Shown here in pieces: positions 1 through 64,000 of a stretch of DNA of 64,000 nucleotides (positions are counted from its first letter, which is position 1; each line of letters begins with the position of its first letter). The DNA is from Chloroflexota bacterium (GTDB lineage Bacteria > Chloroflexota > UBA11872), in the NCBI GenBank assembly GCA_022826485.1, contig JAJDUU010000025.1:87986-151985 (forward strand), in the 5' to 3' direction. The notes under the pieces are model-generated. The model saw nothing but the letters and a program-made list of their open reading frames with translations, made no database searches and was not told where the DNA came from. The position numbers were made by a program, and so were the translations under genes.

Positions 1-281
1 TCGCGCGTCTCGTGCAGCACCTCGATGCCGTGGGCCCGCACCTCTTCCAGCGCCTCGTCAACGTCATCGACCGCGAGCGCCACGAGCACTCTGGGCGGCT
101 GAAGGCCCACATGCGCGGGCGTAACCGCCAGCGTCACGGAGCCCGCCTGAAACTCGCGCCAGTCATCGTCCTGAATCCCGGTCTCCGGCAGCCCAATCAC
201 GTCGCGGTAGAACCGCGCGGTCCGGTCGACGTCGTCGGCAACGATCCAGACGAAATCGACGCCTTTGATCTGCAGTCCCAC
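1..281 (-). CDS. VOC/glyoxalase family protein (runs off the window edge)
   Basis: Not in ORF track; manual translation from GTG at 281: MGLQIKGVDFVWIVADDVDRTARFYRDVIGL...ALAVDDVDEALEEVRAHGIEV, typical VOC motifs. Confidence 0.8.
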   Translation of the reverse strand, partial: MGLQIKGVDFVWIVADDVDRTARFYRDVIGLPETGIQDDDWREFQAGSVTLAVTPAHVGLQPPRVLVALAVDDVDEALEEVRAHGIEVLHETR

Positions 282-414
282 GCTTTCCCACCACTGTCCG
301 CGGCCGTTTCACCTGCCCATAATGCAGCCGCGCCGGGGATGCCGTCGATGCGGCCCGTAGGAAGCTTGCGGCGCGCTGCTCGGCCTCTACGAGTTCATGC
401 GGGCCACGACCGAT

Positions 415-468
415 CCGTTCGCCCTGAGCTTGTCGAAGGGCGTGGTTCGACAGGCTCACCACGAACGG
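415..468. repeat. Palindromic REP-like element (CCGTTCGCCCTGAGCTTGTCGAAGGG...TTCGACAGGCTCACCACGAACGG)
   Basis: Imperfect inverted repeat in intergenic DNA between divergent genes. Confidence 0.75.
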
Positions 469-593
469 ATTGAGATTCTCGCGAAGGAGCACTTGCCAAA
501 GTGCTCGCGGGCGTTGCGTCTGGAAGGCGATGGGAGATTCCCAGCTTCTTATCCTGGGCTCCAATCCTCGTCGATAGTCCGGTGGGAGAAACC

Positions 594-1187
594 GTGCGAG
601 AACTTGTGCTGGTGCGTCACTCGCAGCCGGAGATCGAGCCCGACCGACCGGCGGCGACGTGGAGACTCAGCGAGCTCGGACGGCGTCGCGCCGAGTCGCT
701 GGCCGCCCGCCTTGGCCACTACCGAGCAAATGTGATCTGGTGCAGCCGGGAGCCCAAGGCTAAAGAGACCGGGGAGATCATCGGGCACGCGCTCGGTCTC
801 CCGCTGCGCGTCAGGGATGGGCTCGAAGAGCATCACCGACGCAACGTGCCTTTCATTCAAAGCGCCCAAGAGTTCGAGCAAGCGGTCGAGGAGTTCTTAT
901 CGCGGCCTGCCCGGCTGGTCCTGGGCTCCGAGACCGCCAACCAGGCCCGCGACCGATTCACCGCTGCGATTGAAGCCGTACTGCAAGCGGATTTCGAGGA
1001 TGTCATCGTGGTCACTCACGGCACGGTGATGGCGCTATACCTCGCGCGCATTGCCAACGTCGAGCCCATGAGCTTCTGGCGAGAGTTGAAGACGCCGTGC
1101 TTCGTCGGGGTTGAGATTCCCCGCATGCGCGTCGGCCCCATCGTGGGTTCCGGTGAAGCGTCGAGATCGGTTGGTCGGACGAGCTAA
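594..1187 (+). CDS. Histidine phosphatase family protein
   Basis: LVLVRHS (RHG-like), SREPKAKETG, VIVVTHG motifs; start moved to GTG 594 (track ORF begins at 501). Confidence 0.85.
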   Translation: MRELVLVRHSQPEIEPDRPAATWRLSELGRRRAESLAARLGHYRANVIWCSREPKAKETGEIIGHALGLPLRVRDGLEEHHRRNVPFIQSAQEFEQAVEEFLSRPARLVLGSETANQARDRFTAAIEAVLQADFEDVIVVTHGTVMALYLARIANVEPMSFWRELKTPCFVGVEIPRMRVGPIVGSGEASRSVGRTS

Positions 1188-2368
1188 CCGCCGCTTCCGC
1201 CCGCCGGCTCCGGCCGTGGATGAACGTAACGTCCGCCGCCCACGTGTCGGGCCAGGCCTTTGAGCTCCAGCATGGTGAGGATGGCCGAGACGCGGTGGGC
1301 GGGCAGTTTGGCGGTCTCGGCCATGGCGTCGATGTGCTTGGGTGAGGCGTTGAGCTGATTGGCGATGGGGCGTTCGTCGGCGTCCGGCTCCACGACCGGT
1401 TGCAGCGCCAGTTGGACCGGATCGACCGAGACGCCCAGCGTTTCCAGCACCTCGGCGGCCGAGGTCACGGCGCGCGCCTCGCCGCGGAAGATCAGCGCAT
1501 TCGTGCCCTGGCTGCCGGCTTTGAAGATGTCGCCGGGCACGGCCATGATCTCGCGGTTGTGCTCAATGGCGTAGCGCGCGGTGATCAGCGCCCCGCTGGG
1601 AAGCGGCGCCTCGACCACGATGGTTCCCAGCACCAGCCCGCTGATGATGCGGTTGCGCTGCGGGAAGTTCTCCGCCGAGCCGCGCATCCACACGGGGTAT
1701 TCCGTGGCGATGGCGCCCTGCTCCGCAATCTGTCGCGCCAATGTCCGGTTTGCAGTCGGGTAGACCGTGCCTAGCCCCGTACCCCATACGGCGATGGTCG
1801 GTCCGCCGGCGTCGAGCGCCGCGCGGTGCGCCACACTGTCCACGCCAGATGCCATGCCGCTCACAATGGTGATACCGCTGCCGGCGAGGTCGCCGGCGAG
1901 CCGTTCCGTGACGAGCCGGGCATAGGTGCTCATGCGCCGCGTGCCGACGATAGCGACGGCCCGATCGTGGGACAGAACGTCGACGTCCCCGCGGACGTGC
2001 AGCAGCGCCGGCGGGTCGGCGATTTCCCGCAGCCTGGCGGGGTACGCCGGATCGTCCCAGGCGATCGCGCGGCCGTCCGCCTTCTCCAGGGCGGCCAGCG
2101 CGGCCTCGGGCTCGATGTCGCGGCGCGCGTCGAGCAGCTGATCGATGACCTTGGCCTCGAGCCCGGCCCGACGCAGCTCACCCGCGGAAGCGGCCCAGGC
2201 TTGCTCCATGCTGGCGAACGACCGCCGCAAGGCCCACACGGCGCCCGAGCTGACCCCGCGCACGGCGTTGAGCGCCACCCAATACGCCAGATCGTCCGGC
2301 GTGCGGCCGGTGGGCTCCGGGAAGTCGTGCGCGCCCGCCGGCTCGGTCGCGGGCCGTATGTCACTCAC
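1184..2368 (-). CDS. dprA: DNA-processing protein DprA
   Basis: YPARLREIADPP, AIVGTRRMSTY, IVSGMASGVD, NFPQRNRIISG, SGALITA, C-terminal winged helix; start estimated at GTG 2368. Confidence 0.95.
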   Translation of the reverse strand: MSDIRPATEPAGAHDFPEPTGRTPDDLAYWVALNAVRGVSSGAVWALRRSFASMEQAWAASAGELRRAGLEAKVIDQLLDARRDIEPEAALAALEKADGRAIAWDDPAYPARLREIADPPALLHVRGDVDVLSHDRAVAIVGTRRMSTYARLVTERLAGDLAGSGITIVSGMASGVDSVAHRAALDAGGPTIAVWGTGLGTVYPTANRTLARQIAEQGAIATEYPVWMRGSAENFPQRNRIISGLVLGTIVVEAPLPSGALITARYAIEHNREIMAVPGDIFKAGSQGTNALIFRGEARAVTSAAEVLETLGVSVDPVQLALQPVVEPDADERPIANQLNASPKHIDAMAETAKLPAHRVSAILTMLELKGLARHVGGGRYVHPRPEPAGGSGG

Positions 2369-2482
2369 TCCCGTAGCGTAGCCACGGCATCCGGTGCGCG
2401 CGACATTCGGCCGGTGAGGCGCTCGGCCTGCCATGATGACGGCAAACGGCGTTGGGCCAAGTCGAAGAAGGAGCGCAGCGGA

Positions 2483-3487
2483 ATGGCAGACCAGAGCGGC
2501 AAGCTGCGGGCGGCGCTGATCGGCATCGGGCATGACCATGCGTGGGGCAAGGTGCAGGCCATCTGCCGCTCCAAAGACATGGAACTCGTCGGCGCGTTCG
2601 AGCCGGACGCGTCGGAGTGGGGACGGCAGCAAGCCGAGGACCGGTTCACGGACGTGGCGGCCATGTCCGAGGTCGACGTGCTGCACGACGAGACGATTCC
2701 GGTCGTGTTCGTCGAGACGCTCCCGCGCCACAACTTGCGCTGGGCGCGCCGCGCGTTGGAGCACGGCAAGCACCTCCACATCGACAAGGCGCCGTCACCG
2801 TCGCTGGCCGACCTGCGGGCGGTGCTCGACATGGCCGCGGCGCGCAACCTGCACGTCCAGATGGGCTATCAGTTCCGCTACAACCCGGCGATCGAGCTGG
2901 CGCTGCGCGCCATGCGCGAGGGCTGGCTCGGAAACGTCACCCGCATCAACGTCGACATTCCGACCAACATCGCCAGCTACGCGAAAATCCGAGCCAAGGA
3001 CGGCGCGCACGACGGCGCGCTGTTCTACCTGCTGGGATGCCATGTGCTCGACGCGGCCATGCTGTTTCTCGGCAAGCCCTCCAGCGTGTGGGCCAGCCAT
3101 CGGCGAGACGCGCGCGGACACGGCGAGGCGTTCGAGGACAACTGCACGGCGGTGTTGGAGTATCCCGGCGCGGTGACGCTCTTGCAGACCTGGGTGACCG
3201 GCAACGACCCCATGCACCACCGGCGCTTCCAGGTGATCGGCGAGCGCGGCTCGGTGCTGATCGAGCCGATCGAGCCGCCGGGCGTGCGCCTGTTCCTCAG
3301 CGAAGCGCATGAGGACTTTCCCGCGGGATGGAGCGAGCCCACGATCCCCATGCGCCCCAGGTACGACGGCGACATCGAGGACCTGGCCGCCTGGATCCGG
3401 GGCGACCGTGCGCCGGCATACAGCGCGGCACACGACTTGGCCGTGCACGAGACGCTGTTGCGCATCTGCGGAGTGATTGGCGGCTAA
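2483..3487 (+). CDS. Gfo/Idh/MocA family oxidoreductase
   Basis: ALIGIGHDHA, GKHLHIDKAP, QMGYQFRYNP, LGCHVLD; AAGGAG RBS upstream of ATG 2483. Confidence 0.85.
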   Translation: MADQSGKLRAALIGIGHDHAWGKVQAICRSKDMELVGAFEPDASEWGRQQAEDRFTDVAAMSEVDVLHDETIPVVFVETLPRHNLRWARRALEHGKHLHIDKAPSPSLADLRAVLDMAAARNLHVQMGYQFRYNPAIELALRAMREGWLGNVTRINVDIPTNIASYAKIRAKDGAHDGALFYLLGCHVLDAAMLFLGKPSSVWASHRRDARGHGEAFEDNCTAVLEYPGAVTLLQTWVTGNDPMHHRRFQVIGERGSVLIEPIEPPGVRLFLSEAHEDFPAGWSEPTIPMRPRYDGDIEDLAAWIRGDRAPAYSAAHDLAVHETLLRICGVIGG

Positions 3488-3501
3488 GCGCGTCCGGCGG
3501 G

Positions 3502-4287
3502 CTAGGGCGTAGCGTCCCGCGAGATGCTGCGGATCTCAGCACCGACGCCGGGCTCAATGCGGCACTCGGCGGCGACGCCCTCATTCACCTCGATGGCGTA
3601 GCGGGCGGGCGCCGCCGACCGGGTGATCGGCAGGTCCGGCGCGGTCTCGCGCTCCGGGCGCATGGTCTGCACGTCCACGACAACCGAAGCGCCGTTGATG
3701 AAGATGATGTCGAGCGGGATGAGCGTGCCCTTCATCCAGAAGCTGAGGACCTGGTCATTGGCGTAGACGAACAGCATGCCGCGATCTCGCCCCAGGGACT
3801 CGCGGCCCATGAGGCCCACGGCGCGCTCTTCCGGATCGTCCGCCACTTCCAGATAGAGCTCGCAGGCGCCGATGGACGCCGCCGCCTGGATCTCCGGGCC
3901 AAGCGCAGGGGGCGGTGTTGGCGTGGCTGTGGCGGTGGGCACGGGTGACGCTGACGGGGTCGCGTTTGGGATTGGCGACGACCGTCGAGTGGGGACGGCT
4001 GTCGCGGTCGGCGTGGGTGTCGGCGACGGTGTGGGAGTAGGGACAGTCGTCGCCGTGGGTGCCGGTGCCGGCGCCGGCGACGGGGAAGGCGTCGGCGTCG
4101 GGTCTCGCCTCGGCGCGGTCGTTGCCGTCGGCGTAGACGTCTGAGCCGGGGCGCGGGTCGGAGACTCAGTTGCGGTTGGCGGTTGGGCCGCCAGGGGAGC
4201 TTCGGCGGGCGCCGCGCCGCATGCGACCAGCAGCGCCGCGGCGGAAACGGCGGTTGCAAAGCCCATCGCCGCTCGCACCGCCCTCAT
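3502..4287 (-). CDS. DUF192-family lipoprotein with Pro/Thr-rich linker
   Basis: Lipobox LLVAC, PT repeats, then LEVADDPEERAVGLMGR..GMLFVY..FWMKGTLIPLDIIFI. Confidence 0.85.
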   Translation of the reverse strand: MRAVRAAMGFATAVSAAALLVACGAAPAEAPLAAQPPTATESPTRAPAQTSTPTATTAPRRDPTPTPSPSPAPAPAPTATTVPTPTPSPTPTPTATAVPTRRSSPIPNATPSASPVPTATATPTPPPALGPEIQAAASIGACELYLEVADDPEERAVGLMGRESLGRDRGMLFVYANDQVLSFWMKGTLIPLDIIFINGASVVVDVQTMRPERETAPDLPITRSAAPARYAIEVNEGVAAECRIEPGVGAEIRSISRDATP

Positions 4288-4326
4288 GCGGCGACCACGG
4301 TCACCAGCCTCGCCCGTCTGGCGCCG

Positions 4327-4770
4327 TCAGCCTTCGTCCGCGAGCGCCTGGTGCTCACGCAGCGCGATGGTGTCCGAGTGGTCGGCGGGATACGGCGGCG
4401 ACGTCACGAACAGCACCCGCGCCGCCGTCTCCCCGACGCAGGCAAACTCGATGGTCTCGTGCGGCAGGGAGACGACGCACTCTCCGGCTTCCAGCTCGAC
4501 GCTCCGTGGTTGGCGCTTGGCTTCATCGAACGAGGTGACGCGAACGCGCCCGGCCAGCACGTAGGTGACCTGTTCGAGGGTGCGGTGCGCGTGCGGCCGG
4601 TAGGCCGCGCCGGGCTCCAGCAGACCCTCTGCAAGCGTCATGTGGCGCGCGGGCGCCAGATCGAACGGCCACACGGGCACGTCGTCCGGCGCCACGACGC
4701 GCGGGCCGGGACGCCGCACCCGCAGCGTCGCATTGCCCACCTGGTGCGTCCTAGGCGTGGGCGCCCTCAC
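4327..4770 (-). CDS. Cupin domain protein
   Basis: PHAHRTLEQVTYVLAGRVRV ... LEAGECVVSLPHE cupin motifs. Confidence 0.8.
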   Translation of the reverse strand: MRAPTPRTHQVGNATLRVRRPGPRVVAPDDVPVWPFDLAPARHMTLAEGLLEPGAAYRPHAHRTLEQVTYVLAGRVRVTSFDEAKRQPRSVELEAGECVVSLPHETIEFACVGETAARVLFVTSPPYPADHSDTIALREHQALADEG

Positions 4771-5533
4771 CGAGCGAGACCGGCACGCCTTCCAGGTAGC
4801 CCGCCTCGTGCATTTGCACCCACTCGTCCATGAACGTGTCGTTCCACTGGTCGGTGAGCGGATGCTCCATCAGCTCGGCAAAGACGTTCCAGAAGATGAT
4901 GATGCCGTCGGCGCCGTCGCGCAGCGCCGCGATGGCGGTGTCGACCGAGCGCACCAGCGCCGCCGTCACGTAGGGCCGCTGCTCCCAGCCGCGGAACATC
5001 GCCACGCAATCGCGCACCAGCTTGGTCGGATCGCCGCCCATCTGCTTGACCGGCTCGCAGAAGGGCAGGATGTGCGTCGCGCCGGCCTGGGCGACCGCCG
5101 CCGCCTGGCCAAGTGAGAAGCACGTCGTGCAAAAGGTCTCCACGCCCTCGGCCTTGAGCACGCTGAACGCTTCGAGACCGTGCACGGCGCAGGGAATCTT
5201 GATGACGATCCGGTCCGACATGCGCGTGAACACATGCGAGACGTCCAGCAGCTCCTGGGTCGTGTGCCCGTCAACCTCCACCACCACCTGCTTGTCGGTG
5301 ACGTCCAGGTAGCGCTTGATCAGCTCGGTGAGCGGTCCGTACTTCTGAACCATCTCGTTGAGCACGACCGTGTTGGTCACGATGCCGTATCCGCCGCGCG
5401 GCAGCCAGACCTTGAGGTCCTCGGGATCGCCGGCCAGCCAGATCGCCGGCCCGGTCCCCCGCTGCTTGGCTGCCGGCACCGGCCCGGCTGCCGGCGCGCC
5501 GTTGGCGTGTGCCATTGCGTTACTCACTGTCAT
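4751..5533 (-). CDS. Divergent transaldolase / fructose-6-phosphate aldolase family protein
   Basis: GIVTNT, VVVEV, Schiff-base IVIKIP, TTCFSLGQAAAVAQAGA; canonical SPFxGR replaced by LPFCEP. Confidence 0.75.
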   Translation of the reverse strand: MTVSNAMAHANGAPAAGPVPAAKQRGTGPAIWLAGDPEDLKVWLPRGGYGIVTNTVVLNEMVQKYGPLTELIKRYLDVTDKQVVVEVDGHTTQELLDVSHVFTRMSDRIVIKIPCAVHGLEAFSVLKAEGVETFCTTCFSLGQAAAVAQAGATHILPFCEPVKQMGGDPTKLVRDCVAMFRGWEQRPYVTAALVRSVDTAIAALRDGADGIIIFWNVFAELMEHPLTDQWNDTFMDEWVQMHEAGYLEGVPVSLGEGAHA

Positions 5534-5939
5534 GCCTCCCGTCGACCAGCTGCAATCCCATGTCCTGTGTGGCGTCGGTGTCGAGGAAGCTGATTCGCCA
5601 GCCCGACGAGCTCACGATCGGCGCCGTGCCGCCGATGCCGTGGGCGCCGTCCAGGGTCGCGAGCGTGGCGTCCATGGCGTCGTCGCGAAAGGCCACGTGG
5701 TGCACGCTGGCGCCGTGCTCGTCGAGGTGCGCGGCGAACTTGCTGCGTGAAGGGTCGGTGGGGCAGATCAGCTCCAGGAACGCGCCCGATTCCCCGACTC
5801 TCAGCGCGGCGTAACGGTTGCCCTCTTCTTCGGATGCCCAGATTTGCTCGGCTTCCATGCCCAGCGTGTCGCGGAAGAGCTCCAACGCCCGGTCGAGGTC
5901 CGGGACGACGTAGGCCACGTGGTGAATTGCGTCGAACAT
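5520..5939 (-). CDS. VOC family protein (methylmalonyl-CoA epimerase-like)
   Basis: IHHVAYVVPDLDRALELF, FLELICP, VHHVAFR. Confidence 0.8.
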   Translation of the reverse strand: MFDAIHHVAYVVPDLDRALELFRDTLGMEAEQIWASEEEGNRYAALRVGESGAFLELICPTDPSRSKFAAHLDEHGASVHHVAFRDDAMDATLATLDGAHGIGGTAPIVSSSGWRISFLDTDATQDMGLQLVDGRHDSE

Positions 5940-6040
5940 GCCAACTCTCGCTTTGACGTGCGGCTATGGCCCAGAGTTTACGTGGCGCGGCGGTCGCTGG
6001 CTGCCGCGCGGTGAATCCCAGCGGCTGCTCCGGTCGGACT

Positions 6041-6796
6041 TTATGCCCTCGACGCTCTCGTTCCCGAATAGGGCGAACGCGCCGGGCGGTTCGGCGTGGT
6101 GGCGCTGGGGCAGATGTCGTTGAGCGTGCACGTGTCGCATTGCGGCTGGCGCGCCTCGCACACGCGCCGCCCGTGAAAGATCACGCCGATGCCCGTGAAG
6201 ATCCAGTCGTCGCGGTCGATCAGATCCATCAGGTCGCGCTCGATCCGCACCGGCTCGTCGTGCTTGGTGAACCCCAGCCGCTGCGACAGCCGGGCGACGT
6301 GCGTGTCCACCACCACTCCGCTCGGGATGCCGAACGCCTCGCCCAGCACCACGTTGGCGGTCTTGCGGGCCACGCCGCGCAGCTTGAGCAGCGACTCCAT
6401 GGTCGTCGGCACCTGGCCGTCAAACTCCTCGACAAGGTGAGCGGCGGTCGCCCGGATCGACCTGGCTTTCTGACGGTAGAAGCCGGTGGGGTGCACGATG
6501 TCTTCCACGTCTTCCTGCGGCGCCGACGCCAGCGCCTCGGCCGTGGGATAGCGAGCGAACAGCGTTGGCGTCACCTTGTTGACCGCCACGTCGGTGGTCT
6601 GGGCCGAGAGGATCACGGCGATCAAGAGCTGGAACGGGTCGGTGTAGGTCAGCTCGGCCGCGGCCTCGGGATAGAGTCCACGCAGGCGGTGGATGATCTC
6701 GGCCGTCCGCGCGCGGCGCGCGGCCTTTGACTCGCGCCAGCTGCGCACCGGCGGGCCCGACCGCCGCCTGGAGTCCCTGCCGCGCCGCGCTGCCAT
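6041..6796 (-). CDS. nth: Endonuclease III
   Basis: FQLLIAVILSAQTTD, HhH GVARKTANVV, VDTHVARL, Fe-S motif CEARQPQCDTCTLNDIC; start chosen at ATG 6796. Confidence 0.95.
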   Translation of the reverse strand: MAARRGRDSRRRSGPPVRSWRESKAARRARTAEIIHRLRGLYPEAAAELTYTDPFQLLIAVILSAQTTDVAVNKVTPTLFARYPTAEALASAPQEDVEDIVHPTGFYRQKARSIRATAAHLVEEFDGQVPTTMESLLKLRGVARKTANVVLGEAFGIPSGVVVDTHVARLSQRLGFTKHDEPVRIERDLMDLIDRDDWIFTGIGVIFHGRRVCEARQPQCDTCTLNDICPSATTPNRPARSPYSGTRASRA

Positions 6797-6955
6797 TCGC
6801 GGAGCATATCGCGCAGGCCGTCGCCGGGACCCGCGATGCGCTTTCACTGAAGCGTGCGTGGGGTCCCTCACAGATGGCCGTTGATATCATCGGGCAACCT
6901 TGATACTCGGTATGGCTGCAATTAACGGACGCGCGTCGATCCGAGGCGAGAGACC

Positions 6956-8854
6956 ATGACGGCTGAACAGTCGGGCCAATCGCCGAAGCGGCGCGCCCTT
7001 CTCCTGGCCGGCCTGGGAGTCGTCGGATTCGCGGCGGCCGCTCCGGTCGCCCTGGTCGCGGCGCTGTTGCGCGGTGACGATGGATTGTTGCCGGCAGGCA
7101 TGCAGATCGACGGCGTGGCCTTGGCCGGGCTCTCGCCGGAGGAGGCCCTGGCGCGGCTTGACGCGCACTGGGCGTCCTATCTCGCGAACCCGGTGAGCTT
7201 CGAGCTTGGCGGCCGCATGTGGCATCCGTCGGCTGCCGATGTCGGCCTCACCGTGGACTACCGCGCGTCCTTACGGAGTGCAATTGCCGCTCAGGGCGGC
7301 GGCGGGATTACGCGTCGGATCTCCGAGCCGCCGGCGTCCATTGATCGAGCGCTGGTCGCCGCGAGGTTCGACGCGGACGTGCTGCGCGCCTACGTGGCCG
7401 GCATTGCCCTCGGATTCGATCAGCCCGCCGTGGACGCCGGCCTCGCCATGGCTGGAGCCGAGGTGGTGTCCGTGCGACCCGGGCAGACCGGTCGCGTGGT
7501 GGATGTCGAGGCGGCGGTGCGGGCCGTCGGCGATCTCACGCAACCGGTATCGCTGCGGCGGGTGATCACGCTGACCTTTCGCGAGGACTTTCCGGCCTAT
7601 ACCACGGACCACGTGCGCGCCGCGCTCGACGAGATCACGCGCTTGACCAGCGCACCGCTGTGGCTGACGCACAAGGGCCGGGGTTGGACCGTCACCCCCG
7701 AGGAGTTGCGGGCCGCCATCGATCTCCAGGGCGACGGCAACCAACTGACCCCAACCCTGGACTTCACGCGCTTCAACGACCTGTTCACGCTCATCGACGA
7801 CACCCTTGCCGCCGAGCCGCACCCAACCGTGTTCGACTACGACGAGGCGCGCAATCGCGTGCTGGCCTTCGAGGTGGGCAATCCCGGGCAGATCGTCGAT
7901 CGCGCCGCGCTCGAGGAGGCAATGGCGCGGGCGGTGGCCTCCCCTGAGGACCGCGTGGTGGAAATCCCCCTCATCCTGCTCAACACGGGCGCCGATTTCG
8001 CTCAGAATCCGTTGGGTATTCGGGATCTGCTGGCCATCGGCGACTCGATCTACAAGGGGTCTCCCGACTACCGCCTGCACAACATCGCCGTGGGCGCCAG
8101 GAAGCTTGACGGCCTGGTCGTGCCGGCGGGCGAGACGTTCTCCTTCCTGCAGAGCATCGGGCCGTTCGAGCTGCGCCACGGCTGGGTCGAGGGCAGCGTC
8201 ATCCTCGAGGACAAGACCGAACAGGGCATTGGCGGCGGTATCTGCCAGGTCTCGACCACGCTCTTTCGCGCCGTGCTGAACGCCGGACTGCGAATCGAAG
8301 AGCGGTGGCCGCACCTCTATCGGGTGCGCTATTACGAGATGGGTCCGGCGCCGATTGGGATCGACGCGACGATCTTCAGCCCCGGGCTCGACTTCAAGTT
8401 TCGCAACGACACCGAGCACCCGATCATGCTGCGCGCGCACGCGGACGAAGACATCGGCGCCCTGACGTTCGAGGTCTGGGGCGTCAACGATGGTCGACGG
8501 GTCGAAATCGTGGACCACGAGCTGCAGAACTGGGAAGACCCGCCGCCGGATGAAGGCATCCTCGAGCCGACGGAGGATCCCGAGTTCGAGGAGCAGGTCG
8601 AGTGGGCTAAGCGCGGCGTGCTGGCGGCCTTCTCACGCGTGATCGCATGGCCCGACGGCAGCGAGACCAGATCGACCTTTCGCTCCAGCTTCGTTCCGTG
8701 GCCCAACCGCTATGTCGTCGGTATCGACGTGGCGAAGGCCAAGTTCCCGACGCAGTACAACGAGTGGTTCGACGAGAACCCTGAAGATGCCGCGCGCTGG
8801 GGCGTGAATCGGGCGCCCGACCCGCCCCCCGATCCGGACGCGCCGGCCGGTTAG
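6956..8854 (+). CDS. VanW family protein with peptidoglycan-binding repeats
   Basis: N-terminal TM segment; RLHNIAV..LDGLVVPAGETFSF, GIGGGICQVSTTLFRA, DATIF, DFKFRNDT. Confidence 0.9.
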   Translation: MTAEQSGQSPKRRALLLAGLGVVGFAAAAPVALVAALLRGDDGLLPAGMQIDGVALAGLSPEEALARLDAHWASYLANPVSFELGGRMWHPSAADVGLTVDYRASLRSAIAAQGGGGITRRISEPPASIDRALVAARFDADVLRAYVAGIALGFDQPAVDAGLAMAGAEVVSVRPGQTGRVVDVEAAVRAVGDLTQPVSLRRVITLTFREDFPAYTTDHVRAALDEITRLTSAPLWLTHKGRGWTVTPEELRAAIDLQGDGNQLTPTLDFTRFNDLFTLIDDTLAAEPHPTVFDYDEARNRVLAFEVGNPGQIVDRAALEEAMARAVASPEDRVVEIPLILLNTGADFAQNPLGIRDLLAIGDSIYKGSPDYRLHNIAVGARKLDGLVVPAGETFSFLQSIGPFELRHGWVEGSVILEDKTEQGIGGGICQVSTTLFRAVLNAGLRIEERWPHLYRVRYYEMGPAPIGIDATIFSPGLDFKFRNDTEHPIMLRAHADEDIGALTFEVWGVNDGRRVEIVDHELQNWEDPPPDEGILEPTEDPEFEEQVEWAKRGVLAAFSRVIAWPDGSETRSTFRSSFVPWPNRYVVGIDVAKAKFPTQYNEWFDENPEDAARWGVNRAPDPPPDPDAPAG

Positions 8855-8882
8855 CCGCTTTCGACGGCGAGTCACGTTTTGT

Positions 8883-8910
8883 CCGTCATTCCCGCGGAGG
8901 CGGGAATCCA
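8883..8910 (+). repeat. REP-like repeat family A (CCGTCATTCCCGCGGAGGCGGGAATCCA; ATTCCC-N8-GGGAAT)
   Basis: Hairpin just downstream of VanW; related copies at 11010, 11048, 12537, 29536, 50919, 54860. Confidence 0.85.
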
Positions 8911-9067
8911 CGCCCCGATCTTTACCAGACGATCTGAGCGTGCGGGAAGCTATCGCGGTGGCGACCTCTCATCTTGCAGGCCCCGATGTCGCAGTAGCGC
9001 TCCACCCCGCCGCCCGGCCGCTAGCCAAGCGGCCGCGCGCCCTTCTAGGATGGGAAGGACGAGATCG

Positions 9068-9144
9068 CGGGGCGTGGCGCAGTCTGGCAGCGCGCATCGT
9101 TTGGGACGATGAGGTCGCGAGTTCAAATCTCGCCGCCCCGACCA
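9068..9144 (+). tRNA. tRNA-Pro(UGG)
   Basis: Cloverleaf CGGGGCG...CGCCCCG-A-CCA, anticodon arm CATCG-TTTGGGA-CGATG, T loop GTTCAAATC, 77 nt. Confidence 0.97.
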
Positions 9145-9308
9145 GCGAACGTTCGCGAAGCATAGGGCGCACGCTTGGCGCCGACCGCCGGAGGCAGCCG
9201 CCGGCGCTCGAGTTGCCGGATGATTGACGTGGTGACGAGAACGACAACTCGGATTGCTGGAGCTGCCGGCGGCGGGCATTCCGCCTCGCCGGCCGTCGTC
9301 CTCCTCGC

Positions 9309-10358
9309 GTGGTGAGCGCGACCGTCCGACGCCGAGCCGGCGTTGCGTTTCTCCTCACGCTCGTCGCGATTCTTGGCTCGGCCTGCCTGCTGCCGGCGGG
9401 CGGCATCCCCTTGCGACTCGCCTGGCCGGCCGCCGGTAGTGCGGCGGAGCCCACCGCCGCCGTCGCCTCACAGGACTCGCACGTCAGCCCAACGCCGCAG
9501 GCCGGATTCAGCGCCGAGCCTCAGCTGGCGACTCCGAATGCCGCGGAAGCCGAGGCGCCGGACGCCGTCGGGGTCACGGTGACGTTGGGACGGTCGGTCG
9601 AAGGACGGCCGCTCAACGTCGTCGAGATCGGCGCCGGACCGCGCTGGATTGCCGTGATCGGCGGCATTCATCAGGGCAACGAGGCGAACACCACCGTTCT
9701 CGCCCATCTGTTGCTCGAACACTTCCGCGCCAATCCCGACCAGATTCCCGATGGCGTGGGGCTGGCGCTGATTCCCGACCTCAACCCCGACGGCGCCGTG
9801 GCGGGCACGCGCGAAAACGCGAACGGGGTCGATCTCAACCGCAACTGGGACGCCGGCTGGCAGCCCGACAGCTACGGCCCCTCCGGTCTGGTTGTCGGCG
9901 GGGGCGGCACGGCGCCGTTCTCGGAGCCGGAAACGCGCCTGCTCGCGCGCTATCTGGTGGCCAGGCCGTTTCTCGCGGCGATCTTCTATCACAGTAAGGG
10001 TGCCCTGGTCGTGGCGGGTCATGGCGACGACGGCGGCTCGGCCGAGCTCGCGCGCGTGATCGCCATTGCCGCGCAATACCTCCATCTCACGGAATGGACG
10101 GCATATCCGCTCAGCGGCCAAGCGACCGACTACCTCGCCAATCGAGGCATATACGCGGTGGACATTGAGTTGAGCAACTACACCGATCCGGACTTCACAC
10201 GCAATCTGCGTGGTCTGAACGCGGCCCTGGCGTGGGCGCAGACGCTGGACGTCCCCCCAGGCGCCGAGCGAGATATCCCGGCCCAGATTTCCGATCGCTG
10301 CGGGTGCCGGTTGGGCGTGGACTGCGCGGGTTTCGATCTGGCGCTGTGCCTGTGGTGA
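9309..10358 (+). CDS. M14 zinc carboxypeptidase (MpaA-like), secreted or lipoprotein
   Basis: LGRSVEGRPL, GGIHQGNE, LNPDG, RENANGVDLNRNW, FSEPET, IFYHS. Confidence 0.85.
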   Translation: MVSATVRRRAGVAFLLTLVAILGSACLLPAGGIPLRLAWPAAGSAAEPTAAVASQDSHVSPTPQAGFSAEPQLATPNAAEAEAPDAVGVTVTLGRSVEGRPLNVVEIGAGPRWIAVIGGIHQGNEANTTVLAHLLLEHFRANPDQIPDGVGLALIPDLNPDGAVAGTRENANGVDLNRNWDAGWQPDSYGPSGLVVGGGGTAPFSEPETRLLARYLVARPFLAAIFYHSKGALVVAGHGDDGGSAELARVIAIAAQYLHLTEWTAYPLSGQATDYLANRGIYAVDIELSNYTDPDFTRNLRGLNAALAWAQTLDVPPGAERDIPAQISDRCGCRLGVDCAGFDLALCLW

Positions 10359-10455
10359 TGATCGCCGGGCTGGACGGTGGCCGAGCCTTCGTTGAGGGGC
10401 GGCCCCGTTGCCTAGAATCGGGTAGAACCGCTTGGACCCGAGGAGCCCCCAGCAC

Positions 10456-10992
10456 ATGCCGATGAACGACGACTTGGCCGACGCGCTGAATGCGCAGATT
10501 ACCCATGAGTTCAACGCCTCCTACATCTACCTGGGGATGGCGGCCTACTTCGAGTCCCTGGACCTCGACGGCTTCGCCGGCTGGATGCGGGCGCAGAGCG
10601 CGGAGGAGTGGGACCACGGGATGCGCATTTTCAACCACCTGGCCGCTCGGGATGTGCCCATCACGTTGGCCGCGCTCCTCAAGCCCAAATCGAGCTATGA
10701 CGGCCCGCCGGCCGCCATAGCGGCCGCGCTGGCCTACGAGCAAGGCAACACGCGCGCCGTCAATGCGCTCTATGCGAGGTCGATTGAGTGCGGCGACTAC
10801 CAGGCCAAGTCGCTGATGGACTGGTTCGTCAACGAGCAGATCGAGGAGGAGGACACGCTGCGCACCCTGCTCAGCCAGCTCAAGATTGCCGGCAACGACG
10901 GCGCCGGGCTGCTGATCCTCGATCGTGAGCTTGGCGCCCGGCAGCCGGCGGAGCCGGGCGGCGAGGACATGGGGGGCGAAACCGCGGGATAA
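10456..10992 (+). CDS. ftnA: Non-haem ferritin
   Basis: LNAQITHEFNASYIYLGMAAYF, EEWDHGM, WFVNEQIEEE; AGGAG RBS upstream of ATG 10456. Confidence 0.92.
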   Translation: MPMNDDLADALNAQITHEFNASYIYLGMAAYFESLDLDGFAGWMRAQSAEEWDHGMRIFNHLAARDVPITLAALLKPKSSYDGPPAAIAAALAYEQGNTRAVNALYARSIECGDYQAKSLMDWFVNEQIEEEDTLRTLLSQLKIAGNDGAGLLILDRELGARQPAEPGGEDMGGETAG

Positions 10993-11026
10993 GCGGGGCT
11001 CCTCGGGATCCGTCGTTCCCGCGGAG

Positions 11027-11159
11027 TGAGACCCTTGCGTCACCCCTCCGTCATTCCGGCGGAGGCCGGAATCCAGTTCGGCCCAATCTGGCGGCGTTCG
11101 GGATGCTTGGCGTCGGGTGGGTCTCAGACCCGCCCCTACCGGACTCTGCAAAGGTCTCA
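11027..11159. mobile_element. Putative MITE (133 bp) inserted in a REP-like repeat
   Basis: Ends TGAGACCCTTGC / GCAAAGGTCTCA (11 of 12 bp inverted match), flanked by GGAG at 11023-11026 and 11160-11163; removing it restores CCGTCGTTCCCGCGGAGGCGGGAATCTAG. Confidence 0.7.
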
Positions 11160-11344
11160 GGAGGCGGGAATCTAGCCCCCGTCCCGCAGGAGTCGAATCT
11201 AGGGTCGTCGAGGGCATTCGCGGGCAGCGTGCGTTATTTGCGCCTGTGGACGGCAATCCAAGCGAATACCCGCCAACGGCTGCCGGCCGTTGCGTCATAA
11301 TCCTGCATTAGCCAGGGTCGAATCGCGATCAAGGTAGGGATCCC

Positions 11345-12478
11345 ATGGTGTCGATTACCCCAAGCGTGCCGCTGGTGGAGCCGCTCCCCGAACGGCAAGT
11401 CACGGCCGCCCCGACGGTGCCGCAGGTGCCGCCGCTGACCGAGAGCCAAATCGCCCAGTTCAAGCGCGACGGCTTTCTCGTGCTGCCCGACGCCCTCGAT
11501 GCCGAGTTGTGCCGCCGCGCGCGGGACGATATGTGGGAGGCGATCGGCACCTACCTCCCCCGCATGAAGCGCGGCGACCCCTCGACGTGGACCCCGATCA
11601 CCGACGAGGAAACGACCAACTTCCCGGTCGCCTATCACGGCGGCCAGCCCTATTTCGGCGGCGGCGGAACGCGTTACTACGTGCGCAACGGCTCCAAGGA
11701 CTACATGCTCGACCTGGGCCCACGGGCGCTCTGGACCGTGGCCGAGCAACTCCTCGGCAAGGGCACTGTCGTGTGGCCGGCCGGTCGAGACGAGTCCGGG
11801 TCCACCACTGGTCCCTGCCTGATGAGCGACGAGGCGATGGAAGTGTTGTACGGCCAAGACTTGGACTCCTGGCCGTCGCTGCCGACGTTCCAGACGCAGA
11901 CCCTGCGCCTGCCTCAGCAAGGTCTCGAGTTGCTAACCGGGCAGGGCACGCGCGGCCTCTACTGCACGCTGCCGAATAGCCCGGACCCGGGCCCTAACTG
12001 GCGCGGCGCGCATTCAGACGGCTCGTCCTATGGCCGGTTCCGGCTCAACTTCGCAGCCTATATCGACGACCTGCCGCCCGCGTCCGGCGGTTTCACCGTG
12101 TGGCCGGGCAGCCACACGCGGATCTGGGAGCACCACTGGAAGACGTTCCACGCCGGTGAAACACACGTTGGCCGGCGCCACAACGCGCGCAAGCTGGGTG
12201 GCCACCAGCGCTTGGCCGATCCCATCGTTGAAGCCGTGAAGGCCGACACCGCGGCAGTCGACACCTACGGCCCGACCGGCTCGGTGGTGCTGTGGCACCA
12301 CAAGATCCTGCACGTCCCCGGCCAGAACACCTCGAACGACGTGATCCGCCAGGCCACGATCTACGGGTTCATGAAGTCGCCCGAGAGCCTCTCCGACGAG
12401 ATGGCCATGACCGACGCCGGCGGCGACATCTGGCGCGATTGGTCGGACGAAGTGCGCGACATCGACGAGGGGGCGTAG
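11345..12478 (+). CDS. PhyH-family Fe(II)/2-oxoglutarate dioxygenase
   Basis: LTESQIAQFKRDGFLVLP, HSD triad motif, GGFTVWPGSH, GSVVLWHHKILHVPGQN..R. Confidence 0.88.
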   Translation: MVSITPSVPLVEPLPERQVTAAPTVPQVPPLTESQIAQFKRDGFLVLPDALDAELCRRARDDMWEAIGTYLPRMKRGDPSTWTPITDEETTNFPVAYHGGQPYFGGGGTRYYVRNGSKDYMLDLGPRALWTVAEQLLGKGTVVWPAGRDESGSTTGPCLMSDEAMEVLYGQDLDSWPSLPTFQTQTLRLPQQGLELLTGQGTRGLYCTLPNSPDPGPNWRGAHSDGSSYGRFRLNFAAYIDDLPPASGGFTVWPGSHTRIWEHHWKTFHAGETHVGRRHNARKLGGHQRLADPIVEAVKADTAAVDTYGPTGSVVLWHHKILHVPGQNTSNDVIRQATIYGFMKSPESLSDEMAMTDAGGDIWRDWSDEVRDIDEGA

Positions 12479-12496
12479 GAACCCTGCTCGTTGAAT

Positions 12497-12716
12497 CCCT
12501 TCTCCCTGGAAGGGGCAAGGTGAGGATGGGGCCCCTCCGTCATACCGGCGAATAGCCTGCCCCGTACTTGATACGGGGCCGGAATCCAGTCCGGTCAGAC
12601 GCGGCGGCGCGCTGGAGCCTTGGCGTAGGGTCGGGTTTCAAACCCGCTCATTCGGGGTTGCGCAAACGACTCCTGCAAGGGCGCAGGCGAAGGCCTGTCC
12701 CAAACTCGATACGGGG
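12497..12716. repeat. Mosaic of small palindromic repeats
   Basis: CCCTTCTCCC..GGGGCAAGGTGAGGATGGGG (12497-12531); family A repeat with 24-bp insert (12537-12589); GTAGGGTCGGGTTTCAAACCCGC (12625-12647); degenerate 24-bp module (12693-12716). Confidence 0.7.
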
Positions 12717-12806
12717 CGACCGGATCGGTGCCAGCCTCGGGGATGCTCGGACTTGAGGCTCGCGCTCGTCAACTAGGCTTGTGCAATCCGCACTCAGCCT
12801 CAACGT

Positions 12807-13169
12807 ATGACGAAGCGCCTCCGTCAACGGGCCACGGCGGTCGTGTTCCGCGACGACCGGGTGCTGCTGGTCCTCCTCGTCAGCGACGCGGCCGGGATCT
12901 TCATGCTGCCCGGCGGCGGCGGCGAGCCCGGCGAGCGGCCCGAGGCGGCGGTCGTCCGCGAGCTGCGCGAGGAGACGGGCCTCACCGCGACCCGAACGGA
13001 ATACCAGTTCTCATGGGACAGCGCCGTCAACCGGCACCTGGTCTATCTGGTCGAGGCGGAAGGCGACGTAGAAATCGGCCCCGAGATCAGCGACCACCGC
13101 TGGTGGGACCGGCGAGAGCCGCTGCCAATCTACCCGCACGTCGCCGAGGCGCTCGAGCGTCTGAGCTAG
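12807..13169 (+). CDS. NUDIX hydrolase
   Basis: Nudix box PGGGGEPGERPEAAVVRELREETG. Confidence 0.9.
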   Translation: MTKRLRQRATAVVFRDDRVLLVLLVSDAAGIFMLPGGGGEPGERPEAAVVRELREETGLTATRTEYQFSWDSAVNRHLVYLVEAEGDVEIGPEISDHRWWDRREPLPIYPHVAEALERLS

Positions 13170-13257
13170 CGCCGTATCCGCTGCCGATGTCGGCAGCCCT
13201 TGGCGCGGGCGCCGTCCGGTCCCGGATCAATGCCGGCTGAGGCCAGAGGCTCGATCG

Positions 13258-14154
13258 CTAGGTGCTTTGCAAGAGCTGGCCGATCAGAAAGTCCGCGTAG
13301 GCCAGCGAGTCGGCGTCGATGGTGACGGTGGGGTTGCGTAGGGTGGGGTGCTCTAGGAGGCCGCGGGCGGCGAGCAGGCGCTTTTCGAGGGCGTTGAAGA
13401 ACTCCATGTCGGAGAGGCCGAAGGCCAGCCACGGCACGAGCGGCTCGAACGCCGCCAGCGCGTCCGCCGCCTGGCCGGCCACGGCCAGGCGCCACGCGGG
13501 CGCCAGCCGGTCGGTTAGCGCCAGGCCGGGCATGATGCCGACGATCCCGGTGGGCACCAGCTCCAGCATGTAGAGCCCGCCCCAGCCTTCGAACACCTCC
13601 ACGCGGCCGCCGGTGGCCTGGATGATGGCGCGCACCTTGGGGCCCATGCGCGGCTCTTCCAGCTTGATGTAGCGAAAGTTTGGGCAAACGTCGGCGAGCC
13701 TGGCGCAGAACTCGGCGCCGACGGAGCCGCCGCTCGGGTTCCAGTCCTGGATCAGCACCGGCGCGGTGACCGCGTCGCAGACCGTGCGCGCGAAGTCGAA
13801 CTGATCGTCGTCGGTCAGCGGGAACTGGCGCGGCAGCGCGAAGGAAATGACCTCGGCTCCGATGTCGGCGTTTTGGCGGGCGAGCTCGGCGGCGCCCTTG
13901 GCCGAGCCGTGGTTGCACTGCGCCATCAGCGGCAGGCGGCCGGCGGCCTGGTCCACGGCGACCTCGACGACTTCGAGACGCTCCGGCTCCGTGAGCTTGT
14001 AGAACTCGCTGCCGTAGGCCGGTAGGCAGATGGCGGCGGCTTCGGCGTCTACGGCGAAGTCGACCAGACGGCGCAGGGCGGCCGCGTCGACGGCTTCGCT
14101 TCCCGGGACGAACGGCGTCGGGACGATTGGAACGACGCCCGAGATCGACTTCAC
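13258..14154 (-). CDS. DapA/dihydrodipicolinate synthase family aldolase
   Basis: GVVPIVPTPF, PAYGSEFYKLTEPER, LIQD, RYIKLEE (Schiff-base Lys); start set at GTG 14154. Confidence 0.85.
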   Translation of the reverse strand: MKSISGVVPIVPTPFVPGSEAVDAAALRRLVDFAVDAEAAAICLPAYGSEFYKLTEPERLEVVEVAVDQAAGRLPLMAQCNHGSAKGAAELARQNADIGAEVISFALPRQFPLTDDDQFDFARTVCDAVTAPVLIQDWNPSGGSVGAEFCARLADVCPNFRYIKLEEPRMGPKVRAIIQATGGRVEVFEGWGGLYMLELVPTGIVGIMPGLALTDRLAPAWRLAVAGQAADALAAFEPLVPWLAFGLSDMEFFNALEKRLLAARGLLEHPTLRNPTVTIDADSLAYADFLIGQLLQST

Positions 14155-14160
14155 GAATTT

Positions 14161-14199
14161 CCCCTCACCCCAGCCCTCTCCCACGTTGGGGAGAGGGGG
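14161..14199. repeat. CCCCTCACCCCAGCCCTCTCCC...GGGAGAGGG palindromic repeat
   Basis: Hairpin CCCTCTCCC/GGGAGAGGG; related degenerate copies at 12497 and 29463. Confidence 0.75.
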
Positions 14200-14241
14200 C
14201 TTGTCGGAACGAGCGCTCGCGCGGCGACGCGACGACCTGCC

Positions 14242-14424
14242 TCAGCTATCTCCGCCTGCCGGTTGCCCGTAGCGCGGATACCAGTAGGTCTGGTAGATGC
14301 GGAAGCACTTGTCGCTGCACACGATGACCGGCTTCCCCTTGTGCTCTTTCACCATCTCCTGCACTGGGATCAAGATGCCGCAGCTTTGGCAGCGCGGCAT
14401 TTCGTCCACTTCACGTTGCGGCAT
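14242..14424 (-). CDS. Small Cys4 (TRASH/YHS-like) metal-binding protein
   Basis: MPRCQSCGILIP...VIVCSDKCFRIY; overlaps the 3' end of hydantoinase B; start is 14424 or 14400. Confidence 0.7.
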   Translation of the reverse strand: MPQREVDEMPRCQSCGILIPVQEMVKEHKGKPVIVCSDKCFRIYQTYWYPRYGQPAGGDS

Positions 14425-16213
14425 GCGACATCTCCTCTCGCTTGAGGCGCGTGGCGTCGGCATCGATCACGCCCGCTCCGTCCAGCACCACGCCATAGGT
14501 CTGCTCGGCTGCCTGCGCGTCGATCAGCTCGTCGGCGACGTCCTGGCGCACCAGCTCGGGTTGCCGCTCGTGGGGAGCGCCGTAGCCGCCGCCCCCGGGC
14601 GTGCAGAGCATGATCAGGTCGCCCTCGTCGAGCTCGACGTTCGAGAACTTGCCCGCCGAGATGCGGTCGTACAGGTCCTTGGCCGAGAGCCAGCGGTCGG
14701 ACCCCGCCGTCTTGAACAGCAGCGCCGCGTTGCCCGCGGGTTCTCCGCCCTTGAGGCCCCAGGGCCTGAACCAGGTGCGGTTCACGTGGGCGCTGATGGT
14801 GATCGGCGCCAGGCAGCGCCAGATGCGCCGCACGCCGAATCCGCCGCGGTGCGCGCCCGGCCCGGTGCTCTCGGGGATGACGCTGTATTCCTCGATGCGC
14901 ACCGGATAGCGAACCTCGATAACCTCGCAGGGCGAGTTCAGGCAGTTGCCGTTCTTCGTCACCATCGCGTCGTTGCCGTCGGCGTCGATGCGTCCCCCGC
15001 AGCCCATGCCCTCGATGTGCAGCAGCACGAACGGCTCGCCGGTATCGATGTTGGTGCCGTAGATGCCCAGCAAGCCGCTGGTTCCGCCGTCGCAGGCTTG
15101 GCTGCGGTCGCTCATCTGCGAGAAGGCGGCGAAGAGCACGTCCATGGTGTTCGGGTAGGTGTCCGAGTTGCCGCCCACGCACGATCCGGGGTAGTTGACG
15201 TTCACCACCGTGCCCGGCGGGGCGACGATGGCGATGGGCCGGTAGGCGCCGTGGTTCCAGGGGATGTCGTCGGGAATCATGTGGAAGATCGTGGCGTAGG
15301 TCGCGGATGCGGTCGTGCCGAACGACTGGTTGATCGCGCCGGCGGATTGCGGGTCGGACCCGGTGTAGTCCACCACGATCTCGTCTCCGCGCACGTTGAC
15401 TTCTGCCGCGAACCGATAGGACGTGTCGGGCAGCACGCCGTCGTCTTCGATGATCCCTTCGGCGGCATAGGCGCCGTCGGGCATGCGCGCGATCGCCTGC
15501 CGCATCATCACCTCGGACACGTCTTTGATCTGCTCCGACAGCAGGTCGAATCGGTCGATCCCCAGGCGGTCGATGAGGTCGACGATGCGTCGCTCGGCCA
15601 GGTAGGTCGAGCCCACCATCGCCATCAGGTCGCCGCGCGAGACCTTGGGCGTGCGCACGTTGGACGTGATGATCGCGAAGATGTCCTCCACCGGCTCGTC
15701 GTTCTTGTAAATCTTGATCGGCGGCAGCCGCAGGCCCTCCTGAAAGATGTTGCGCGTGTCGCCAAAAGCCGCCGGCACCATGCCGCCGATGTCGGTCATG
15801 TGCGCGATGTTGGCTGCGTAAGCCACCACCTCGTCCTTGTAGAAGCAGGGCTTGAGCGTCATGAACTCCGGCATGTGGCAGCCGCCGCGATAGGGATCGT
15901 TGTGGAGGATCACGTCGCCGGGATGCATGTTCTCGGGGCCGACTTCCTTGATGGCCCACTCGACGGTGTGCACGATCGCGCCGATGTGCGCCGGGCAAAA
16001 GTCGCCCTGGGCGATCATCTGGCCGGCGGCGTCGAACACCACGCAGGAGAAGTCCCGCGCCTCGTTGAACATCGTCGAGTAGGAGGTGCGCAGCATGGCC
16101 GCGCCCATCTCTTCGCAGGTGCCGATCAGGTAGTTGCGCGTGACCTCGAGCTGGACCGGGTCGTCGATGTTGAGGTCGGCGACGCTGCGTTTGGCGGATG
16201 TGTCCTGCACCAT
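14411..16213 (-). CDS. Hydantoinase B / oxoprolinase family subunit
   Basis: EEMGAAMLRTSYSTMFNEARDFSC, HNDPYRGGCH, HMTDIGG, FQEGLRLPP, GPGAHRGG, TPGGGGYG. Confidence 0.93.
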   Translation of the reverse strand: MVQDTSAKRSVADLNIDDPVQLEVTRNYLIGTCEEMGAAMLRTSYSTMFNEARDFSCVVFDAAGQMIAQGDFCPAHIGAIVHTVEWAIKEVGPENMHPGDVILHNDPYRGGCHMPEFMTLKPCFYKDEVVAYAANIAHMTDIGGMVPAAFGDTRNIFQEGLRLPPIKIYKNDEPVEDIFAIITSNVRTPKVSRGDLMAMVGSTYLAERRIVDLIDRLGIDRFDLLSEQIKDVSEVMMRQAIARMPDGAYAAEGIIEDDGVLPDTSYRFAAEVNVRGDEIVVDYTGSDPQSAGAINQSFGTTASATYATIFHMIPDDIPWNHGAYRPIAIVAPPGTVVNVNYPGSCVGGNSDTYPNTMDVLFAAFSQMSDRSQACDGGTSGLLGIYGTNIDTGEPFVLLHIEGMGCGGRIDADGNDAMVTKNGNCLNSPCEVIEVRYPVRIEEYSVIPESTGPGAHRGGFGVRRIWRCLAPITISAHVNRTWFRPWGLKGGEPAGNAALLFKTAGSDRWLSAKDLYDRISAGKFSNVELDEGDLIMLCTPGGGGYGAPHERQPELVRQDVADELIDAQAAEQTYGVVLDGAGVIDADATRLKREEMSHAAT

Positions 16214-16214
16214 C

Positions 16215-18239
16215 TCACTCCACCTCCAGAATCACGCTGCCCTGCGGCTCGACCCGCGCCGACCAGTTGGGCGGAACGATCGCCGTGGCGTCGTCCTCCA
16301 CGATCATCGCCGGACCCTTGAAGGTATTGCCCGCCCGCAAGTCGTCGCGGTGATAGAACGGCGTCGGCAGCAGACCGTCGGCTTCGGTGAAGTAGACCTC
16401 GCCCACCTTGACCGGCGCCGGCATGGGGCCGGTTGGCGTATCGGGCATGGCGACCTCGCGACGCCGGGCGATGGCCGTCAGGCGCATGTTGACGATTTCG
16501 AACGCCGATTCCGGGAAGCTCCAGCCGAACTGCCGGTCGTGCTCGGCGTCGAAGGCCTCGCGGGCGGCCGCGATGTCCTCGGCGGTGATGGCGCCGCCGG
16601 CGACCGGGACCTCGAGCTCCCAATTCTGCCCGTAGTAGCGCAGGTCCAGGCTGCGCTGCATGGCCGGCGCATCGCCGAAGCCCTCGCGCGCGAAGTCGTC
16701 GCGCGCGCGCTGCTCCAGATCGTCGAAGTCGCGCTGCACGGTCTCGACGTCGATGTTGTCGGAATAGGTGATGCGCGTCTGCATGTAGTCGAACCTGGTG
16801 TCGGCCATCAGCGCGCCCAGGGCGCTGAACGCGCCGGGGAACGGCGGCACGACGACGCGTTGCATGCCCAGGTGATCGGCCAGGTAGGCGCCGTGCAGCG
16901 GCCCGGCGCCGCCGAAGGCGACGAGGGCGAATTCGCGCGGGTCGATGCCCTGGTCGATGGTGAGCAAGCGCATGGTCTCGGCCATGTTGCTGTTCATGAT
17001 CTCGAGAATGCCCGCCGCCGCGCGCTCCGCCGAGAACCCCAGCTGCGAGCCGATGCGTTCCACCGCCGTTCGAGCCGCCTCGGGCACCAGCTGCACGTCG
17101 CCGCCAAGCTTGAACGCCGGGTCGAGTCGTCCCAGCACCACGTTGGCGTCGGTTGAGGTCGGCTCGGTTCCGCCGCGTCCGTAGCTCGCCGGACCCGGGT
17201 CGGCGCCCGCGCTCTGGGGACCGACCTTGAGCAGCCCGGCGGCATCGAGCCAGGCGATGCTGCCCCCGCCGGCGCCGATGGAGCGGATGTCGAGCATGGG
17301 CGTGGCGATGGGGATGCCGAACTCCAGCTCGGTGGTCGTGGTTTGCGCGGCGCGCCCGCCGGCTACGAGGCACGCGTCAAAGCTGGTGCCTCCGATGTCG
17401 GCGGTCATCAGCGGGTCGAGCCTCAGGTCTTGGCCCAGTTGCAGGCTGCCGATCACGCCGCCCGCCGGACCGCTCTGAATCATGGTGACAGGCTCGGCCT
17501 TGGCGGTTGCGGTGGCCATGACGCCGCCGTTGCTCCGCATGATCAGCAGACCGCGCGCGCCGCGGCGGTCCAGCTCCTCTTCGAGCGAGGTCAGGTATTC
17601 GTCGATGCGCGGCTTGAGGTAGGCGTCGATCACCGTCGTGCTCGTGCGCTCGAACTCGCGCCACTGTGGGAATACGTCCGAGCTGATGGAGACATAGGCC
17701 TCGGGGTAAAGCTCGTGCACGATCTCGCGAGTGCGGCGTTCGTGCTCCGGGTTCAGGAAGGAGAAGAGATAGCTGACGGCGATGGCCTTGACTTCCTCGG
17801 CGCGCAAGCGCTCCACCGCGGCCACCACGTCTGCTTCCGCCAGCGCCTGCACGACCTCGCCGTGCGCGCCGATTCGCTCGCGAACCTCCAGGCTGAGCGC
17901 GCGATCCACCAGGTGCCGCGGCTTGCGCCAGTGCAGGTCGAACGACTCCGGGCGCACGATGCGCTGGATGCGCAGCACGTCCCGAAAGCCCTGCGTGGTG
18001 ATGAGCCCGATGCGCGGCCCGCGGCGCTCGATGAGCATGTTGGTGCCGACGGTGGTGCCGTGCACGAAGTACTCGATGGCCGCCGGGTCGATTTCGGCTT
18101 TCGCCAGCGCGTCGAAGATTCCTTGCGATGGCGAGGCCGGCGTCGTGAGCGACTTTGCGACCTGCAGTCCGGTGTCGCCATCAGTGGCGATCAGGTCCGT
18201 GAACGTGCCGCCCATGTCGACCGCGACGTTATGTGGCAC
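16215..18239 (-). CDS. Hydantoinase A / oxoprolinase family ATP-binding subunit
   Basis: VDMGGTFTD, HGTTVGTN, EFERTSTT, SGPAGG, DIGGTSFD, IGAGGGSIA, VGPQSAGADPGPASY, FGGAGPLH. Confidence 0.93.
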   Translation of the reverse strand: MPHNVAVDMGGTFTDLIATDGDTGLQVAKSLTTPASPSQGIFDALAKAEIDPAAIEYFVHGTTVGTNMLIERRGPRIGLITTQGFRDVLRIQRIVRPESFDLHWRKPRHLVDRALSLEVRERIGAHGEVVQALAEADVVAAVERLRAEEVKAIAVSYLFSFLNPEHERRTREIVHELYPEAYVSISSDVFPQWREFERTSTTVIDAYLKPRIDEYLTSLEEELDRRGARGLLIMRSNGGVMATATAKAEPVTMIQSGPAGGVIGSLQLGQDLRLDPLMTADIGGTSFDACLVAGGRAAQTTTTELEFGIPIATPMLDIRSIGAGGGSIAWLDAAGLLKVGPQSAGADPGPASYGRGGTEPTSTDANVVLGRLDPAFKLGGDVQLVPEAARTAVERIGSQLGFSAERAAAGILEIMNSNMAETMRLLTIDQGIDPREFALVAFGGAGPLHGAYLADHLGMQRVVVPPFPGAFSALGALMADTRFDYMQTRITYSDNIDVETVQRDFDDLEQRARDDFAREGFGDAPAMQRSLDLRYYGQNWELEVPVAGGAITAEDIAAAREAFDAEHDRQFGWSFPESAFEIVNMRLTAIARRREVAMPDTPTGPMPAPVKVGEVYFTEADGLLPTPFYHRDDLRAGNTFKGPAMIVEDDATAIVPPNWSARVEPQGSVILEVE

Positions 18240-18328
18240 TCATGCGCTCCAATTCAGATCAGGTCAGGGACAGACGAACCCTGACGGGCGTTTCGGCGGC
18301 GCCGGCAAATTATGCGGCAGGCGCCCGC

Positions 18329-19279
18329 TCACGCGAGCCGGACGCGCGGGTCGATGTAGGTGTAGAGGACGTCGACCAGGAGATTCGCAACCACGTAGAT
18401 GGTGGCCGCCAACATCACCAGCGCTTGCACCACGGTGTAGTCACGCGTGAGAATGGCCTTGACCAGCGTGAAGCCGATGCCCTTGCGGCTGAACACCACC
18501 TCGATGACCACCGCGCCGATCAGCAGGCTGCCGAACTGCAAGCCCACGATGGTCACCACCGGGATCAGGGCGTTCTTGAGCGCATGGCCCCAGACCACGG
18601 TGCTCTCGCGCACGCCCTTGGACCGCGCGGTGCGGATGTAGTCGCGGCTCATCACGTCCAGCATGGATGAGCGCGTGAGCCGGGCCACAATCGCGGCGCC
18701 CCCAATCCCCAGCGCGAGCGCGGGCATGATGAGCTCCTTGCCGTTGCCGTTGGCAATGGCCGGCAGGAGGTTATTCATATTGATGCTGAAGATGTAGATG
18801 AGTATCAGCCCGATGAGGAAATTGGGTATGGAAACGCCGAGCACCGCGACGAACTGGCTGCCGTAATCAATCCAGGTGTGATGGCGCATGGCGGACACCA
18901 CGCCGGCCACGAGCCCGATGAAGAGCGTCACCGCCATGCCGGCCAGCGTGAGCACCAGCGTCGAGGGGAATTGCTCCGCAATCACGTCCGTGATGGGCTG
19001 CTTGGTGCGGAACGAGCGCCCAAGGTCGAGCCGCAGCACGTCCCAGAGGTAGAAGGCGAACTGCTCGGGAATGGACTTGTCGAGCCGCAGTTTCGCCCGC
19101 GCTTGCTCGAGAGCGTCGATGGAGACCGAGGTGTTGGACGTTCCGCCGGCGTCGCTGCTGTAGTAGAAGACCTCGACGGGATCCCCAGGAATCAGGCGCA
19201 GCAGGACGAACACCAGCAGGAGCACGCCCAGGATCACAGGGATCGCGGCCAGCAACCGCCGGACGATGTATCGCCCCAT
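18329..19279 (-). CDS. Peptide/nickel ABC transporter permease (DppB/OppB-like)
   Basis: YIVRRLL..LIPGDP, DLGRSF, RSSMLDVMSRDYIRTARSKG, HALKNALIP, YIDPRVR. Confidence 0.93.
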   Translation of the reverse strand: MGRYIVRRLLAAIPVILGVLLLVFVLLRLIPGDPVEVFYYSSDAGGTSNTSVSIDALEQARAKLRLDKSIPEQFAFYLWDVLRLDLGRSFRTKQPITDVIAEQFPSTLVLTLAGMAVTLFIGLVAGVVSAMRHHTWIDYGSQFVAVLGVSIPNFLIGLILIYIFSINMNNLLPAIANGNGKELIMPALALGIGGAAIVARLTRSSMLDVMSRDYIRTARSKGVRESTVVWGHALKNALIPVVTIVGLQFGSLLIGAVVIEVVFSRKGIGFTLVKAILTRDYTVVQALVMLAATIYVVANLLVDVLYTYIDPRVRLA

Positions 19280-19517
19280 CCTGTGCCTGCTCCTAGCTCA
19301 CCGTGCGAACGGTCCTCCGAGGCTCCTCGGGGAGCGATGGGCCTGTGCAACCGTCGAGTCGCCTCGGCGGCGGCAGTGTAGCCGACGACTCATTCGGTCT
19401 GAGTATTGCGGGCGATGCGCAGGACGTCGCGAAGCACTGCCGGGTCCCGAGTTCGATGATTAGCCGTTTCGCACTCGTGGGACACTGCAATCAACCTGGC
19501 AGCGGTGTTCTCGCACG

Positions 19518-20678
19518 TTGAAGATCACAAGCGTCGAGACGAAAACGCTTGAGTTGTCCGGTCGCGATCCCGATGCAGGTCGGCGACGCCCCGGCTGGCT
19601 CGAGCGGAGCCACATGGCGAATCCGATGTCGCCCTATATCGCCGCCGCGTCCAACATGCTGCGTTGGGTGCCGGAGTGGCCGGACTTCCTCGTCGTGGTA
19701 ACGGCGGAGGACGGCACGCAAGGGGTTGGCCCCGGCCGATATGGGCGTCCCGTGGCCGCCGTCATCCAGGATTACCTGGGGCCGCGCATCATCGGTGAGC
19801 CTGCGCTTGCGACCGAGCGGCTCTACGACATGCTGGTGCGGCTGTGCGCGCCCTTCGGCGCCGCCGGCCTCGCGTCGTACGCCATCAGCGGCATCGACCT
19901 GGCGCTATGGGACCTGAAGGGCAAGGCGCTGGGGAGGCCCGTCTATCAGCTGCTCGGCGGTCCGGCCCGAGACTTCGTGCCGTGCTACGCCACCTGCGGC
20001 GACGTGGACTGGGTCAAGGAGCTTGGATTCACCGCCGTGAAGGTGCCCTGTCCCTACGGTCCCGTGCATGGCCGAGGTGGCCTGGCGCGAAACGTCGAGC
20101 GCGTGGCCGAGGCTCGCGAGTACATGGGTGATGATGCGCAGCTCATGCTCGACTGCTGGATGTCGCTCGACGTGGAGTACGGCGTGCAGTTGGCGGAATC
20201 GTTGCGCCCATACGACCTCGCATGGATCGAAGAGATGCTCCGCCCGGAGGACTTCGACGGCTACGCGCAGTTGCGGACCCGCCTACCGTGGCAGACGCTC
20301 GCTACGGGTGAGCATTGGTACACCCCATTTCCCTTCCAGCACGCGGCGTCGCGCCGCCTGGTGGACATCTTGCAGCCGGATATCGCGTGGGTGGGCGGGT
20401 TGACGCCCCTGCTCAAGATTTGCGCCATCGCGGACGCGGCGGGGCTGACCGTCATTCCGCACGGCGGGGCTGGGAGTCCGTACGGACAACACGCCCTCTT
20501 CGCCCTCCCGGCGATCCCGCTTGGCGAGTGGTACATCGCCACGGCGCCGGGTGTTCCGCTGGAGAACGGTCCCTTGTTGCCGGGTACGGCCGTGCCCACA
20601 AACGGCAGGCTGCGACCATCCGACGCGCCCGGATTTGGCGTGGAGATCGATGCCGACAAGCTGTCGGCGTTCCGGTAG
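19518..20678 (+). CDS. L-rhamnonate dehydratase-like enolase-superfamily enzyme
   Basis: ANPMSPY, DLALWDLKGK, KVPCPYGP, LMLDCWMSLD, WIEE, TGEHWYT, ILQPDI, VIPHG. Confidence 0.85.
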   Translation: MKITSVETKTLELSGRDPDAGRRRPGWLERSHMANPMSPYIAAASNMLRWVPEWPDFLVVVTAEDGTQGVGPGRYGRPVAAVIQDYLGPRIIGEPALATERLYDMLVRLCAPFGAAGLASYAISGIDLALWDLKGKALGRPVYQLLGGPARDFVPCYATCGDVDWVKELGFTAVKVPCPYGPVHGRGGLARNVERVAEAREYMGDDAQLMLDCWMSLDVEYGVQLAESLRPYDLAWIEEMLRPEDFDGYAQLRTRLPWQTLATGEHWYTPFPFQHAASRRLVDILQPDIAWVGGLTPLLKICAIADAAGLTVIPHGGAGSPYGQHALFALPAIPLGEWYIATAPGVPLENGPLLPGTAVPTNGRLRPSDAPGFGVEIDADKLSAFR

Positions 20679-20687
20679 GGCCGGCTG

Positions 20688-21626
20688 ATGGAGTATCGGC
20701 GCCTGGGCCGGACGGGCCTCGAAGTGTCGCTGGTGGGACTAGGTACCGGCGGGCCAAGCCAGTTGGGGCAGACGCGCGGCGCCACGCGCGACGTGATTCG
20801 CGCATTCGTGCGGCGCGCGCTCGACCTGGGAATCAACTATTTCGACACCGCGCCGGTGTATCACGACAGCGAGGCGCTGCTCGCCCATGCGCTGGACGGC
20901 GTGCCTCGAGACGAGGCCGTGATCGCGACCAAATATCCGAGCGTGGTCGACGTGCACGCGGACGCGCCGCCCCTGGCGCCGCCGAGCGTCATTCGCCCAT
21001 CGGTCGAGGCGAGCCTGCGGCGGCTCCGGCGGGACGCGCTGGATATCGTGCTGATTCACGCGCTGCGGCCGGAGCTGTATGACGACTGCCGCGAGCGTCA
21101 GGTGCCCGAGTTGCTGCGCCTCAAGGACGACGGCCTGGCGCGGTTCGTCGGGATTTCCGGATGGCCGGTGATGGTGGGCCGGGCCGTCGCCGACGGATGG
21201 CCAGATGTGGTGATGCCGAATTACAACCTGCTGACGCACGCCGCCGAGCGGCATGTGTTCCCGTTGGCCCGCGTGCACGACGTGGGCGTGGTCGCGATGA
21301 CGCCGGTGCGTCGAGCCATGGCCGATCCCGCGCACCTGCGCGAGGTGGTGAGGCAGATGAAAGCCGCCGGCGTGGCGCCGACCGCGTCAGTGCCGGATGC
21401 GGAGCCGCTCGACTGGCTCATTCACGGCGACGTGGGGTCGGTGATCGAGGCGGCCTACCGGTTTGCCGCCGCGCCCCGGGAGGTCGCCTGCGTGCTGACG
21501 GGCACGGCCGATCCGGCCCATCTCGAATCAAACGTCGAAGCGGTGCGGCGAGGACCCTTGCCCGCCGCCGACGTCGAGCGGCTGCGGACAGCCTTCGGCG
21601 GTCACGACGAGTACTTCGGCGACTAG
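20688..21626 (+). CDS. Aldo/keto reductase
   Basis: MEYRRLGRTGLEVS, GINYFDTAPVY, IATK, SLRRLRRDALDIVLIH. Confidence 0.9.
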   Translation: MEYRRLGRTGLEVSLVGLGTGGPSQLGQTRGATRDVIRAFVRRALDLGINYFDTAPVYHDSEALLAHALDGVPRDEAVIATKYPSVVDVHADAPPLAPPSVIRPSVEASLRRLRRDALDIVLIHALRPELYDDCRERQVPELLRLKDDGLARFVGISGWPVMVGRAVADGWPDVVMPNYNLLTHAAERHVFPLARVHDVGVVAMTPVRRAMADPAHLREVVRQMKAAGVAPTASVPDAEPLDWLIHGDVGSVIEAAYRFAAAPREVACVLTGTADPAHLESNVEAVRRGPLPAADVERLRTAFGGHDEYFGD

Positions 21627-21674
21627 TGCCGAAGCCCGCGCGTGCGATGCACCGCCAGGCGGGGCAGAAAGAGC

Positions 21675-21789
21675 GCACCGCCGCCGGTCCTGGGTTTACC
21701 TGCTCCGCGATGAGCACGAGGCTCGTTCGCAGGAAGGTCCTGGCCGAGGTTCCCGCCCAACCTCGGCCACCCAGACCCGGCGGCGGTGC
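21675..21789. other. Long stem-loop at the 3' end of an SBP gene (possible mRNA stabiliser or terminator)
   Basis: 21-nt inverted repeat 21675-21695 / 21769-21789 enclosing hairpin TGGCCGAGGTT/AACCTCGGCCA. Confidence 0.6.
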
Positions 21790-21804
21790 TGATCTCCCTA
21801 GACG

Positions 21805-23724
21805 CTAGCCGCCCTTCTTGTCGTAGAAGTCCATCGCGAACGCCTGGTCGAGCAGCGTGGAGTGCGCCACGCCACCGATCTGGTCGCTGTTGTAGAACCA
21901 CTGCGCCATGGCGTCGGCCAGCGGGATGTTGACGGCGGCCTCCTGGATCAGGCGGTTCGCCTCCATCCACATCTCGGCGCGCTTGGACTCGTCGAACTCG
22001 GCGCGGGCCCCGTCGAGCAATGCGTCGATGGGGTCGCCCTCGGTCGCCACGCCCGGCTCACCGTTGTAGTTGAGGAATGCGAACGCCCGGCCCGGCAGCC
22101 CGTAGTTCGACGTGTGGTACTTGGCGTACAGCACGTCGGCGTCGGGGCCACGCCCGCCGGTCCACTGGTGGGTGTACTTCCCTTGCGCCATGTCGTTGAT
22201 GTAGGTCGCGAACTCGACGTTCGGGATGTCCACGAAGATGCCAATGCTGGACTCGATGTCCAGCTTGTACAGCTCGCTCAGCGGGTTGGGCGTGTTGGGA
22301 AACTCAACCTGCATGCGCTCGCCGTCGCGGTAGCGGAAGCCGTCGTCGCCGCGAGCGTAGCCGGCGTCATCCAGCAGCTGGTTGGCAAGGCCAACGTCCC
22401 ACGGGTAGAGGTCTTCCATCGCCTCGTTGTAGCCGATGGTGCCCGGCGTGAGGATGTTGCCCGCGATGCGCGGGATGCCGCCGTTGCCGCGCTGCACCAC
22501 GAGCTTCTTGTTGACCGCGTGGTTCAGCGCCTTGCGGACGACGATGTCGTCGGTGGGCCAGCGCGTCGAGTTGATGTGCAGGAACCACGGCATGCCCGAA
22601 GACATTCGCCCGAGGATGGCGCGGTTGTCCTGCTTCGCGAAGCGCTCCATGTCGATGAACTGGAAGTGTTGGATCCAGTCCACCTCGCCGGCCTCGAAGG
22701 CCGCCGCGCGCGCCACTGCGTCCTGCGCCAGAATCTGGATGACGAACTCGTCGGGGTAAGGAGCCCCCTGGTTCGTCGCCCACTCGGGCGCCCAGGCGTA
22801 GTCTTCGTTCCGCTCGTAGGTGACGGAGACCTGCTCCTGCCACTCCTTGAACTTGTACGGACCCGTGCCGACCGGGTTACGCGCGATGTCCTCGCGATAC
22901 TCGATGTACGCCGCCGGCGAGGCAAACGTGATCTGACGGTCCGCCAGCACCTGCATGAACAGCGCCTGCGGGGTCTTCGTCTTCAGGTCGACGGTGAACT
23001 CGTCCACCACCGTGAGGCTCTCCACGTCGCCGACTGTGCCCGCGATCTCGCCCCGCTCCAGGCTCTCGTCCAAGAAGAGCATGAAGTTGAACGCCACCGC
23101 CTCCGCGTTGAACGGCGTGCCGTCGTGGAACTTCACGTCCTGCCGCAACGGGATGCGGCGAGTCAGGCGGTCATCCGACAGCTCGGGCATGTCGGCGGCC
23201 AGCCGCGGGACGATGCGGTTGTTGGGCGCCCAGGTGTACAAGGTCTCGTACATCGGGAAGCCGCTGCGGTAGGACCACTGGTCCATGCGCACGGGGTTGA
23301 AGGACGTGATGGGACCCGGCGTACCCCAGGTGATGCGGCCACCGCGGGTCGGATTCCACTCGCCGAGCGGAACGGCTTCGTCTGAGCGGAAGAGGTTGAT
23401 GCCCTTCAGCGCGCCGCGCGCCGCCGTCTCGGCCTCGATCTCGACGATCACTTCCTTCTCGACGACGACTTCCTTTTCGACGACGACTTCCTTCTCGACG
23501 ACGACGGCCTTCTCGACTTCCTTGATGACTTCCTGCGTCACCACCTTCTCGACCTCGACCTGTTGGATCTCGGTGACGGTGACGATCTTCTCGACCTCGA
23601 CTTCCCTGATCTGAACCTCGCCCTCGCCACACGCGGCGAGCGCGGCAACGCCGACGCCTCCCGCGAGGGCCAATGCCCCGCCACGGAGGACGTTTCGACG
23701 ACTCAGAGACTTACCACGATCCAT
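21805..23724 (-). CDS. ABC substrate-binding protein, family 5 (Tat lipoprotein), copy 2
   Basis: SRRNVL Tat motif, LAAC lipobox, VEKEVV repeats, LRQDVKFHDGTPFNAEAV, PVGTGPYK, VRKALNHAVN; start ATG 23724 by alignment with paralogue. Confidence 0.92.
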   Translation of the reverse strand: MDRGKSLSRRNVLRGGALALAGGVGVAALAACGEGEVQIREVEVEKIVTVTEIQQVEVEKVVTQEVIKEVEKAVVVEKEVVVEKEVVVEKEVIVEIEAETAARGALKGINLFRSDEAVPLGEWNPTRGGRITWGTPGPITSFNPVRMDQWSYRSGFPMYETLYTWAPNNRIVPRLAADMPELSDDRLTRRIPLRQDVKFHDGTPFNAEAVAFNFMLFLDESLERGEIAGTVGDVESLTVVDEFTVDLKTKTPQALFMQVLADRQITFASPAAYIEYREDIARNPVGTGPYKFKEWQEQVSVTYERNEDYAWAPEWATNQGAPYPDEFVIQILAQDAVARAAAFEAGEVDWIQHFQFIDMERFAKQDNRAILGRMSSGMPWFLHINSTRWPTDDIVVRKALNHAVNKKLVVQRGNGGIPRIAGNILTPGTIGYNEAMEDLYPWDVGLANQLLDDAGYARGDDGFRYRDGERMQVEFPNTPNPLSELYKLDIESSIGIFVDIPNVEFATYINDMAQGKYTHQWTGGRGPDADVLYAKYHTSNYGLPGRAFAFLNYNGEPGVATEGDPIDALLDGARAEFDESKRAEMWMEANRLIQEAAVNIPLADAMAQWFYNSDQIGGVAHSTLLDQAFAMDFYDKKGG

Positions 23725-23767
23725 AGACCATCCCTCCAATTGCAGGCTTTCCGAGCCTGTGCGCGAG

Positions 23768-23776
23768 AGGATACCA
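23768..23776 (-). promoter_or_regulatory. Putative extended -10 promoter (TGGTATCCT)
   Basis: Equivalent TGGTATTCT at 25893-25901 before the paralogous SBP, in a conserved upstream block. Confidence 0.45.
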
Positions 23777-23857
23777 GCCCGCGCGGGCGATTTGCACCGC
23801 GCAGAACCGGTGGTCGCGGGTCGCTTTGGTCGTCTACGCCCGCCCACGCGGGAGTCC

Positions 23858-23918
23858 CGGCACCGTCCGCCGGCGGATGATCCGAGCGGTCCCGAGACCC
23901 TCCCGGCGGACGGTGCCG
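23858..23918. other. Stem-loop at the 3' end of SBP copy 1
   Basis: Perfect 16-bp inverted repeat CGGCACCGTCCGCCGG / CCGGCGGACGGTGCCG. Confidence 0.6.
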
Positions 23919-23931
23919 ATCTCCCTAGGCG

Positions 23932-25851
23932 CTAGCCGCCCTTCTTGTCGTAGAAGTCGAGCACGGTGGCTGGTTCGTGGATTGTGGAGAGCGCCACGCC
24001 GCCGATCTGGTCCCTGTTGTAGAACCACTGCCCCATGGCATCCGACAGCGGCAGGTTGACGGCGGCCTCCTGGATCAGGCGGTTCGCCTCCATCCACATC
24101 TCGGCGCGCTTGGACTCGTCGAACTCGGAGCGCGCCCCGTCGAGCAGTGCGTCGATGGGGTCGCCCTCGGTCGGCACGCCCGGCTCACCGTTGTAGTTGA
24201 GAAACGCGAACGCCCGGCCCGGCAGCCCGTAGTTCGATGTGTGGTACTTGGGATACAGCACGTCGCCGTCAGGGCCGCCCCCGCCAGTCCACTGGTGGGT
24301 GTACTTCCCTTGCGCCATGTCGTTGATGTAGGTCGCGAACTCGACGTTCGGGATGTCCACGAAGATGCCGATGCCGGACTCGATGTCCAGCTTGTACAGC
24401 TCGCTCAACGGGTTGGGCGTGTTGGGGAACTCGACCTGCATGCGCTGGCCGTCGCGGTAGCGGAAGCCGTCCTCACCGCGCGTGTAGCCGGCGTCGTCCA
24501 GCAACTGGTTGGCCTTGCCGACGTCCCACGGGTAGAGGTCTTCCATGTCCGCGTTGTAGCCGATGGTGCCCGGCGTGAGGATGTTGCCCGCGATGCGCGG
24601 GATGCCGCCGTTGCCGCGCTGCACCACCAACTTCTTGTTGATGGCGTGATTCAGCGCCTTGCGCACGACGATGTCGTCGGTGGGCCAGCGCATGGAGTTG
24701 ATGTGCAGGAACCACGGCATGCCCGGGGCCAGACGTCCGAGGATGATGCGGTTGTCCTGCTTCGCGAAGCGCTCCAGGTCGATGAACTGGAAGTGCTGGA
24801 TCCAGTCCACCTCGCCGGCCTCGAAGGCCGCCGCGCGCGCCACCGCGTCCTGCGCCAGAATCTGAACCACGAACTCGTCCGGATACGGCGCCCCCTTGTT
24901 CGTTGCCCACTCCGGCGCCCACGCGTAGTCATCAAACCGCTCATAGGTGACGGAGACCTGCTCCTGCCACTCCTTGAACTTGTAGGCGCCGGTGCCGACC
25001 GGATTGCGCGCGATGTCTTCGCGGTAGGTGATATAGGCCTGCGGCGAGGCGAACGTGATCTGAAAATCGGCAAGCACCTGCATGAACAGCGCCTGCGGGG
25101 TCTTCGTCTTCAAATCGATGGTGAAGTCGTCCACCTTCGTGACGCTCTCGATGTCTCCCACCTTGCCCGCGATCTCGCCCCGCTCCAGGCTCTCGTCCAG
25201 GAACAGCATGAAGTTGAAGGTCACCGCGTCCGCGTTGAACGGCGTGCCGTCGTGGAACTTCACGTCGCGACGCAACGGAATGCGGCGCGTCAGGCGGTCA
25301 GCGGACAGCTCGGGCAGGTCAGAGGCCAGCCACGGAATGATCCGGTTGCCCGGCGCCCACGTGTACAGGTTCTCGTAAATCGGGAAGCCGTTGCGATAGG
25401 ACCACTGGTCCATACGCACGGGGTTGAGCGACGTGATCGGGCCCGGCGTTCCCCAGGTGATCCGGCCACCCCGGGTCGGGTTCCACTCGCCGAGCGGAAC
25501 GGATTCGTCGGAGCGGAAGAGGTTGACGCCCTTTTGAAGTCCGCGAGCGGCCGTCTCGGCCTCGATCTCGACGATGACTTCCTTCTCGACGACGACTTCC
25601 CTTTCGACGACGACTTCCTTCTCGACGACGACGGCCTTCTCGACTTCCTTGATGACTTCCTGCGTCACCACCTTCTCGACCTCGACCTGTTGGATCTCGG
25701 TGACGGTGACGACCTTCTCGACCTCGACTTCCCTGATCTCGACCTCGCCCTCGCCGCAGGCTGCAAGCGCGGCGACGCCGACGCCACCCGCGAGGGCCAA
25801 GGCCCCGCCACGGAGGACGTTCCGGCGACTCAAAGATTTGCCACGATTCAT
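23932..25851 (-). CDS. ABC substrate-binding protein, family 5 (Tat lipoprotein), copy 1
   Basis: Same motifs as 21805-23724 and closely similar along the whole length. Confidence 0.92.
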   Translation of the reverse strand: MNRGKSLSRRNVLRGGALALAGGVGVAALAACGEGEVEIREVEVEKVVTVTEIQQVEVEKVVTQEVIKEVEKAVVVEKEVVVEREVVVEKEVIVEIEAETAARGLQKGVNLFRSDESVPLGEWNPTRGGRITWGTPGPITSLNPVRMDQWSYRNGFPIYENLYTWAPGNRIIPWLASDLPELSADRLTRRIPLRRDVKFHDGTPFNADAVTFNFMLFLDESLERGEIAGKVGDIESVTKVDDFTIDLKTKTPQALFMQVLADFQITFASPQAYITYREDIARNPVGTGAYKFKEWQEQVSVTYERFDDYAWAPEWATNKGAPYPDEFVVQILAQDAVARAAAFEAGEVDWIQHFQFIDLERFAKQDNRIILGRLAPGMPWFLHINSMRWPTDDIVVRKALNHAINKKLVVQRGNGGIPRIAGNILTPGTIGYNADMEDLYPWDVGKANQLLDDAGYTRGEDGFRYRDGQRMQVEFPNTPNPLSELYKLDIESGIGIFVDIPNVEFATYINDMAQGKYTHQWTGGGGPDGDVLYPKYHTSNYGLPGRAFAFLNYNGEPGVPTEGDPIDALLDGARSEFDESKRAEMWMEANRLIQEAAVNLPLSDAMGQWFYNRDQIGGVALSTIHEPATVLDFYDKKGG

Positions 25852-25951
25852 AATTCCCTCCCCGAATATCTGGCCTTACGAACCTGTGCATGAGAATACC
25901 AGTCGGCACGTATTTCGCTGGGCCCGGAACCGGTCGCGGCGACCGACGGAG

Positions 25952-26920
25952 CTACTGCGCCCAGGCGCTCGCTTGGGGGTCCAGGGCCTCGCGCAGGCCG
26001 TCGCCCAGCATGTTGAACGACAGCACCGTCAGGGCCAGCGCCAGCCCGTTGAAGATGCAGATCCACGGCGCCAGGGCGAGCACGGCGCGATACTGGGCAA
26101 TCTCCAGGCCCCACTCCGGCGTCGGCGGTGAGGCGCCCAAGCCCAGGAAGCTGAGTCCGGCCGCCGAGATGATGGTCGAACCGAGACCCAGCGTGGACAT
26201 GATCAGAATCGGGCTGAGGATGTTGGGCAGGATGTGGCGCACGATGATGCGGGTGTCGCGCATCCCGATCGCGCGCGCCGCTCGCACGTAGCCGAACTCC
26301 TTGGCCGAGAGCGTCGAACCACGCACGACACGCGCATAGAAGGGAACGCCGGCGACGCCCAAAGCGATCATGGCGTTGGTGAGGCTGGGCCCGAGCGACG
26401 CGACGATCACGATGGCGAGCAGCAGCCCCGGAAACGCCAGCAGCACGTCGAGCAGGCGGCTGATGACCATGTCGATCCGTCCGCCGAAATAGCCGGCGGC
26501 CATGCCGAGAATCGTGCCGCCGGCCCCGGCCAGCAAGACCGCGACGAAGCCCACCCGCAGCGAAATGCGCGACCCGTGCACCACGCGGCTGAAGACGTCG
26601 CGGCCGATGTCGTCCGTGCCAAAGGGAAAGAACGCCGGCTCCACCTCGCCGCTTTCTCCCACGCGAGTGCCGCTCGACCATGGCGGGCGCAGGCGGTTCT
26701 CGAGCACCGACTCGAGCGTCGGCTTGGTGTTGATGCCTTCCGGCGCGATGAGGTCGGCGAAGATGGCGCAGAGTGCAAAGAGAATCAGCACCACGCCGCC
26801 GGCCATGGCCGCGAGGTTGCGGCGCAGCCGCCGCCACGCCATGGACCACTCGCTGCGCACGGCGGACGAAGCCACTGCGTCGATGGACGCCGCGTCGGAT
26901 AGGGGTTCGGCTTGTGCCAT
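25952..26920 (-). CDS. Peptide/nickel ABC transporter permease (DppC/OppC-like)
   Basis: FGTDDIGRDVFSRVVHGSRISL, YVRAARAIG, RHILPN, LSFLGLG..PPTPEWG, GDGLREALDP. Confidence 0.93.
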   Translation of the reverse strand: MAQAEPLSDAASIDAVASSAVRSEWSMAWRRLRRNLAAMAGGVVLILFALCAIFADLIAPEGINTKPTLESVLENRLRPPWSSGTRVGESGEVEPAFFPFGTDDIGRDVFSRVVHGSRISLRVGFVAVLLAGAGGTILGMAAGYFGGRIDMVISRLLDVLLAFPGLLLAIVIVASLGPSLTNAMIALGVAGVPFYARVVRGSTLSAKEFGYVRAARAIGMRDTRIIVRHILPNILSPILIMSTLGLGSTIISAAGLSFLGLGASPPTPEWGLEIAQYRAVLALAPWICIFNGLALALTVLSFNMLGDGLREALDPQASAWAQ

Positions 26921-26995
26921 TGCCGCCGGTAGGAAAGGGGCTGCGATTCGCGACGATACTACAAAGGGCGATTGACGGCGCGTGCCGACGGCCGC

Positions 26996-27865
26996 CTACG
27001 CCAGCGCCACCAGCGCCGCGCCGGCGGCGATGGCGCCGGCGCCGATGAAGCGCGGGGCGTGCCGCGGCTCACGGAGCAGCGTCATCCCGAGGGCCGCGCC
27101 GATCATGATGCTCACCTCGCGCGCGGCGGAGACGTAGGGCGCGGGCGCCATGGTGAGCGCAATGAGTACCAGCAGGTAAGCGGTTACTGCCAGAAGGCCG
27201 ACCAACGTCGCGTCGCGCCGGGACACCGGCGCTCGGCGCCAGGGCCGCCGCCCATAGCGCGCCAGGACCAGCGGGGTCAGCAGGGCGGCAGCGATGAGCC
27301 ACATCAAGTAGGCGTACGGAAGCGGATTGACGACGGCCACGCCCTGCTTGTCGACCAGCGTGTACGTCGCGATGAGTACGCCGGTGAACGCCGCGTAGCG
27401 ACCTCCCGGTCGCAGCAGCATGCGCGGCGCGTCGAGTAGCGACTTCGGATCGAGGCTCTGGAGATTGATCAGATAGATTCCGGCGACCACGGCGAGCACG
27501 CCGGCCACGCCCAACGGCGAAACGGATTCGCCCACGATCCAGACGCTCGCCACCAGGACCAGGGCGGGTCCGATGCCCCGGGCCAGGGGATAGGTGACCG
27601 AGAGATCGGCTCGGGCGTAGGCATTGCCGAGCGACCAAAAGTACGCCGCGTGCAGGACCCCCGTGGCTATGATCCAGCCCCAGCCAGCCGGCGGAATCGG
27701 CTCCAGGACGACGCCGACGATGAACACCGGCAGGTAGATCGCCAACGTGACGACCAGGGCCAGCCAGAAGAAGACCGGGTGTCCCTCGCCGCGCTTGGCG
27801 AGCAAGTTCCATACCGCGTGCATCGCGGCCGCGATAAACACCAGCGCCAGCGCAGCCGGAGGCAC
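26996..27865 (-). CDS. EamA/DMT family transporter
   Basis: HAVWNLLAK, AYARADLSVTYPLARG, YTLVDK, VSAAREVS; about 10 hydrophobic segments. Confidence 0.88.
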   Translation of the reverse strand: MPPAALALVFIAAAMHAVWNLLAKRGEGHPVFFWLALVVTLAIYLPVFIVGVVLEPIPPAGWGWIIATGVLHAAYFWSLGNAYARADLSVTYPLARGIGPALVLVASVWIVGESVSPLGVAGVLAVVAGIYLINLQSLDPKSLLDAPRMLLRPGGRYAAFTGVLIATYTLVDKQGVAVVNPLPYAYLMWLIAAALLTPLVLARYGRRPWRRAPVSRRDATLVGLLAVTAYLLVLIALTMAPAPYVSAAREVSIMIGAALGMTLLREPRHAPRFIGAGAIAAGAALVALA

Positions 27866-27952
27866 AGTGAATCCCTGTCGAGGGTCGTGGGGTGCGGCAA
27901 GCTACCACGGAGTCAGGCCGGTCCCCGCGGCCCGAAAGCGCCGCAGACGGCC

Positions 27953-28441
27953 TTAGGTCATCCTGATCTGGATCGTGGCCGTGCCGTCGTAACGCAGGCG
28001 CTCGCAGCGGGCGGCGAAGGCCTGCCAAACGTCCGCTGGACCCTCGAACGACCCGAAGACGTTCGCCGCTTCGAGCGTGATGAACTTTCCGGGAATGGTG
28101 GGGCGCGCGTAGCGGTCGTAGGGCCAATAGACCTCGCTCAAGGCGCCCGGGTGGCCGTGCCGCGTGCCGGCTTCATAGTGCGTGAAGATCAGGTCGCCGG
28201 GCGCCACGCAGGTGGTGGCGTTCTCGATGGGCGCCACAACGGTCGGGTCGAAATAGAACGCCGCGATGGTCCCCGAGTAGATCGCATGCAGGCACTCGGC
28301 TTCCGCGGGCAATCCCGCCGTCACCGCCGCGCAAGTCTGCGGCGCGGCGTCCCACAGCAGCTTGAAGCGAGCCGACGGGGCGCCCGGCAGCTCGAGCTCG
28401 ATAGTGGAAACCCTGGGCTCCTCTGATTCCGGTGTGGCCAT
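27953..28441 (-). CDS. DUF3830 family (cyclophilin-like) protein
   Basis: LLWDAAPQTCAAV..LP, HAIYSG, ENATTCVAPGD. Confidence 0.7.
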   Translation of the reverse strand: MATPESEEPRVSTIELELPGAPSARFKLLWDAAPQTCAAVTAGLPAEAECLHAIYSGTIAAFYFDPTVVAPIENATTCVAPGDLIFTHYEAGTRHGHPGALSEVYWPYDRYARPTIPGKFITLEAANVFGSFEGPADVWQAFAARCERLRYDGTATIQIRMT

Positions 28442-28518
28442 GCGTGTCGCCTCCTGCGATCAATCCCAATGCGCGACTGTAGGTCTCAAACCGTCCATTC
28501 GCGAGACGTGAGCCGGAT

Positions 28519-29433
28519 CTATGCGCCGGCCGCAATGGCCGCGAGCTCGGCCCGCTCGCTTTCGGTCATGCGCCATTCGATGGCGCGGACGTTCTCCTCG
28601 ATCTCCTCCGGGCGCTTCGTGCCGGCCAGCGTCACAGTCACGATCGGGTTGGCGATCACCCACGCCAGCGCCAGCTGTGCCATGGTGAAGCCGCGGTCGC
28701 GGGCCGCCTCCTTGAGCCGGTCCACCCGCTGCAGGTAGCTCAGAAAGTGCTCGCGCTCGAACAGCGGCAGCTCGAACACCGTGCCGCGACTGCGGAAGTC
28801 GTCCTCGCCGAAGGTCGTCTCCGGCGTCATGGTGCCCGTCAAGAGCCCGTGCGCCATGGGGCCATACGCCATCAAGCCGAGCCCGCGCTCCTGGCAGAAG
28901 GGGAAGATCTCCTCCTCCGGTCGGCGGTCGAACAGGTGATAGCCAATCTGCTCGGTGACTAGGGGAAACGTTTCCAGGCACTCGCCGAGCTGTGCGGCGC
29001 TGAAGTTGCTCACGCCGCCGTAGCGGATCTTGCCCTGCTGCTGAAACTTGGCCATGGCCTCCATCGAGTCGGCAATGGGCACGCTCGCGTCCGGCCAGTG
29101 GATCAGATAGAGGTCGAGATAGTCGGTCTGGAGTCGCTCCAGGCTGCCTTCCAGGTCAGCCGCCATTTTGTCCGGTGCGGTGCTGCCTTTGCTGACGAGG
29201 ACCACGTCGTGCCGCCGTCCCTTGAGCGCCCGTCCGACGAGCTTCTCGCCCTCGCCGAACCCATATCTGGCGGCCGTGTCGACCAGCGTGACGCCGAGGT
29301 CGATGGCTCGGTGGATGCTGCGAATGGCCTCGTCGTCGTCGAACGGACCGTACTGCCCGCGTCCGATGGGAAACCCACCGAATCCAATGACCGACGTCAC
29401 CAGATCGGACTGGCCCAGCTTGCGGTATTCCAT
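28519..29433 (-). CDS. Aldo/keto reductase
   Basis: MEYRKLGQSDL, GVTLVDTAARYG, SLERLQTDYLDLYLIHWPD, GVSNFS, AQLALAWV; GGAGG RBS before ATG 29433. Confidence 0.92.
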   Translation of the reverse strand: MEYRKLGQSDLVTSVIGFGGFPIGRGQYGPFDDDEAIRSIHRAIDLGVTLVDTAARYGFGEGEKLVGRALKGRRHDVVLVSKGSTAPDKMAADLEGSLERLQTDYLDLYLIHWPDASVPIADSMEAMAKFQQQGKIRYGGVSNFSAAQLGECLETFPLVTEQIGYHLFDRRPEEEIFPFCQERGLGLMAYGPMAHGLLTGTMTPETTFGEDDFRSRGTVFELPLFEREHFLSYLQRVDRLKEAARDRGFTMAQLALAWVIANPIVTVTLAGTKRPEEIEENVRAIEWRMTESERAELAAIAAGA

Positions 29434-29462
29434 GTTGGCGTCCCTCCGCGTGTGTGGGTGGT

Positions 29463-29588
29463 CCCCCTCACCCCTTATCAATTATGGGGCAGCCTCTAAC
29501 CCGCTCCCTCGGTGGGGAGCGGACACCCGGCCCTTCCGTCATTCCGGCGAAGAGCCTGCCCCGTACTCGATACGGGGCCGGAATCCAG
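29463..29588. repeat. Composite of two small palindromic repeats, each carrying the 24-bp module
   Basis: CCCCCTCACCCC..GCTCCC/GGGAGC type (29463-29522) and family A (29536-29588) with GCCTGCCCCGTACTCGATACGGGG insert. Confidence 0.7.
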
Positions 29589-29674
29589 TCCGAGAGAACC
29601 TGGAGATGCGCTCCCAAACGAGAGGTCGCTCTACCTAGTGCCCAGAATCGAGAGCGTCCTCGGAGGACCTCACG

Positions 29675-30880
29675 TTAGTCCTCACTTCGGGCGGACGACG
29701 GCTGCGGACGTGGGCCGGACGGTCGGGCAACCACGGCGCCCACCAGGATGGCCACGACGAATACCGGGGCCAGCAAGAGCGCCAGCGCGACGATGCCGGC
29801 GGCGTCCATCAGCGCGCCGGCCGCTAGCGGCAGCAGCAGCGCCGATGTTCCCGAGGCCGCTTGCAGCGCGGCCACGCCCCGTCCGGCATGTCGCGCCGGC
29901 ACGCGGTCGGCCAGCAAGATCACGGGGGAGGTGGCGCCAAACCCACCCATGGAGTAGCAGAAGGCCGTGAGCCCCAGAAACGCCACGTGCGCCGGCAGCA
30001 GCAGCACCAGGGTGCCGAGCAGGTTCATGCAAACGGTTGCGCTCACCACCAGCAGCCGGCCATGGCGGTCCATCAACTGGCCACCGGCAAACGTGGCCAC
30101 GGCGCGGAGTCCGGTGAGCAACGAGAGCACCAGTCCCACGGTTGCCGGATCGAGCTCGAGCGTCACTCCGCCGTAGAGGGGAAGGGCGACCGCGCGCAGC
30201 GTGGACGCGCCGCCCCAGAGCAGGGCGCCGAAGGCCAGCACGCCCGTGATCGCGCGCCACGACACCGGGCGTCCCGGCTCGGAATTGGTGTCGTCGACGG
30301 CCCTGGCCGCCGGCTCGGCGTCGCGGATCAGGGCAATGGCAATTAGCGCGCCAACCACCGCCACGGCGGCCGCCATCACCAGCGCCGAGCGCCATCCCAA
30401 CGCGACCGCCAGACCTCCGGCCGCAACCGGGCTCGCCAGCATGCCGATCTGAAATCCCGTGAGCCCGCGCGAAATCGTGCGTCCCCGGGCCGCCGGCGGC
30501 GCCAGCCGCACCAGGTGGGCGACGGCAGCGCTCTCGATGAAGGCCGCGGCCATGCCCGACCCGAACACCGCGCCGACCAGGGCCCAGTAGCCCGGCGCGG
30601 CGGCGGCGGCCAGTCCTCCCAGCGCGAACGCGAGCGACGCAATTGCCAGCAGTCGCCGCGGCCCCACGCGGTCGGTCAGGTAGCCGGCCGCCGGTGTGAC
30701 GAGCACCCGGCTGAGCGAGGGCACGGCCACGAGCATGCTGAGCGTCGCGAAGTTCACGTCGAATTCCGCCTGGATCGGCACGAGCAACGGTCCGTAGACC
30801 GACGCGCCGAAGGCCGTGGCCGCGATGATTCCGAACGTGGCGGCGACCTGAGATACCTCAGGCGGACGGGTAAGGGTCAC
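29675..30880 (-). CDS. MFS transporter
   Basis: Motif A GYLTDRVGPRR and GQLMDRHGRL; about 12 hydrophobic segments; start uncertain. Confidence 0.88.
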   Translation of the reverse strand: MTLTRPPEVSQVAATFGIIAATAFGASVYGPLLVPIQAEFDVNFATLSMLVAVPSLSRVLVTPAAGYLTDRVGPRRLLAIASLAFALGGLAAAAAPGYWALVGAVFGSGMAAAFIESAAVAHLVRLAPPAARGRTISRGLTGFQIGMLASPVAAGGLAVALGWRSALVMAAAVAVVGALIAIALIRDAEPAARAVDDTNSEPGRPVSWRAITGVLAFGALLWGGASTLRAVALPLYGGVTLELDPATVGLVLSLLTGLRAVATFAGGQLMDRHGRLLVVSATVCMNLLGTLVLLLPAHVAFLGLTAFCYSMGGFGATSPVILLADRVPARHAGRGVAALQAASGTSALLLPLAAGALMDAAGIVALALLLAPVFVVAILVGAVVARPSGPRPQPSSARSED

Positions 30881-31038
30881 GTGACGGCGCCGCGGTCGCA
30901 TTGAAGCCAGAGCACAACGGTGGTGACGGTCGTGCAGATCGACCGGCGGCGTCAACTTGGCGCCCGAGCCCACATCCGTCAGACGCCGGCTGCTACGCTC
31001 CCGCCGTCCGCCCCACGCGTGACCATAGAGGGCCGATC

Positions 31039-31938
31039 ATGCGCACCGGCAGCGGTCGAATCACGTACGAGCTGGTTCCGGGCTGGGCCAAGATCCCGCC
31101 CCACATATCCACCGGGTGGATTGGCGGCGTGGTCACCGACCGCCGCGGACGCGTCTACTGCTTCGGACGCGGCACCCATCCCATGCTGGTCTTCGACCGC
31201 GAGGGCGCGCTGGTGGACCACTGGGGCGACACGTTCGTCAGCCATGCGCACGGGGCGTTCATCGACGACGAGGAGCAGCTCTGGCTCACGGATCGCTTCG
31301 CGCAGGTCGTGTGGGTCTGCGACACGTCGGGCCGGGTGCTCCGCAAGATCGGCCTGCTGCACATCCGCTCCACCGACGACGACTACCACATGAAGGGCGA
31401 TCCGCCGGCGGGCGAGCCGCCGCGGTTCGACGGCTTCAACCACCCGACCAACACGCACCTGGCCGCCGACGGCACGGTCTTTGTCTCCGACGGCTATCGA
31501 GCCGCCAAGTGCCACCGGTTCTCGGTGGCGGGCGTCATCGAAGAGTCATGGGGCAGCCAAGGCAGCGGACCTGGTCAATTCGACCTGCCGCACGGCATCT
31601 GGGTCACGCGGGACGACCGAGTCCTCGTCGCCGACCGCGAGAACAGCCGCGTGCAGGTCTTCAATCGCGACGGCGAATTCCAGGAGGAGTGGACCGGCCT
31701 CCACCGCCCGACGGACTTGTTCGTCGATGAGAACGCTGACGCCATCTACGTCGCCCAGCTCGACGGGCGAGTCTCGGTGCTCGATCTCGACGGCACGCGC
31801 ATCACCCAACTGGGCGAACCGGGAACCGGACCAGGCCAGTTCGCCGCCCCCCACGACGTCTGGATCGACGACCAGGGCGCGCTCTACGTCTGCGAAGTCC
31901 AACGCGCCAACCGCCTGCACAAGTTCGTGCCGGTTTAG
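31039..31938 (+). CDS. NHL-repeat protein (peptidyl-alpha-hydroxyglycine amidating lyase-like)
   Basis: FNHPTN..VFVSDGY, GSGPGQFDLPHGIWV..VADRENSRVQVF, GPGQFAAPHDVW. Confidence 0.88.
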   Translation: MRTGSGRITYELVPGWAKIPPHISTGWIGGVVTDRRGRVYCFGRGTHPMLVFDREGALVDHWGDTFVSHAHGAFIDDEEQLWLTDRFAQVVWVCDTSGRVLRKIGLLHIRSTDDDYHMKGDPPAGEPPRFDGFNHPTNTHLAADGTVFVSDGYRAAKCHRFSVAGVIEESWGSQGSGPGQFDLPHGIWVTRDDRVLVADRENSRVQVFNRDGEFQEEWTGLHRPTDLFVDENADAIYVAQLDGRVSVLDLDGTRITQLGEPGTGPGQFAAPHDVWIDDQGALYVCEVQRANRLHKFVPV

Positions 31939-32054
31939 GCGTGCGCCCAGACCGGACAAAATTGAGAACCTTCACGAATAGTCTCACCCCATCGCCTTAG
32001 GACCGACCCGGCGGCAGTTCTGTAACTTGCAACTGCCCTTCCTACAAATGAGCT

Positions 32055-32708
32055 TTGAATAGTCCAATATGGGAGGAAGCTAGCGAAGTGCCTGGATGGT
32101 TTGGATATCGTGGATTGCGGGGTAAGGCGCCGCCACCGGACGAAGCATACAGCCGCGTGACCAACCCTGAGCGATTTCGCCCTCTGCATCCCGTCGTGCT
32201 GGAGATTCTGGACAAGCTGGAGAGCCAATTCGAAGTCGAGCGCACCGAAGCAAATGGACTCGACAAGAATCTGGAGCGGGGCATGGACCTGGCCCGCCCA
32301 GCTGTCAGGCTCACCCCGGGAGATCCCGAGGCCGCGCCAATCGCGGTGTCGTTCTCGACCTTTCCCGGGCTTCATGTCCGGTTTGGACGATGGTATATGG
32401 AGCCTTTTCCAGTCTGTGGCTGCGATGCCTGCGATGAGTCGGCAGAGGGCGAGATCGAAAGACTCAACGATTTGGTCGACGCCGTAACTGCTGGACGGTT
32501 TCGTGAGGCGATTCGACGTCCCTTGATTTCCGTTAGAGGATCAGGCTGGGTGGAAACGAGTTTCTGGTCCGCCGACGACACGAGGTCTTGGATCAGGTCT
32601 CAAAGCGGGTCTCGTGTTGACGGCCGGCGTGCCCGTGAGATGGCTGGCGGTCGTCGCCGTCTGGACTTGAACTGGCGACCGTGGCGGCGTAGGCGGACCG
32701 TGAGCTAG
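32055..32708 (+). CDS. DUF6226-like hypothetical protein
   Basis: PPDEAYSRVTNPERFRPLH and FPVCGCDACDE motifs; start codon uncertain. Confidence 0.65.
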   Translation: MNSPIWEEASEVPGWFGYRGLRGKAPPPDEAYSRVTNPERFRPLHPVVLEILDKLESQFEVERTEANGLDKNLERGMDLARPAVRLTPGDPEAAPIAVSFSTFPGLHVRFGRWYMEPFPVCGCDACDESAEGEIERLNDLVDAVTAGRFREAIRRPLISVRGSGWVETSFWSADDTRSWIRSQSGSRVDGRRAREMAGGRRRLDLNWRPWRRRRTVS

Positions 32709-32802
32709 CGACTGGTCGGCGGTGTCCGGGCCTCAGTGAGTGTCTTCATCGCTGGGCGAGCAAGCTCCTCCGGGTCCTTCGTCGTGAGAGAATCGGTGAT
32801 AG

Positions 32803-35800
32803 ATGCGTGTCGAATATGGGACCGAGACAAGGGAAGCCATTCCTTGGGCTGACGACAGCAGCCGTCCGCTGTCCCGTTGCCTCTCACTGGACCTTGAAGT
32901 CGATGTCAAGAGCGGTCGCATCCGCGCGCTCGCTGGAGTACGTCCCGACACCGAGCAATCCCTGACGCTTGCCATAGCGCGAAACAGCCTCGCTGGTGCA
33001 TTGGCCAAGCTGGATGACCTTGCCGCAGGCGCGCAGATTCTGCTCGGCCACAACCTCATTGAATTCGACTTGCCCCATCTACGGGCTGCGAGTCCCAATC
33101 TGCGACTGTTGCGGCTGCCGGCGGTGGACACGCTCAGGCTCAATCCCCTGGCTTTCCCGCGCAATCCCTACCATCACCTCGTCAAGCACTATCAGGACGG
33201 CCAACTCAAGCGCGGGCGCCGAAACGACCCGGAGTTGGACGCCGGATTGACGCTTGAGGTCTTCGCCAACCAGCAGAAGGAGCTGCGCGGCGCGCCGGCT
33301 GACCTGTTGACGGCCTGGCACTGGCTCGCCACGCAGGAAGACGGCGCCGGGTTCGACAGGGTGTTCGCCTCGTTGCGTCGTGCGCCAAGACCATCCGACG
33401 TAGAGGCGCGTGACGCGATTCGGGTGCGTCTGGCCGGCACCGCCTGTCAGACGCAAGCCCGCGAGGTCATGGCGAATGCAACCCGGCACGGTTGGGCGCT
33501 GGCCTATGCGCTGGCATGGATGTCAGTGTCTGGGGGCGCCTCGGTCATGCCTCCCTGGGTGCGGCATCAGTTTCCCGAAGCCGGTTTGCTGGTGCGCCGG
33601 TTACGTGACACCGCCTGCGCCGATGCCGCTTGTCGCTGGTGCCGCGAGCGGCACGACGCTCGCAAGGAGCTGACTCGCTGGTTCGGATATCGCGACTTCC
33701 GGTCTGAGCCGGCGGACGAGCATGGGCGGCCCATGCAACGGTCCATCGTCGAGGCGGCGATGGCGCGGGAGCATGTGCTGGGGATTCTGCCCACCGGGGC
33801 CGGCAAGTCGCTCTGCTACCAGATCCCGGCGCTGTCCCGCTACGACAAGACCGGCGCTCTGACGGTGGTGATTTCGCCGCTGGTCGCCCTCATGGCGGAT
33901 CAGGTGAAAGGACTCGAAAAGCGAGGCATTGGCTCCTGCGTCACCATCAATGGGCTTCTGTCCATGCCGGAGCGATCCGACGCTCTGGACCGGGTGCGGC
34001 TGGGAGACGCCAGCATCCTCATCATCGCGCCGGAGCAGCTTCGCAGCACCTCCGTGCGCCGCGTCCTCGACCAACGCGAGATCGGCTCCTGGGTGCTTGA
34101 CGAGGCCCACTGCCTCTCCAAGTGGGGCCACGACTTCCGGCCCGACTACCGCTACGTGGGGCGCTTCATACGTGAGCGAGCGGGGCAAGGGCCGGTGCCG
34201 CCGCTCCTCTGCCTGACCGCGACGGCCAAGCCCGACGTGAAGGCCGAGATCGTGGACTACTTCCAGGCAGAGCTCGGCATAAACCTGAAGGTCTTCGACG
34301 GCGGCGCGCAGCGCACCAACCTGGAGTTCGTGGTGGTGCAGACGAGTAGCGAGGCGCAGTTCTCCGACATTCATCAGGTCATAGAGGCCGATCTGCCGAT
34401 CGAGCATCCGGGCGGCGCCATCGTCTACTGCGCGACGCGACGGCAGGCCGAAGAGGTGGCGGACTTTTTGCAGGCAAAAGGGATGGACGCGAACCACTTC
34501 CATGCCGGACTGCCGCCGGAGACCAAGAAGAACGTCCAGGAGAGTTTCATCCGCGGCGATCTGCGAGCCATCGTCGCCACGAATGCCTTTGGCATGGGCA
34601 TCGACAAGCCGGACGTGCGGGTCGTGGTCCACGCCGACATCCCAGGTTCCTTGGAGAACTACCTCCAGGAGGCGGGGCGCGCCGGACGCGACCAGCAGAG
34701 GGCGCGCTGCGTGCTGCTCTACTCAGCGGATGACGTGGAGAAGCAGTTCGGCATGTCGGCCCGATCCCGGCTTACGCGACGCGAGATTCACGGCGTGCTG
34801 CGGGCGCTGCGGAATCTCGATCGGCGGAAGCGCTTTGGCGGCGAGGTGGTGGCCACGGCAGGCGAGATCCTGGGCGAGGATGACGAGCAGGTTTTCGAGC
34901 GAGACGACGCCACCGAGGACTCCCGGGTGCGCACCTCAGTGGCCTGGCTGGAGGAGGCCGTGCTGCTGACCCGGGAGGCGAATCGGGTTCAGGTATTTCC
35001 GTCCTCCCTGCGGGTGAACTCGGTGAGTGAGGCGAGAGCCAAGCTCCAAAAGGCGCGTATCACGGATGGCTACCGCCGCCAGCTGCTCACCATTGCCGAG
35101 GCGCTCATCGAGGCTGATGCGGACGAAGGCATTTCCACCGACGAGTTGATGACCACATCTGGCATGACGCCTGAGGCGGTGCGGGCCGCGCTCCACGATA
35201 TGGAGCGATGGGGCATCGCCAGCAACGACACGGTGTTGACGGCCTTCGTCCATGCAGGGGTGGAGCGTTCTTCCCGGCGACGCTTCGAGCAGGCGGCGGA
35301 ACTCGAGCGGGGCCTTATCGACCTCCTCCGGGAGACGGCGCCGGACATGCAAAAGGGCGAGGCGTTCCCACTGCATCTCCGCATCGCGACCCAGCGGCTG
35401 AAGGACGACGGCCATGCCTACGCGCTGCCGGAACTCCTGCGGCGCATCGTCCGCAGCATTGCCGCCGACGGGCGGGGCGAGGGCGGCGGTGGGGGAAGCC
35501 TGGGCGTGCGTGGGCGCGATGCCGAGACCATTCAGGTGACGTTGCAACGCGAGTGGAACGCGTTGGAGAAGACTGCCGAACTGCGGCGTGCGGCCGCGGG
35601 TCGACTGTTGGACCACCTGATCGCCTGCCTGCCGTCTGGAAGGCGAGGCACGGACTTGCTGGCCGAGACGACCCTGGGAAAGCTGCGGCAAGCGATCGAG
35701 TCCGACTTGGTCCTCAAGAGCGAGGTCAGGGACCCCACCAAGCTGATGGACCGTGCGCTCCTGTGGCTGCACGAGCAGGAAGTCATTCGGCTGAACAAGG

Positions 35801-37974
35801 GGCTGACCGTATTCCGTCCAGCCATGACCATCCGCCTGCAGCCGGGAACACGACGTTTTGCCCAGTCGGACTTCACATCCCTCCAGCTCCACTACGACGA
35901 GCAGGTGCTGCAGATCCACGTCATGGCCGAGTATGCCGAGCAGGGTCTTGGCTCCATGGCCAACGCTCTCGGTTTGGCAATGGACTATTTCAGGTATGGC
36001 AAGGAGGACTTTCTGCGCCGATGGCTGCCCGGCAGAGAGCGGGAACACTCGCGCCAGACCACGCCCGAATCCTGGCGAGCAATCGTCGAGAGCTTGAACA
36101 ACCCCATCCAGCGCCGGATCGTTGCAGACGACCGGGAGCAGACAAACGTGCTGGTGCTGGCGGGACCGGGCTCCGGCAAGACGCGGGTGCTGGTGCACCG
36201 GATCGCCTACCTGATTCGCGCCAAGCGCGAGAACCCTCGCGGCATCCTGGCCCTTGCCTACAACCGGCACGCCGCGGTCGAAATACGCCGACGCCTCGCC
36301 GACCTCATAGGCGACGATGCCAAGGGCGTGATGGTGCTCACCTGCCACGCCATGGCCATGCGGCTGGTCGGCGCAAGCTTCTCGGGGCGGGCAAATCGAC
36401 TCGACGGCGGCGAATTCCAGGAGATTCTCGAGCAGGCGGTGGCCCTGCTGCGCGGAGAGGGACTGCCGCCCGACGAAGCCGATGAGCATCGATCCCGATT
36501 GTTGGCCGGCTTCCGCTGGATTCTGGTGGATGAGTACCAGGACATCGGTCCAGACCAGTACGAGCTGATCTCCGCTCTGGCAGGCAGAACGCTCGCCGAG
36601 GAAGACGACAGGATCAGCCTCTTCGCAGTTGGCGACGACGACCAGAACATCTACGCCTTCGGCGGTGCGTCGGTGGAGTTCATCCGACGTTTCGAGGCGG
36701 ACTATCAAGTCAAGCCCGCTTATCTCACCGACAACTACCGCTCCACCGGCCACATCGTCACGGCCGCCAACACCGTGATCGAGCCCGCCCGGCAGAGGAT
36801 GAAGACCGGCCATCCAATCCATGTCAATCGTGCCCGGGAGAAGGACTCGCCAGGTGGTGTTTGGGCCGAGCTCGATCCGGTCGCCGGCGGTCGCGTGCAG
36901 ATTCTGCCGGCGGGCGACGATCCCATCGCACAGGCCCAGGTGGCGGTGGCCGAGTTGAAGCGGCTGTCGGACCTCACGCCGAGCTGGGATTGGTCCACCT
37001 GCGCGGTGGTGGCGCGTGAGTGGCGCTACCTCGACCCGGTGCGCAGCCTCTGCGAGCTCGAGGGGATTCCCGTGCAGATGGCGAACGAGGAATTCACCGG
37101 CGTCTGGCATCTGCGGGAGACCCGGGCGCTAGTGAACTGGGTGCGCGGTCAAGACTCAACATTGGTAACAAGCGCGGATTTGAACGACTGGCTGGCCGGG
37201 CAACCCTCAGGCCCATGGATCGAGCTGCTGAGTGAAGCCATGGACGAGTACGAGTTGGAAACCGGCGGCGCGGAAACGTCGGCTAGTCACTTCATCGAAT
37301 GGCTGGCCGAGTGGGCACGGGAGGTGCGTCGCCGCCAGCGTGGTCTGATGTTGTTGACCGCGCATCGCGCTAAGGGCTTGGAGTTCGACCACGTGGTCGT
37401 GCTGGACGGAGGCTGGGACCGCGTGGGACGTGACGAGGACGCCGACGCCCCGCGCCGTCTGTACTACGTGGCCATGACCCGCGCGCGGGAGACGCTTGGC
37501 CTGGCGCGATTCTCGGGGCCGCACCCGCTCCAAGACGGCTTACGGGGCAGTCCCTCGGTGCTGCTCCGCCCAGCGCCCACCGATCTCCCGTCCGCGGCCC
37601 CGGAGCTGGCGCGACGATATCGGCGGCTCAGCCTGCGCAACGTCTTTCTCAGCTTCGCGGGGTACAGACACCAGGATCATCCCGTGCATCGCGCCATTGC
37701 CTCTCTCTCGCCCGGCGACCGGCTGGAGGTGCGACAAGGCGCGAATCGCTGGGAGCTTCTTGACCGCAAGGGGAGGGTCGTGGGGCAACTCGCTCGTGGA
37801 TTCGAGTTCCCCGACGGTGTGCGCTGCACGTTTGCCACGGTCCTGGCCGTCGCCACCTGGGACCGGGAGCGCTCTGAACCGGAATATCTGGCCCGTATCA
37901 ATTGCGACGCCTGGGAAGTGGTGGTGCCGGAGCTGGTGTTCGAGCCGGACTCGCCGCGAGTGCGTACCGAATAG
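32803..37974 (+). CDS. Giant fusion: DnaQ-like 3'-5' exonuclease + RecQ (SF2) helicase + UvrD/REP (SF1) helicase + C-terminal domain
   Basis: Exo-like LDLE / GHNLIEFD / NDPELDA; RecQ LPTGAGKS, DEAHCLSKWGHDFRPDY, LTATA, ATNAFGMGIDK, QEAGRAGRD; UvrD AGPGSGKT, LVDEYQD, VGDDDQNIY, NYRS, HRAKGLEF, YVAMTRA. Confidence 0.92.
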   Translation: MRVEYGTETREAIPWADDSSRPLSRCLSLDLEVDVKSGRIRALAGVRPDTEQSLTLAIARNSLAGALAKLDDLAAGAQILLGHNLIEFDLPHLRAASPNLRLLRLPAVDTLRLNPLAFPRNPYHHLVKHYQDGQLKRGRRNDPELDAGLTLEVFANQQKELRGAPADLLTAWHWLATQEDGAGFDRVFASLRRAPRPSDVEARDAIRVRLAGTACQTQAREVMANATRHGWALAYALAWMSVSGGASVMPPWVRHQFPEAGLLVRRLRDTACADAACRWCRERHDARKELTRWFGYRDFRSEPADEHGRPMQRSIVEAAMAREHVLGILPTGAGKSLCYQIPALSRYDKTGALTVVISPLVALMADQVKGLEKRGIGSCVTINGLLSMPERSDALDRVRLGDASILIIAPEQLRSTSVRRVLDQREIGSWVLDEAHCLSKWGHDFRPDYRYVGRFIRERAGQGPVPPLLCLTATAKPDVKAEIVDYFQAELGINLKVFDGGAQRTNLEFVVVQTSSEAQFSDIHQVIEADLPIEHPGGAIVYCATRRQAEEVADFLQAKGMDANHFHAGLPPETKKNVQESFIRGDLRAIVATNAFGMGIDKPDVRVVVHADIPGSLENYLQEAGRAGRDQQRARCVLLYSADDVEKQFGMSARSRLTRREIHGVLRALRNLDRRKRFGGEVVATAGEILGEDDEQVFERDDATEDSRVRTSVAWLEEAVLLTREANRVQVFPSSLRVNSVSEARAKLQKARITDGYRRQLLTIAEALIEADADEGISTDELMTTSGMTPEAVRAALHDMERWGIASNDTVLTAFVHAGVERSSRRRFEQAAELERGLIDLLRETAPDMQKGEAFPLHLRIATQRLKDDGHAYALPELLRRIVRSIAADGRGEGGGGGSLGVRGRDAETIQVTLQREWNALEKTAELRRAAAGRLLDHLIACLPSGRRGTDLLAETTLGKLRQAIESDLVLKSEVRDPTKLMDRALLWLHEQEVIRLNKGLTVFRPAMTIRLQPGTRRFAQSDFTSLQLHYDEQVLQIHVMAEYAEQGLGSMANALGLAMDYFRYGKEDFLRRWLPGREREHSRQTTPESWRAIVESLNNPIQRRIVADDREQTNVLVLAGPGSGKTRVLVHRIAYLIRAKRENPRGILALAYNRHAAVEIRRRLADLIGDDAKGVMVLTCHAMAMRLVGASFSGRANRLDGGEFQEILEQAVALLRGEGLPPDEADEHRSRLLAGFRWILVDEYQDIGPDQYELISALAGRTLAEEDDRISLFAVGDDDQNIYAFGGASVEFIRRFEADYQVKPAYLTDNYRSTGHIVTAANTVIEPARQRMKTGHPIHVNRAREKDSPGGVWAELDPVAGGRVQILPAGDDPIAQAQVAVAELKRLSDLTPSWDWSTCAVVAREWRYLDPVRSLCELEGIPVQMANEEFTGVWHLRETRALVNWVRGQDSTLVTSADLNDWLAGQPSGPWIELLSEAMDEYELETGGAETSASHFIEWLAEWAREVRRRQRGLMLLTAHRAKGLEFDHVVVLDGGWDRVGRDEDADAPRRLYYVAMTRARETLGLARFSGPHPLQDGLRGSPSVLLRPAPTDLPSAAPELARRYRRLSLRNVFLSFAGYRHQDHPVHRAIASLSPGDRLEVRQGANRWELLDRKGRVVGQLARGFEFPDGVRCTFATVLAVATWDRERSEPEYLARINCDAWEVVVPELVFEPDSPRVRTE

Positions 37975-38013
37975 TCTGACGAGCCGTTGTCGCGTATAGA
38001 CGAAGGGAGCAGC

Positions 38014-38766
38014 GTGATATCGCTGCGAGTTGTCAATTGGAATGTCCAGTGGGCAACGCCCAACTCGCGGCGAACTACTGAAGTTCGAAGTCGCATTGAT
38101 CGACATGCACCCGAGATTGTCTGCCTAACCGAGACGCATGTCGGGCTGATGTCGCAGCGTGGCCACGTGATCTGCTCGCAGGCCGACGCCGGATACAGAG
38201 TCATTGAGAATCGGCGGAAGGTCATGCTCTGGTCGCGAGAGCCTTGGAGCGAAGTCGACGACTCGGGGCTCGATTCGCTGCCACCCGGACGATTCGTGTC
38301 CGGCATCACACAGACGTCCGTGGGTGAGGTCACTATTGTCGGGATCTGCATCCCCTGGTTCGGATCTCGGACCGAGGCTCGACGCGGGGTGGAGCGCAGG
38401 AGGCCGTGGCAGGACCACAAGCAGTATCTAGCCGGCCTTGCTGCACTGCTCGAACGGCAGGACGCGCAGCGTCTGATCGTGATGGGGGACTTCAATCAGG
38501 TCATCGGGCAGGGCAGCCGCGCACCCGCTGAGCTTCGAGTGGCGCTCCAAGACGCCTTCTCGCCGGGCATGCGAATCGCTACCGCAGACATTGCCTTCCA
38601 GGGACGCAAGAGCATCGACCACATTGCACTCAGTGCGGATTGGACCGTTGGCTCCCTCGGTGTGATCAGTAACATTCACGAGGGGAAGGAGCTATCGGAC
38701 CACTTCGGTGTCTTTGCCGATGTGTGTCCGGCAGATGCGGTAGCGCGGGCCTGTTCCGGCGAGTAG
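38014..38766 (+). CDS. Endonuclease/exonuclease/phosphatase (EEP) family protein
   Basis: VVNWNV, CLTET, IVMGDFNQ, IDHI, LSDH; GGGAG RBS before GTG 38014. Confidence 0.88.
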   Translation: MISLRVVNWNVQWATPNSRRTTEVRSRIDRHAPEIVCLTETHVGLMSQRGHVICSQADAGYRVIENRRKVMLWSREPWSEVDDSGLDSLPPGRFVSGITQTSVGEVTIVGICIPWFGSRTEARRGVERRRPWQDHKQYLAGLAALLERQDAQRLIVMGDFNQVIGQGSRAPAELRVALQDAFSPGMRIATADIAFQGRKSIDHIALSADWTVGSLGVISNIHEGKELSDHFGVFADVCPADAVARACSGE

Positions 38767-38915
38767 CCAACCGTAGAGACCTCCGCGCTTGATTCGGCCT
38801 AGCTCGTCTATCGCCGGCCATTGGCGGCTGACCTCGCACACGGCCGCGCGGTGTTCGCGAGGGTGGCGTTTGCTAGCCTCGCTATGACATTGGTGCCGAT
38901 CCGGGAGACTGCGCG

Positions 38916-39143
38916 ATGGTCCAGAGAGTCAGGGCCAGGTTTACGGATGGCGCCATTGTTCCCCTGGAACCGCTTGATGTCGCCGAAGGCCAGGAGTTCC
39001 TCATAACCGTGCAAGACTCGGAGCATGACGAGGCGGAGGCCGAGGATGCCGGACTGGCGCGGGCCATAGCCGAGGGTCTATCGACCAAACCTGTCAGCAA
39101 ACAGCGAGTCTTGGAGTCGCTGCAGGGCTGGGATGGAGCTTGA
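38916..39143 (+). CDS. Antitoxin, AF2212/DUF104-like
   Basis: VRARFTDGAIVPLEPLDVAEGQEFLITV N-terminus, acidic C-terminus, overlaps toxin start. Confidence 0.75.
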   Translation: MVQRVRARFTDGAIVPLEPLDVAEGQEFLITVQDSEHDEAEAEDAGLARAIAEGLSTKPVSKQRVLESLQGWDGA

Positions 39144-39402
39144 GTACCGGGCCAGCTTCGTTCGCGACCTGCGGCGTGTAGGCAACGCGGAGGTACGCCG
39201 CAGGGTCGAGCGGACTCTGGGGGATCTCGAAGCGGCGGCAACCATTTCCGACATCGCCGGCGTCGTCAGGCTCAGGTCGGCCACGGGGCGCTACTACCGG
39301 ATCAGGATTGGAGACTATCGCTTGGGCCTCGCGCTGGAGGGCGATGCGGTCATCCTCGTCAGATTTTTGCATCGGCGAGATATCTACCGCTTGTTTCCGT
39401 AA
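39133..39402 (+). CDS. RelE/ParE family toxin
   Basis: LEYRASFVRDLRRV...YYRIRIGDYRLG...VRFLHRRDIYRLFP. Confidence 0.9.
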   Translation: MELEYRASFVRDLRRVGNAEVRRRVERTLGDLEAAATISDIAGVVRLRSATGRYYRIRIGDYRLGLALEGDAVILVRFLHRRDIYRLFP

Positions 39403-39478
39403 GTCCCGTGCACGCGGAACGCGGATGCGCCGCTCGACAATCGGGTAAGCAGCGCGTTGTGGCCGTGCTTGCCTCTGC

Positions 39479-40288
39479 CTAACCCGCCCCGCCGTCCGTA
39501 ATCCGCGCGGCCCCCAACAGTTCCTTGCCGCGCTCCGATAGCTCATCGAACTGGGCGCTGGTCATCTCGACCCAGTGGCCGGAGTAGTACCAGGGGCGCG
39601 TGTAGACCAGGCATAGCTCTGGGCGCGCGTGGTCGGAGCGGTTGGGCGTGCCTCGATGCAGGGGGCGTGGGTCCTGCATCCAGATCGAGCCCTTCTTGAG
39701 GTTGAGTCGCCTGGGCCTGAAGTCTCCCGCCTCGAGCACGTCGTTGTAGCGGCCCTGCAGGCTGGGGTCGGCCAGATACTGCGTGCCCGGCAGGATCTCG
39801 AAACTGCCGTTCTCCTCGAAGGTGTCGACCAGCGGGATCTTGGCGCTCACGGTGTCGCAGGTCTGGGTGCCGATGTGCGGCGTCGTGAGCGCCATGTCGC
39901 GATGCCAGCGCTGATAGGTGCTGTCGGGGTAGGGGGTGTTCGACGTGTAGCCCGTCAGCTGATAGTCCGACACGCCCCAGTACCGATCCATGAACGCCAG
40001 CACGGTTGGGTGCTCGAAGATTGCGGGGTCGGAGAAGGGCATTGCCCAGGGCAGGTCGACCGTGTAGCGGTTGGGATAGCCAAGCCGGCCGCGGCCCGTG
40101 GCCAGGTCGCCCGAGAGCTCCCGGGAGTTCCGCGCGCGCACGGCTTCCAGCAGCGGCATGAAGGCCGCGTGGAGCGCATCCACCAGCTCAACCGGGATCG
40201 CGTTTTCGAGGACCGTGAACCCGTTGATCCGGTATTCGGCCACGCGCAGGTCCAGGTCGTCGTGTGGTGTGCTCATCGTGCGGCCCAT
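39479..40288 (-). CDS. PhyH-family Fe(II)/2OG dioxygenase
   Basis: YRINGFTVLENAI, QRWHRD, NGSFEILPGT, LHRGTPNRSDHARP. Confidence 0.88.
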   Translation of the reverse strand: MGRTMSTPHDDLDLRVAEYRINGFTVLENAIPVELVDALHAAFMPLLEAVRARNSRELSGDLATGRGRLGYPNRYTVDLPWAMPFSDPAIFEHPTVLAFMDRYWGVSDYQLTGYTSNTPYPDSTYQRWHRDMALTTPHIGTQTCDTVSAKIPLVDTFEENGSFEILPGTQYLADPSLQGRYNDVLEAGDFRPRRLNLKKGSIWMQDPRPLHRGTPNRSDHARPELCLVYTRPWYYSGHWVEMTSAQFDELSERGKELLGAARITDGGAG

Positions 40289-40326
40289 TCGCTCGCGCCG
40301 GATGCGGCGAGCTTAGCGCGCGGCGG

Positions 40327-41112
40327 CTACGTCGGGTCCGGCACCTCGAACAGGAAGCCCTCGATCTCGATGTTGAGCCCGGTCAAGTCGGGCGGCACGT
40401 CAAAGACGACGCTCACGTTCGCCTCTTGGCCGGCGGGCAGACTCTCCACCAGATAGAGCGGGCGGCCCCGCTCGATGTCGGGCACCATGCCCGTCAGCGC
40501 GTTCGTCCCCAGGTTGCTCACGGCAATCTCGCCACCGTCGGGGGTGAGCAGGACGATGTTGGCCTTGGCAATCGTGATGAACGCCGACGACCCGTTCTTG
40601 AAGTGGATGTTCACCAGCTTGAACGCGCCGTTCTTCGGCTTGAACGGCGAGCCGGTGAACTGCTTCAACTCGGCAAGGTTGGCCACCCCGACCAGGGTGA
40701 CTTCGAAGCCCGTGGCATCGACCAGCGTGTCGCCGGCCGTCGGCAGCCCGGTGCGAGACTCCGCCACTTGCTGCTCGACGTCTACGCGCGCCTTCGCTCG
40801 CTCCTCCGCCCAGATTCGCGCCGCTTCGGTGGCCGCGGGCGTCGCGGCGGCCGCCGTTTCGGTGGGCTCGTCGCGCGGTGCCGTTGCGGCTGCCGTGGTC
40901 GGCCGGGCGGCGGGCGTCGTGGCGGACGCCGTCCGAGCCACGGCCTGGGCGGCGACGGTGGGCGCCGGCGTGGCATCGGCCCGGTCCGCCTCCGCGCCGG
41001 GACCCTGCGCGAGCACGACCACAGCGACCACGACCGCGATCACCACGATCATCCCGACCAGCGCCAGGTAGAACTTCGGGACGCTGCGGATGTATCGAGC
41101 GATTGTGTCCAC
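40327..41112 (-). CDS. Membrane-anchored DUF4352-like Ig-fold protein
   Basis: N-terminal TM segment, Ala/Thr linker, FKLVNIHFKNGS..LPAGQEANVSVVFDVP; AAGGAG RBS before GTG 41112. Confidence 0.65.
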   Translation of the reverse strand: MDTIARYIRSVPKFYLALVGMIVVIAVVVAVVVLAQGPGAEADRADATPAPTVAAQAVARTASATTPAARPTTAAATAPRDEPTETAAAATPAATEAARIWAEERAKARVDVEQQVAESRTGLPTAGDTLVDATGFEVTLVGVANLAELKQFTGSPFKPKNGAFKLVNIHFKNGSSAFITIAKANIVLLTPDGGEIAVSNLGTNALTGMVPDIERGRPLYLVESLPAGQEANVSVVFDVPPDLTGLNIEIEGFLFEVPDPT

Positions 41113-41373
41113 CGTGCGATCTCCTTGACCCGCGCTCAAACTCAATTGCCCGGCGATGGACAACGCTTCCCGCGAACACGCCGGTGCGCGCGAGACATTG
41201 CCCATCACGAGGCCGGCGCCTGATTATGCCTGCCGGCGCCGAGGCACGGGGGCGCGCGATATCATCGGGCGCCTTCAGCAAGATGCGGCGTTTGGCCGGT
41301 AGCGTGTTCCTGCCGTGTCTCCAGCGCGATTTGATGGGCGGTTCCCCGTCGCACCGGACAGCGTCGTTTAGCC

Positions 41374-42615
41374 ATGCCGCTCGGCTTGCTGAAATACGGA
41401 CTGCGACCGCGCCGCTCGCCTGAACGGTTTCTCCCACCCCGGCCCGAGCTGAAGCGCGCCTACGACACCGTCATCATCGGCGGCGGTGGTCACGGACTCG
41501 CCGCGGCCTATTACCTGGCCGTCGACCACGGCATCACCGACGTCGCGGTGCTCGACAAGGGGTACCTCGGCGGCGGCAACACGGGCCGCAACACCGCCAT
41601 CGTGCGGGCCAACTACCTCACCGAGGACGGCGTGCGCTTTTACGCCGAGTCCCTGGACCTCTGGCGTGGGCTGAGCGGCGAGCTCGACTTCAATTTGCAG
41701 TACACCGAGCGCGGCCACCTCACGCTGGCCCACGCCGACTCAGCCATCCGCACCATGCGCTGGCGCGCCGAGGTCAACAAGCACCTCGGCGTCGATTCCG
41801 AGCTGATCTTCCCCGACGAGATCGCCAAGCTCGCGCCGGGGCTCGATCTCTCCATTGACGTGCGGCATCCGGTGCTGGCGGCGCTGTACCACCCGCCCGG
41901 CGCAACCGCCCGGCACGACGCGGTCGTGTGGGCCTACGCCGCGCGGGCCGCCGCGCACGGCGTCGAGCTGCACTCCGACACCGAGGTCACCGGCATTCAG
42001 GTCGAGAGCGGCCGCGTGACCGGCGTCGAGACCTCGCGCGGCACGATCAGCTGCAACCGCGTGCTGCAGGCGGTGGCCGGGCAAAGCTCGTTGGTCGCGG
42101 GCATGGCCGGTTTTCGCCTGCCGATCCACACGGTGCCGCTACAGGCCTGCGTCTCGCTGCCGCTCAAGCCCTGGCTCGATCCGATCGTGGTCTCCGGCAG
42201 CTTGCACGTCTATATCTGGCAATCGGCGCGCGGTGAAGTCGTCATCGGCGGCGCCACCGATCCCTACGGGCTCTACGCCAACCGCTCGTCGCTCGAGTTC
42301 GCCGAGGGCACGCTGCTGCCGGTGCTCGAGCTGTTTCCGTTCCTCGCCAACGTCAAGATGCTGCGCCAGTGGGCCGGCATGTGCGATATGACGCCCGACT
42401 TCAGCCCCGTGATGGGCGTCACTCCGGTGGAAAACCTCTACATCGACGCCGGCTGGGGCACCTGGGGCTTCAAGGCCACGCCGGTCTGCGGCAAGCGGAT
42501 GGCCGAGCTCATCGCCACCGGACGCACGCCGGACCTCTTGCAGCCGTTTCGGCTCAGTCGATTCGCCGAGTTCGAGCAGGTGGGCGAAAAGGGCGCGGCG
42601 TCGGTGGGGCACTAG
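41374..42615 (+). CDS. mgdA: N-methylglutamate dehydrogenase subunit A (sarcosine oxidase beta-like)
   Basis: IIGGGGHGLAAAYYLA, GGGNTGRNTAIVRANY, RQWAGMCDMTPDFSP, GWGTWGFKATP; operon context. Confidence 0.88.
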   Translation: MPLGLLKYGLRPRRSPERFLPPRPELKRAYDTVIIGGGGHGLAAAYYLAVDHGITDVAVLDKGYLGGGNTGRNTAIVRANYLTEDGVRFYAESLDLWRGLSGELDFNLQYTERGHLTLAHADSAIRTMRWRAEVNKHLGVDSELIFPDEIAKLAPGLDLSIDVRHPVLAALYHPPGATARHDAVVWAYAARAAAHGVELHSDTEVTGIQVESGRVTGVETSRGTISCNRVLQAVAGQSSLVAGMAGFRLPIHTVPLQACVSLPLKPWLDPIVVSGSLHVYIWQSARGEVVIGGATDPYGLYANRSSLEFAEGTLLPVLELFPFLANVKMLRQWAGMCDMTPDFSPVMGVTPVENLYIDAGWGTWGFKATPVCGKRMAELIATGRTPDLLQPFRLSRFAEFEQVGEKGAASVGH

Positions 42616-42623
42616 GTGCGCGC

Positions 42624-42908
42624 ATGAAGATCATGCCCTGCCCGCTCAACGGGCCGCGGAACATTCAGGAGTTCACCTGCGGCGGGGAGGTCGTTGCGCC
42701 GCCCGATCCCGACCGCGCCGACGCCGCAGCCTGGGCCGACTATCTCTTCCTGCACCACAACGCCGCCGGAATCGTGCGCGAATGGTGGTATCACGTGCCC
42801 ACGAGCTTCTGGTTCATCGCGGACCGGAACACGGTCACCGACGAGATCGTGCGCACGTTCCTGCCGCGCGAGCTCTTCGGCGCCGACGCGCGTCCGGACC
42901 ACCCGTGA
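42624..42908 (+). CDS. mgdB: N-methylglutamate dehydrogenase subunit B (sarcosine oxidase delta-like)
   Basis: MKIMPCPLNGPRNIQEF...REWWYHVPTSFWFIADRNTVTDEI. Confidence 0.88.
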   Translation: MKIMPCPLNGPRNIQEFTCGGEVVAPPDPDRADAAAWADYLFLHHNAAGIVREWWYHVPTSFWFIADRNTVTDEIVRTFLPRELFGADARPDHP

Positions 42909-45805
42909 TGCGTGAGCGCCTGTCGCCTCCCGCGGGCAGCCGCATCGACCGCTCCCGGCCCGTGGCGTTCGAGTTCGAAGGCCGCGCCTTCACCGGCTAC
43001 GCCGGCGACACCATTGCCAGCGCCCTGGCGGCGAACGGCGCGTGGTGCCTGTCGCGCTCGTTCAAGCTGCATCGCCCGCGCGGATCGTTCGGCTTCGCCG
43101 GTGACGAGGCCGGCGCCCTGGTCCAACTCGAATCCGAGCCAAACGTCCAGGCCGACACGCGCGCGGTCGAACCGGGCCTGCGAGTGCAGGCGCAAAACAC
43201 CGTCGGCGGCCTCGAGAGGGACCAGGCGGCGCTGCTGGGGCGCTTCGAGCGCTTCCTGCCCGTGGGGTTCTACTACAAGGCCTTCTACAAACCGCGCGGC
43301 GTCTGGAACTGGTGGGAGAAGATCATCCGCCGCACGGCCGGCCTCGGGCGGGTCGATCGAAGCTGGACGCCCGAATACTTCGACAAGGCATACGCACATT
43401 GCGACGTTGCGGTCATCGGCGGCGGCGCGGCGGGCCTGGCCGCCGCCGCCGCGTGCGGCGATCAGGGGCTCGACGTGCTGCTCATCGAGCGTGAGCCGGA
43501 GCTCGGCGGCTGGCTGACCTACGGTCGTCGGAAATCGGCGGACAGAACGCTCGATGACCTGCGCCGGCGCGTTCAAGCCCTGACATCCGTGCGGGTGATG
43601 ACGTCCGCCACCTGCACCGGCTGGTACGCCGACAACTGGCTCGCTGTTTCGCAGGGCAATCGCCTGCACAAGGTCCGCGCCAGGGCCGTCATCGCCTGCA
43701 CCGGCGGCACGAGCCAGCCGGCCGTGTTCCGCAACAACGATCTGCCGGGCATCGTGTCGGCGGCCGCGGCGCAGCGCCTGATCCGGCACTACGGGGTGCG
43801 GCCGGGTCTGCGCGCCGTGGTGCTCACGACCGGCGATGAGGGCTACGCCGCGGCGCTGGACCTGGCCGAGCACGGCACCGACGTGGCCGCCGTGGTCGAC
43901 TGCCGCCCGGACCCGCCGGCCGGCCCGATGGCGTCCCAAGCCGAGGCGCGCGGGCATCGGATTCTGTCCGGACACACCGTGCGCGAGGCCCGGCGCGACT
44001 CGCAGCGCTTGCAGATCGGCGGCGTGCTGGTGACGCGAGTCACCGGACCCGGCGCCTGCGCCGCCGACGGAGAAGAGCTCGACTGCGACCTGCTGGTCGT
44101 TGCGGCGGGCGTGGCGCCTGCGGGCGGACTGCTGGCCCAGGCAGGCGCGAAATTCCGGCCCAGCGGGCGCGGGGCCGTACCGCGTCTGGAGTCGCTGCCG
44201 GCTCACGCATACGCCGCGGGAGTCGCGGCGGGCGCATCCACGGTGGAAGAGGCCCTGGCGCAAGGCGAACAGGCCGGCCTGGCGGCCGCCGCGGACCTGT
44301 CCGGCTCCGCCGCCGCTGCCCCGGCGATCGCCGCTCGACCCGCTGCCGCTGAACCTACCGTGTCGTGGCCGGTGTTCCCGCACCCGGACGGCCACGAGTT
44401 CGTGGACCTCGACGAGGACGTGACCGTGCGCGAGATCGAGGACGCCCTGGCGGAGGGTTACGAGGACATCGAGCTCCTGAAGCGCTACTCAACCGTCGGC
44501 ATGGGCCCGAGCCAGGGCCGCCTGTCCGCCATCGCGACGGCCGCCGTGACGGCGGCGGCTCAGGACTCCACGGCGGCTGCCGTCGGCGCCACCACCAACC
44601 GGCCGCCGTCCGTTCCCACGCGATTCGGCCTGTTCGCGGGCCGCGGATTTCAGCCCGTGCGGCACACCCCCATGCAGGGCTGGCACGTCGACGCCGGCGC
44701 CCAGATGATGACCGCTGGCCTGTGGATGCGGCCGGCCTACTACGGGCCTCCCGAGAAGCGCGCGGACGCGATCGCCGACGAGGTCTTGGCCGTGCGTCGC
44801 GCCGTGGGCCTGATCGATGTCTCCACGCTCGGCGGGTTCGAGATTCGCGGGCCCGACGCGCTGGAGTTCCTCGAACGCGCCTATACCCCCTCGTTCCGTC
44901 GATTGCGGGTCGGCCGCACTCGCTACGCCCTGCTGACCGATGAGCAAGGGGTGGTGGTGGACGACGGCGTGGCGGCGAGACAGGGACCCGATCACTACTA
45001 CGTGACGGCCAGCACGTCCGGTGCGGAGCAGCTCTATCCCCTGCTGCTCTGGTACCAGGCGCAGTGGCAGCTCGACGTCGATATCGCCGACGTCACCTCG
45101 GCCTACGGCGCCATCAACATCGCCGGTCCCCAGGCCCGGCGCGTCCTGGAGAAGCTGGGAATCGACATCGGCCTGTCACCCGAGGCGTGCCCCTATCTCG
45201 CCGCGCGCACCGGGAAGCTGGCGGGTGTGGACGTGCGCCTGCTGCGGATCGGCTTCGTGGGAGAGCTGGGCTACGAGATCCACCCGCCCGCGTCGCAGAG
45301 CCTGGGGCTGTGGCAGGCGCTGATCGACGCCGGACGTGACTACGGCATCCGCCCGTTCGGCGTGGAGGCCCAGCGCGTCCTGCGGCTCGAAAAGGGCCAC
45401 GTGATCGTCACCCAGGACACCGACGGTCTCACCCACCCGCACGAGGTCGACCTGGGTTGGGCCCTGGGCCGCCGCAAGCCGTTCTTCGTCGGCAAGCGCT
45501 CGATCGAAATCCTGCGTGAGAAGGGCCTTTCGCGCCGGCTGGTTGGCTACGCCGTGCCCGACCGCCGCGCCGCCGTGCCCGACGAAGGTCACCTCGTGGT
45601 ACGGGATGGCGAAATCACCGGTCGCGTGACGTCGTCGGCCTGGTCGCCCGTCCTCGATCAAGCCATCGGGCTGGCCTACGTGGCGCCCGATCAGGCCGAG
45701 GTTGGAAGCGTCATCACGATCAAGGCGGCGCGGGGCCGGCTGGTCGAGGCCGAGGTCGTGCGGCTGCCGTTCTACGACCCCGAAAACCTCCGGCAGGCCA
45801 TCTAG
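42908..45805 (+). CDS. mgdC: N-methylglutamate dehydrogenase subunit C (sarcosine oxidase alpha-like)
   Basis: GDTIASAL, SRSFKLHRPRG, GFYYKAF, LLKRYSTVGMGPSQG, GcvT-like DVSTLG, LRLEKGH; ATG overlaps the mgdB stop. Confidence 0.9.
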   Translation: MRERLSPPAGSRIDRSRPVAFEFEGRAFTGYAGDTIASALAANGAWCLSRSFKLHRPRGSFGFAGDEAGALVQLESEPNVQADTRAVEPGLRVQAQNTVGGLERDQAALLGRFERFLPVGFYYKAFYKPRGVWNWWEKIIRRTAGLGRVDRSWTPEYFDKAYAHCDVAVIGGGAAGLAAAAACGDQGLDVLLIEREPELGGWLTYGRRKSADRTLDDLRRRVQALTSVRVMTSATCTGWYADNWLAVSQGNRLHKVRARAVIACTGGTSQPAVFRNNDLPGIVSAAAAQRLIRHYGVRPGLRAVVLTTGDEGYAAALDLAEHGTDVAAVVDCRPDPPAGPMASQAEARGHRILSGHTVREARRDSQRLQIGGVLVTRVTGPGACAADGEELDCDLLVVAAGVAPAGGLLAQAGAKFRPSGRGAVPRLESLPAHAYAAGVAAGASTVEEALAQGEQAGLAAAADLSGSAAAAPAIAARPAAAEPTVSWPVFPHPDGHEFVDLDEDVTVREIEDALAEGYEDIELLKRYSTVGMGPSQGRLSAIATAAVTAAAQDSTAAAVGATTNRPPSVPTRFGLFAGRGFQPVRHTPMQGWHVDAGAQMMTAGLWMRPAYYGPPEKRADAIADEVLAVRRAVGLIDVSTLGGFEIRGPDALEFLERAYTPSFRRLRVGRTRYALLTDEQGVVVDDGVAARQGPDHYYVTASTSGAEQLYPLLLWYQAQWQLDVDIADVTSAYGAINIAGPQARRVLEKLGIDIGLSPEACPYLAARTGKLAGVDVRLLRIGFVGELGYEIHPPASQSLGLWQALIDAGRDYGIRPFGVEAQRVLRLEKGHVIVTQDTDGLTHPHEVDLGWALGRRKPFFVGKRSIEILREKGLSRRLVGYAVPDRRAAVPDEGHLVVRDGEITGRVTSSAWSPVLDQAIGLAYVAPDQAEVGSVITIKAARGRLVEAEVVRLPFYDPENLRQAI

Positions 45806-45807
45806 CC

Positions 45808-46500
45808 ATGGTCTCCCCACGCAGCCCGATTCAAAACGCCTTGCAAGCCGCCGGTGCGGTATTCGGTGAGCATTCCGGCGTGACCGCCGTGACCGACTTC
45901 GGCGCTCCCATCGGGGAGGCCGCCGCGGCTCGACGGCTGGGCTTGGCCGATCTCTCGCCGCTGCCGCGCGTCGGTTTCCGGGGTCCCGGGGCCCGCGACT
46001 GGCTGACCGCGCAGGGCGTTGAGCTGCCGGACGAGCCCAATCAAGCTCGCACGCAAACAGACGGCGCGATCGCGATCACGCGCTCCTGGACCGAGGTGCT
46101 GGTGCTCGGGCGGATTCAAGAGGCCGACAGCCTTTGCGCCCGTCTGGCAGCGGGCGCGGCGGACGCCCACTGTGCCCGCGCCTATTCGCTGCCGCGGTTC
46201 GACGGGATGTTCTGGTTCGCGCTCACGGGCGCGTCGGCCGCCGACTGCCTGGCCAAGCTGTGCGGCGTGGACATGCGCGAGCCGGCCTTCCCCGTCGGTT
46301 CGGTTGCGCAGACGTCGCTCGCTCGACTCAATGCGGTCATCGTGCACGTTGACGTCGGCGAAGCGCCGTTGTTCCACCTGCTCGGCGACAGCGCCTCGGC
46401 CGACTACGCTTGGACCTCGCTCCTCGATGCGATGCAGGAGTTCGGCGGGAGGCCCGTGGGACTGCGGGTGCTGCACGCGCTGGCCCGTGAATTCAAGTAG
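45808..46500 (+). CDS. mgdD: N-methylglutamate dehydrogenase subunit D (sarcosine oxidase gamma-like)
   Basis: LADLSPLPRVGFRG, LAKLCGVDMR, VAQTSLAR, SASADYAWTSLLDAM. Confidence 0.85.
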   Translation: MVSPRSPIQNALQAAGAVFGEHSGVTAVTDFGAPIGEAAAARRLGLADLSPLPRVGFRGPGARDWLTAQGVELPDEPNQARTQTDGAIAITRSWTEVLVLGRIQEADSLCARLAAGAADAHCARAYSLPRFDGMFWFALTGASAADCLAKLCGVDMREPAFPVGSVAQTSLARLNAVIVHVDVGEAPLFHLLGDSASADYAWTSLLDAMQEFGGRPVGLRVLHALAREFK

Positions 46501-46556
46501 CATCGCGGGTTGCGCAACGGCCCATCCGGGCCACGGCTGATCGGGACCTTCGCCAC

Positions 46557-47456
46557 ATGTGCGGCATCGTTGGACTCTTCCTGAAGCAGGAATCGTTGGA
46601 GCCTACGCTGGGCGAGTGGCTCGAGCCGATGCTCGTCGCCATGGCCGATCGCGGCCCCGATAGCGCCGGCTTCGCCATCTATCACGATCCCGCCCCCGAC
46701 GGCGCGCTCAAGCTGACGCTCTATCACCCCGACGCCGGCTTCGACTGGGAAGCCGTCGCGGAAGGTCTCGGCACGGAGTTTGCCGGGAATGTCGAGTTGC
46801 ACGTGCGCGTGACGCATGCCGTGATCGTGATCAACGCCACGGAAGCCGAGGCGCGCGCCTGGCTGCGACGGCACTGCCCGGACGTGCGCATCACCAGCGT
46901 CGGCGCCGCAATCGAGATCTACAAGGAAAAGGGCCTTCCCGACGACGTGGCCGAGAGCTACGCCATACGCCACATGACCGGCTCGCACGCGTTGGCGCAC
47001 ACCCGCATGGCCACTGAAAGCGCCGTGACCACCGAGCACTCGCACCCGTTCTCGACCGGGCGCGACCTGTGCCTGGTGCACAACGGCTCGCTCTCGAACC
47101 ACAACCGGCTGCGCAGCGAGCTCGAGCGCCACGGCATGACCTTTCAGACCGACAACGACAGCGAGGTCGCCGCCGGCTATCTCACGCATCGCATGGCCGA
47201 GGGCGCATCGCTCGAAGAGGCGCTGGAATCGAGCCTGGACGACCTCGACGGTTTCTTCACGTTTGCCATCGGCACCCGCGACGGATTCGCCGTGCTCCGG
47301 GACGGCATCGCCTGCAAGCCGGCGGTGCTGGCCGAAACCGACCAGTGGGTGGCCATGGCGTCCGAGTACCGCTCCATCGCCCACCTGCCCGGCGCATCCA
47401 CCGCGCAGATCTGGGAGCCGGCCCCGGCGACGGTCTATGCCTGGTCGCGCAACTGA
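46557..47456 (+). CDS. mgsA: N-methylglutamate synthase subunit A (class II glutamine amidotransferase)
   Basis: MCGIVG, DRGPDSAG, HTRMATES, HNGSLSNH, NDSEVAAGY, RDGIACKPAV. Confidence 0.9.
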   Translation: MCGIVGLFLKQESLEPTLGEWLEPMLVAMADRGPDSAGFAIYHDPAPDGALKLTLYHPDAGFDWEAVAEGLGTEFAGNVELHVRVTHAVIVINATEAEARAWLRRHCPDVRITSVGAAIEIYKEKGLPDDVAESYAIRHMTGSHALAHTRMATESAVTTEHSHPFSTGRDLCLVHNGSLSNHNRLRSELERHGMTFQTDNDSEVAAGYLTHRMAEGASLEEALESSLDDLDGFFTFAIGTRDGFAVLRDGIACKPAVLAETDQWVAMASEYRSIAHLPGASTAQIWEPAPATVYAWSRN

Positions 47457-47460
47457 CCGG

Positions 47461-48144
47461 ATGATCACCGTCGATCTCAACGGCGTTGACATCCGCGAGT
47501 TGAATCAACGCCTCCACGATCTGAACGGCGACGACGGGCGGTCCCCGTGGCGCATCGTCGGACCCGATGGGCGGCACTCGATCGCCGTGGGGCTCAACGC
47601 GCCGTTGTCCGTGGTCGTCGAAGGCCACGTGGGCTACTACTGCGCCGGCATGAACAAGCTGGCGGACATCACCGTGAACGGCCACGCCGGTCCGGGTCTG
47701 GCCGAGAACATGATGTCCGGCACCGTGCGCGTCACCGGCAACGCCAGCCAGGGAGCCGGCGCCTCGGCGCACGGCGGCCTGCTGGTGATCGAGGGCGACG
47801 CCAGCTCCCGCTGTGGCATCTCGCTCAAGGGCGGCAACGTCGTCGTGGGCGGCTCGGTCGGGCATATGAGCGCGTTCATGGCGCAGGCGGGCCGCCTGGT
47901 CGTGTGCGGCGATGCCGGCGTGGGACTCGGCGACTCGATCTATGAGGCCGAACTCTACGTCGCGGGATCGGTCGCTGGGCTGGGCGCGGATTGCGTCGAG
48001 AAGGATGTGACCGACGACCACCGTTCCCGTCTCGCCGAGTTGCTGCGCCAGGCCGCGATTGATGCCGACGCCGGAGCGTTCCGCCGCTACGGCTCGGCCC
48101 GCACGCTCTATAACTTCCACGTCGACCACGCGGGGGCCTACTAG
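47461..48144 (+). CDS. mgsB: N-methylglutamate synthase subunit B (GXGXG domain)
   Basis: GHVGYYCAGMN, AENMMSG, RCGISLKG, SVGHMSAFMAQAG, SARTLYNF. Confidence 0.9.
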   Translation: MITVDLNGVDIRELNQRLHDLNGDDGRSPWRIVGPDGRHSIAVGLNAPLSVVVEGHVGYYCAGMNKLADITVNGHAGPGLAENMMSGTVRVTGNASQGAGASAHGGLLVIEGDASSRCGISLKGGNVVVGGSVGHMSAFMAQAGRLVVCGDAGVGLGDSIYEAELYVAGSVAGLGADCVEKDVTDDHRSRLAELLRQAAIDADAGAFRRYGSARTLYNFHVDHAGAY

Positions 48145-49475
48145 TGGCCGAGACTCCCGAGGCCCCCGTCCTGCGCGAGTCCGCCACGTTTCCGCCGGAG
48201 ACGATCGCTGAGATTCAGCGCGCCGCGTCCGAGGGCCTCTATGAGATTCGCGGCTGGGGCGCCAAGCGGCGGGTTCCCACCTTCGACGACCTGCTGTTGC
48301 TGGGCGCCTCGCTGTCGCGTTACCCACTGGAGGGCTACCGCGAGCGCTGCGACACCAACGTGACCCTGGGCACGCGCTTTGCCAAGCAGCCGATCGAGCT
48401 CAAGATTCCCGTCACCATCGCGGGCATGAGCTTCGGGTCGCTCAGCGCCAACGCCAAGGAGGCGCTCGGCCTGGCCGCCACCGAGATGGGCACCAGCACC
48501 ACCACGGGCGACGGCGGCATGACCGACGAGGAGCGCGTGGCGTCCAAGACGCTGGTCTACCAGGTACTGCCGTCGCGTTACGGGCTCAATCCCGACGACC
48601 TGCGGCGCGCCGACGCCATCGAGATCGTCGTGGGCCAGGGCGCCAAGCCGGGCGGCGGCGGCATGCTGCTCGGGCTCAAGGTGAGCGACCGCGTGGCCGA
48701 CATGCGCACGCTGCCGCCGGGCATCGACCAACGGAGCGCCAGCCGACATCCAGACTGGACCGGCCCCGACGACTTGACGATCAAGATTCGCGAGTTGCGC
48801 GAGATCACCGACTGGCAGAAGCCGATCTACGTGAAGATGGCCGCCACGCGCGTGCAATACGACGTTCAGCTAGCGGTCAAGGCCGGCGCGGACGTGATCG
48901 TCCTGGACGGCATGCAGGGCGGAACCGGCGCGACCCAGGACACCTTCATCGAGCACGTCGGCATCCCGACGCTGCCCGCGGTGCGCGTAGCCGCGGACAC
49001 GCTACAGGAGCTGGGCATGCATCGGAAGGTGCAGCTCATCGTGTCGGGCGGCGTTCGCAGTGGGGCCGACGTGGCCAAGGCGCTCGCGCTGGGCGCGGAC
49101 GCGGTGTCCATCGGCGTCGCCGCGCTCGTGGCGCTCAACTGCAACCGGCCGCTGTACCTGGAGGACTACGCGGCGCTGGGCACGGCCCCCGGCTACTGTC
49201 ACCACTGCCAGACGGGCCGCTGTCCGGTGGGCGTCACGACGCAGGACCCGGAGCTGGAGGCGCGGCTGGAACCCAAGGCCGCGGCCCGCCGGGTGCGCAA
49301 CTACCTGTCGACCATGGTGCTCGAAGCCCAAACCTTGGCGCGAGCCTGCGGCAAGTCGCACATGCTCAATCTCGAGCCGGAGGACCTCGTGGCGTTGACT
49401 CCCGAAGCCGCCGCCATGGCCCGTGTGCCGCTGGCCGGCACGAACTGGATCCCGGGGCTCGGAGCCTCCGACTAG
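48144..49475 (+). CDS. mgsC: N-methylglutamate synthase subunit C (FMN glutamate synthase-like)
   Basis: IAGMSFGSLS, TTTGDGGM, GQGAKPGGGG, RHPDWTGPDDL, DGMQGGT, CHHCQTGRCPVGVTTQD; start codon GTG begins at 48145 or overlaps the mgsB stop. Confidence 0.92.
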   Translation: MAETPEAPVLRESATFPPETIAEIQRAASEGLYEIRGWGAKRRVPTFDDLLLLGASLSRYPLEGYRERCDTNVTLGTRFAKQPIELKIPVTIAGMSFGSLSANAKEALGLAATEMGTSTTTGDGGMTDEERVASKTLVYQVLPSRYGLNPDDLRRADAIEIVVGQGAKPGGGGMLLGLKVSDRVADMRTLPPGIDQRSASRHPDWTGPDDLTIKIRELREITDWQKPIYVKMAATRVQYDVQLAVKAGADVIVLDGMQGGTGATQDTFIEHVGIPTLPAVRVAADTLQELGMHRKVQLIVSGGVRSGADVAKALALGADAVSIGVAALVALNCNRPLYLEDYAALGTAPGYCHHCQTGRCPVGVTTQDPELEARLEPKAAARRVRNYLSTMVLEAQTLARACGKSHMLNLEPEDLVALTPEAAAMARVPLAGTNWIPGLGASD

Positions 49476-49559
49476 CCGCACTCAGCCCGAGCGTCCGGCA
49501 GCCGGCGCGCGTTTCGCGCTACCGTAAGCCTCGCTACCCGACCCGGCGCGTTTGCAGAG

Positions 49560-50876
49560 ATGGAGCATCGAATGGACCACGATCTGGCGGCCATGGTTCG
49601 CGACAAGGGCATGAAATACCTGCTCTTCAGCTTCACCGATCTGTTCGGCGTCATGCGCTCGAAGCTCGTGCCGGCCCATGCCGTCGAGGAGATGCAGGAC
49701 GAGGGCGCCGGGTTCGCCGGATTCGCCGCCCACCTTGACATGACGCCCGCCGATCCCGACCTCTGGGCCGTGCCGGATCCGGCCAGCCTGATCCAGCTCC
49801 CCTGGCAGCCCGAGCTTGGCTGGGTGGCGACCAATCTGGTGATGAACGATGCGCCTGTGGGTCACGCGCCGCGCGTAGTGCTGAACCAAGTGATCGAGGC
49901 CGCCAGGGCTCGCGGCTTCCAGATGAAGTCTGGCGTCGAGTGCGAGTTTTTCCTGCTCGAGGCCGACGGCTCGGGCATCGCGGACGGGCAGGATACCCAG
50001 GACAAGCCCTGCTACGACCAGATGGCGCTGCTGCGGCGCTATGAGCTCATCCGCGAAATCTGCGACGTGATGCACGAGCTTGGTTGGGGGCCGTATCAGA
50101 ACGACCACGAGGACGCGAACGGTCAGTTCGAGATGAACTGGACCTACAGCGACGCGCTGACCACGGCCGACCGCCACGCCTTCTTCAAGTTCATGGTTCG
50201 TCACCTGGCCGAAAAGCAGGGACTGCGCGCCACGTTCATGCCCAAGCCGTTCACCCAACTCACCGGGAGCGGCTGCCACGTCCACTTCTCGCTATGGGAC
50301 GCCGCGGGCGACACCAACGTGTTCCTGGACGAGAGCGAGGAGATGGGCCTTTCCGAGACGGCCTATCACTTCCTGGGCGGCGTGCTGCACGCGGCGCCGG
50401 CCCTGGCCGCCATCACCAACCCCACCGTCAATAGCTACAAGCGCCTCAACGCGCCGACCACCACGTCCGGCTCGACATGGGCGCCGAACGCGATCAGCTA
50501 CGCCGGCAACAACCGCACCCACATGGTGCGCATTCCCGACGCCGGGCGGCTGGAGACCCGCCTACCCGACGGCGCCGCCAATCCCTATCTGCTGCAAGCC
50601 GCCCTGCTGGCCGCGGGGCTCGATGGGATCGAGCAGCGGCGCGACCCGGGCGAACGTCTCGACAACAACATGTACGAAGCCGGCGCCGACGTCGATGTCC
50701 CGCGACTGCCGTTGAATCTGCTCGACGCGCTGCGGAACCTCGACGGCAGCTCGGTGATGCGCGCCGGGCTCGGCGATGAGCTGGTGAGCAGCTACGTGAG
50801 CCTGAAGATGGCCAATTGGCACGACTTCATGGGCCACACCAGCGAGTGGGAGCGCGCGAACACGCTGGATATCTAG
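49560..50876 (+). CDS. gmaS: Gamma-glutamylmethylamide synthetase (GlnT-type glutamine synthetase-like)
   Basis: RSKLVPA, GAGFAGFA, KPCYDQMAL, YQNDHEDANGQFEMNW, TFMPKPF, GNNRTHMVR; directly after mgsABC. Confidence 0.9.
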   Translation: MEHRMDHDLAAMVRDKGMKYLLFSFTDLFGVMRSKLVPAHAVEEMQDEGAGFAGFAAHLDMTPADPDLWAVPDPASLIQLPWQPELGWVATNLVMNDAPVGHAPRVVLNQVIEAARARGFQMKSGVECEFFLLEADGSGIADGQDTQDKPCYDQMALLRRYELIREICDVMHELGWGPYQNDHEDANGQFEMNWTYSDALTTADRHAFFKFMVRHLAEKQGLRATFMPKPFTQLTGSGCHVHFSLWDAAGDTNVFLDESEEMGLSETAYHFLGGVLHAAPALAAITNPTVNSYKRLNAPTTTSGSTWAPNAISYAGNNRTHMVRIPDAGRLETRLPDGAANPYLLQAALLAAGLDGIEQRRDPGERLDNNMYEAGADVDVPRLPLNLLDALRNLDGSSVMRAGLGDELVSSYVSLKMANWHDFMGHTSEWERANTLDI

Positions 50877-50918
50877 GAGGTCTCCTCCCCTGCGCGGGAG
50901 GCCTTGGTGTAGCCCCTT

Positions 50919-50946
50919 CGTCATTCCGGCGAAAGCCGGAATCCAG
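50919..50946 (+). repeat. REP-like repeat family A variant (CGTCATTCCGGCGAAAGCCGGAATCCAG)
   Basis: Hairpin between convergent genes. Confidence 0.8.
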
Positions 50947-51029
50947 TGGCCCTTGAAGCTGGTTACCCATCAGTGGGGACAGTTCGCCAACCGACCCTAG
51001 CGGACTATTGAAGGGTTGGCGTGCGCGGC

Positions 51030-52796
51030 TCAGCCCGGCGTCACGTACCTCAGGTCCCAGTCGCCGAACGTATGCAGCGGCGTGACTCGGGCGTCGATGT
51101 TCGGTTCGCCCTCGGCCCGCCAGGCGTCGATTTCCTCGCGGTGCCCCAGGCGGCGCAGCGCGTTCCACATCCCGCCGTAGTGGGCCCGCCCGCCGCCGCC
51201 GGCGGAGTCCCAAAAGAACATGTGCTCGGCGCCGGCGTCGTAGATGTCCGCCGCCCGCCGCCGCAGGTCCCCTGGGGGCATGTGCCGCGGCATGACGTTC
51301 GGCGCCAGGGTCACCGGCGTCCCCCGCACGAGGTCCACGAAGAACTGCAGCGAGGCCGGGTCGGTCCACGCCGGCGTGGTGCTATCGAGGTCGGGCTCCG
51401 AGGTGTAGGGAATGATCGTGTCGACCAGACCCTGCGCCACCCACTGCCGTAAATCGATGGCGTTCTCCAGGTTCTCGGCGTCGCTGCTCAGCACGACCGC
51501 CGAAAGGTGGAACGGCTCGGAGCGCCGCTGTTGGGTCGCGCACTCATCCAGCGCCTGCCGCACCTCGCGCATGAACTGCGTCAGGACTTCGGCGCGGAAG
51601 TGCAGCCAGCGCGAATCGAGCGGATCGAGCGCGCGCGAGTCCAGACCGAACTGCCGTTGAAACGCCTCGACCAGCGGTGGCTCGTATTCGACCAGCGGCG
51701 GCCGGCGGCAATACAGCAGACACACGCCGTCGATCGGGCGTCGGCACATCTCGCGCAGCAGCTCGACCACGTGCGCGCGCACCTCGGGATAGGTGTAGGC
51801 CAGGCGGGGCGTCCGGCGACCCTCGCGGTTGACGCCGCGCCACTCGGGATGCCGTTCGTAGACGCTGTTGCCCCAGTTGAAATGATCGTAGGGCGGCGGA
51901 AAGCGAAACCCCGCCACGCGGTAGGCCGCGTGCAGCTCGAGGCCGATCTCGTGCGCGTAGTCCGCCGCCACATCGAACGGATCGATGTTCTGCTCCCGCA
52001 GCACGCGGCGGCTCTCGACGTGCAGGCGGTCGAAGACCCGGGCGAAGTCGCCCAGCCCGTTGAAGGTGGCTTCGCGTCCCGACTCGGTGTGGGAGAACAT
52101 CAAGTCGCCGCGACCGACTTCCCAGTAGAGCCGGGAGAAGTCGGTGTCGCGATAGGGCTCGATCTCGCGCTGGATGTCCCGCGCCGAGGTCAGCCGCCAG
52201 AGACCCAGCGGGCCGTTGGCGTCCTGGTGGGCGAACAGCCGCCGGGTGTCGCGGCGCGCCGCGTCCGCCTGAACGGCCCCGGTTTCGGAGGCGTCGAGCG
52301 GCACTAGCTTGACATAAGCCACGCGGGCGCACCCGCACTGCACGGAACCGGGTCCATCGCCCGGCGCCATTCGTCCCGTCACCTGGCTCAGGACGAGCGT
52401 GCGCCCCGTGAGGTCGGCGGTCTTCCAGAACATCTCGACCAGCGACTCTGGGGTCTCGCGGTCGTGCGGCAGCTTCAAGAGCGTGGGCACGGGTTCGTCG
52501 CTCAGGCGGACCTCGAGCTCGAGGCCGCCGCCTTCGTCGACCGCGCGTCCCGGCAGCACCCCGATCGACACCGCATGCCAGCCGTCCGCGTCCAGCGGCA
52601 GGTGGATCTCGGGCGCCGCGGTCTCCGGCCCCGCCATCAGCATCACGCCGGACAGTCCGTCGGCGGTGTAGCTCACCGTGCGCCAGTGCCGGCGTTTGGG
52701 CGTGGGCGACAGCGCGTGGGCCGGGCGACAGCGTGAAAGGTCCGTCAGGTATAGCGGCTCGGCGGCGAGCGCCCGATCGGCAATGGCTTCACGCAT
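51030..52796 (-). CDS. Glycoside hydrolase-like (GHL10/DUF187-related) TIM-barrel protein
   Basis: DPFDVAADYAHEIGLELHAAYR, YERHPEW, LAYTYPEVRAHVV, IDGVCL, DLRQWVAQGLVD; start ATG 52796 overlaps upstream stop. Confidence 0.6.
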   Translation of the reverse strand: MREAIADRALAAEPLYLTDLSRCRPAHALSPTPKRRHWRTVSYTADGLSGVMLMAGPETAAPEIHLPLDADGWHAVSIGVLPGRAVDEGGGLELEVRLSDEPVPTLLKLPHDRETPESLVEMFWKTADLTGRTLVLSQVTGRMAPGDGPGSVQCGCARVAYVKLVPLDASETGAVQADAARRDTRRLFAHQDANGPLGLWRLTSARDIQREIEPYRDTDFSRLYWEVGRGDLMFSHTESGREATFNGLGDFARVFDRLHVESRRVLREQNIDPFDVAADYAHEIGLELHAAYRVAGFRFPPPYDHFNWGNSVYERHPEWRGVNREGRRTPRLAYTYPEVRAHVVELLREMCRRPIDGVCLLYCRRPPLVEYEPPLVEAFQRQFGLDSRALDPLDSRWLHFRAEVLTQFMREVRQALDECATQQRRSEPFHLSAVVLSSDAENLENAIDLRQWVAQGLVDTIIPYTSEPDLDSTTPAWTDPASLQFFVDLVRGTPVTLAPNVMPRHMPPGDLRRRAADIYDAGAEHMFFWDSAGGGGRAHYGGMWNALRRLGHREEIDAWRAEGEPNIDARVTPLHTFGDWDLRYVTPG

Positions 52797-53694
52797 TGGG
52801 CAGCGGCCAGTCCAGCCCATCGAGGAAGTCGCGCAACGCGGCCATCTCGGCGTCGCTGGGATTGGGCGCGGGCGAGCGGCGCCATCGCGGCGCGGTGCCG
52901 AAGAGCTCCGGCAGGGCGTGCCGCACCAACCCGTCCCAGCCGTAGGTGGTGGCCGCGGCGTAGTCGCGCAGCGGCAGCTCCCAGCGCGTCACGAGACGCC
53001 AGGCGCTCGCCAGATCGTCCGCGCGCACCGCCGACCAGTACGCGAAGGCCGGATCCGGGTGGCTGCACACGAAGTAGTCGAGCCACGCGGGACACCACTC
53101 GTGGGACGCCAGTATGTGGTGTCGTCGGAGGCCCCCGCCGCCCGCCACCGTCCAGCGGTCGCCCCAGCGCATGCCCATCTCGTGCGCGTAATCCAGCGAT
53201 GCGTCCTCCTTGAAGGCGCAGACTCCGGGCACGGACGCGAGAGCCTCGCACGTGGCGAACGGCACGTCGCCCACCAGCATCACCGGAATGACGTCGGCGA
53301 CGGCCGTGTAGTAGTCCGCCAGCGACTCGGGCGTGCCCGGCATGGCGATGGGGGGGCGCACCATGTAGAGATCGAACTTCAGGTCACGGAGGCGCCGCCC
53401 AAACTCGATGCACTTCGGCAGGCCCCACATGTTGTCGCAGGCCACGGTGAGCGCCCGACCGGCTACCTGACGCGCCACCGCGTCGTGCACGTCGGCCACC
53501 TCGCCGTCGGTCAGCAGCGACATGAGGCTGTTGCCCCAGGTGAGCATCACGACGCCGCAGCCGGCGTCCAGCGACCGCTCGATCATGCGCGAGAGCGCGG
53601 CATAGTCGATCTGCCCGTCCTCGCTGAACGCCACCGGGACGGAGTTGATCGGCCCGCGCAGTCGCTCGCGAATCTCGGATTGCAGCGAATTCAC
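52789..53694 (-). CDS. DapA/dihydrodipicolinate synthase family protein
   Basis: VPVAFSEDGQIDY, LTWGNS..LTDGE, LADYYTAVA, AFKED. Confidence 0.8.
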   Translation of the reverse strand: MNSLQSEIRERLRGPINSVPVAFSEDGQIDYAALSRMIERSLDAGCGVVMLTWGNSLMSLLTDGEVADVHDAVARQVAGRALTVACDNMWGLPKCIEFGRRLRDLKFDLYMVRPPIAMPGTPESLADYYTAVADVIPVMLVGDVPFATCEALASVPGVCAFKEDASLDYAHEMGMRWGDRWTVAGGGGLRRHHILASHEWCPAWLDYFVCSHPDPAFAYWSAVRADDLASAWRLVTRWELPLRDYAAATTYGWDGLVRHALPELFGTAPRWRRSPAPNPSDAEMAALRDFLDGLDWPLPNA

Positions 53695-54004
53695 GCGACC
53701 TCCACCCGTTGCCTCCCGCCGGCGACAGCCGCCGCGGCGGCATCACCGCGGCTCACGAGAGGCACTGTACGCCCTGCTCAGCGTGGCCGGCAGTCGGCGC
53801 CGCGCGCGGCGTCTCGCAGTAGCGGCGGCTGCTAGGTAGACTCATGCCCCATGACGCTCCTGCCCTCGTTTTCAAGCGCACTGCGCGTTTGTGAATGTCC
53901 CACTGCGGATTGTCCGTGATGGGTATTGGCATGGTCCCGAGCGGGTGGCGGCGCGCCGGCGTCCCAGCGCCGGAAACCACGGACCGACTCGGAGCGCCGC
54001 TGCG

Positions 54005-54796
54005 ATGAAGCTGGCCTGCATGACCAGCGTGTTCGCCGGTGATCCCATCGAGGCGGCCGTCGTCAAGATCGCGGAAGCCGGCTTTCGCTTCGTGGAGCTT
54101 TCGTCGGTCCATTGCGACTACAACACCATGACCAACGCGTTGATCGACAACATCGCCCACGAGATTGCCCGCAACGGCCTGGAGGTCGTGGCCTACTACC
54201 CGGCCGACGCCGAGGAGAACTGGACCCGCATGCCGCGCATGTTCGAGGTCGCGTCGCGGCTGGGGGCCAGTCGCGTGGTGGCGGAATGCGCCAATCTCAG
54301 CAAGGCCCGCGAGCTCGAGCCGCTGTGCCAGAAGTTTCAGATCGATCTCGCCATCGCCAACCAGTGGCCCTACCCCTTCGGCCGCCCGTCGGATTACTCC
54401 GGGCTGAACGGATCGGTTGGAGCGCGTATCGGCGCGGGGCCGGACACGGGGTGGTTTGCAGCGGGCGGTCAGGACCCCGCGGAGCTGTTCGACATCGCCG
54501 GCGACCGCATCAAGGTAGTGCACCTCAAGGACGTGGCCTCGGAGGGCGAATACTGTCCGGTGGACCTGGGCGACGGCGTCGCGCCGCTTGAGCCGTTCAT
54601 GGCCGGATTGGCCGCGCAGGGTTTCGAAGGTCCCCTGACCGTCGCGCGCGATCCCGGCAAGCGCATCACCTTCGATATCGGGATCTTCGGCGACGCCACC
54701 TACGAAGTGCACGAAGAAGCCGTGCCCGACGACGAGATCATGCAGTCGCTGCGCCAGGCCAGAACGTGGGCGCTGGAGCACGGCGCCGTCGAGTAG
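54005..54796 (+). CDS. Sugar phosphate isomerase/epimerase (xylose isomerase-like TIM barrel)
   Basis: IAEAGFRFVEL, PDTGWF, VVHLKD, LGDG; start ATG 54005. Confidence 0.8.
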   Translation: MKLACMTSVFAGDPIEAAVVKIAEAGFRFVELSSVHCDYNTMTNALIDNIAHEIARNGLEVVAYYPADAEENWTRMPRMFEVASRLGASRVVAECANLSKARELEPLCQKFQIDLAIANQWPYPFGRPSDYSGLNGSVGARIGAGPDTGWFAAGGQDPAELFDIAGDRIKVVHLKDVASEGEYCPVDLGDGVAPLEPFMAGLAAQGFEGPLTVARDPGKRITFDIGIFGDATYEVHEEAVPDDEIMQSLRQARTWALEHGAVE

Positions 54797-54859
54797 CGCC
54801 CCCGCCGTCCCAATACCGAGCCTACGCGCCGCTACATGCGGGCCGTGGGTCGTGGCTCC

Positions 54860-54887
54860 CCGTCATTCCCGCGGAGGCGGGAATCCA
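54860..54887 (+). repeat. REP-like repeat family A
   Basis: CCGTCATTCCCGCGGAGGCGGGAATCCA, identical to 8883-8910. Confidence 0.85.
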
Positions 54888-54977
54888 TCCCCAGTTGCCA
54901 ACCGACGAGTTGAGGGCACCCGCCGGCGCTGAAGCCGCGTGCGGTACCCGGGTGCCAATGAAGCCCTATCCGCACCA

Positions 54978-55006
54978 TTGCCTCGAGTCCGTCGCCGCCC
55001 GATAAT
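54978..55006 (+). promoter_or_regulatory. Putative sigma70-type promoter of tRNA-Gly
   Basis: TTGCCT-17 bp-GATAAT ending 10 nt upstream of the tRNA. Confidence 0.6.
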
Positions 55007-55016
55007 TCAAGCATCG

Positions 55017-55089
55017 GCGGGGGTAGCTCAGTTGGCAGAGCGCTAGCCTTCCAAGCTGGATGTCGCGGGTTCGAGCCCCGTCCCCCGCT
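55017..55089 (+). tRNA. tRNA-Gly(UCC), CCA not encoded
   Basis: GCGGGGG/CCCCCGC acceptor stem, anticodon arm CTAGC-CTTCCAA-GCTGG, GTTCGAG T loop; followed by CCT rather than CCA. Confidence 0.96.
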
Positions 55090-55249
55090 CCTAACAGAAG
55101 TGGATCGGCAAAAGCCGCCGATTCGCGGGGTTTCGCGACATCAAGCCTTCAGCCCGTCCGTGCCACGCCCCAACCTTCGTCCGCTATGCGTGGCGCCTTG
55201 CCGAGGAGTATGGTTGGCCCCACTCGCCGCGAGTAGGATCCTCCAGCAC

Positions 55250-55882
55250 ATGGCCAGCAGCCAATCCGACTACCCTGTTCAGTTCTCGGTCGACTACCCC
55301 GATCGACCTCTTAACCGGCTCACCACCCTTTTCCGGATCATCATGGTCATCCCCATCCTCGTCGTCGCGGTCTTGATACCTGGCTTCATCAACAGCGGCC
55401 AATTCGGCGGCTCGGAGCAGCTGGCAATCTCCATACCGCTCGTTTGGCTTCCCCTCGTCCTGATTCTGGTCTTCCGCCACAAGTACCCGCGCTGGTGGTT
55501 CGACTGGAATCTGGAACTCAGCCGATTCGTCTACCGCGTCGAGGTCTACGCCATGGCCCTGCGCGACGAGTACCCCTCAACCGACGAGCACCAGGCCGTC
55601 CATCTCGACATCGACTACCCCAACGCCGAGACCGACCTCAACCGCTGGCTGCCTCTCATCAAGTGGCTCCTGGCCATCCCCCACTACATCGTCTTGGCCA
55701 TCCTCTCCATATTCGCCTTGATCGCCGTCGTGCTGGGCTGGATTATGGTCGTCATCACCGCCCGATATCCGCGCGCGCTCTTCGACTTCGTGGTCGGCGT
55801 CATTCGGTACGGCGCCCGCGTCCAGGCCTACGCCTACATGCTCACCACTGACCGCTACCCACCCTTCAGCATTAACCCCTAA
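55250..55882 (+). CDS. DUF4389 domain membrane protein
   Basis: Two repeats: LNRLTTLFRI..KYPRWWFDWN..DEYP and LNRWLPLIKWLLAIPHY..RYPRALFDF..DRYPPF. Confidence 0.85.
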   Translation: MASSQSDYPVQFSVDYPDRPLNRLTTLFRIIMVIPILVVAVLIPGFINSGQFGGSEQLAISIPLVWLPLVLILVFRHKYPRWWFDWNLELSRFVYRVEVYAMALRDEYPSTDEHQAVHLDIDYPNAETDLNRWLPLIKWLLAIPHYIVLAILSIFALIAVVLGWIMVVITARYPRALFDFVVGVIRYGARVQAYAYMLTTDRYPPFSINP

Positions 55883-56277
55883 GCGCCAACACCGCGCCGC
55901 CGACGGGCTCCGAGTCTGCGATCTGCCGCGGGCGCCGCCGCAACCGCCCGTGTCGTCGCTGAGGGTTGCGCGACTTCGCCTGGTCGACCGTGAATTGGAC
56001 CAAGACTTACCGAGAAAACGACGGCAATCGGGCAAGGTTCGAATGGTCCGGCTGCTCGGCAACGCAATCGCCTGAGGTCGGATGTGTTCGCGGGGATTGG
56101 ACCGAGGCGTCTGCCGGGGGAGGACCTTGCCAAGCATGGACGACTGCACGGTGGCGCAACTGCCTGCTACGATCACGCGCCGTCACGGTCTCGCCCGCGG
56201 GGTATGCAGGGCGGACTGTCTCAGGAATAGCGACAAGTGCGGGTGGGCGCTGGAATAGCCCCTTCGAAGTGAGATTC

Positions 56278-59200
56278 ATGCGTCTTCGTCTGAAGCTAGC
56301 GGCGGTCGTTGCCACGGTCGCGCTGTCGCTGCTGGTAGTGGCGGCATGCGGCGACGAAGTTCCACCCGCCCCCGATCCGACGCCGACGGCCACCGCCACA
56401 CCTGTGGCGGTCGCGCCGACGCCAACTCCCGAGCCGACACCCACGACCGCCGTCACCCGCGTGGCCGCGGCGCCCACGCCCACTGCAACGCCGATTCCCG
56501 CCACGCCGACGCCGACGCCGACTCCAGAGCCCACGCCCACCCCAACGCCGGAACCGACGGCCACGCCGACGCCGGAGCCCACCGCAACGCCAACGCCCGA
56601 ACCCACGCCCACCCCAACTCCTGCACCCACGCCCACGCCAACCCCGGCGCCCACGCCGACCCCAACGCCCGAGCCCACGCCCACGCCGACTCCGGAACCC
56701 ACCCCAACGCCCGAAGCCACCCCCGCGGTTGCCGTGCCAACCGACCCGGATGCGCCTCTGGCCTTCGATCCCACCGTGGTTCGCGGCACCTTGAGCAACG
56801 GCCTCGTCTACTACGTCAAGCACAACGAGGAGCCGCGCAATCGGGCTCACCTATCGCTGATCGTGAAGGCCGGCTCGATTCTTGAAGAAGAGGATCAGCG
56901 CGGGCTGGCGCACTTCGTCGAACACATGGCGTTCAACGGCACCGAGCGATTCGCCAAGCAGGAAATCGTCGAATACCTCGAATCCATCGGCAGCAACTTC
57001 GGGCCGGACGTCAACGCGTCAACGGGCTTCGACTCCACCCAATACTTCGTCGAGATTCCGACCGACGATCCGGAGATTCTGGAGAAGGCGTTTCAGATTC
57101 TCAGCGAGTGGGCCTTCGCCATCGCGTTCGCGCCGGAAGAAGTGGAGCTCGAGCGCGGCGTGATCCTGGAAGAGTGGCGCTTGAGGCGGGGCTTTGGCGC
57201 GCGATTCCAGGACAACTGGTTTCCGCTGATCTTTGGCGACTCTCGCTACAACGAGCGAAGCACAATTGGGCTGCCCGAAGTCTTCCAGAACGCTCCGGCC
57301 CAGCGCCTGGTGGACTTCTACCAGCAGTGGTACCGGCCCGACTTGATGGCCGTGATCGCCGTGGGCGACTTCGACACCGAGGCGATCGTGGCGAAGGTGC
57401 GGAAGTACTTTGCGCCGCCCCCGGAGGGCGAGGCCGGCCAGGCGGGCGCCGCCGAAGGGCCGCCCACCGATCGGCCACGCTACGGCGTGCCGGATCACGC
57501 CGAGCCGCGGGTCAATGTGTTCAGCGATCCCGAGGCGCCCTCGACGCGGATGTTCCTGGTACGAACGCTCCCGCCCGATTCGGGCGACGACGTGGCGGCG
57601 CTGCGGCGCCTGATTGTGGAGCGATTGGCGTTCATGATGCTCAATGCTCGCTTCTTCGAACGGGGTCAGGCTGAGAATCCCCCGTATCTCGGGGCCAGCG
57701 GCCAGCGCGGGGCGTTTGTCGAGGCCGTCGACCTCGTGCAGTTTGGCGCGTGGGTGGAGCAGGACGCCGTCGAGCCGGGGTTTGCGGCGCTGCTGGAGGA
57801 GACGCAGCGCGCGCGACAGCACGGATTTACCCAGTCTGAGCTGGACCGCGAGAAGACCAACCTGTTGAGTGCCGCGGAGCGCGTCTACAAGGAACGCGAC
57901 CAGTTGGAGTCGGTCAATTTGGCCCGGGAGTACACGGACCACTTTCTCAGCGGCATCCCGGTTCCCGGCGTCGAGGCCGAGTGGGCGCTTTACCAGGCGT
58001 TGCTTCCCCAGATTTCACTGGCGGAGGTCGATGCCGTGGCAGCCACCTGGAGCGAGCCTGGGAATACCGTGCTCCTGGTGATGCGGCCCGAAGGAACCGA
58101 CGGCAAGTCGGATGAAGAGCTGGAGTCCGAGTTGCAGGCCCAACTCGCGGCAGCCGACACGCTGGAGGTCGAGCCCTACGAGGACGAGGTCGCTGACGTG
58201 CCGTTGCTGGCCACGATCCCGGCGGCGGGCAGCATCACCAGTGAAGAAGCCATCGAGTCCATCGACGCCGTCAAGTGGACGCTGTCCAACGGGGTCACGG
58301 TGATCGCGAAGCAGACCGACTTCAAGAATGACGAAGTCATATTCGGCGCGTTCAGTCCGGGCGGACACTCGCTGGTCGACGACGCCGACCACGTGTCCGC
58401 CACCTACGCCGCCACATTGGTCTCGGGGAGCGGCGTGGGCCCACACGACAACGTGGCCCTGGACAAGCTGCTCGCCGGCAAGCGGGTGTCCGTGTCGCCC
58501 TACATCAGCGAGCTGTATGAGGGCTTCAGCGGCAGCTCGTCGCCGGAAGACATGGAAACGCTGTTTCAACTGATCCATCTCTATGCGACCGCGCCCAGGC
58601 TGGACCCGGTGTACTTCTCGAACTTCGAGACCAGCCTGCGCACCAGCGCCGAGACGCGCGCCGACCAACCGGACGCCGTGTTCTCCGACACACTGAACTC
58701 TGCATACAGTCAGAATCACTTCCGTCGCCGGCCACTCACGCTCGAGCTGGTGGACGAGCTCAGCCTGGAGCGCGCGGAAGCGGTCTACGCCGATCGCTTC
58801 GCGGATCTGGGCGACGCGACCTTCGTGTTCGTTGGGGCCTTTGACTGGGACACCCTGCGATCGCTGACGGCAACCTACGTGGCCAGCCTGCCGACCACCG
58901 GGCGCGTCGAGCAGTGGCGGGACGTGGGGGTCGATCGACCGGCCGGGCTGGAGGAGCACGTCGTCCGCAGCGGCATCGAACCTCGCAGCAGGTCGGCGGT
59001 GGTGTTCGCCGGCGACATGGCATGGAGTCTCCAGGAGGCGCTCACGCTCACGGTGGTGGGGGAAATGCTCCAGATCCGTCTGCGCGAGAGTTTGCGAGAG
59101 GCGCTCGGCGGCACCTACAGCGTCGGCGCAATCACCAGAGCCACCCGGTTCCCGGAACCTGAGTTTTTGCTCTATGTGATCTTCGGCAGCGACCCCGCAC

Positions 59201-59508
59201 GCGCGGACGAGCTGTTTGACGCAATCTTCGAGGAGATCGATTGGCTGCGTGACGGCGGCGAGCAGGACTACCTCGACACGGTCAAGGAGCTGCTGCGCAC
59301 GCCTCGCGAGGAGCAGCTCCGCGACAACGGCTTCTGGCGCGGCCAGATTGAATCCGTGGTGCAGCGAGACGGGGAGTTCTCAGCGATTCTCGACTTCGAG
59401 GAGCGGCTGGACGCCGTGACCCTGGAGCAAGTCTCCGCCGCGGCCCGGCTCTACCTCACCGACGACCGCTACCTGCGCGTGGTGCTGCTGCCCGAAGAGG
59501 ACGGGTAG
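56278..59508 (+). CDS. M16 (insulinase/PqqL-like) zinc protease lipoprotein with Pro/Thr stalk
   Basis: LVVAAC lipobox, PTPTPE repeats, [21 protein letters not shown] (HxxEH), [15 protein letters not shown]; start ATG 56278. Confidence 0.92.
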
Positions 59509-59559
59509 CCCGCGAGGGCGCCTGATCAGCCGCGCCAGGCTGCCGCATCCTTCACGATC

Positions 59560-60621
59560 TCAGTCAAACTCGCTCAGTCGGACCGTGCGGCCTTCCTCGC
59601 TGCTCTTGACGGCGGCGAAGGCGGTCTTGATCGACTTCAAGTTGTCGCGGCCGGAGGTCAGCGGCTCGCGGCCTTCCGTTACCGCGGTCATCATCTCGGC
59701 CATGCTGCCGCCGAAGGCGTCAGGGAACCACCGGCCCTCGATTGGGAAACGCACCCGGCGGTCGGGCTCGTCCTTGCGGGAGATTTCCACCCACTGGGGC
59801 GTGCCCACGATCGATCCCTCGACCCCGTCCAGATACCAGGTGTCGGAGTGAGCCGTTGGACTGGGCACGATGTTGTTGAAGTGCTCGGTGCAGAGCAGGT
59901 CGCCGCTGTCGAAGTGCATGAGCAACGAGTGGCACAGGGGTGAGACCGCGTGCTGCCCCGGGACCAGCACGGTCGCGCAGCTCACGGCGTCTGGTGTACG
60001 CCCGGTGAAGTAGCGAGCCAGGTCGATGTAGTGGACGCCGTGGTCCACGATGTTGAAGTCCTTCAGTCGGCGCCACCAGCGGTCTGGCTGGTCCTGCCAG
60101 GACCTGCGCACGTGGGCCACGCTGTAGAGCGGGCCGCAGACGCCGCGGTCGATCAGCACCTTGATGGCGCGGTGAGCGGGCGCCCAACGCGCCTGCTGAT
60201 TGATCATCAGTGGCACGCCCGCCTGCTCGGCACTGCGGACCATCTGCTTGGCGGACGCCCACTCCATGGCGAACGGCTTCTGCGACAAGATCGGCTTGCC
60301 CGCCGCCGCGATCTTGGGCAGGACGTCGGGCCGCACGCTGGCGTGCACGGCCAGGTCCACCACCTCGACCTCCGGATCGTCGACCAGCGCAGCCAGGCTC
60401 GTGCCGCCGCGTGGAATGCCCCAGCGGCCCCGGGTCGATTCGACGGCTTGGGAATCGATGTCCATGCAGGCGACGACTTCGTAGCCGAAGTCGCGGTAGG
60501 CGGGCAGGTGGGCCGAGTTGGTGATGGCGCCGCAGCCGACGATGCCGATCTTGAGCCGCTGCCCGGTGGGCGGCTTGGGTGCGTAGTCTTCGGGTTTCAG
60601 GCCTAGCTCATCGAGACGCAT
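59560..60621 (-). CDS. Gfo/Idh/MocA family oxidoreductase
   Basis: IGIVGCGAIT..HLPAY, GKPILSQKP, NQQARWAP, DHGVHYID. Confidence 0.88.
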   Translation of the reverse strand: MRLDELGLKPEDYAPKPPTGQRLKIGIVGCGAITNSAHLPAYRDFGYEVVACMDIDSQAVESTRGRWGIPRGGTSLAALVDDPEVEVVDLAVHASVRPDVLPKIAAAGKPILSQKPFAMEWASAKQMVRSAEQAGVPLMINQQARWAPAHRAIKVLIDRGVCGPLYSVAHVRRSWQDQPDRWWRRLKDFNIVDHGVHYIDLARYFTGRTPDAVSCATVLVPGQHAVSPLCHSLLMHFDSGDLLCTEHFNNIVPSPTAHSDTWYLDGVEGSIVGTPQWVEISRKDEPDRRVRFPIEGRWFPDAFGGSMAEMMTAVTEGREPLTSGRDNLKSIKTAFAAVKSSEEGRTVRLSEFD

Positions 60622-60836
60622 ACCAAGCCACCGTCACCTGCGGCACCACCCTGCGTACCGTGCCACGCCGGCCGGTCGGGCGAGCAAGTCCGATTTGGGC
60701 GGGTGTCGCCTCGGTGGCAGATGGCGCGCCCGACGGAAAAATGCGCCAGCACGGCTTGCAATTTTGCTCCCCAGACCTGTGCCCATAAGCCATAATCAGG
60801 CATCCGCACACTCGTCTCTCTACGAGGCAGGGTCAC

Positions 60837-61970
60837 ATGGCAACCGATACCTCCAGCGTGGCGCAGGTTCCGCGGCTCACCACCGAGCAGGTCGCCCAGT
60901 TCAAGCGCGACGGCTTCCTGGTCTTGCCGGCAGTGCTCGACCTCGAGCTCTGCCGCCAAACCCGCGAGCAGATGTGGGAGTTGATCGCCGAGCATCGCCC
61001 CAGCATGAAGCGGGATGACCCCGAGACATGGCTCCCATTCTCCGACGAGGAGCGGGAGGGCTACACGCGGCCCGAGGGCGGCGGCGACCCCTACTTCGGC
61101 GGCGGCGGGCACCGGCTCTACATTCGCAACGGCGCCGAAGAGCTGCTGCTCGACCTGGCGCCGCGCGCCATGTTCGACGTTGCCGAGCAGCTATTGGGCG
61201 AGGGTGAGGTCATTTGGCCGAACGGTCTCGACGAGACCAACACCACCATCGGTCCGGCGCTCCTGACCGAGGACCACATCACCAGCATGGAGGTCCACCT
61301 GGGGCCGGAGTCCGACAAGTGGCTCGGCAAGGCTACGCGCAAGACCGAACAGGTGCGCCTGCCCAAGACCGGTCCCGTGTGGGCGACCGCCCAGGGATCG
61401 CGCGGTCTCTATTGCACGCTGCCCAACAGTCCGGGCGGCCGCGTCAACAAGTACCCGTACGCCAAGGTCCAGCCGAGCGCCAGGTATCCCTCGGCTCACG
61501 CGGCGGAAGGCATGTATGAGAGCCGGCGGCGGCTCCAGATCGCGGCCTACTTCGACGACCTGCCGCTTGGCGCCGGCGGCCTCCACCTGTGGCCCGGCAG
61601 CCATCAGCGGATTTGGGACCGGTGGTCCGCGATGCACCGCGGCGACATCCCGTCCAACGACGACTGGCTGAGCCTGAGGCATTCCGCGGGAAAGTTCGAC
61701 GGCTACGTCACGCCGCCGATCTCGGAGATCAAGGAAGACACGCCGGTCGTGGACACCCACGGACCTTGCGGCTCGGTGGTCCTCTGGCACGCCAACATGC
61801 TGCACATGGCGGGGCAGAACACGAGCAGCGACATCATCCGTCAGGCCACGATCTACGCCTACGACAAGACCGAGGAATCCCTCCCGGACGAGTTGGCGTT
61901 GGCCTACCCGGACGGCGACCTGTGGCGCGACTGGTCCGACGAGCTGCGCGCGACCGAAACGGCGAGCTAG
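60837..61970 (+). CDS. PhyH-family Fe(II)/2OG enzyme with atypical HAAE motif, copy 1
   Basis: QFKRDGFLVLP, GGLHLWPGSH, GSVVLWHANMLHMAGQN..IRQ; homologous to 11345-12478. Confidence 0.85.
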   Translation: MATDTSSVAQVPRLTTEQVAQFKRDGFLVLPAVLDLELCRQTREQMWELIAEHRPSMKRDDPETWLPFSDEEREGYTRPEGGGDPYFGGGGHRLYIRNGAEELLLDLAPRAMFDVAEQLLGEGEVIWPNGLDETNTTIGPALLTEDHITSMEVHLGPESDKWLGKATRKTEQVRLPKTGPVWATAQGSRGLYCTLPNSPGGRVNKYPYAKVQPSARYPSAHAAEGMYESRRRLQIAAYFDDLPLGAGGLHLWPGSHQRIWDRWSAMHRGDIPSNDDWLSLRHSAGKFDGYVTPPISEIKEDTPVVDTHGPCGSVVLWHANMLHMAGQNTSSDIIRQATIYAYDKTEESLPDELALAYPDGDLWRDWSDELRATETAS

Positions 61971-61987
61971 ACCTATCGACGTGAGGA

Positions 61988-62015
61988 CGCAGGCCGCCGC
62001 CGGCGGTGGCCTGCG
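61988..62015 (+). terminator. GC-rich hairpin after PhyH copy 1 (no U tract)
   Basis: CGCAGGCCGCCGC / GCGGTGGCCTGCG; repeated at 63493-63520. Confidence 0.45.
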
Positions 62016-62030
62016 CGCCGCGCGGTGGTC

Positions 62031-62243
62031 CAGGTGCCGACGCTGATCTAATCGGCGCGTGAGCGCCGGGCCTACGCGCTCGGCGGCATGGGCTGGTCGG
62101 CGCAGGCCTTCACCATCGACTGGTGTCGCGAGCAGGGCATGGACCTCATCCCCGGCGACGGCTATCTGCGGGCCTGCGTGCCCGCCGTCGTCGGCACCTG
62201 GGCCGCGGCCCTGGCTCGCTTTGGGATCCAGAGCTTCAGCGAC
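62031..62243 (+). pseudogene. Gamma-glutamyltransferase gene fragment
   Basis: Aligns to 63770-63982 (VPTLI*SARERRAYALGGMGWSAQAFTIDWCRE...); TAC changed to TAA at 62049; 5' part deleted. Confidence 0.85.
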
Positions 62244-62341
62244 AATGCGCCGGCGCGCCTTGAAGTTGCGCTCCCCAGCCGCACGTCCATAAGTCATAAT
62301 CAGGCATCCGCCAACTGGTCTCTCAACGAGGCAGGGATCCC

Positions 62342-63475
62342 ATGGCAACGCCATTCTCCAGCGTGGCGCAAGTTCCGCGGCTCACCACCGAGCAGATCGC
62401 CCAGTTCAAGCGCGACGGTTTACTGGTCTTGCCGGCAGTGCTCGACCCCGAGCTCTGCCGCCAGACCCGCGAGCAGATGTGGGAGCTGATCGCCGAGCAT
62501 CGACCCAGCATGAAGCGGGATGACCCTGCGACATGGCTGCCCTTCTCCGATGAGGAGAAGGACGGCTTTCAGCGCCCCCAAGGCGGCGGCGACCCCTACT
62601 TCGCCGGCGGCGGCCACCGGCTCTACGTCCGCAATGGCGCCGAAGAGCTGCTGCTCGATCTGGCGCCCCGCGCCATGTTCGACATCGCCCAACAGTTGCT
62701 GGGCGACGGCGAGGTCGTGTGGCCCGGCGGCCTGGACGAGACCAACACCACCATCGGTCCGGCCCTCCTGACCGAGGACAACATCTCCACCATGAAGGTC
62801 CACCTGGGTCCGGAGGCCGGGAATTGGCTCGGCCAGGCCACGCGCAAGACCGAGCAGGTGCGCCTGCCCAAGACCGGTCCTGTCTGGGCCACTGGCCAGG
62901 GATCACGCGGGCTCTACTGCACGCTGCCCAACAGCCGTGGTGGCCGCGTCAACAAATACCGAAACGCCAAGGTCCAGCCCAGCGCCAAGTACCCCTCGGC
63001 ACACGCGGCCGAGGGCATGTACGAGAGCCGGCGGCGACTCTCGATCGCGGCATACTTCGACGACCTGCCGCTCGGCGCCGGCGGCCTGCATCTCTGGCCC
63101 GGCAGCCACCAGCGGATTTGGGACCGGTGGTCCGCCATGCACCGCGGCGACATCCCGTCCAATGACGACTGTCTGAGCCTGCGGCATTCCGGCGGCAAGT
63201 TCGACAGCTACGTCACGCCGCCGATCTCCGAAATCAAGGAGGACACGCCGGTCGTGGACACCCACGGGCCGTGCGGCTCGGTGGTCCTGTGGCACGCCAA
63301 CATGCTGCACATGGCGGGCCAGAACACCACCAGCGACGTGATCCGCCAGGCCACGATCTACGGCTACAACAAGACCGAGGAGTCCCTCCCGGACGAGTTG
63401 GCCCTGGCCTACCCGGACGGCGACCTGTGGCGCGACTGGTCAGACGAGGTGCGCGCGACTGAAACGGCGAGCTAG
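62342..63475 (+). CDS. PhyH-family Fe(II)/2OG enzyme with atypical HAAE motif, copy 2
   Basis: 377 aa, about 40 substitutions relative to copy 1 by manual count (roughly 89% identical). Confidence 0.85.
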   Translation: MATPFSSVAQVPRLTTEQIAQFKRDGLLVLPAVLDPELCRQTREQMWELIAEHRPSMKRDDPATWLPFSDEEKDGFQRPQGGGDPYFAGGGHRLYVRNGAEELLLDLAPRAMFDIAQQLLGDGEVVWPGGLDETNTTIGPALLTEDNISTMKVHLGPEAGNWLGQATRKTEQVRLPKTGPVWATGQGSRGLYCTLPNSRGGRVNKYRNAKVQPSAKYPSAHAAEGMYESRRRLSIAAYFDDLPLGAGGLHLWPGSHQRIWDRWSAMHRGDIPSNDDCLSLRHSGGKFDSYVTPPISEIKEDTPVVDTHGPCGSVVLWHANMLHMAGQNTTSDVIRQATIYGYNKTEESLPDELALAYPDGDLWRDWSDEVRATETAS

Positions 63476-63544
63476 ACCTATCGACGTGAGGACGCAGGCC
63501 GCCGCTGGCGGTGGCCTGCGTGTCACGCGGTGGTTCCCTAACTC

Positions 63545-64000
63545 GTGACGGTCACGACCTTCCTGGGCGACGAAAGCCCGGCGAAACGCTCGGCGCACGA
63601 CACGCGCCCCGTGGTGATGGGCCGTCGCGGCGTCGTCACATCGGGTCACTACCTGGCCACGGCCGCCGGCTTCCGGATCATGGAGCAGGGCGGCAACGCC
63701 ATCGACGCAGCCGCGGCCATGTGCTTCTGCCTCAACCTGCTGGAGCCGCAGAGCAACGGGCTGGCCGGTGAGGTGCCCACGCTCATCTACTCGGCGCGCG
63801 AGCGCAAGGTCTACGCGCTCAGCGGCATGGGCTGGTCGGCGCAAGCCTTTACCATCGACTGGTGCCGCGAGCACGGCATCGACCTGATCCCCGGCGACGG
63901 CTATCTGCCGGCCTGCGTGCCCGCCGTGGTCGGCACCTGGACCGCGGCCCTGGCGCGTTTCGGCACCCTGAGCTTCGGTGAGGTCGCGCAGCCCGCCATC
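63545..64000 (+). CDS. ggt: Gamma-glutamyltransferase family protein (5' part, runs off the window)
   Basis: Not in ORF track; manual translation TRPVVMGRRGVVTSGHYLATAAGFRIMEQGGNAIDAAAA..LEPQSNGLAGE..CVPAVVGTW..LARFGTLSFGEVAQPAI. Confidence 0.9.
   Translation, partial: MTVTTFLGDESPAKRSAHDTRPVVMGRRGVVTSGHYLATAAGFRIMEQGGNAIDAAAAMCFCLNLLEPQSNGLAGEVPTLIYSARERKVYALSGMGWSAQAFTIDWCREHGIDLIPGDGYLPACVPAVVGTWTAALARFGTLSFGEVAQPAI

Follow-up and report, generated by a model that had tools for sequence, protein, structure and literature searches.

Two genes arranged in tandem in the window, the 64,000-nucleotide stretch of Chloroflexota DNA analysed here, most likely encode active PhyH-family Fe(II)/2-oxoglutarate oxygenases, probable hydroxylases of what would be a small polar metabolite. 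Their putative iron site carries its acidic residue three positions after the proximal histidine, and we consider it likely that they represent a class of hydroxylases with an H-x-x-E triad that is confined to the Chloroflexota among the loci examined. The shifted glutamate most likely reflects a change in spacing that an ordinary hydroxylase tolerates, and does not mark a new halogenase. A preliminary description of this DNA had offered both readings, with new Fe/2-oxoglutarate halogenases as its headline and a shifted triad as its caveat. The headline is unsupported by the analyses presented below, and the caveat has become the preferred reading, since the glutamate proves homologous, by sequence comparison, to a canonical ligand glutamate from which it differs by a one-residue indel.

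Copy A (60837..61970, forward strand) and copy B (62342..63475, forward strand) are open reading frames of 377 codons each, and their products are 89% identical. A paralogue of the same length, with a canonical H-S-D motif, is encoded at 11345..12478 on the forward strand and shares 53% identity with each tandem copy. All three proteins score above the curated cut-off of 22 bits for Pfam PF05721 (PhyH), with 51.5 bits for copy A, 53.3 bits for copy B and 48.7 bits for the paralogue. The pair is the product of a tandem duplication with a period of 1504-1505 nt, the first unit spanning 60740..62243 (forward strand) and the second beginning at 62244. Direct repeats link positions 60740-60832 to 62244-62336 (81% identity) and 60830-61129 to 62335-62634 (88%). 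Between the two copies lies a co-duplicated remnant of the 5′ part of a gamma-glutamyltransferase (GGT) gene (62032..62242, forward strand); it is 88% identical to positions 63771-63981 inside the intact GGT gene, and its translation resembles GGT residues. At one related locus (L005), a longer GGT fragment separates the two oxygenase copies.

Copies A and B both read YPSAHAAEGMYE in the motif region, including the stretch SAHAAEG, while the paralogue at 11345 reads GAHSDG; translation thus bears out the motif differences given in the preliminary description. The H-x-x-E motif comprises His221-Ala222-Ala223-Glu224 in copy A (61497..61508, forward strand; His221 codon at 61497, Glu224 codon at 61506) and His221-Ala-Ala-Glu224 in copy B (63002..63013, forward strand; codons at 63002 and 63011). 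His221 is the sole histidine of this stretch. The +2 position is occupied by Ala223 and not by Asp or Glu, and the acid is found at +3. The distal His323 (in MLHMAGQN) and Arg335 (in IRQ), a putative binder of the 2-oxoglutarate C5 carboxylate, are both present, as had been described, and extend over 61803..61841 on the forward strand in copy A. HMMER aligned MLHMAG with the LMHGS and IIHGS stretches of EctD and GriE, which contain the distal histidine; the roles of His323 in metal binding and of Arg335 in 2-oxoglutarate binding are presumed from what is familiar of the family. The extra loop reported ahead of the motif is real as well: residues 200-211 of copy A (GGRVNKYPYAKV; 61434..61469, forward strand) correspond to a gap in the paralogue at 11345. 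Its core (residues 201-210) has a mean pLDDT of only 62 in the AlphaFold2 model of copy A.

This model is otherwise of high quality (pLDDT 92.2, pTM 0.91), and a VIA comparison returned fold matches with Z-scores of 14-16.6 over 200-228 aligned residues. The highest score (Z = 16.6, r.m.s.d. = 3.7, 213 aligned residues) was obtained for the leucine hydroxylase GriE, followed by the proline hydroxylase H11 (15.6), SnoN (15.1), PHYHD1 (15.0), EctD (14.7), PhyH and EvdO2 (14.3 each) and AviO1 (14.2). Foldseek gave E-values of about 4e-10 to GriE, H11, PHYHD1 and KanJ. The PhyH-type hydroxylases of solved structure among these (GriE, H11, EctD, PHYHD1 and PhyH, Z = 14.3-16.6) belong to the same Pfam family and share with copies A and B the proximal histidine, the distal histidine and the arginine, and several of them act on free small zwitterionic metabolites, according to the titles of their PDB entries. 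The tandem copies differ from them in carrying the carboxylate at +3 instead of +2, and in being about 100 residues longer (377 versus 245-290 amino acids). In the DSSP assignment of the model, His221 forms an isolated bridge and is followed by coil, so that no regular strand would force the +3 side chain away from the metal, a point of little weight. A complex prediction for both copies together with two Fe atoms yielded a score of 0.00 and no contacts, and speaks neither for nor against binding or ligation.

At the sequence level, the match to solved structures is more distant. The best phmmer E-value was a marginal 7.6e-4, and a 47-row profile gave weak matches to PDB sequences (GriE, 3.7e-5; PHYHD1, 4.4e-5; EctD, 3.7e-4) in which the proximal motif is not reliably covered. 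One such alignment set AHAEG against WHVEDG of EctD; it was not used as a motif equivalence, and WHVEDG presumably lies downstream of the true H-S-D of that enzyme. No NCBIfam model reached its cut-off for the oxygenase copies, the best being ectoine hydroxylase with 21.5 against a required 336.5 bits.

To place the motif within its family, we aligned 123 sequences, namely 120 listed homologues and the three window proteins, with at least one row duplicating copy B. The H-x-x-E motif is found in 46 rows, H-x-E in 47 and H-x-D in 29, and a single row has Gln in place of the histidine. The glutamate at +3 is kept in all 46 H-x-x-E rows. Their +2 position is occupied by Gly (36 rows), Ala (8), Cys (1) or Ser (1), and their +1 position by Ser, Ala, Cys or Gly; in the canonical rows the intervening residue is Ser or Ala. 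When a one-residue gap is allowed, the acid is present in 123 of 123 rows (Glu in 94, Asp in 29) and the proximal histidine in 122; His323 is likewise conserved in 122 rows and Arg335 in all 123. The loop preceding the motif is not tied to it: 18 of the 46 H-x-x-E rows have the loop, and the rest of the 123 rows lack it. Among wider relatives, 86 aligned stretches cover the motif, of which 62 read H-x-D, one H-x-E and three H-x-x-E, the other 20 being different or misaligned; H-x-D can thus be regarded as the background state.

The preliminary description had also proposed a family alignment as a means of setting HxD and HAAE clades apart. A quick IQ-TREE tree of 62 family rows, rooted on 13 more distant relatives, does separate them: the H-x-D sequences form one clade (support 90), and its sister group unites H-x-E and H-x-x-E (support 98). 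The grouping of these two classes apart from H-x-D argues that Glu224 is homologous to the ligand glutamate of the canonical H-x-E relatives, and that a one-residue indel has altered its distance from the histidine. In the free tree, H-x-E is a single clade (support 99) nested within a grade of H-x-x-E sequences; monophyly of H-x-x-E is not rejected when the motif and loop columns are removed (p-AU 0.541), and because of this we make no claim as to which of the two arose first. The glutamate is common to both classes in either tree, the difference between them being the indel. The H-x-x-E class was found in Chloroflexota records only, among the loci examined. The paralogue at 11345, with its HSD motif, falls in the separate, multi-phylum H-x-D clade, and the same genome holds four H-x-x-E paralogues, including two further ones that read HSGE and HAGE. 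An origin of the tandem pair from a hydroxylase paralogue of the same genome, as had been suggested, is therefore not borne out.

Both copies are under purifying selection. The dN/dS ratio is 0.16 between copies A and B and ranges from 0.06 to 0.26 among orthologues, with dS reaching 0.47. None of the 15 orthologous HAAE copies, two from the window and 13 from loci L002-L011, is disrupted; all have an identical 12-residue motif, and identity across such synonymous divergence indicates that the motif is not a chance feature. The genome, of 3.17 Mb, contains 39 PhyH matches, compared with none in 14 reference genomes. Copies A and B are most likely ordinary catabolic hydroxylases in a genome with a very large expansion of the family.

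The gene neighbourhood is of a catabolic kind. A Gfo/Idh/MocA NAD(P)-dependent oxidoreductase (59560..60621, reverse strand; PF01408, 5.3e-17; PF02894, 4.5e-10) is divergent from copy A; its best NCBIfam match, inositol 2-dehydrogenase, reaches 89 bits, far below the cut-off of 355. Downstream of copy B, the GGT gene (63545..64000, forward strand; PF01019, 9.6e-23 within the window) runs past the end of the window, and in full (8531-10372 of locus L001) encodes 613 amino acids with a PF01019 E-value of 3.2e-116. An M16 peptidase, an AstE/AspA-like deacylase and a glyoxalase complete the set of neighbours. The association with GGT and Gfo/Idh/MocA genes pointed out in the preliminary description holds as synteny in close relatives, GGT adjoining the oxygenase in eight of the ten HAAE loci L002-L011 and Gfo in seven. 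A Gfo/Idh/MocA gene adjoins members of all three motif classes and recurs beside H-x-E and H-x-D genes in other phyla, and the contexts, while catabolic, vary between clades. No carrier protein, NRPS or PKS emerged from Pfam searches of the window neighbours and of 74 proteins drawn from 12 related loci. An apparent PhyH-Gfo fusion, a 706-aa open reading frame at locus L024, was discarded: the two genes merely follow one another, PhyH and then Gfo, and the N-terminal half of the frame is an off-frame artefact. No relative turned up among longer proteins (661-2000 aa), which is weak evidence. Across the genome, a Gfo/Idh/MocA gene occurs within 3 kb of eight of the 39 PhyH genes against 3.3 expected, a value equalled or exceeded in 60 of 2000 random placements; this enrichment is modest, and the PhyH genes of the genome are themselves clustered.

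In the mechanism that we favour, the iron would be held by His221, Glu224 and His323, and Arg335 would bind 2-oxoglutarate. The insertion of one small residue in the loop after the histidine, Ala here and Gly in most relatives, would place the carboxylate at +3 and not at +2; contact of Glu224 with the metal is what the sequence comparison suggests. The enzyme would install a hydroxyl group, a possible substrate for subsequent oxidation by the Gfo/Idh/MocA dehydrogenase encoded next to it, and this possible coupling would take place in a catabolic setting that includes the M16 peptidase, the gamma-glutamyltransferase and the AstE/AspA-type deacylase.

Fe(II)/2-oxoglutarate halogenases such as SyrB2, WelO5 and BesD have Ala or Gly at the carboxylate position, two residues after the proximal histidine, and retain the distal histidine and 2-oxoglutarate binding; known members of this group also adopt the PhyH fold. 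Copies A and B resemble them, on the strength of generally known motifs, in having a small residue at +2, and could by this token be free-standing halogenases in which Ala223 replaces the carboxylate, halide binds the iron and Glu224 serves in the second sphere or in substrate binding. The literal H-x-A motif and the shared fold favour this possibility. Gly or Ala at +2 in 44 of the 46 H-x-x-E rows is what would be expected of a halogenase, and is equally what a tight bulge would need. We nevertheless regard halogenation as very improbable. The tandem copies differ from SyrB2, WelO5 and BesD in that the small residue is followed by an invariant glutamate, homologous to the ligand glutamate of the canonical H-x-E sister group, and in lacking a biosynthetic context. 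The +2 position can also be filled by Ser or Cys, biosynthetic neighbours such as carrier proteins are missing from catabolic contexts that differ between clades, and the presence of four H-x-x-E members in a genome with 39 PhyH matches looks like catabolic expansion. The 50 structural matches listed include no halogenase, an absence from that list only. Moreover, HygX (PMC13374393) and human AspH (PMC13168262) are described as having lost or relocated the +2 carboxylate without becoming halogenases.

These two enzymes also lend some plausibility to an iron site with two histidine ligands, in which Glu224 would hold a metal-bound water or the substrate and oxidation would proceed free of halide, in an AspH-like or HygX-like manner. 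According to the review PMC13374393, HygX, the hygromycin orthoester synthase (PDB codes 4XC9, 4XCA and 4XCB), is a PhyH-like protein with the pattern H-x-G...E-x3-H. Its acidic ligand lies elsewhere than at the canonical +2 site, as would that of copies A and B, and two relatives of HygX, EvdO2 and AviO1, appear in our list of fold matches. In HygX, however, Gly occupies +2 and the glutamate is found four positions ahead of the distal histidine, whereas in the tandem copies it is shifted by a single residue; HygX is also described as part of an antibiotic gene cluster, which copies A and B are not. AspH, the aspartate/asparagine beta-hydroxylase, works without the usual carboxylate ligand, as stated in PMC13168262. 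It is a multidomain eukaryotic protein of a different subfamily with two histidine ligands only, in contrast to the adjacent glutamate of copies A and B. A shift of one residue could indeed put the carboxylate too far from the metal for direct ligation. Against this, the sister clade is canonical H-x-E with the same glutamate, and no other candidate for a relocated acid stands out, with Ala319 (WHANMLH) lying four before His323. A site of this kind therefore seems rather unlikely to us. An improbable but more novel possibility is that H-x-x-E forms a previously unseen type of Fe/2-oxoglutarate site with a hemilabile glutamate, which would leave the iron in the course of turnover, in room provided by the Gly or Ala at +2. 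The coordination position so freed would accept an anion or a heteroatom of the substrate, allowing chemistry beyond plain hydroxylation, such as halogenation or another anion rebound, desaturation or cyclisation. That the copies are dead or decaying duplicates inactivated by the altered motif is scarcely credible. The non-canonical spacing, the recent duplication and the gene remnant between the copies would fit such decay, but the low dN/dS values, the 15 intact orthologous copies, the conservation of all four of His221, Glu224, His323 and Arg335, and the size of the H-x-x-E class in both the family alignment and this genome stand against it.

In textbooks, 2-oxoglutarate oxygenases are recognised by their H-x-D/E...H facial triad, and H-x-A/G is used in halogenase mining. 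The existence of a populated and selected H-x-x-E class (46 of 123 rows, four paralogues in one genome) means that motif-based mining would call false halogenases. A string match over the open-access literature found no description of an HXXE-type 2-oxoglutarate oxygenase, its matches being EfeO and M16 peptidases, and we can therefore cite no solved precedent for the H-x-x-E geometry. The occurrence of H-x-D, H-x-E and H-x-x-E within one family provides a natural series for the spacing tolerance of the iron site. Another paralogue of this genome, located on contig C41, reads LHGG...E-A-L-T-H, with a glutamate four residues before the distal histidine.

The two tandem oxygenase genes, copy A (60837-61970, + strand) and copy B (62342-63475, + strand), each encode 377 amino acids and match the PhyH profile PF05721 with 51.5 and 53.3 bits, respectively (cut-off 22). 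Identity is 89% between the two copies and 53% between each of them and a paralogue of the same length (11345-12478; 48.7 bits) that carries the motif GAHSDG. The motif stretch in both copies is YPSAHAAEGMYE, with the His221 codon at 61497 in copy A and at 63002 in copy B. No carboxylate is found at position +2 from this histidine; the acid stands at +3, as Glu224 of the sequence HAAE. Both copies contain the distal His323 (in MLHMAGQN) and Arg335 (in IRQ), as well as a 12-residue loop (residues 200-211) upstream of the motif, which the paralogue lacks. Translation and alignment agree in every detail with these sequence observations of a preliminary description. By profile, fold and three of four catalytic positions, the copies belong to the PhyH family.

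An AlphaFold2 model of copy A, built from a 47-row alignment, has a pLDDT of 92.2 and a pTM of 0.91; the motif block scores 89, and the inserted loop is poorly defined (62 for block 201-210). The top structural matches (Foldseek, with a second look by VIA) are PhyH-type oxygenases: GriE (Z = 16.6), proline hydroxylase H11 (15.6), SnoN (15.1), PHYHD1 (15.0), EctD (14.7), PhyH and EvdO2 (both 14.3) and AviO1 (14.2). According to DSSP, His221 forms an isolated bridge and coil comes after it; the facing of the +3 residue is thus not dictated by a regular strand. From homology and conservation, we infer that Glu224 ligates the iron.

A word-seeded search returned 247 relatives at E up to 0.001, and an alignment of the best 120 of these with the three proteins from the window has 123 rows, copy B being repeated in at least one. 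His221 and His323 are each conserved in 122 of the 123 rows and Arg335 in all. The alignment splits into an H-x-D class (29 rows, mainly AHSDG), an H-x-E class (47 rows, AH[AS]EA, plus one extra row with Gln replacing His) and an H-x-x-E class (46 rows). Glu is kept at +3 in all 46 members of the latter, preceded by Gly (36), Ala (8), Cys (1) or Ser (1), while the +1 residue is Ser, Ala, Cys or Gly, similar to x in the canonical classes. Only 18 rows carry the extra loop, and these are all H-x-x-E (AHAAEG, AHC[GA]EG, AHSCEG, AHASEG); the other 28 rows of this class lack it, so that loop and motif are separable. Searching 1.84 billion representatives with a profile yielded 1098 proteins at E up to 0.001; the best 150 of these contained 86 motif-covering stretches (62 H-x-D, 1 H-x-E, 3 H-x-x-E, 20 other or misaligned). 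Among these best matches, the background state is H-x-D, with H-x-x-E confined to the subfamily of copies A and B. The genome of the window (3.17 Mb) holds six subfamily members (HAAE twice, HSGE, HAGE and HSD twice). All 26 H-x-x-E loci are Chloroflexota records, and the 19 H-x-E and 31 H-x-D loci are mostly records of Gemmatimonadota, Latescibacterota and Poribacteria, plus a few other bacteria. An earlier paper reports abundant PhyH-domain proteins in Poribacteria (PMC3909097).

Trees were calculated with FastTree (125 rows) and in the quick mode of IQ-TREE, the latter from 62 family rows with 13 more distant relatives as the root. Both agree on one clade of H-x-D proteins (SH-aLRT 90), on a single clade of H-x-E proteins (support 99) and on H-x-E and H-x-x-E together as the sister of the H-x-D clade (support 98). 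Without constraint, the HAAE group comes out as the sister of the H-x-E clade (support 95). When the columns of motif and loop are left out, H-x-x-E monophyly is not rejected and even scores slightly higher (lnL +2.42, p-AU 0.541), and we therefore make no claim as to which of H-x-E and H-x-x-E arose first. In both trees the Glu is common to these two classes, and an indel of one residue between His and Glu is what sets them apart. Glu224 is therefore the homologue of the Glu at the canonical ligand position of close relatives (62-64% identity). The GAHSDG paralogue (11345-12478) groups in the separate H-x-D clade with Latescibacterota, Gemmatimonadota and Poribacteria proteins. The HAAE pair is therefore not derived from this paralogue within its own genome, contrary to what had been suggested. 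A homologue from another genome in the H-x-E clade, P0079, has Gln at the proximal His position (AQAEA) and may lack activity or be differently metallated.

We consider it probable that copies A and B are Fe(II)/2-oxoglutarate hydroxylases with a facial triad of His221, Glu224 and His323. One small residue would have been inserted after the x position, lengthening the loop by one, and Arg335 would hold 2-oxoglutarate. The neighbouring Gfo/Idh/MocA dehydrogenase (Gfo) may oxidise the product alcohol, and the two steps could contribute to breaking down a small nitrogen-containing or sugar-like metabolite. Crude string matching, limited to the open literature, turned up no 2-oxoglutarate oxygenase described as having an H-x-x-E triad. 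The variant should moderately interest enzymologists and those who search genomes for halogenases by the H-x-A/G motif. That two His alone ligate the iron, with Glu224 as a second-sphere residue, seems rather unlikely to us.

The preliminary description had offered halogenases as one identity for the pair, and a shifted iron triad as the other. Ala or Gly at +2 fits a halogenase, but the adjacent Glu is invariant and common to the canonical H-x-E relatives, Ser and Cys occupy +2 in two rows, the gene context is catabolic and variable, and one small genome holds four H-x-x-E paralogues. Furthermore, the PhyH-like oxygenase HygX, which has Gly at +2 and its Glu relocated, forms an orthoester and is no halogenase (PMC13374393), and AspH still hydroxylates without any carboxylate ligand (PMC13168262). 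We thus regard a halogenase identity as very improbable.

The duplication has a period of ~1505 nt; its first unit starts 97 nt ahead of the copy A start codon (60740-60832 corresponds to 62244-62336). The junction is marked by a 211-nt remnant of the 5' part of a gamma-glutamyltransferase (GGT) gene (62032-62242), 88% identical to 63771-63981 inside the intact downstream GGT; the duplicated unit therefore began ahead of the oxygenase gene and reached into the 5' portion of GGT. The tandem arrangement is neither an assembly artefact nor private to this genome: two copies are also present at five HAAE loci of other Chloroflexota assemblies (L005, L006, L007, L008 and L011), with a single copy at L002, L003, L004 and L009. 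The remnant at L005 is longer. The dN/dS ratio is 0.16 between copies A and B and 0.06-0.26 between HAAE orthologues (dS up to 0.47), and all 15 examined HAAE copies are intact with an identical 12-residue motif. Selection maintains both copies, which speaks against their being inactive, a reading that we find scarcely credible.

Across the window and on into the adjoining contig sequence, the gene order is M16 peptidase (+), Gfo (−), copy A (+), GGT remnant, copy B (+), GGT (+, 613 aa), AstE/AspA-like deacylase (−) and two-domain glyoxalase/VOC protein (−). The proposed linkage to GGT and Gfo holds as synteny, with GGT at 8 and Gfo at 7 of the 10 HAAE loci, although these genomes are close kin and synteny alone is thus weak evidence of function. 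The GGT link is not universal even inside the HAAE group: L010 (Chloroflexota) lacks M16, GGT and AstE neighbours. There the HAAE gene (79% identical) is the next gene downstream of an H-S-D paralogue. More telling is that Gfo genes adjoin members of all three motif classes, other phyla included, either directly downstream on the same strand (L024, H-x-E), divergent (L063) or convergent (L047, L053 and eight further H-x-D loci). The whole genome contains 39 PhyH (PF05721) and 47 Gfo (PF01408) matches, and 14 reference genomes gave no PhyH match. Eight of the 39 lie within 3 kb of a Gfo match against 3.3 expected, a modest enrichment since 60 of 2000 random placements were as high and PhyH genes are themselves clustered. 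Other H-x-x-E paralogues adjoin hydantoinase/oxoprolinase, S-Me-THD-like or nitrile hydratase genes, or more PhyH genes, and the 74 scanned neighbour proteins included no carrier protein, NRPS or PKS. PhyH genes of SAR202 Chloroflexota have been discussed as catabolic (PMC5395668).

HAGE paralogues at L028 and L033 lie between a hydantoinase/oxoprolinase and S-Me-THD-like pair and a nitrile hydratase alpha/beta operon, with an alpha-2-macroglobulin gene nearby (Chloroflexota); they are tandem in L031, L033 and L036. The large M16 (insulinase-type) ORF (55966-59508, +; start codon uncertain) has, in its N-terminal part, a hydrophobic stretch followed by a long Pro/Thr/Glu/Ala-rich low-complexity linker (about 56400-56800).

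Outside the window, the same genome encodes a 262-aa PhyH paralogue (C41:274495-275073, −, on another contig; L078:4346-5131, −). It carries LHGG, with no acid at +2, and E-A-L-T-H ahead of the distal His, which is the relocated triad H-x-G...E-x3-H of HygX, whose entries 4XC9 and 4XCB are its nearest solved structures (E about 4e-8). By the H-x-G rule, its sequence makes it a truer halogenase look-alike than copies A and B. A search with this paralogue returned 1921 proteins at E up to 0.001, with LHGG in nearly all of the best 120, and proteins of this type are widespread in Chloroflexota, Armatimonadota, Planctomycetota and Poribacteria records.
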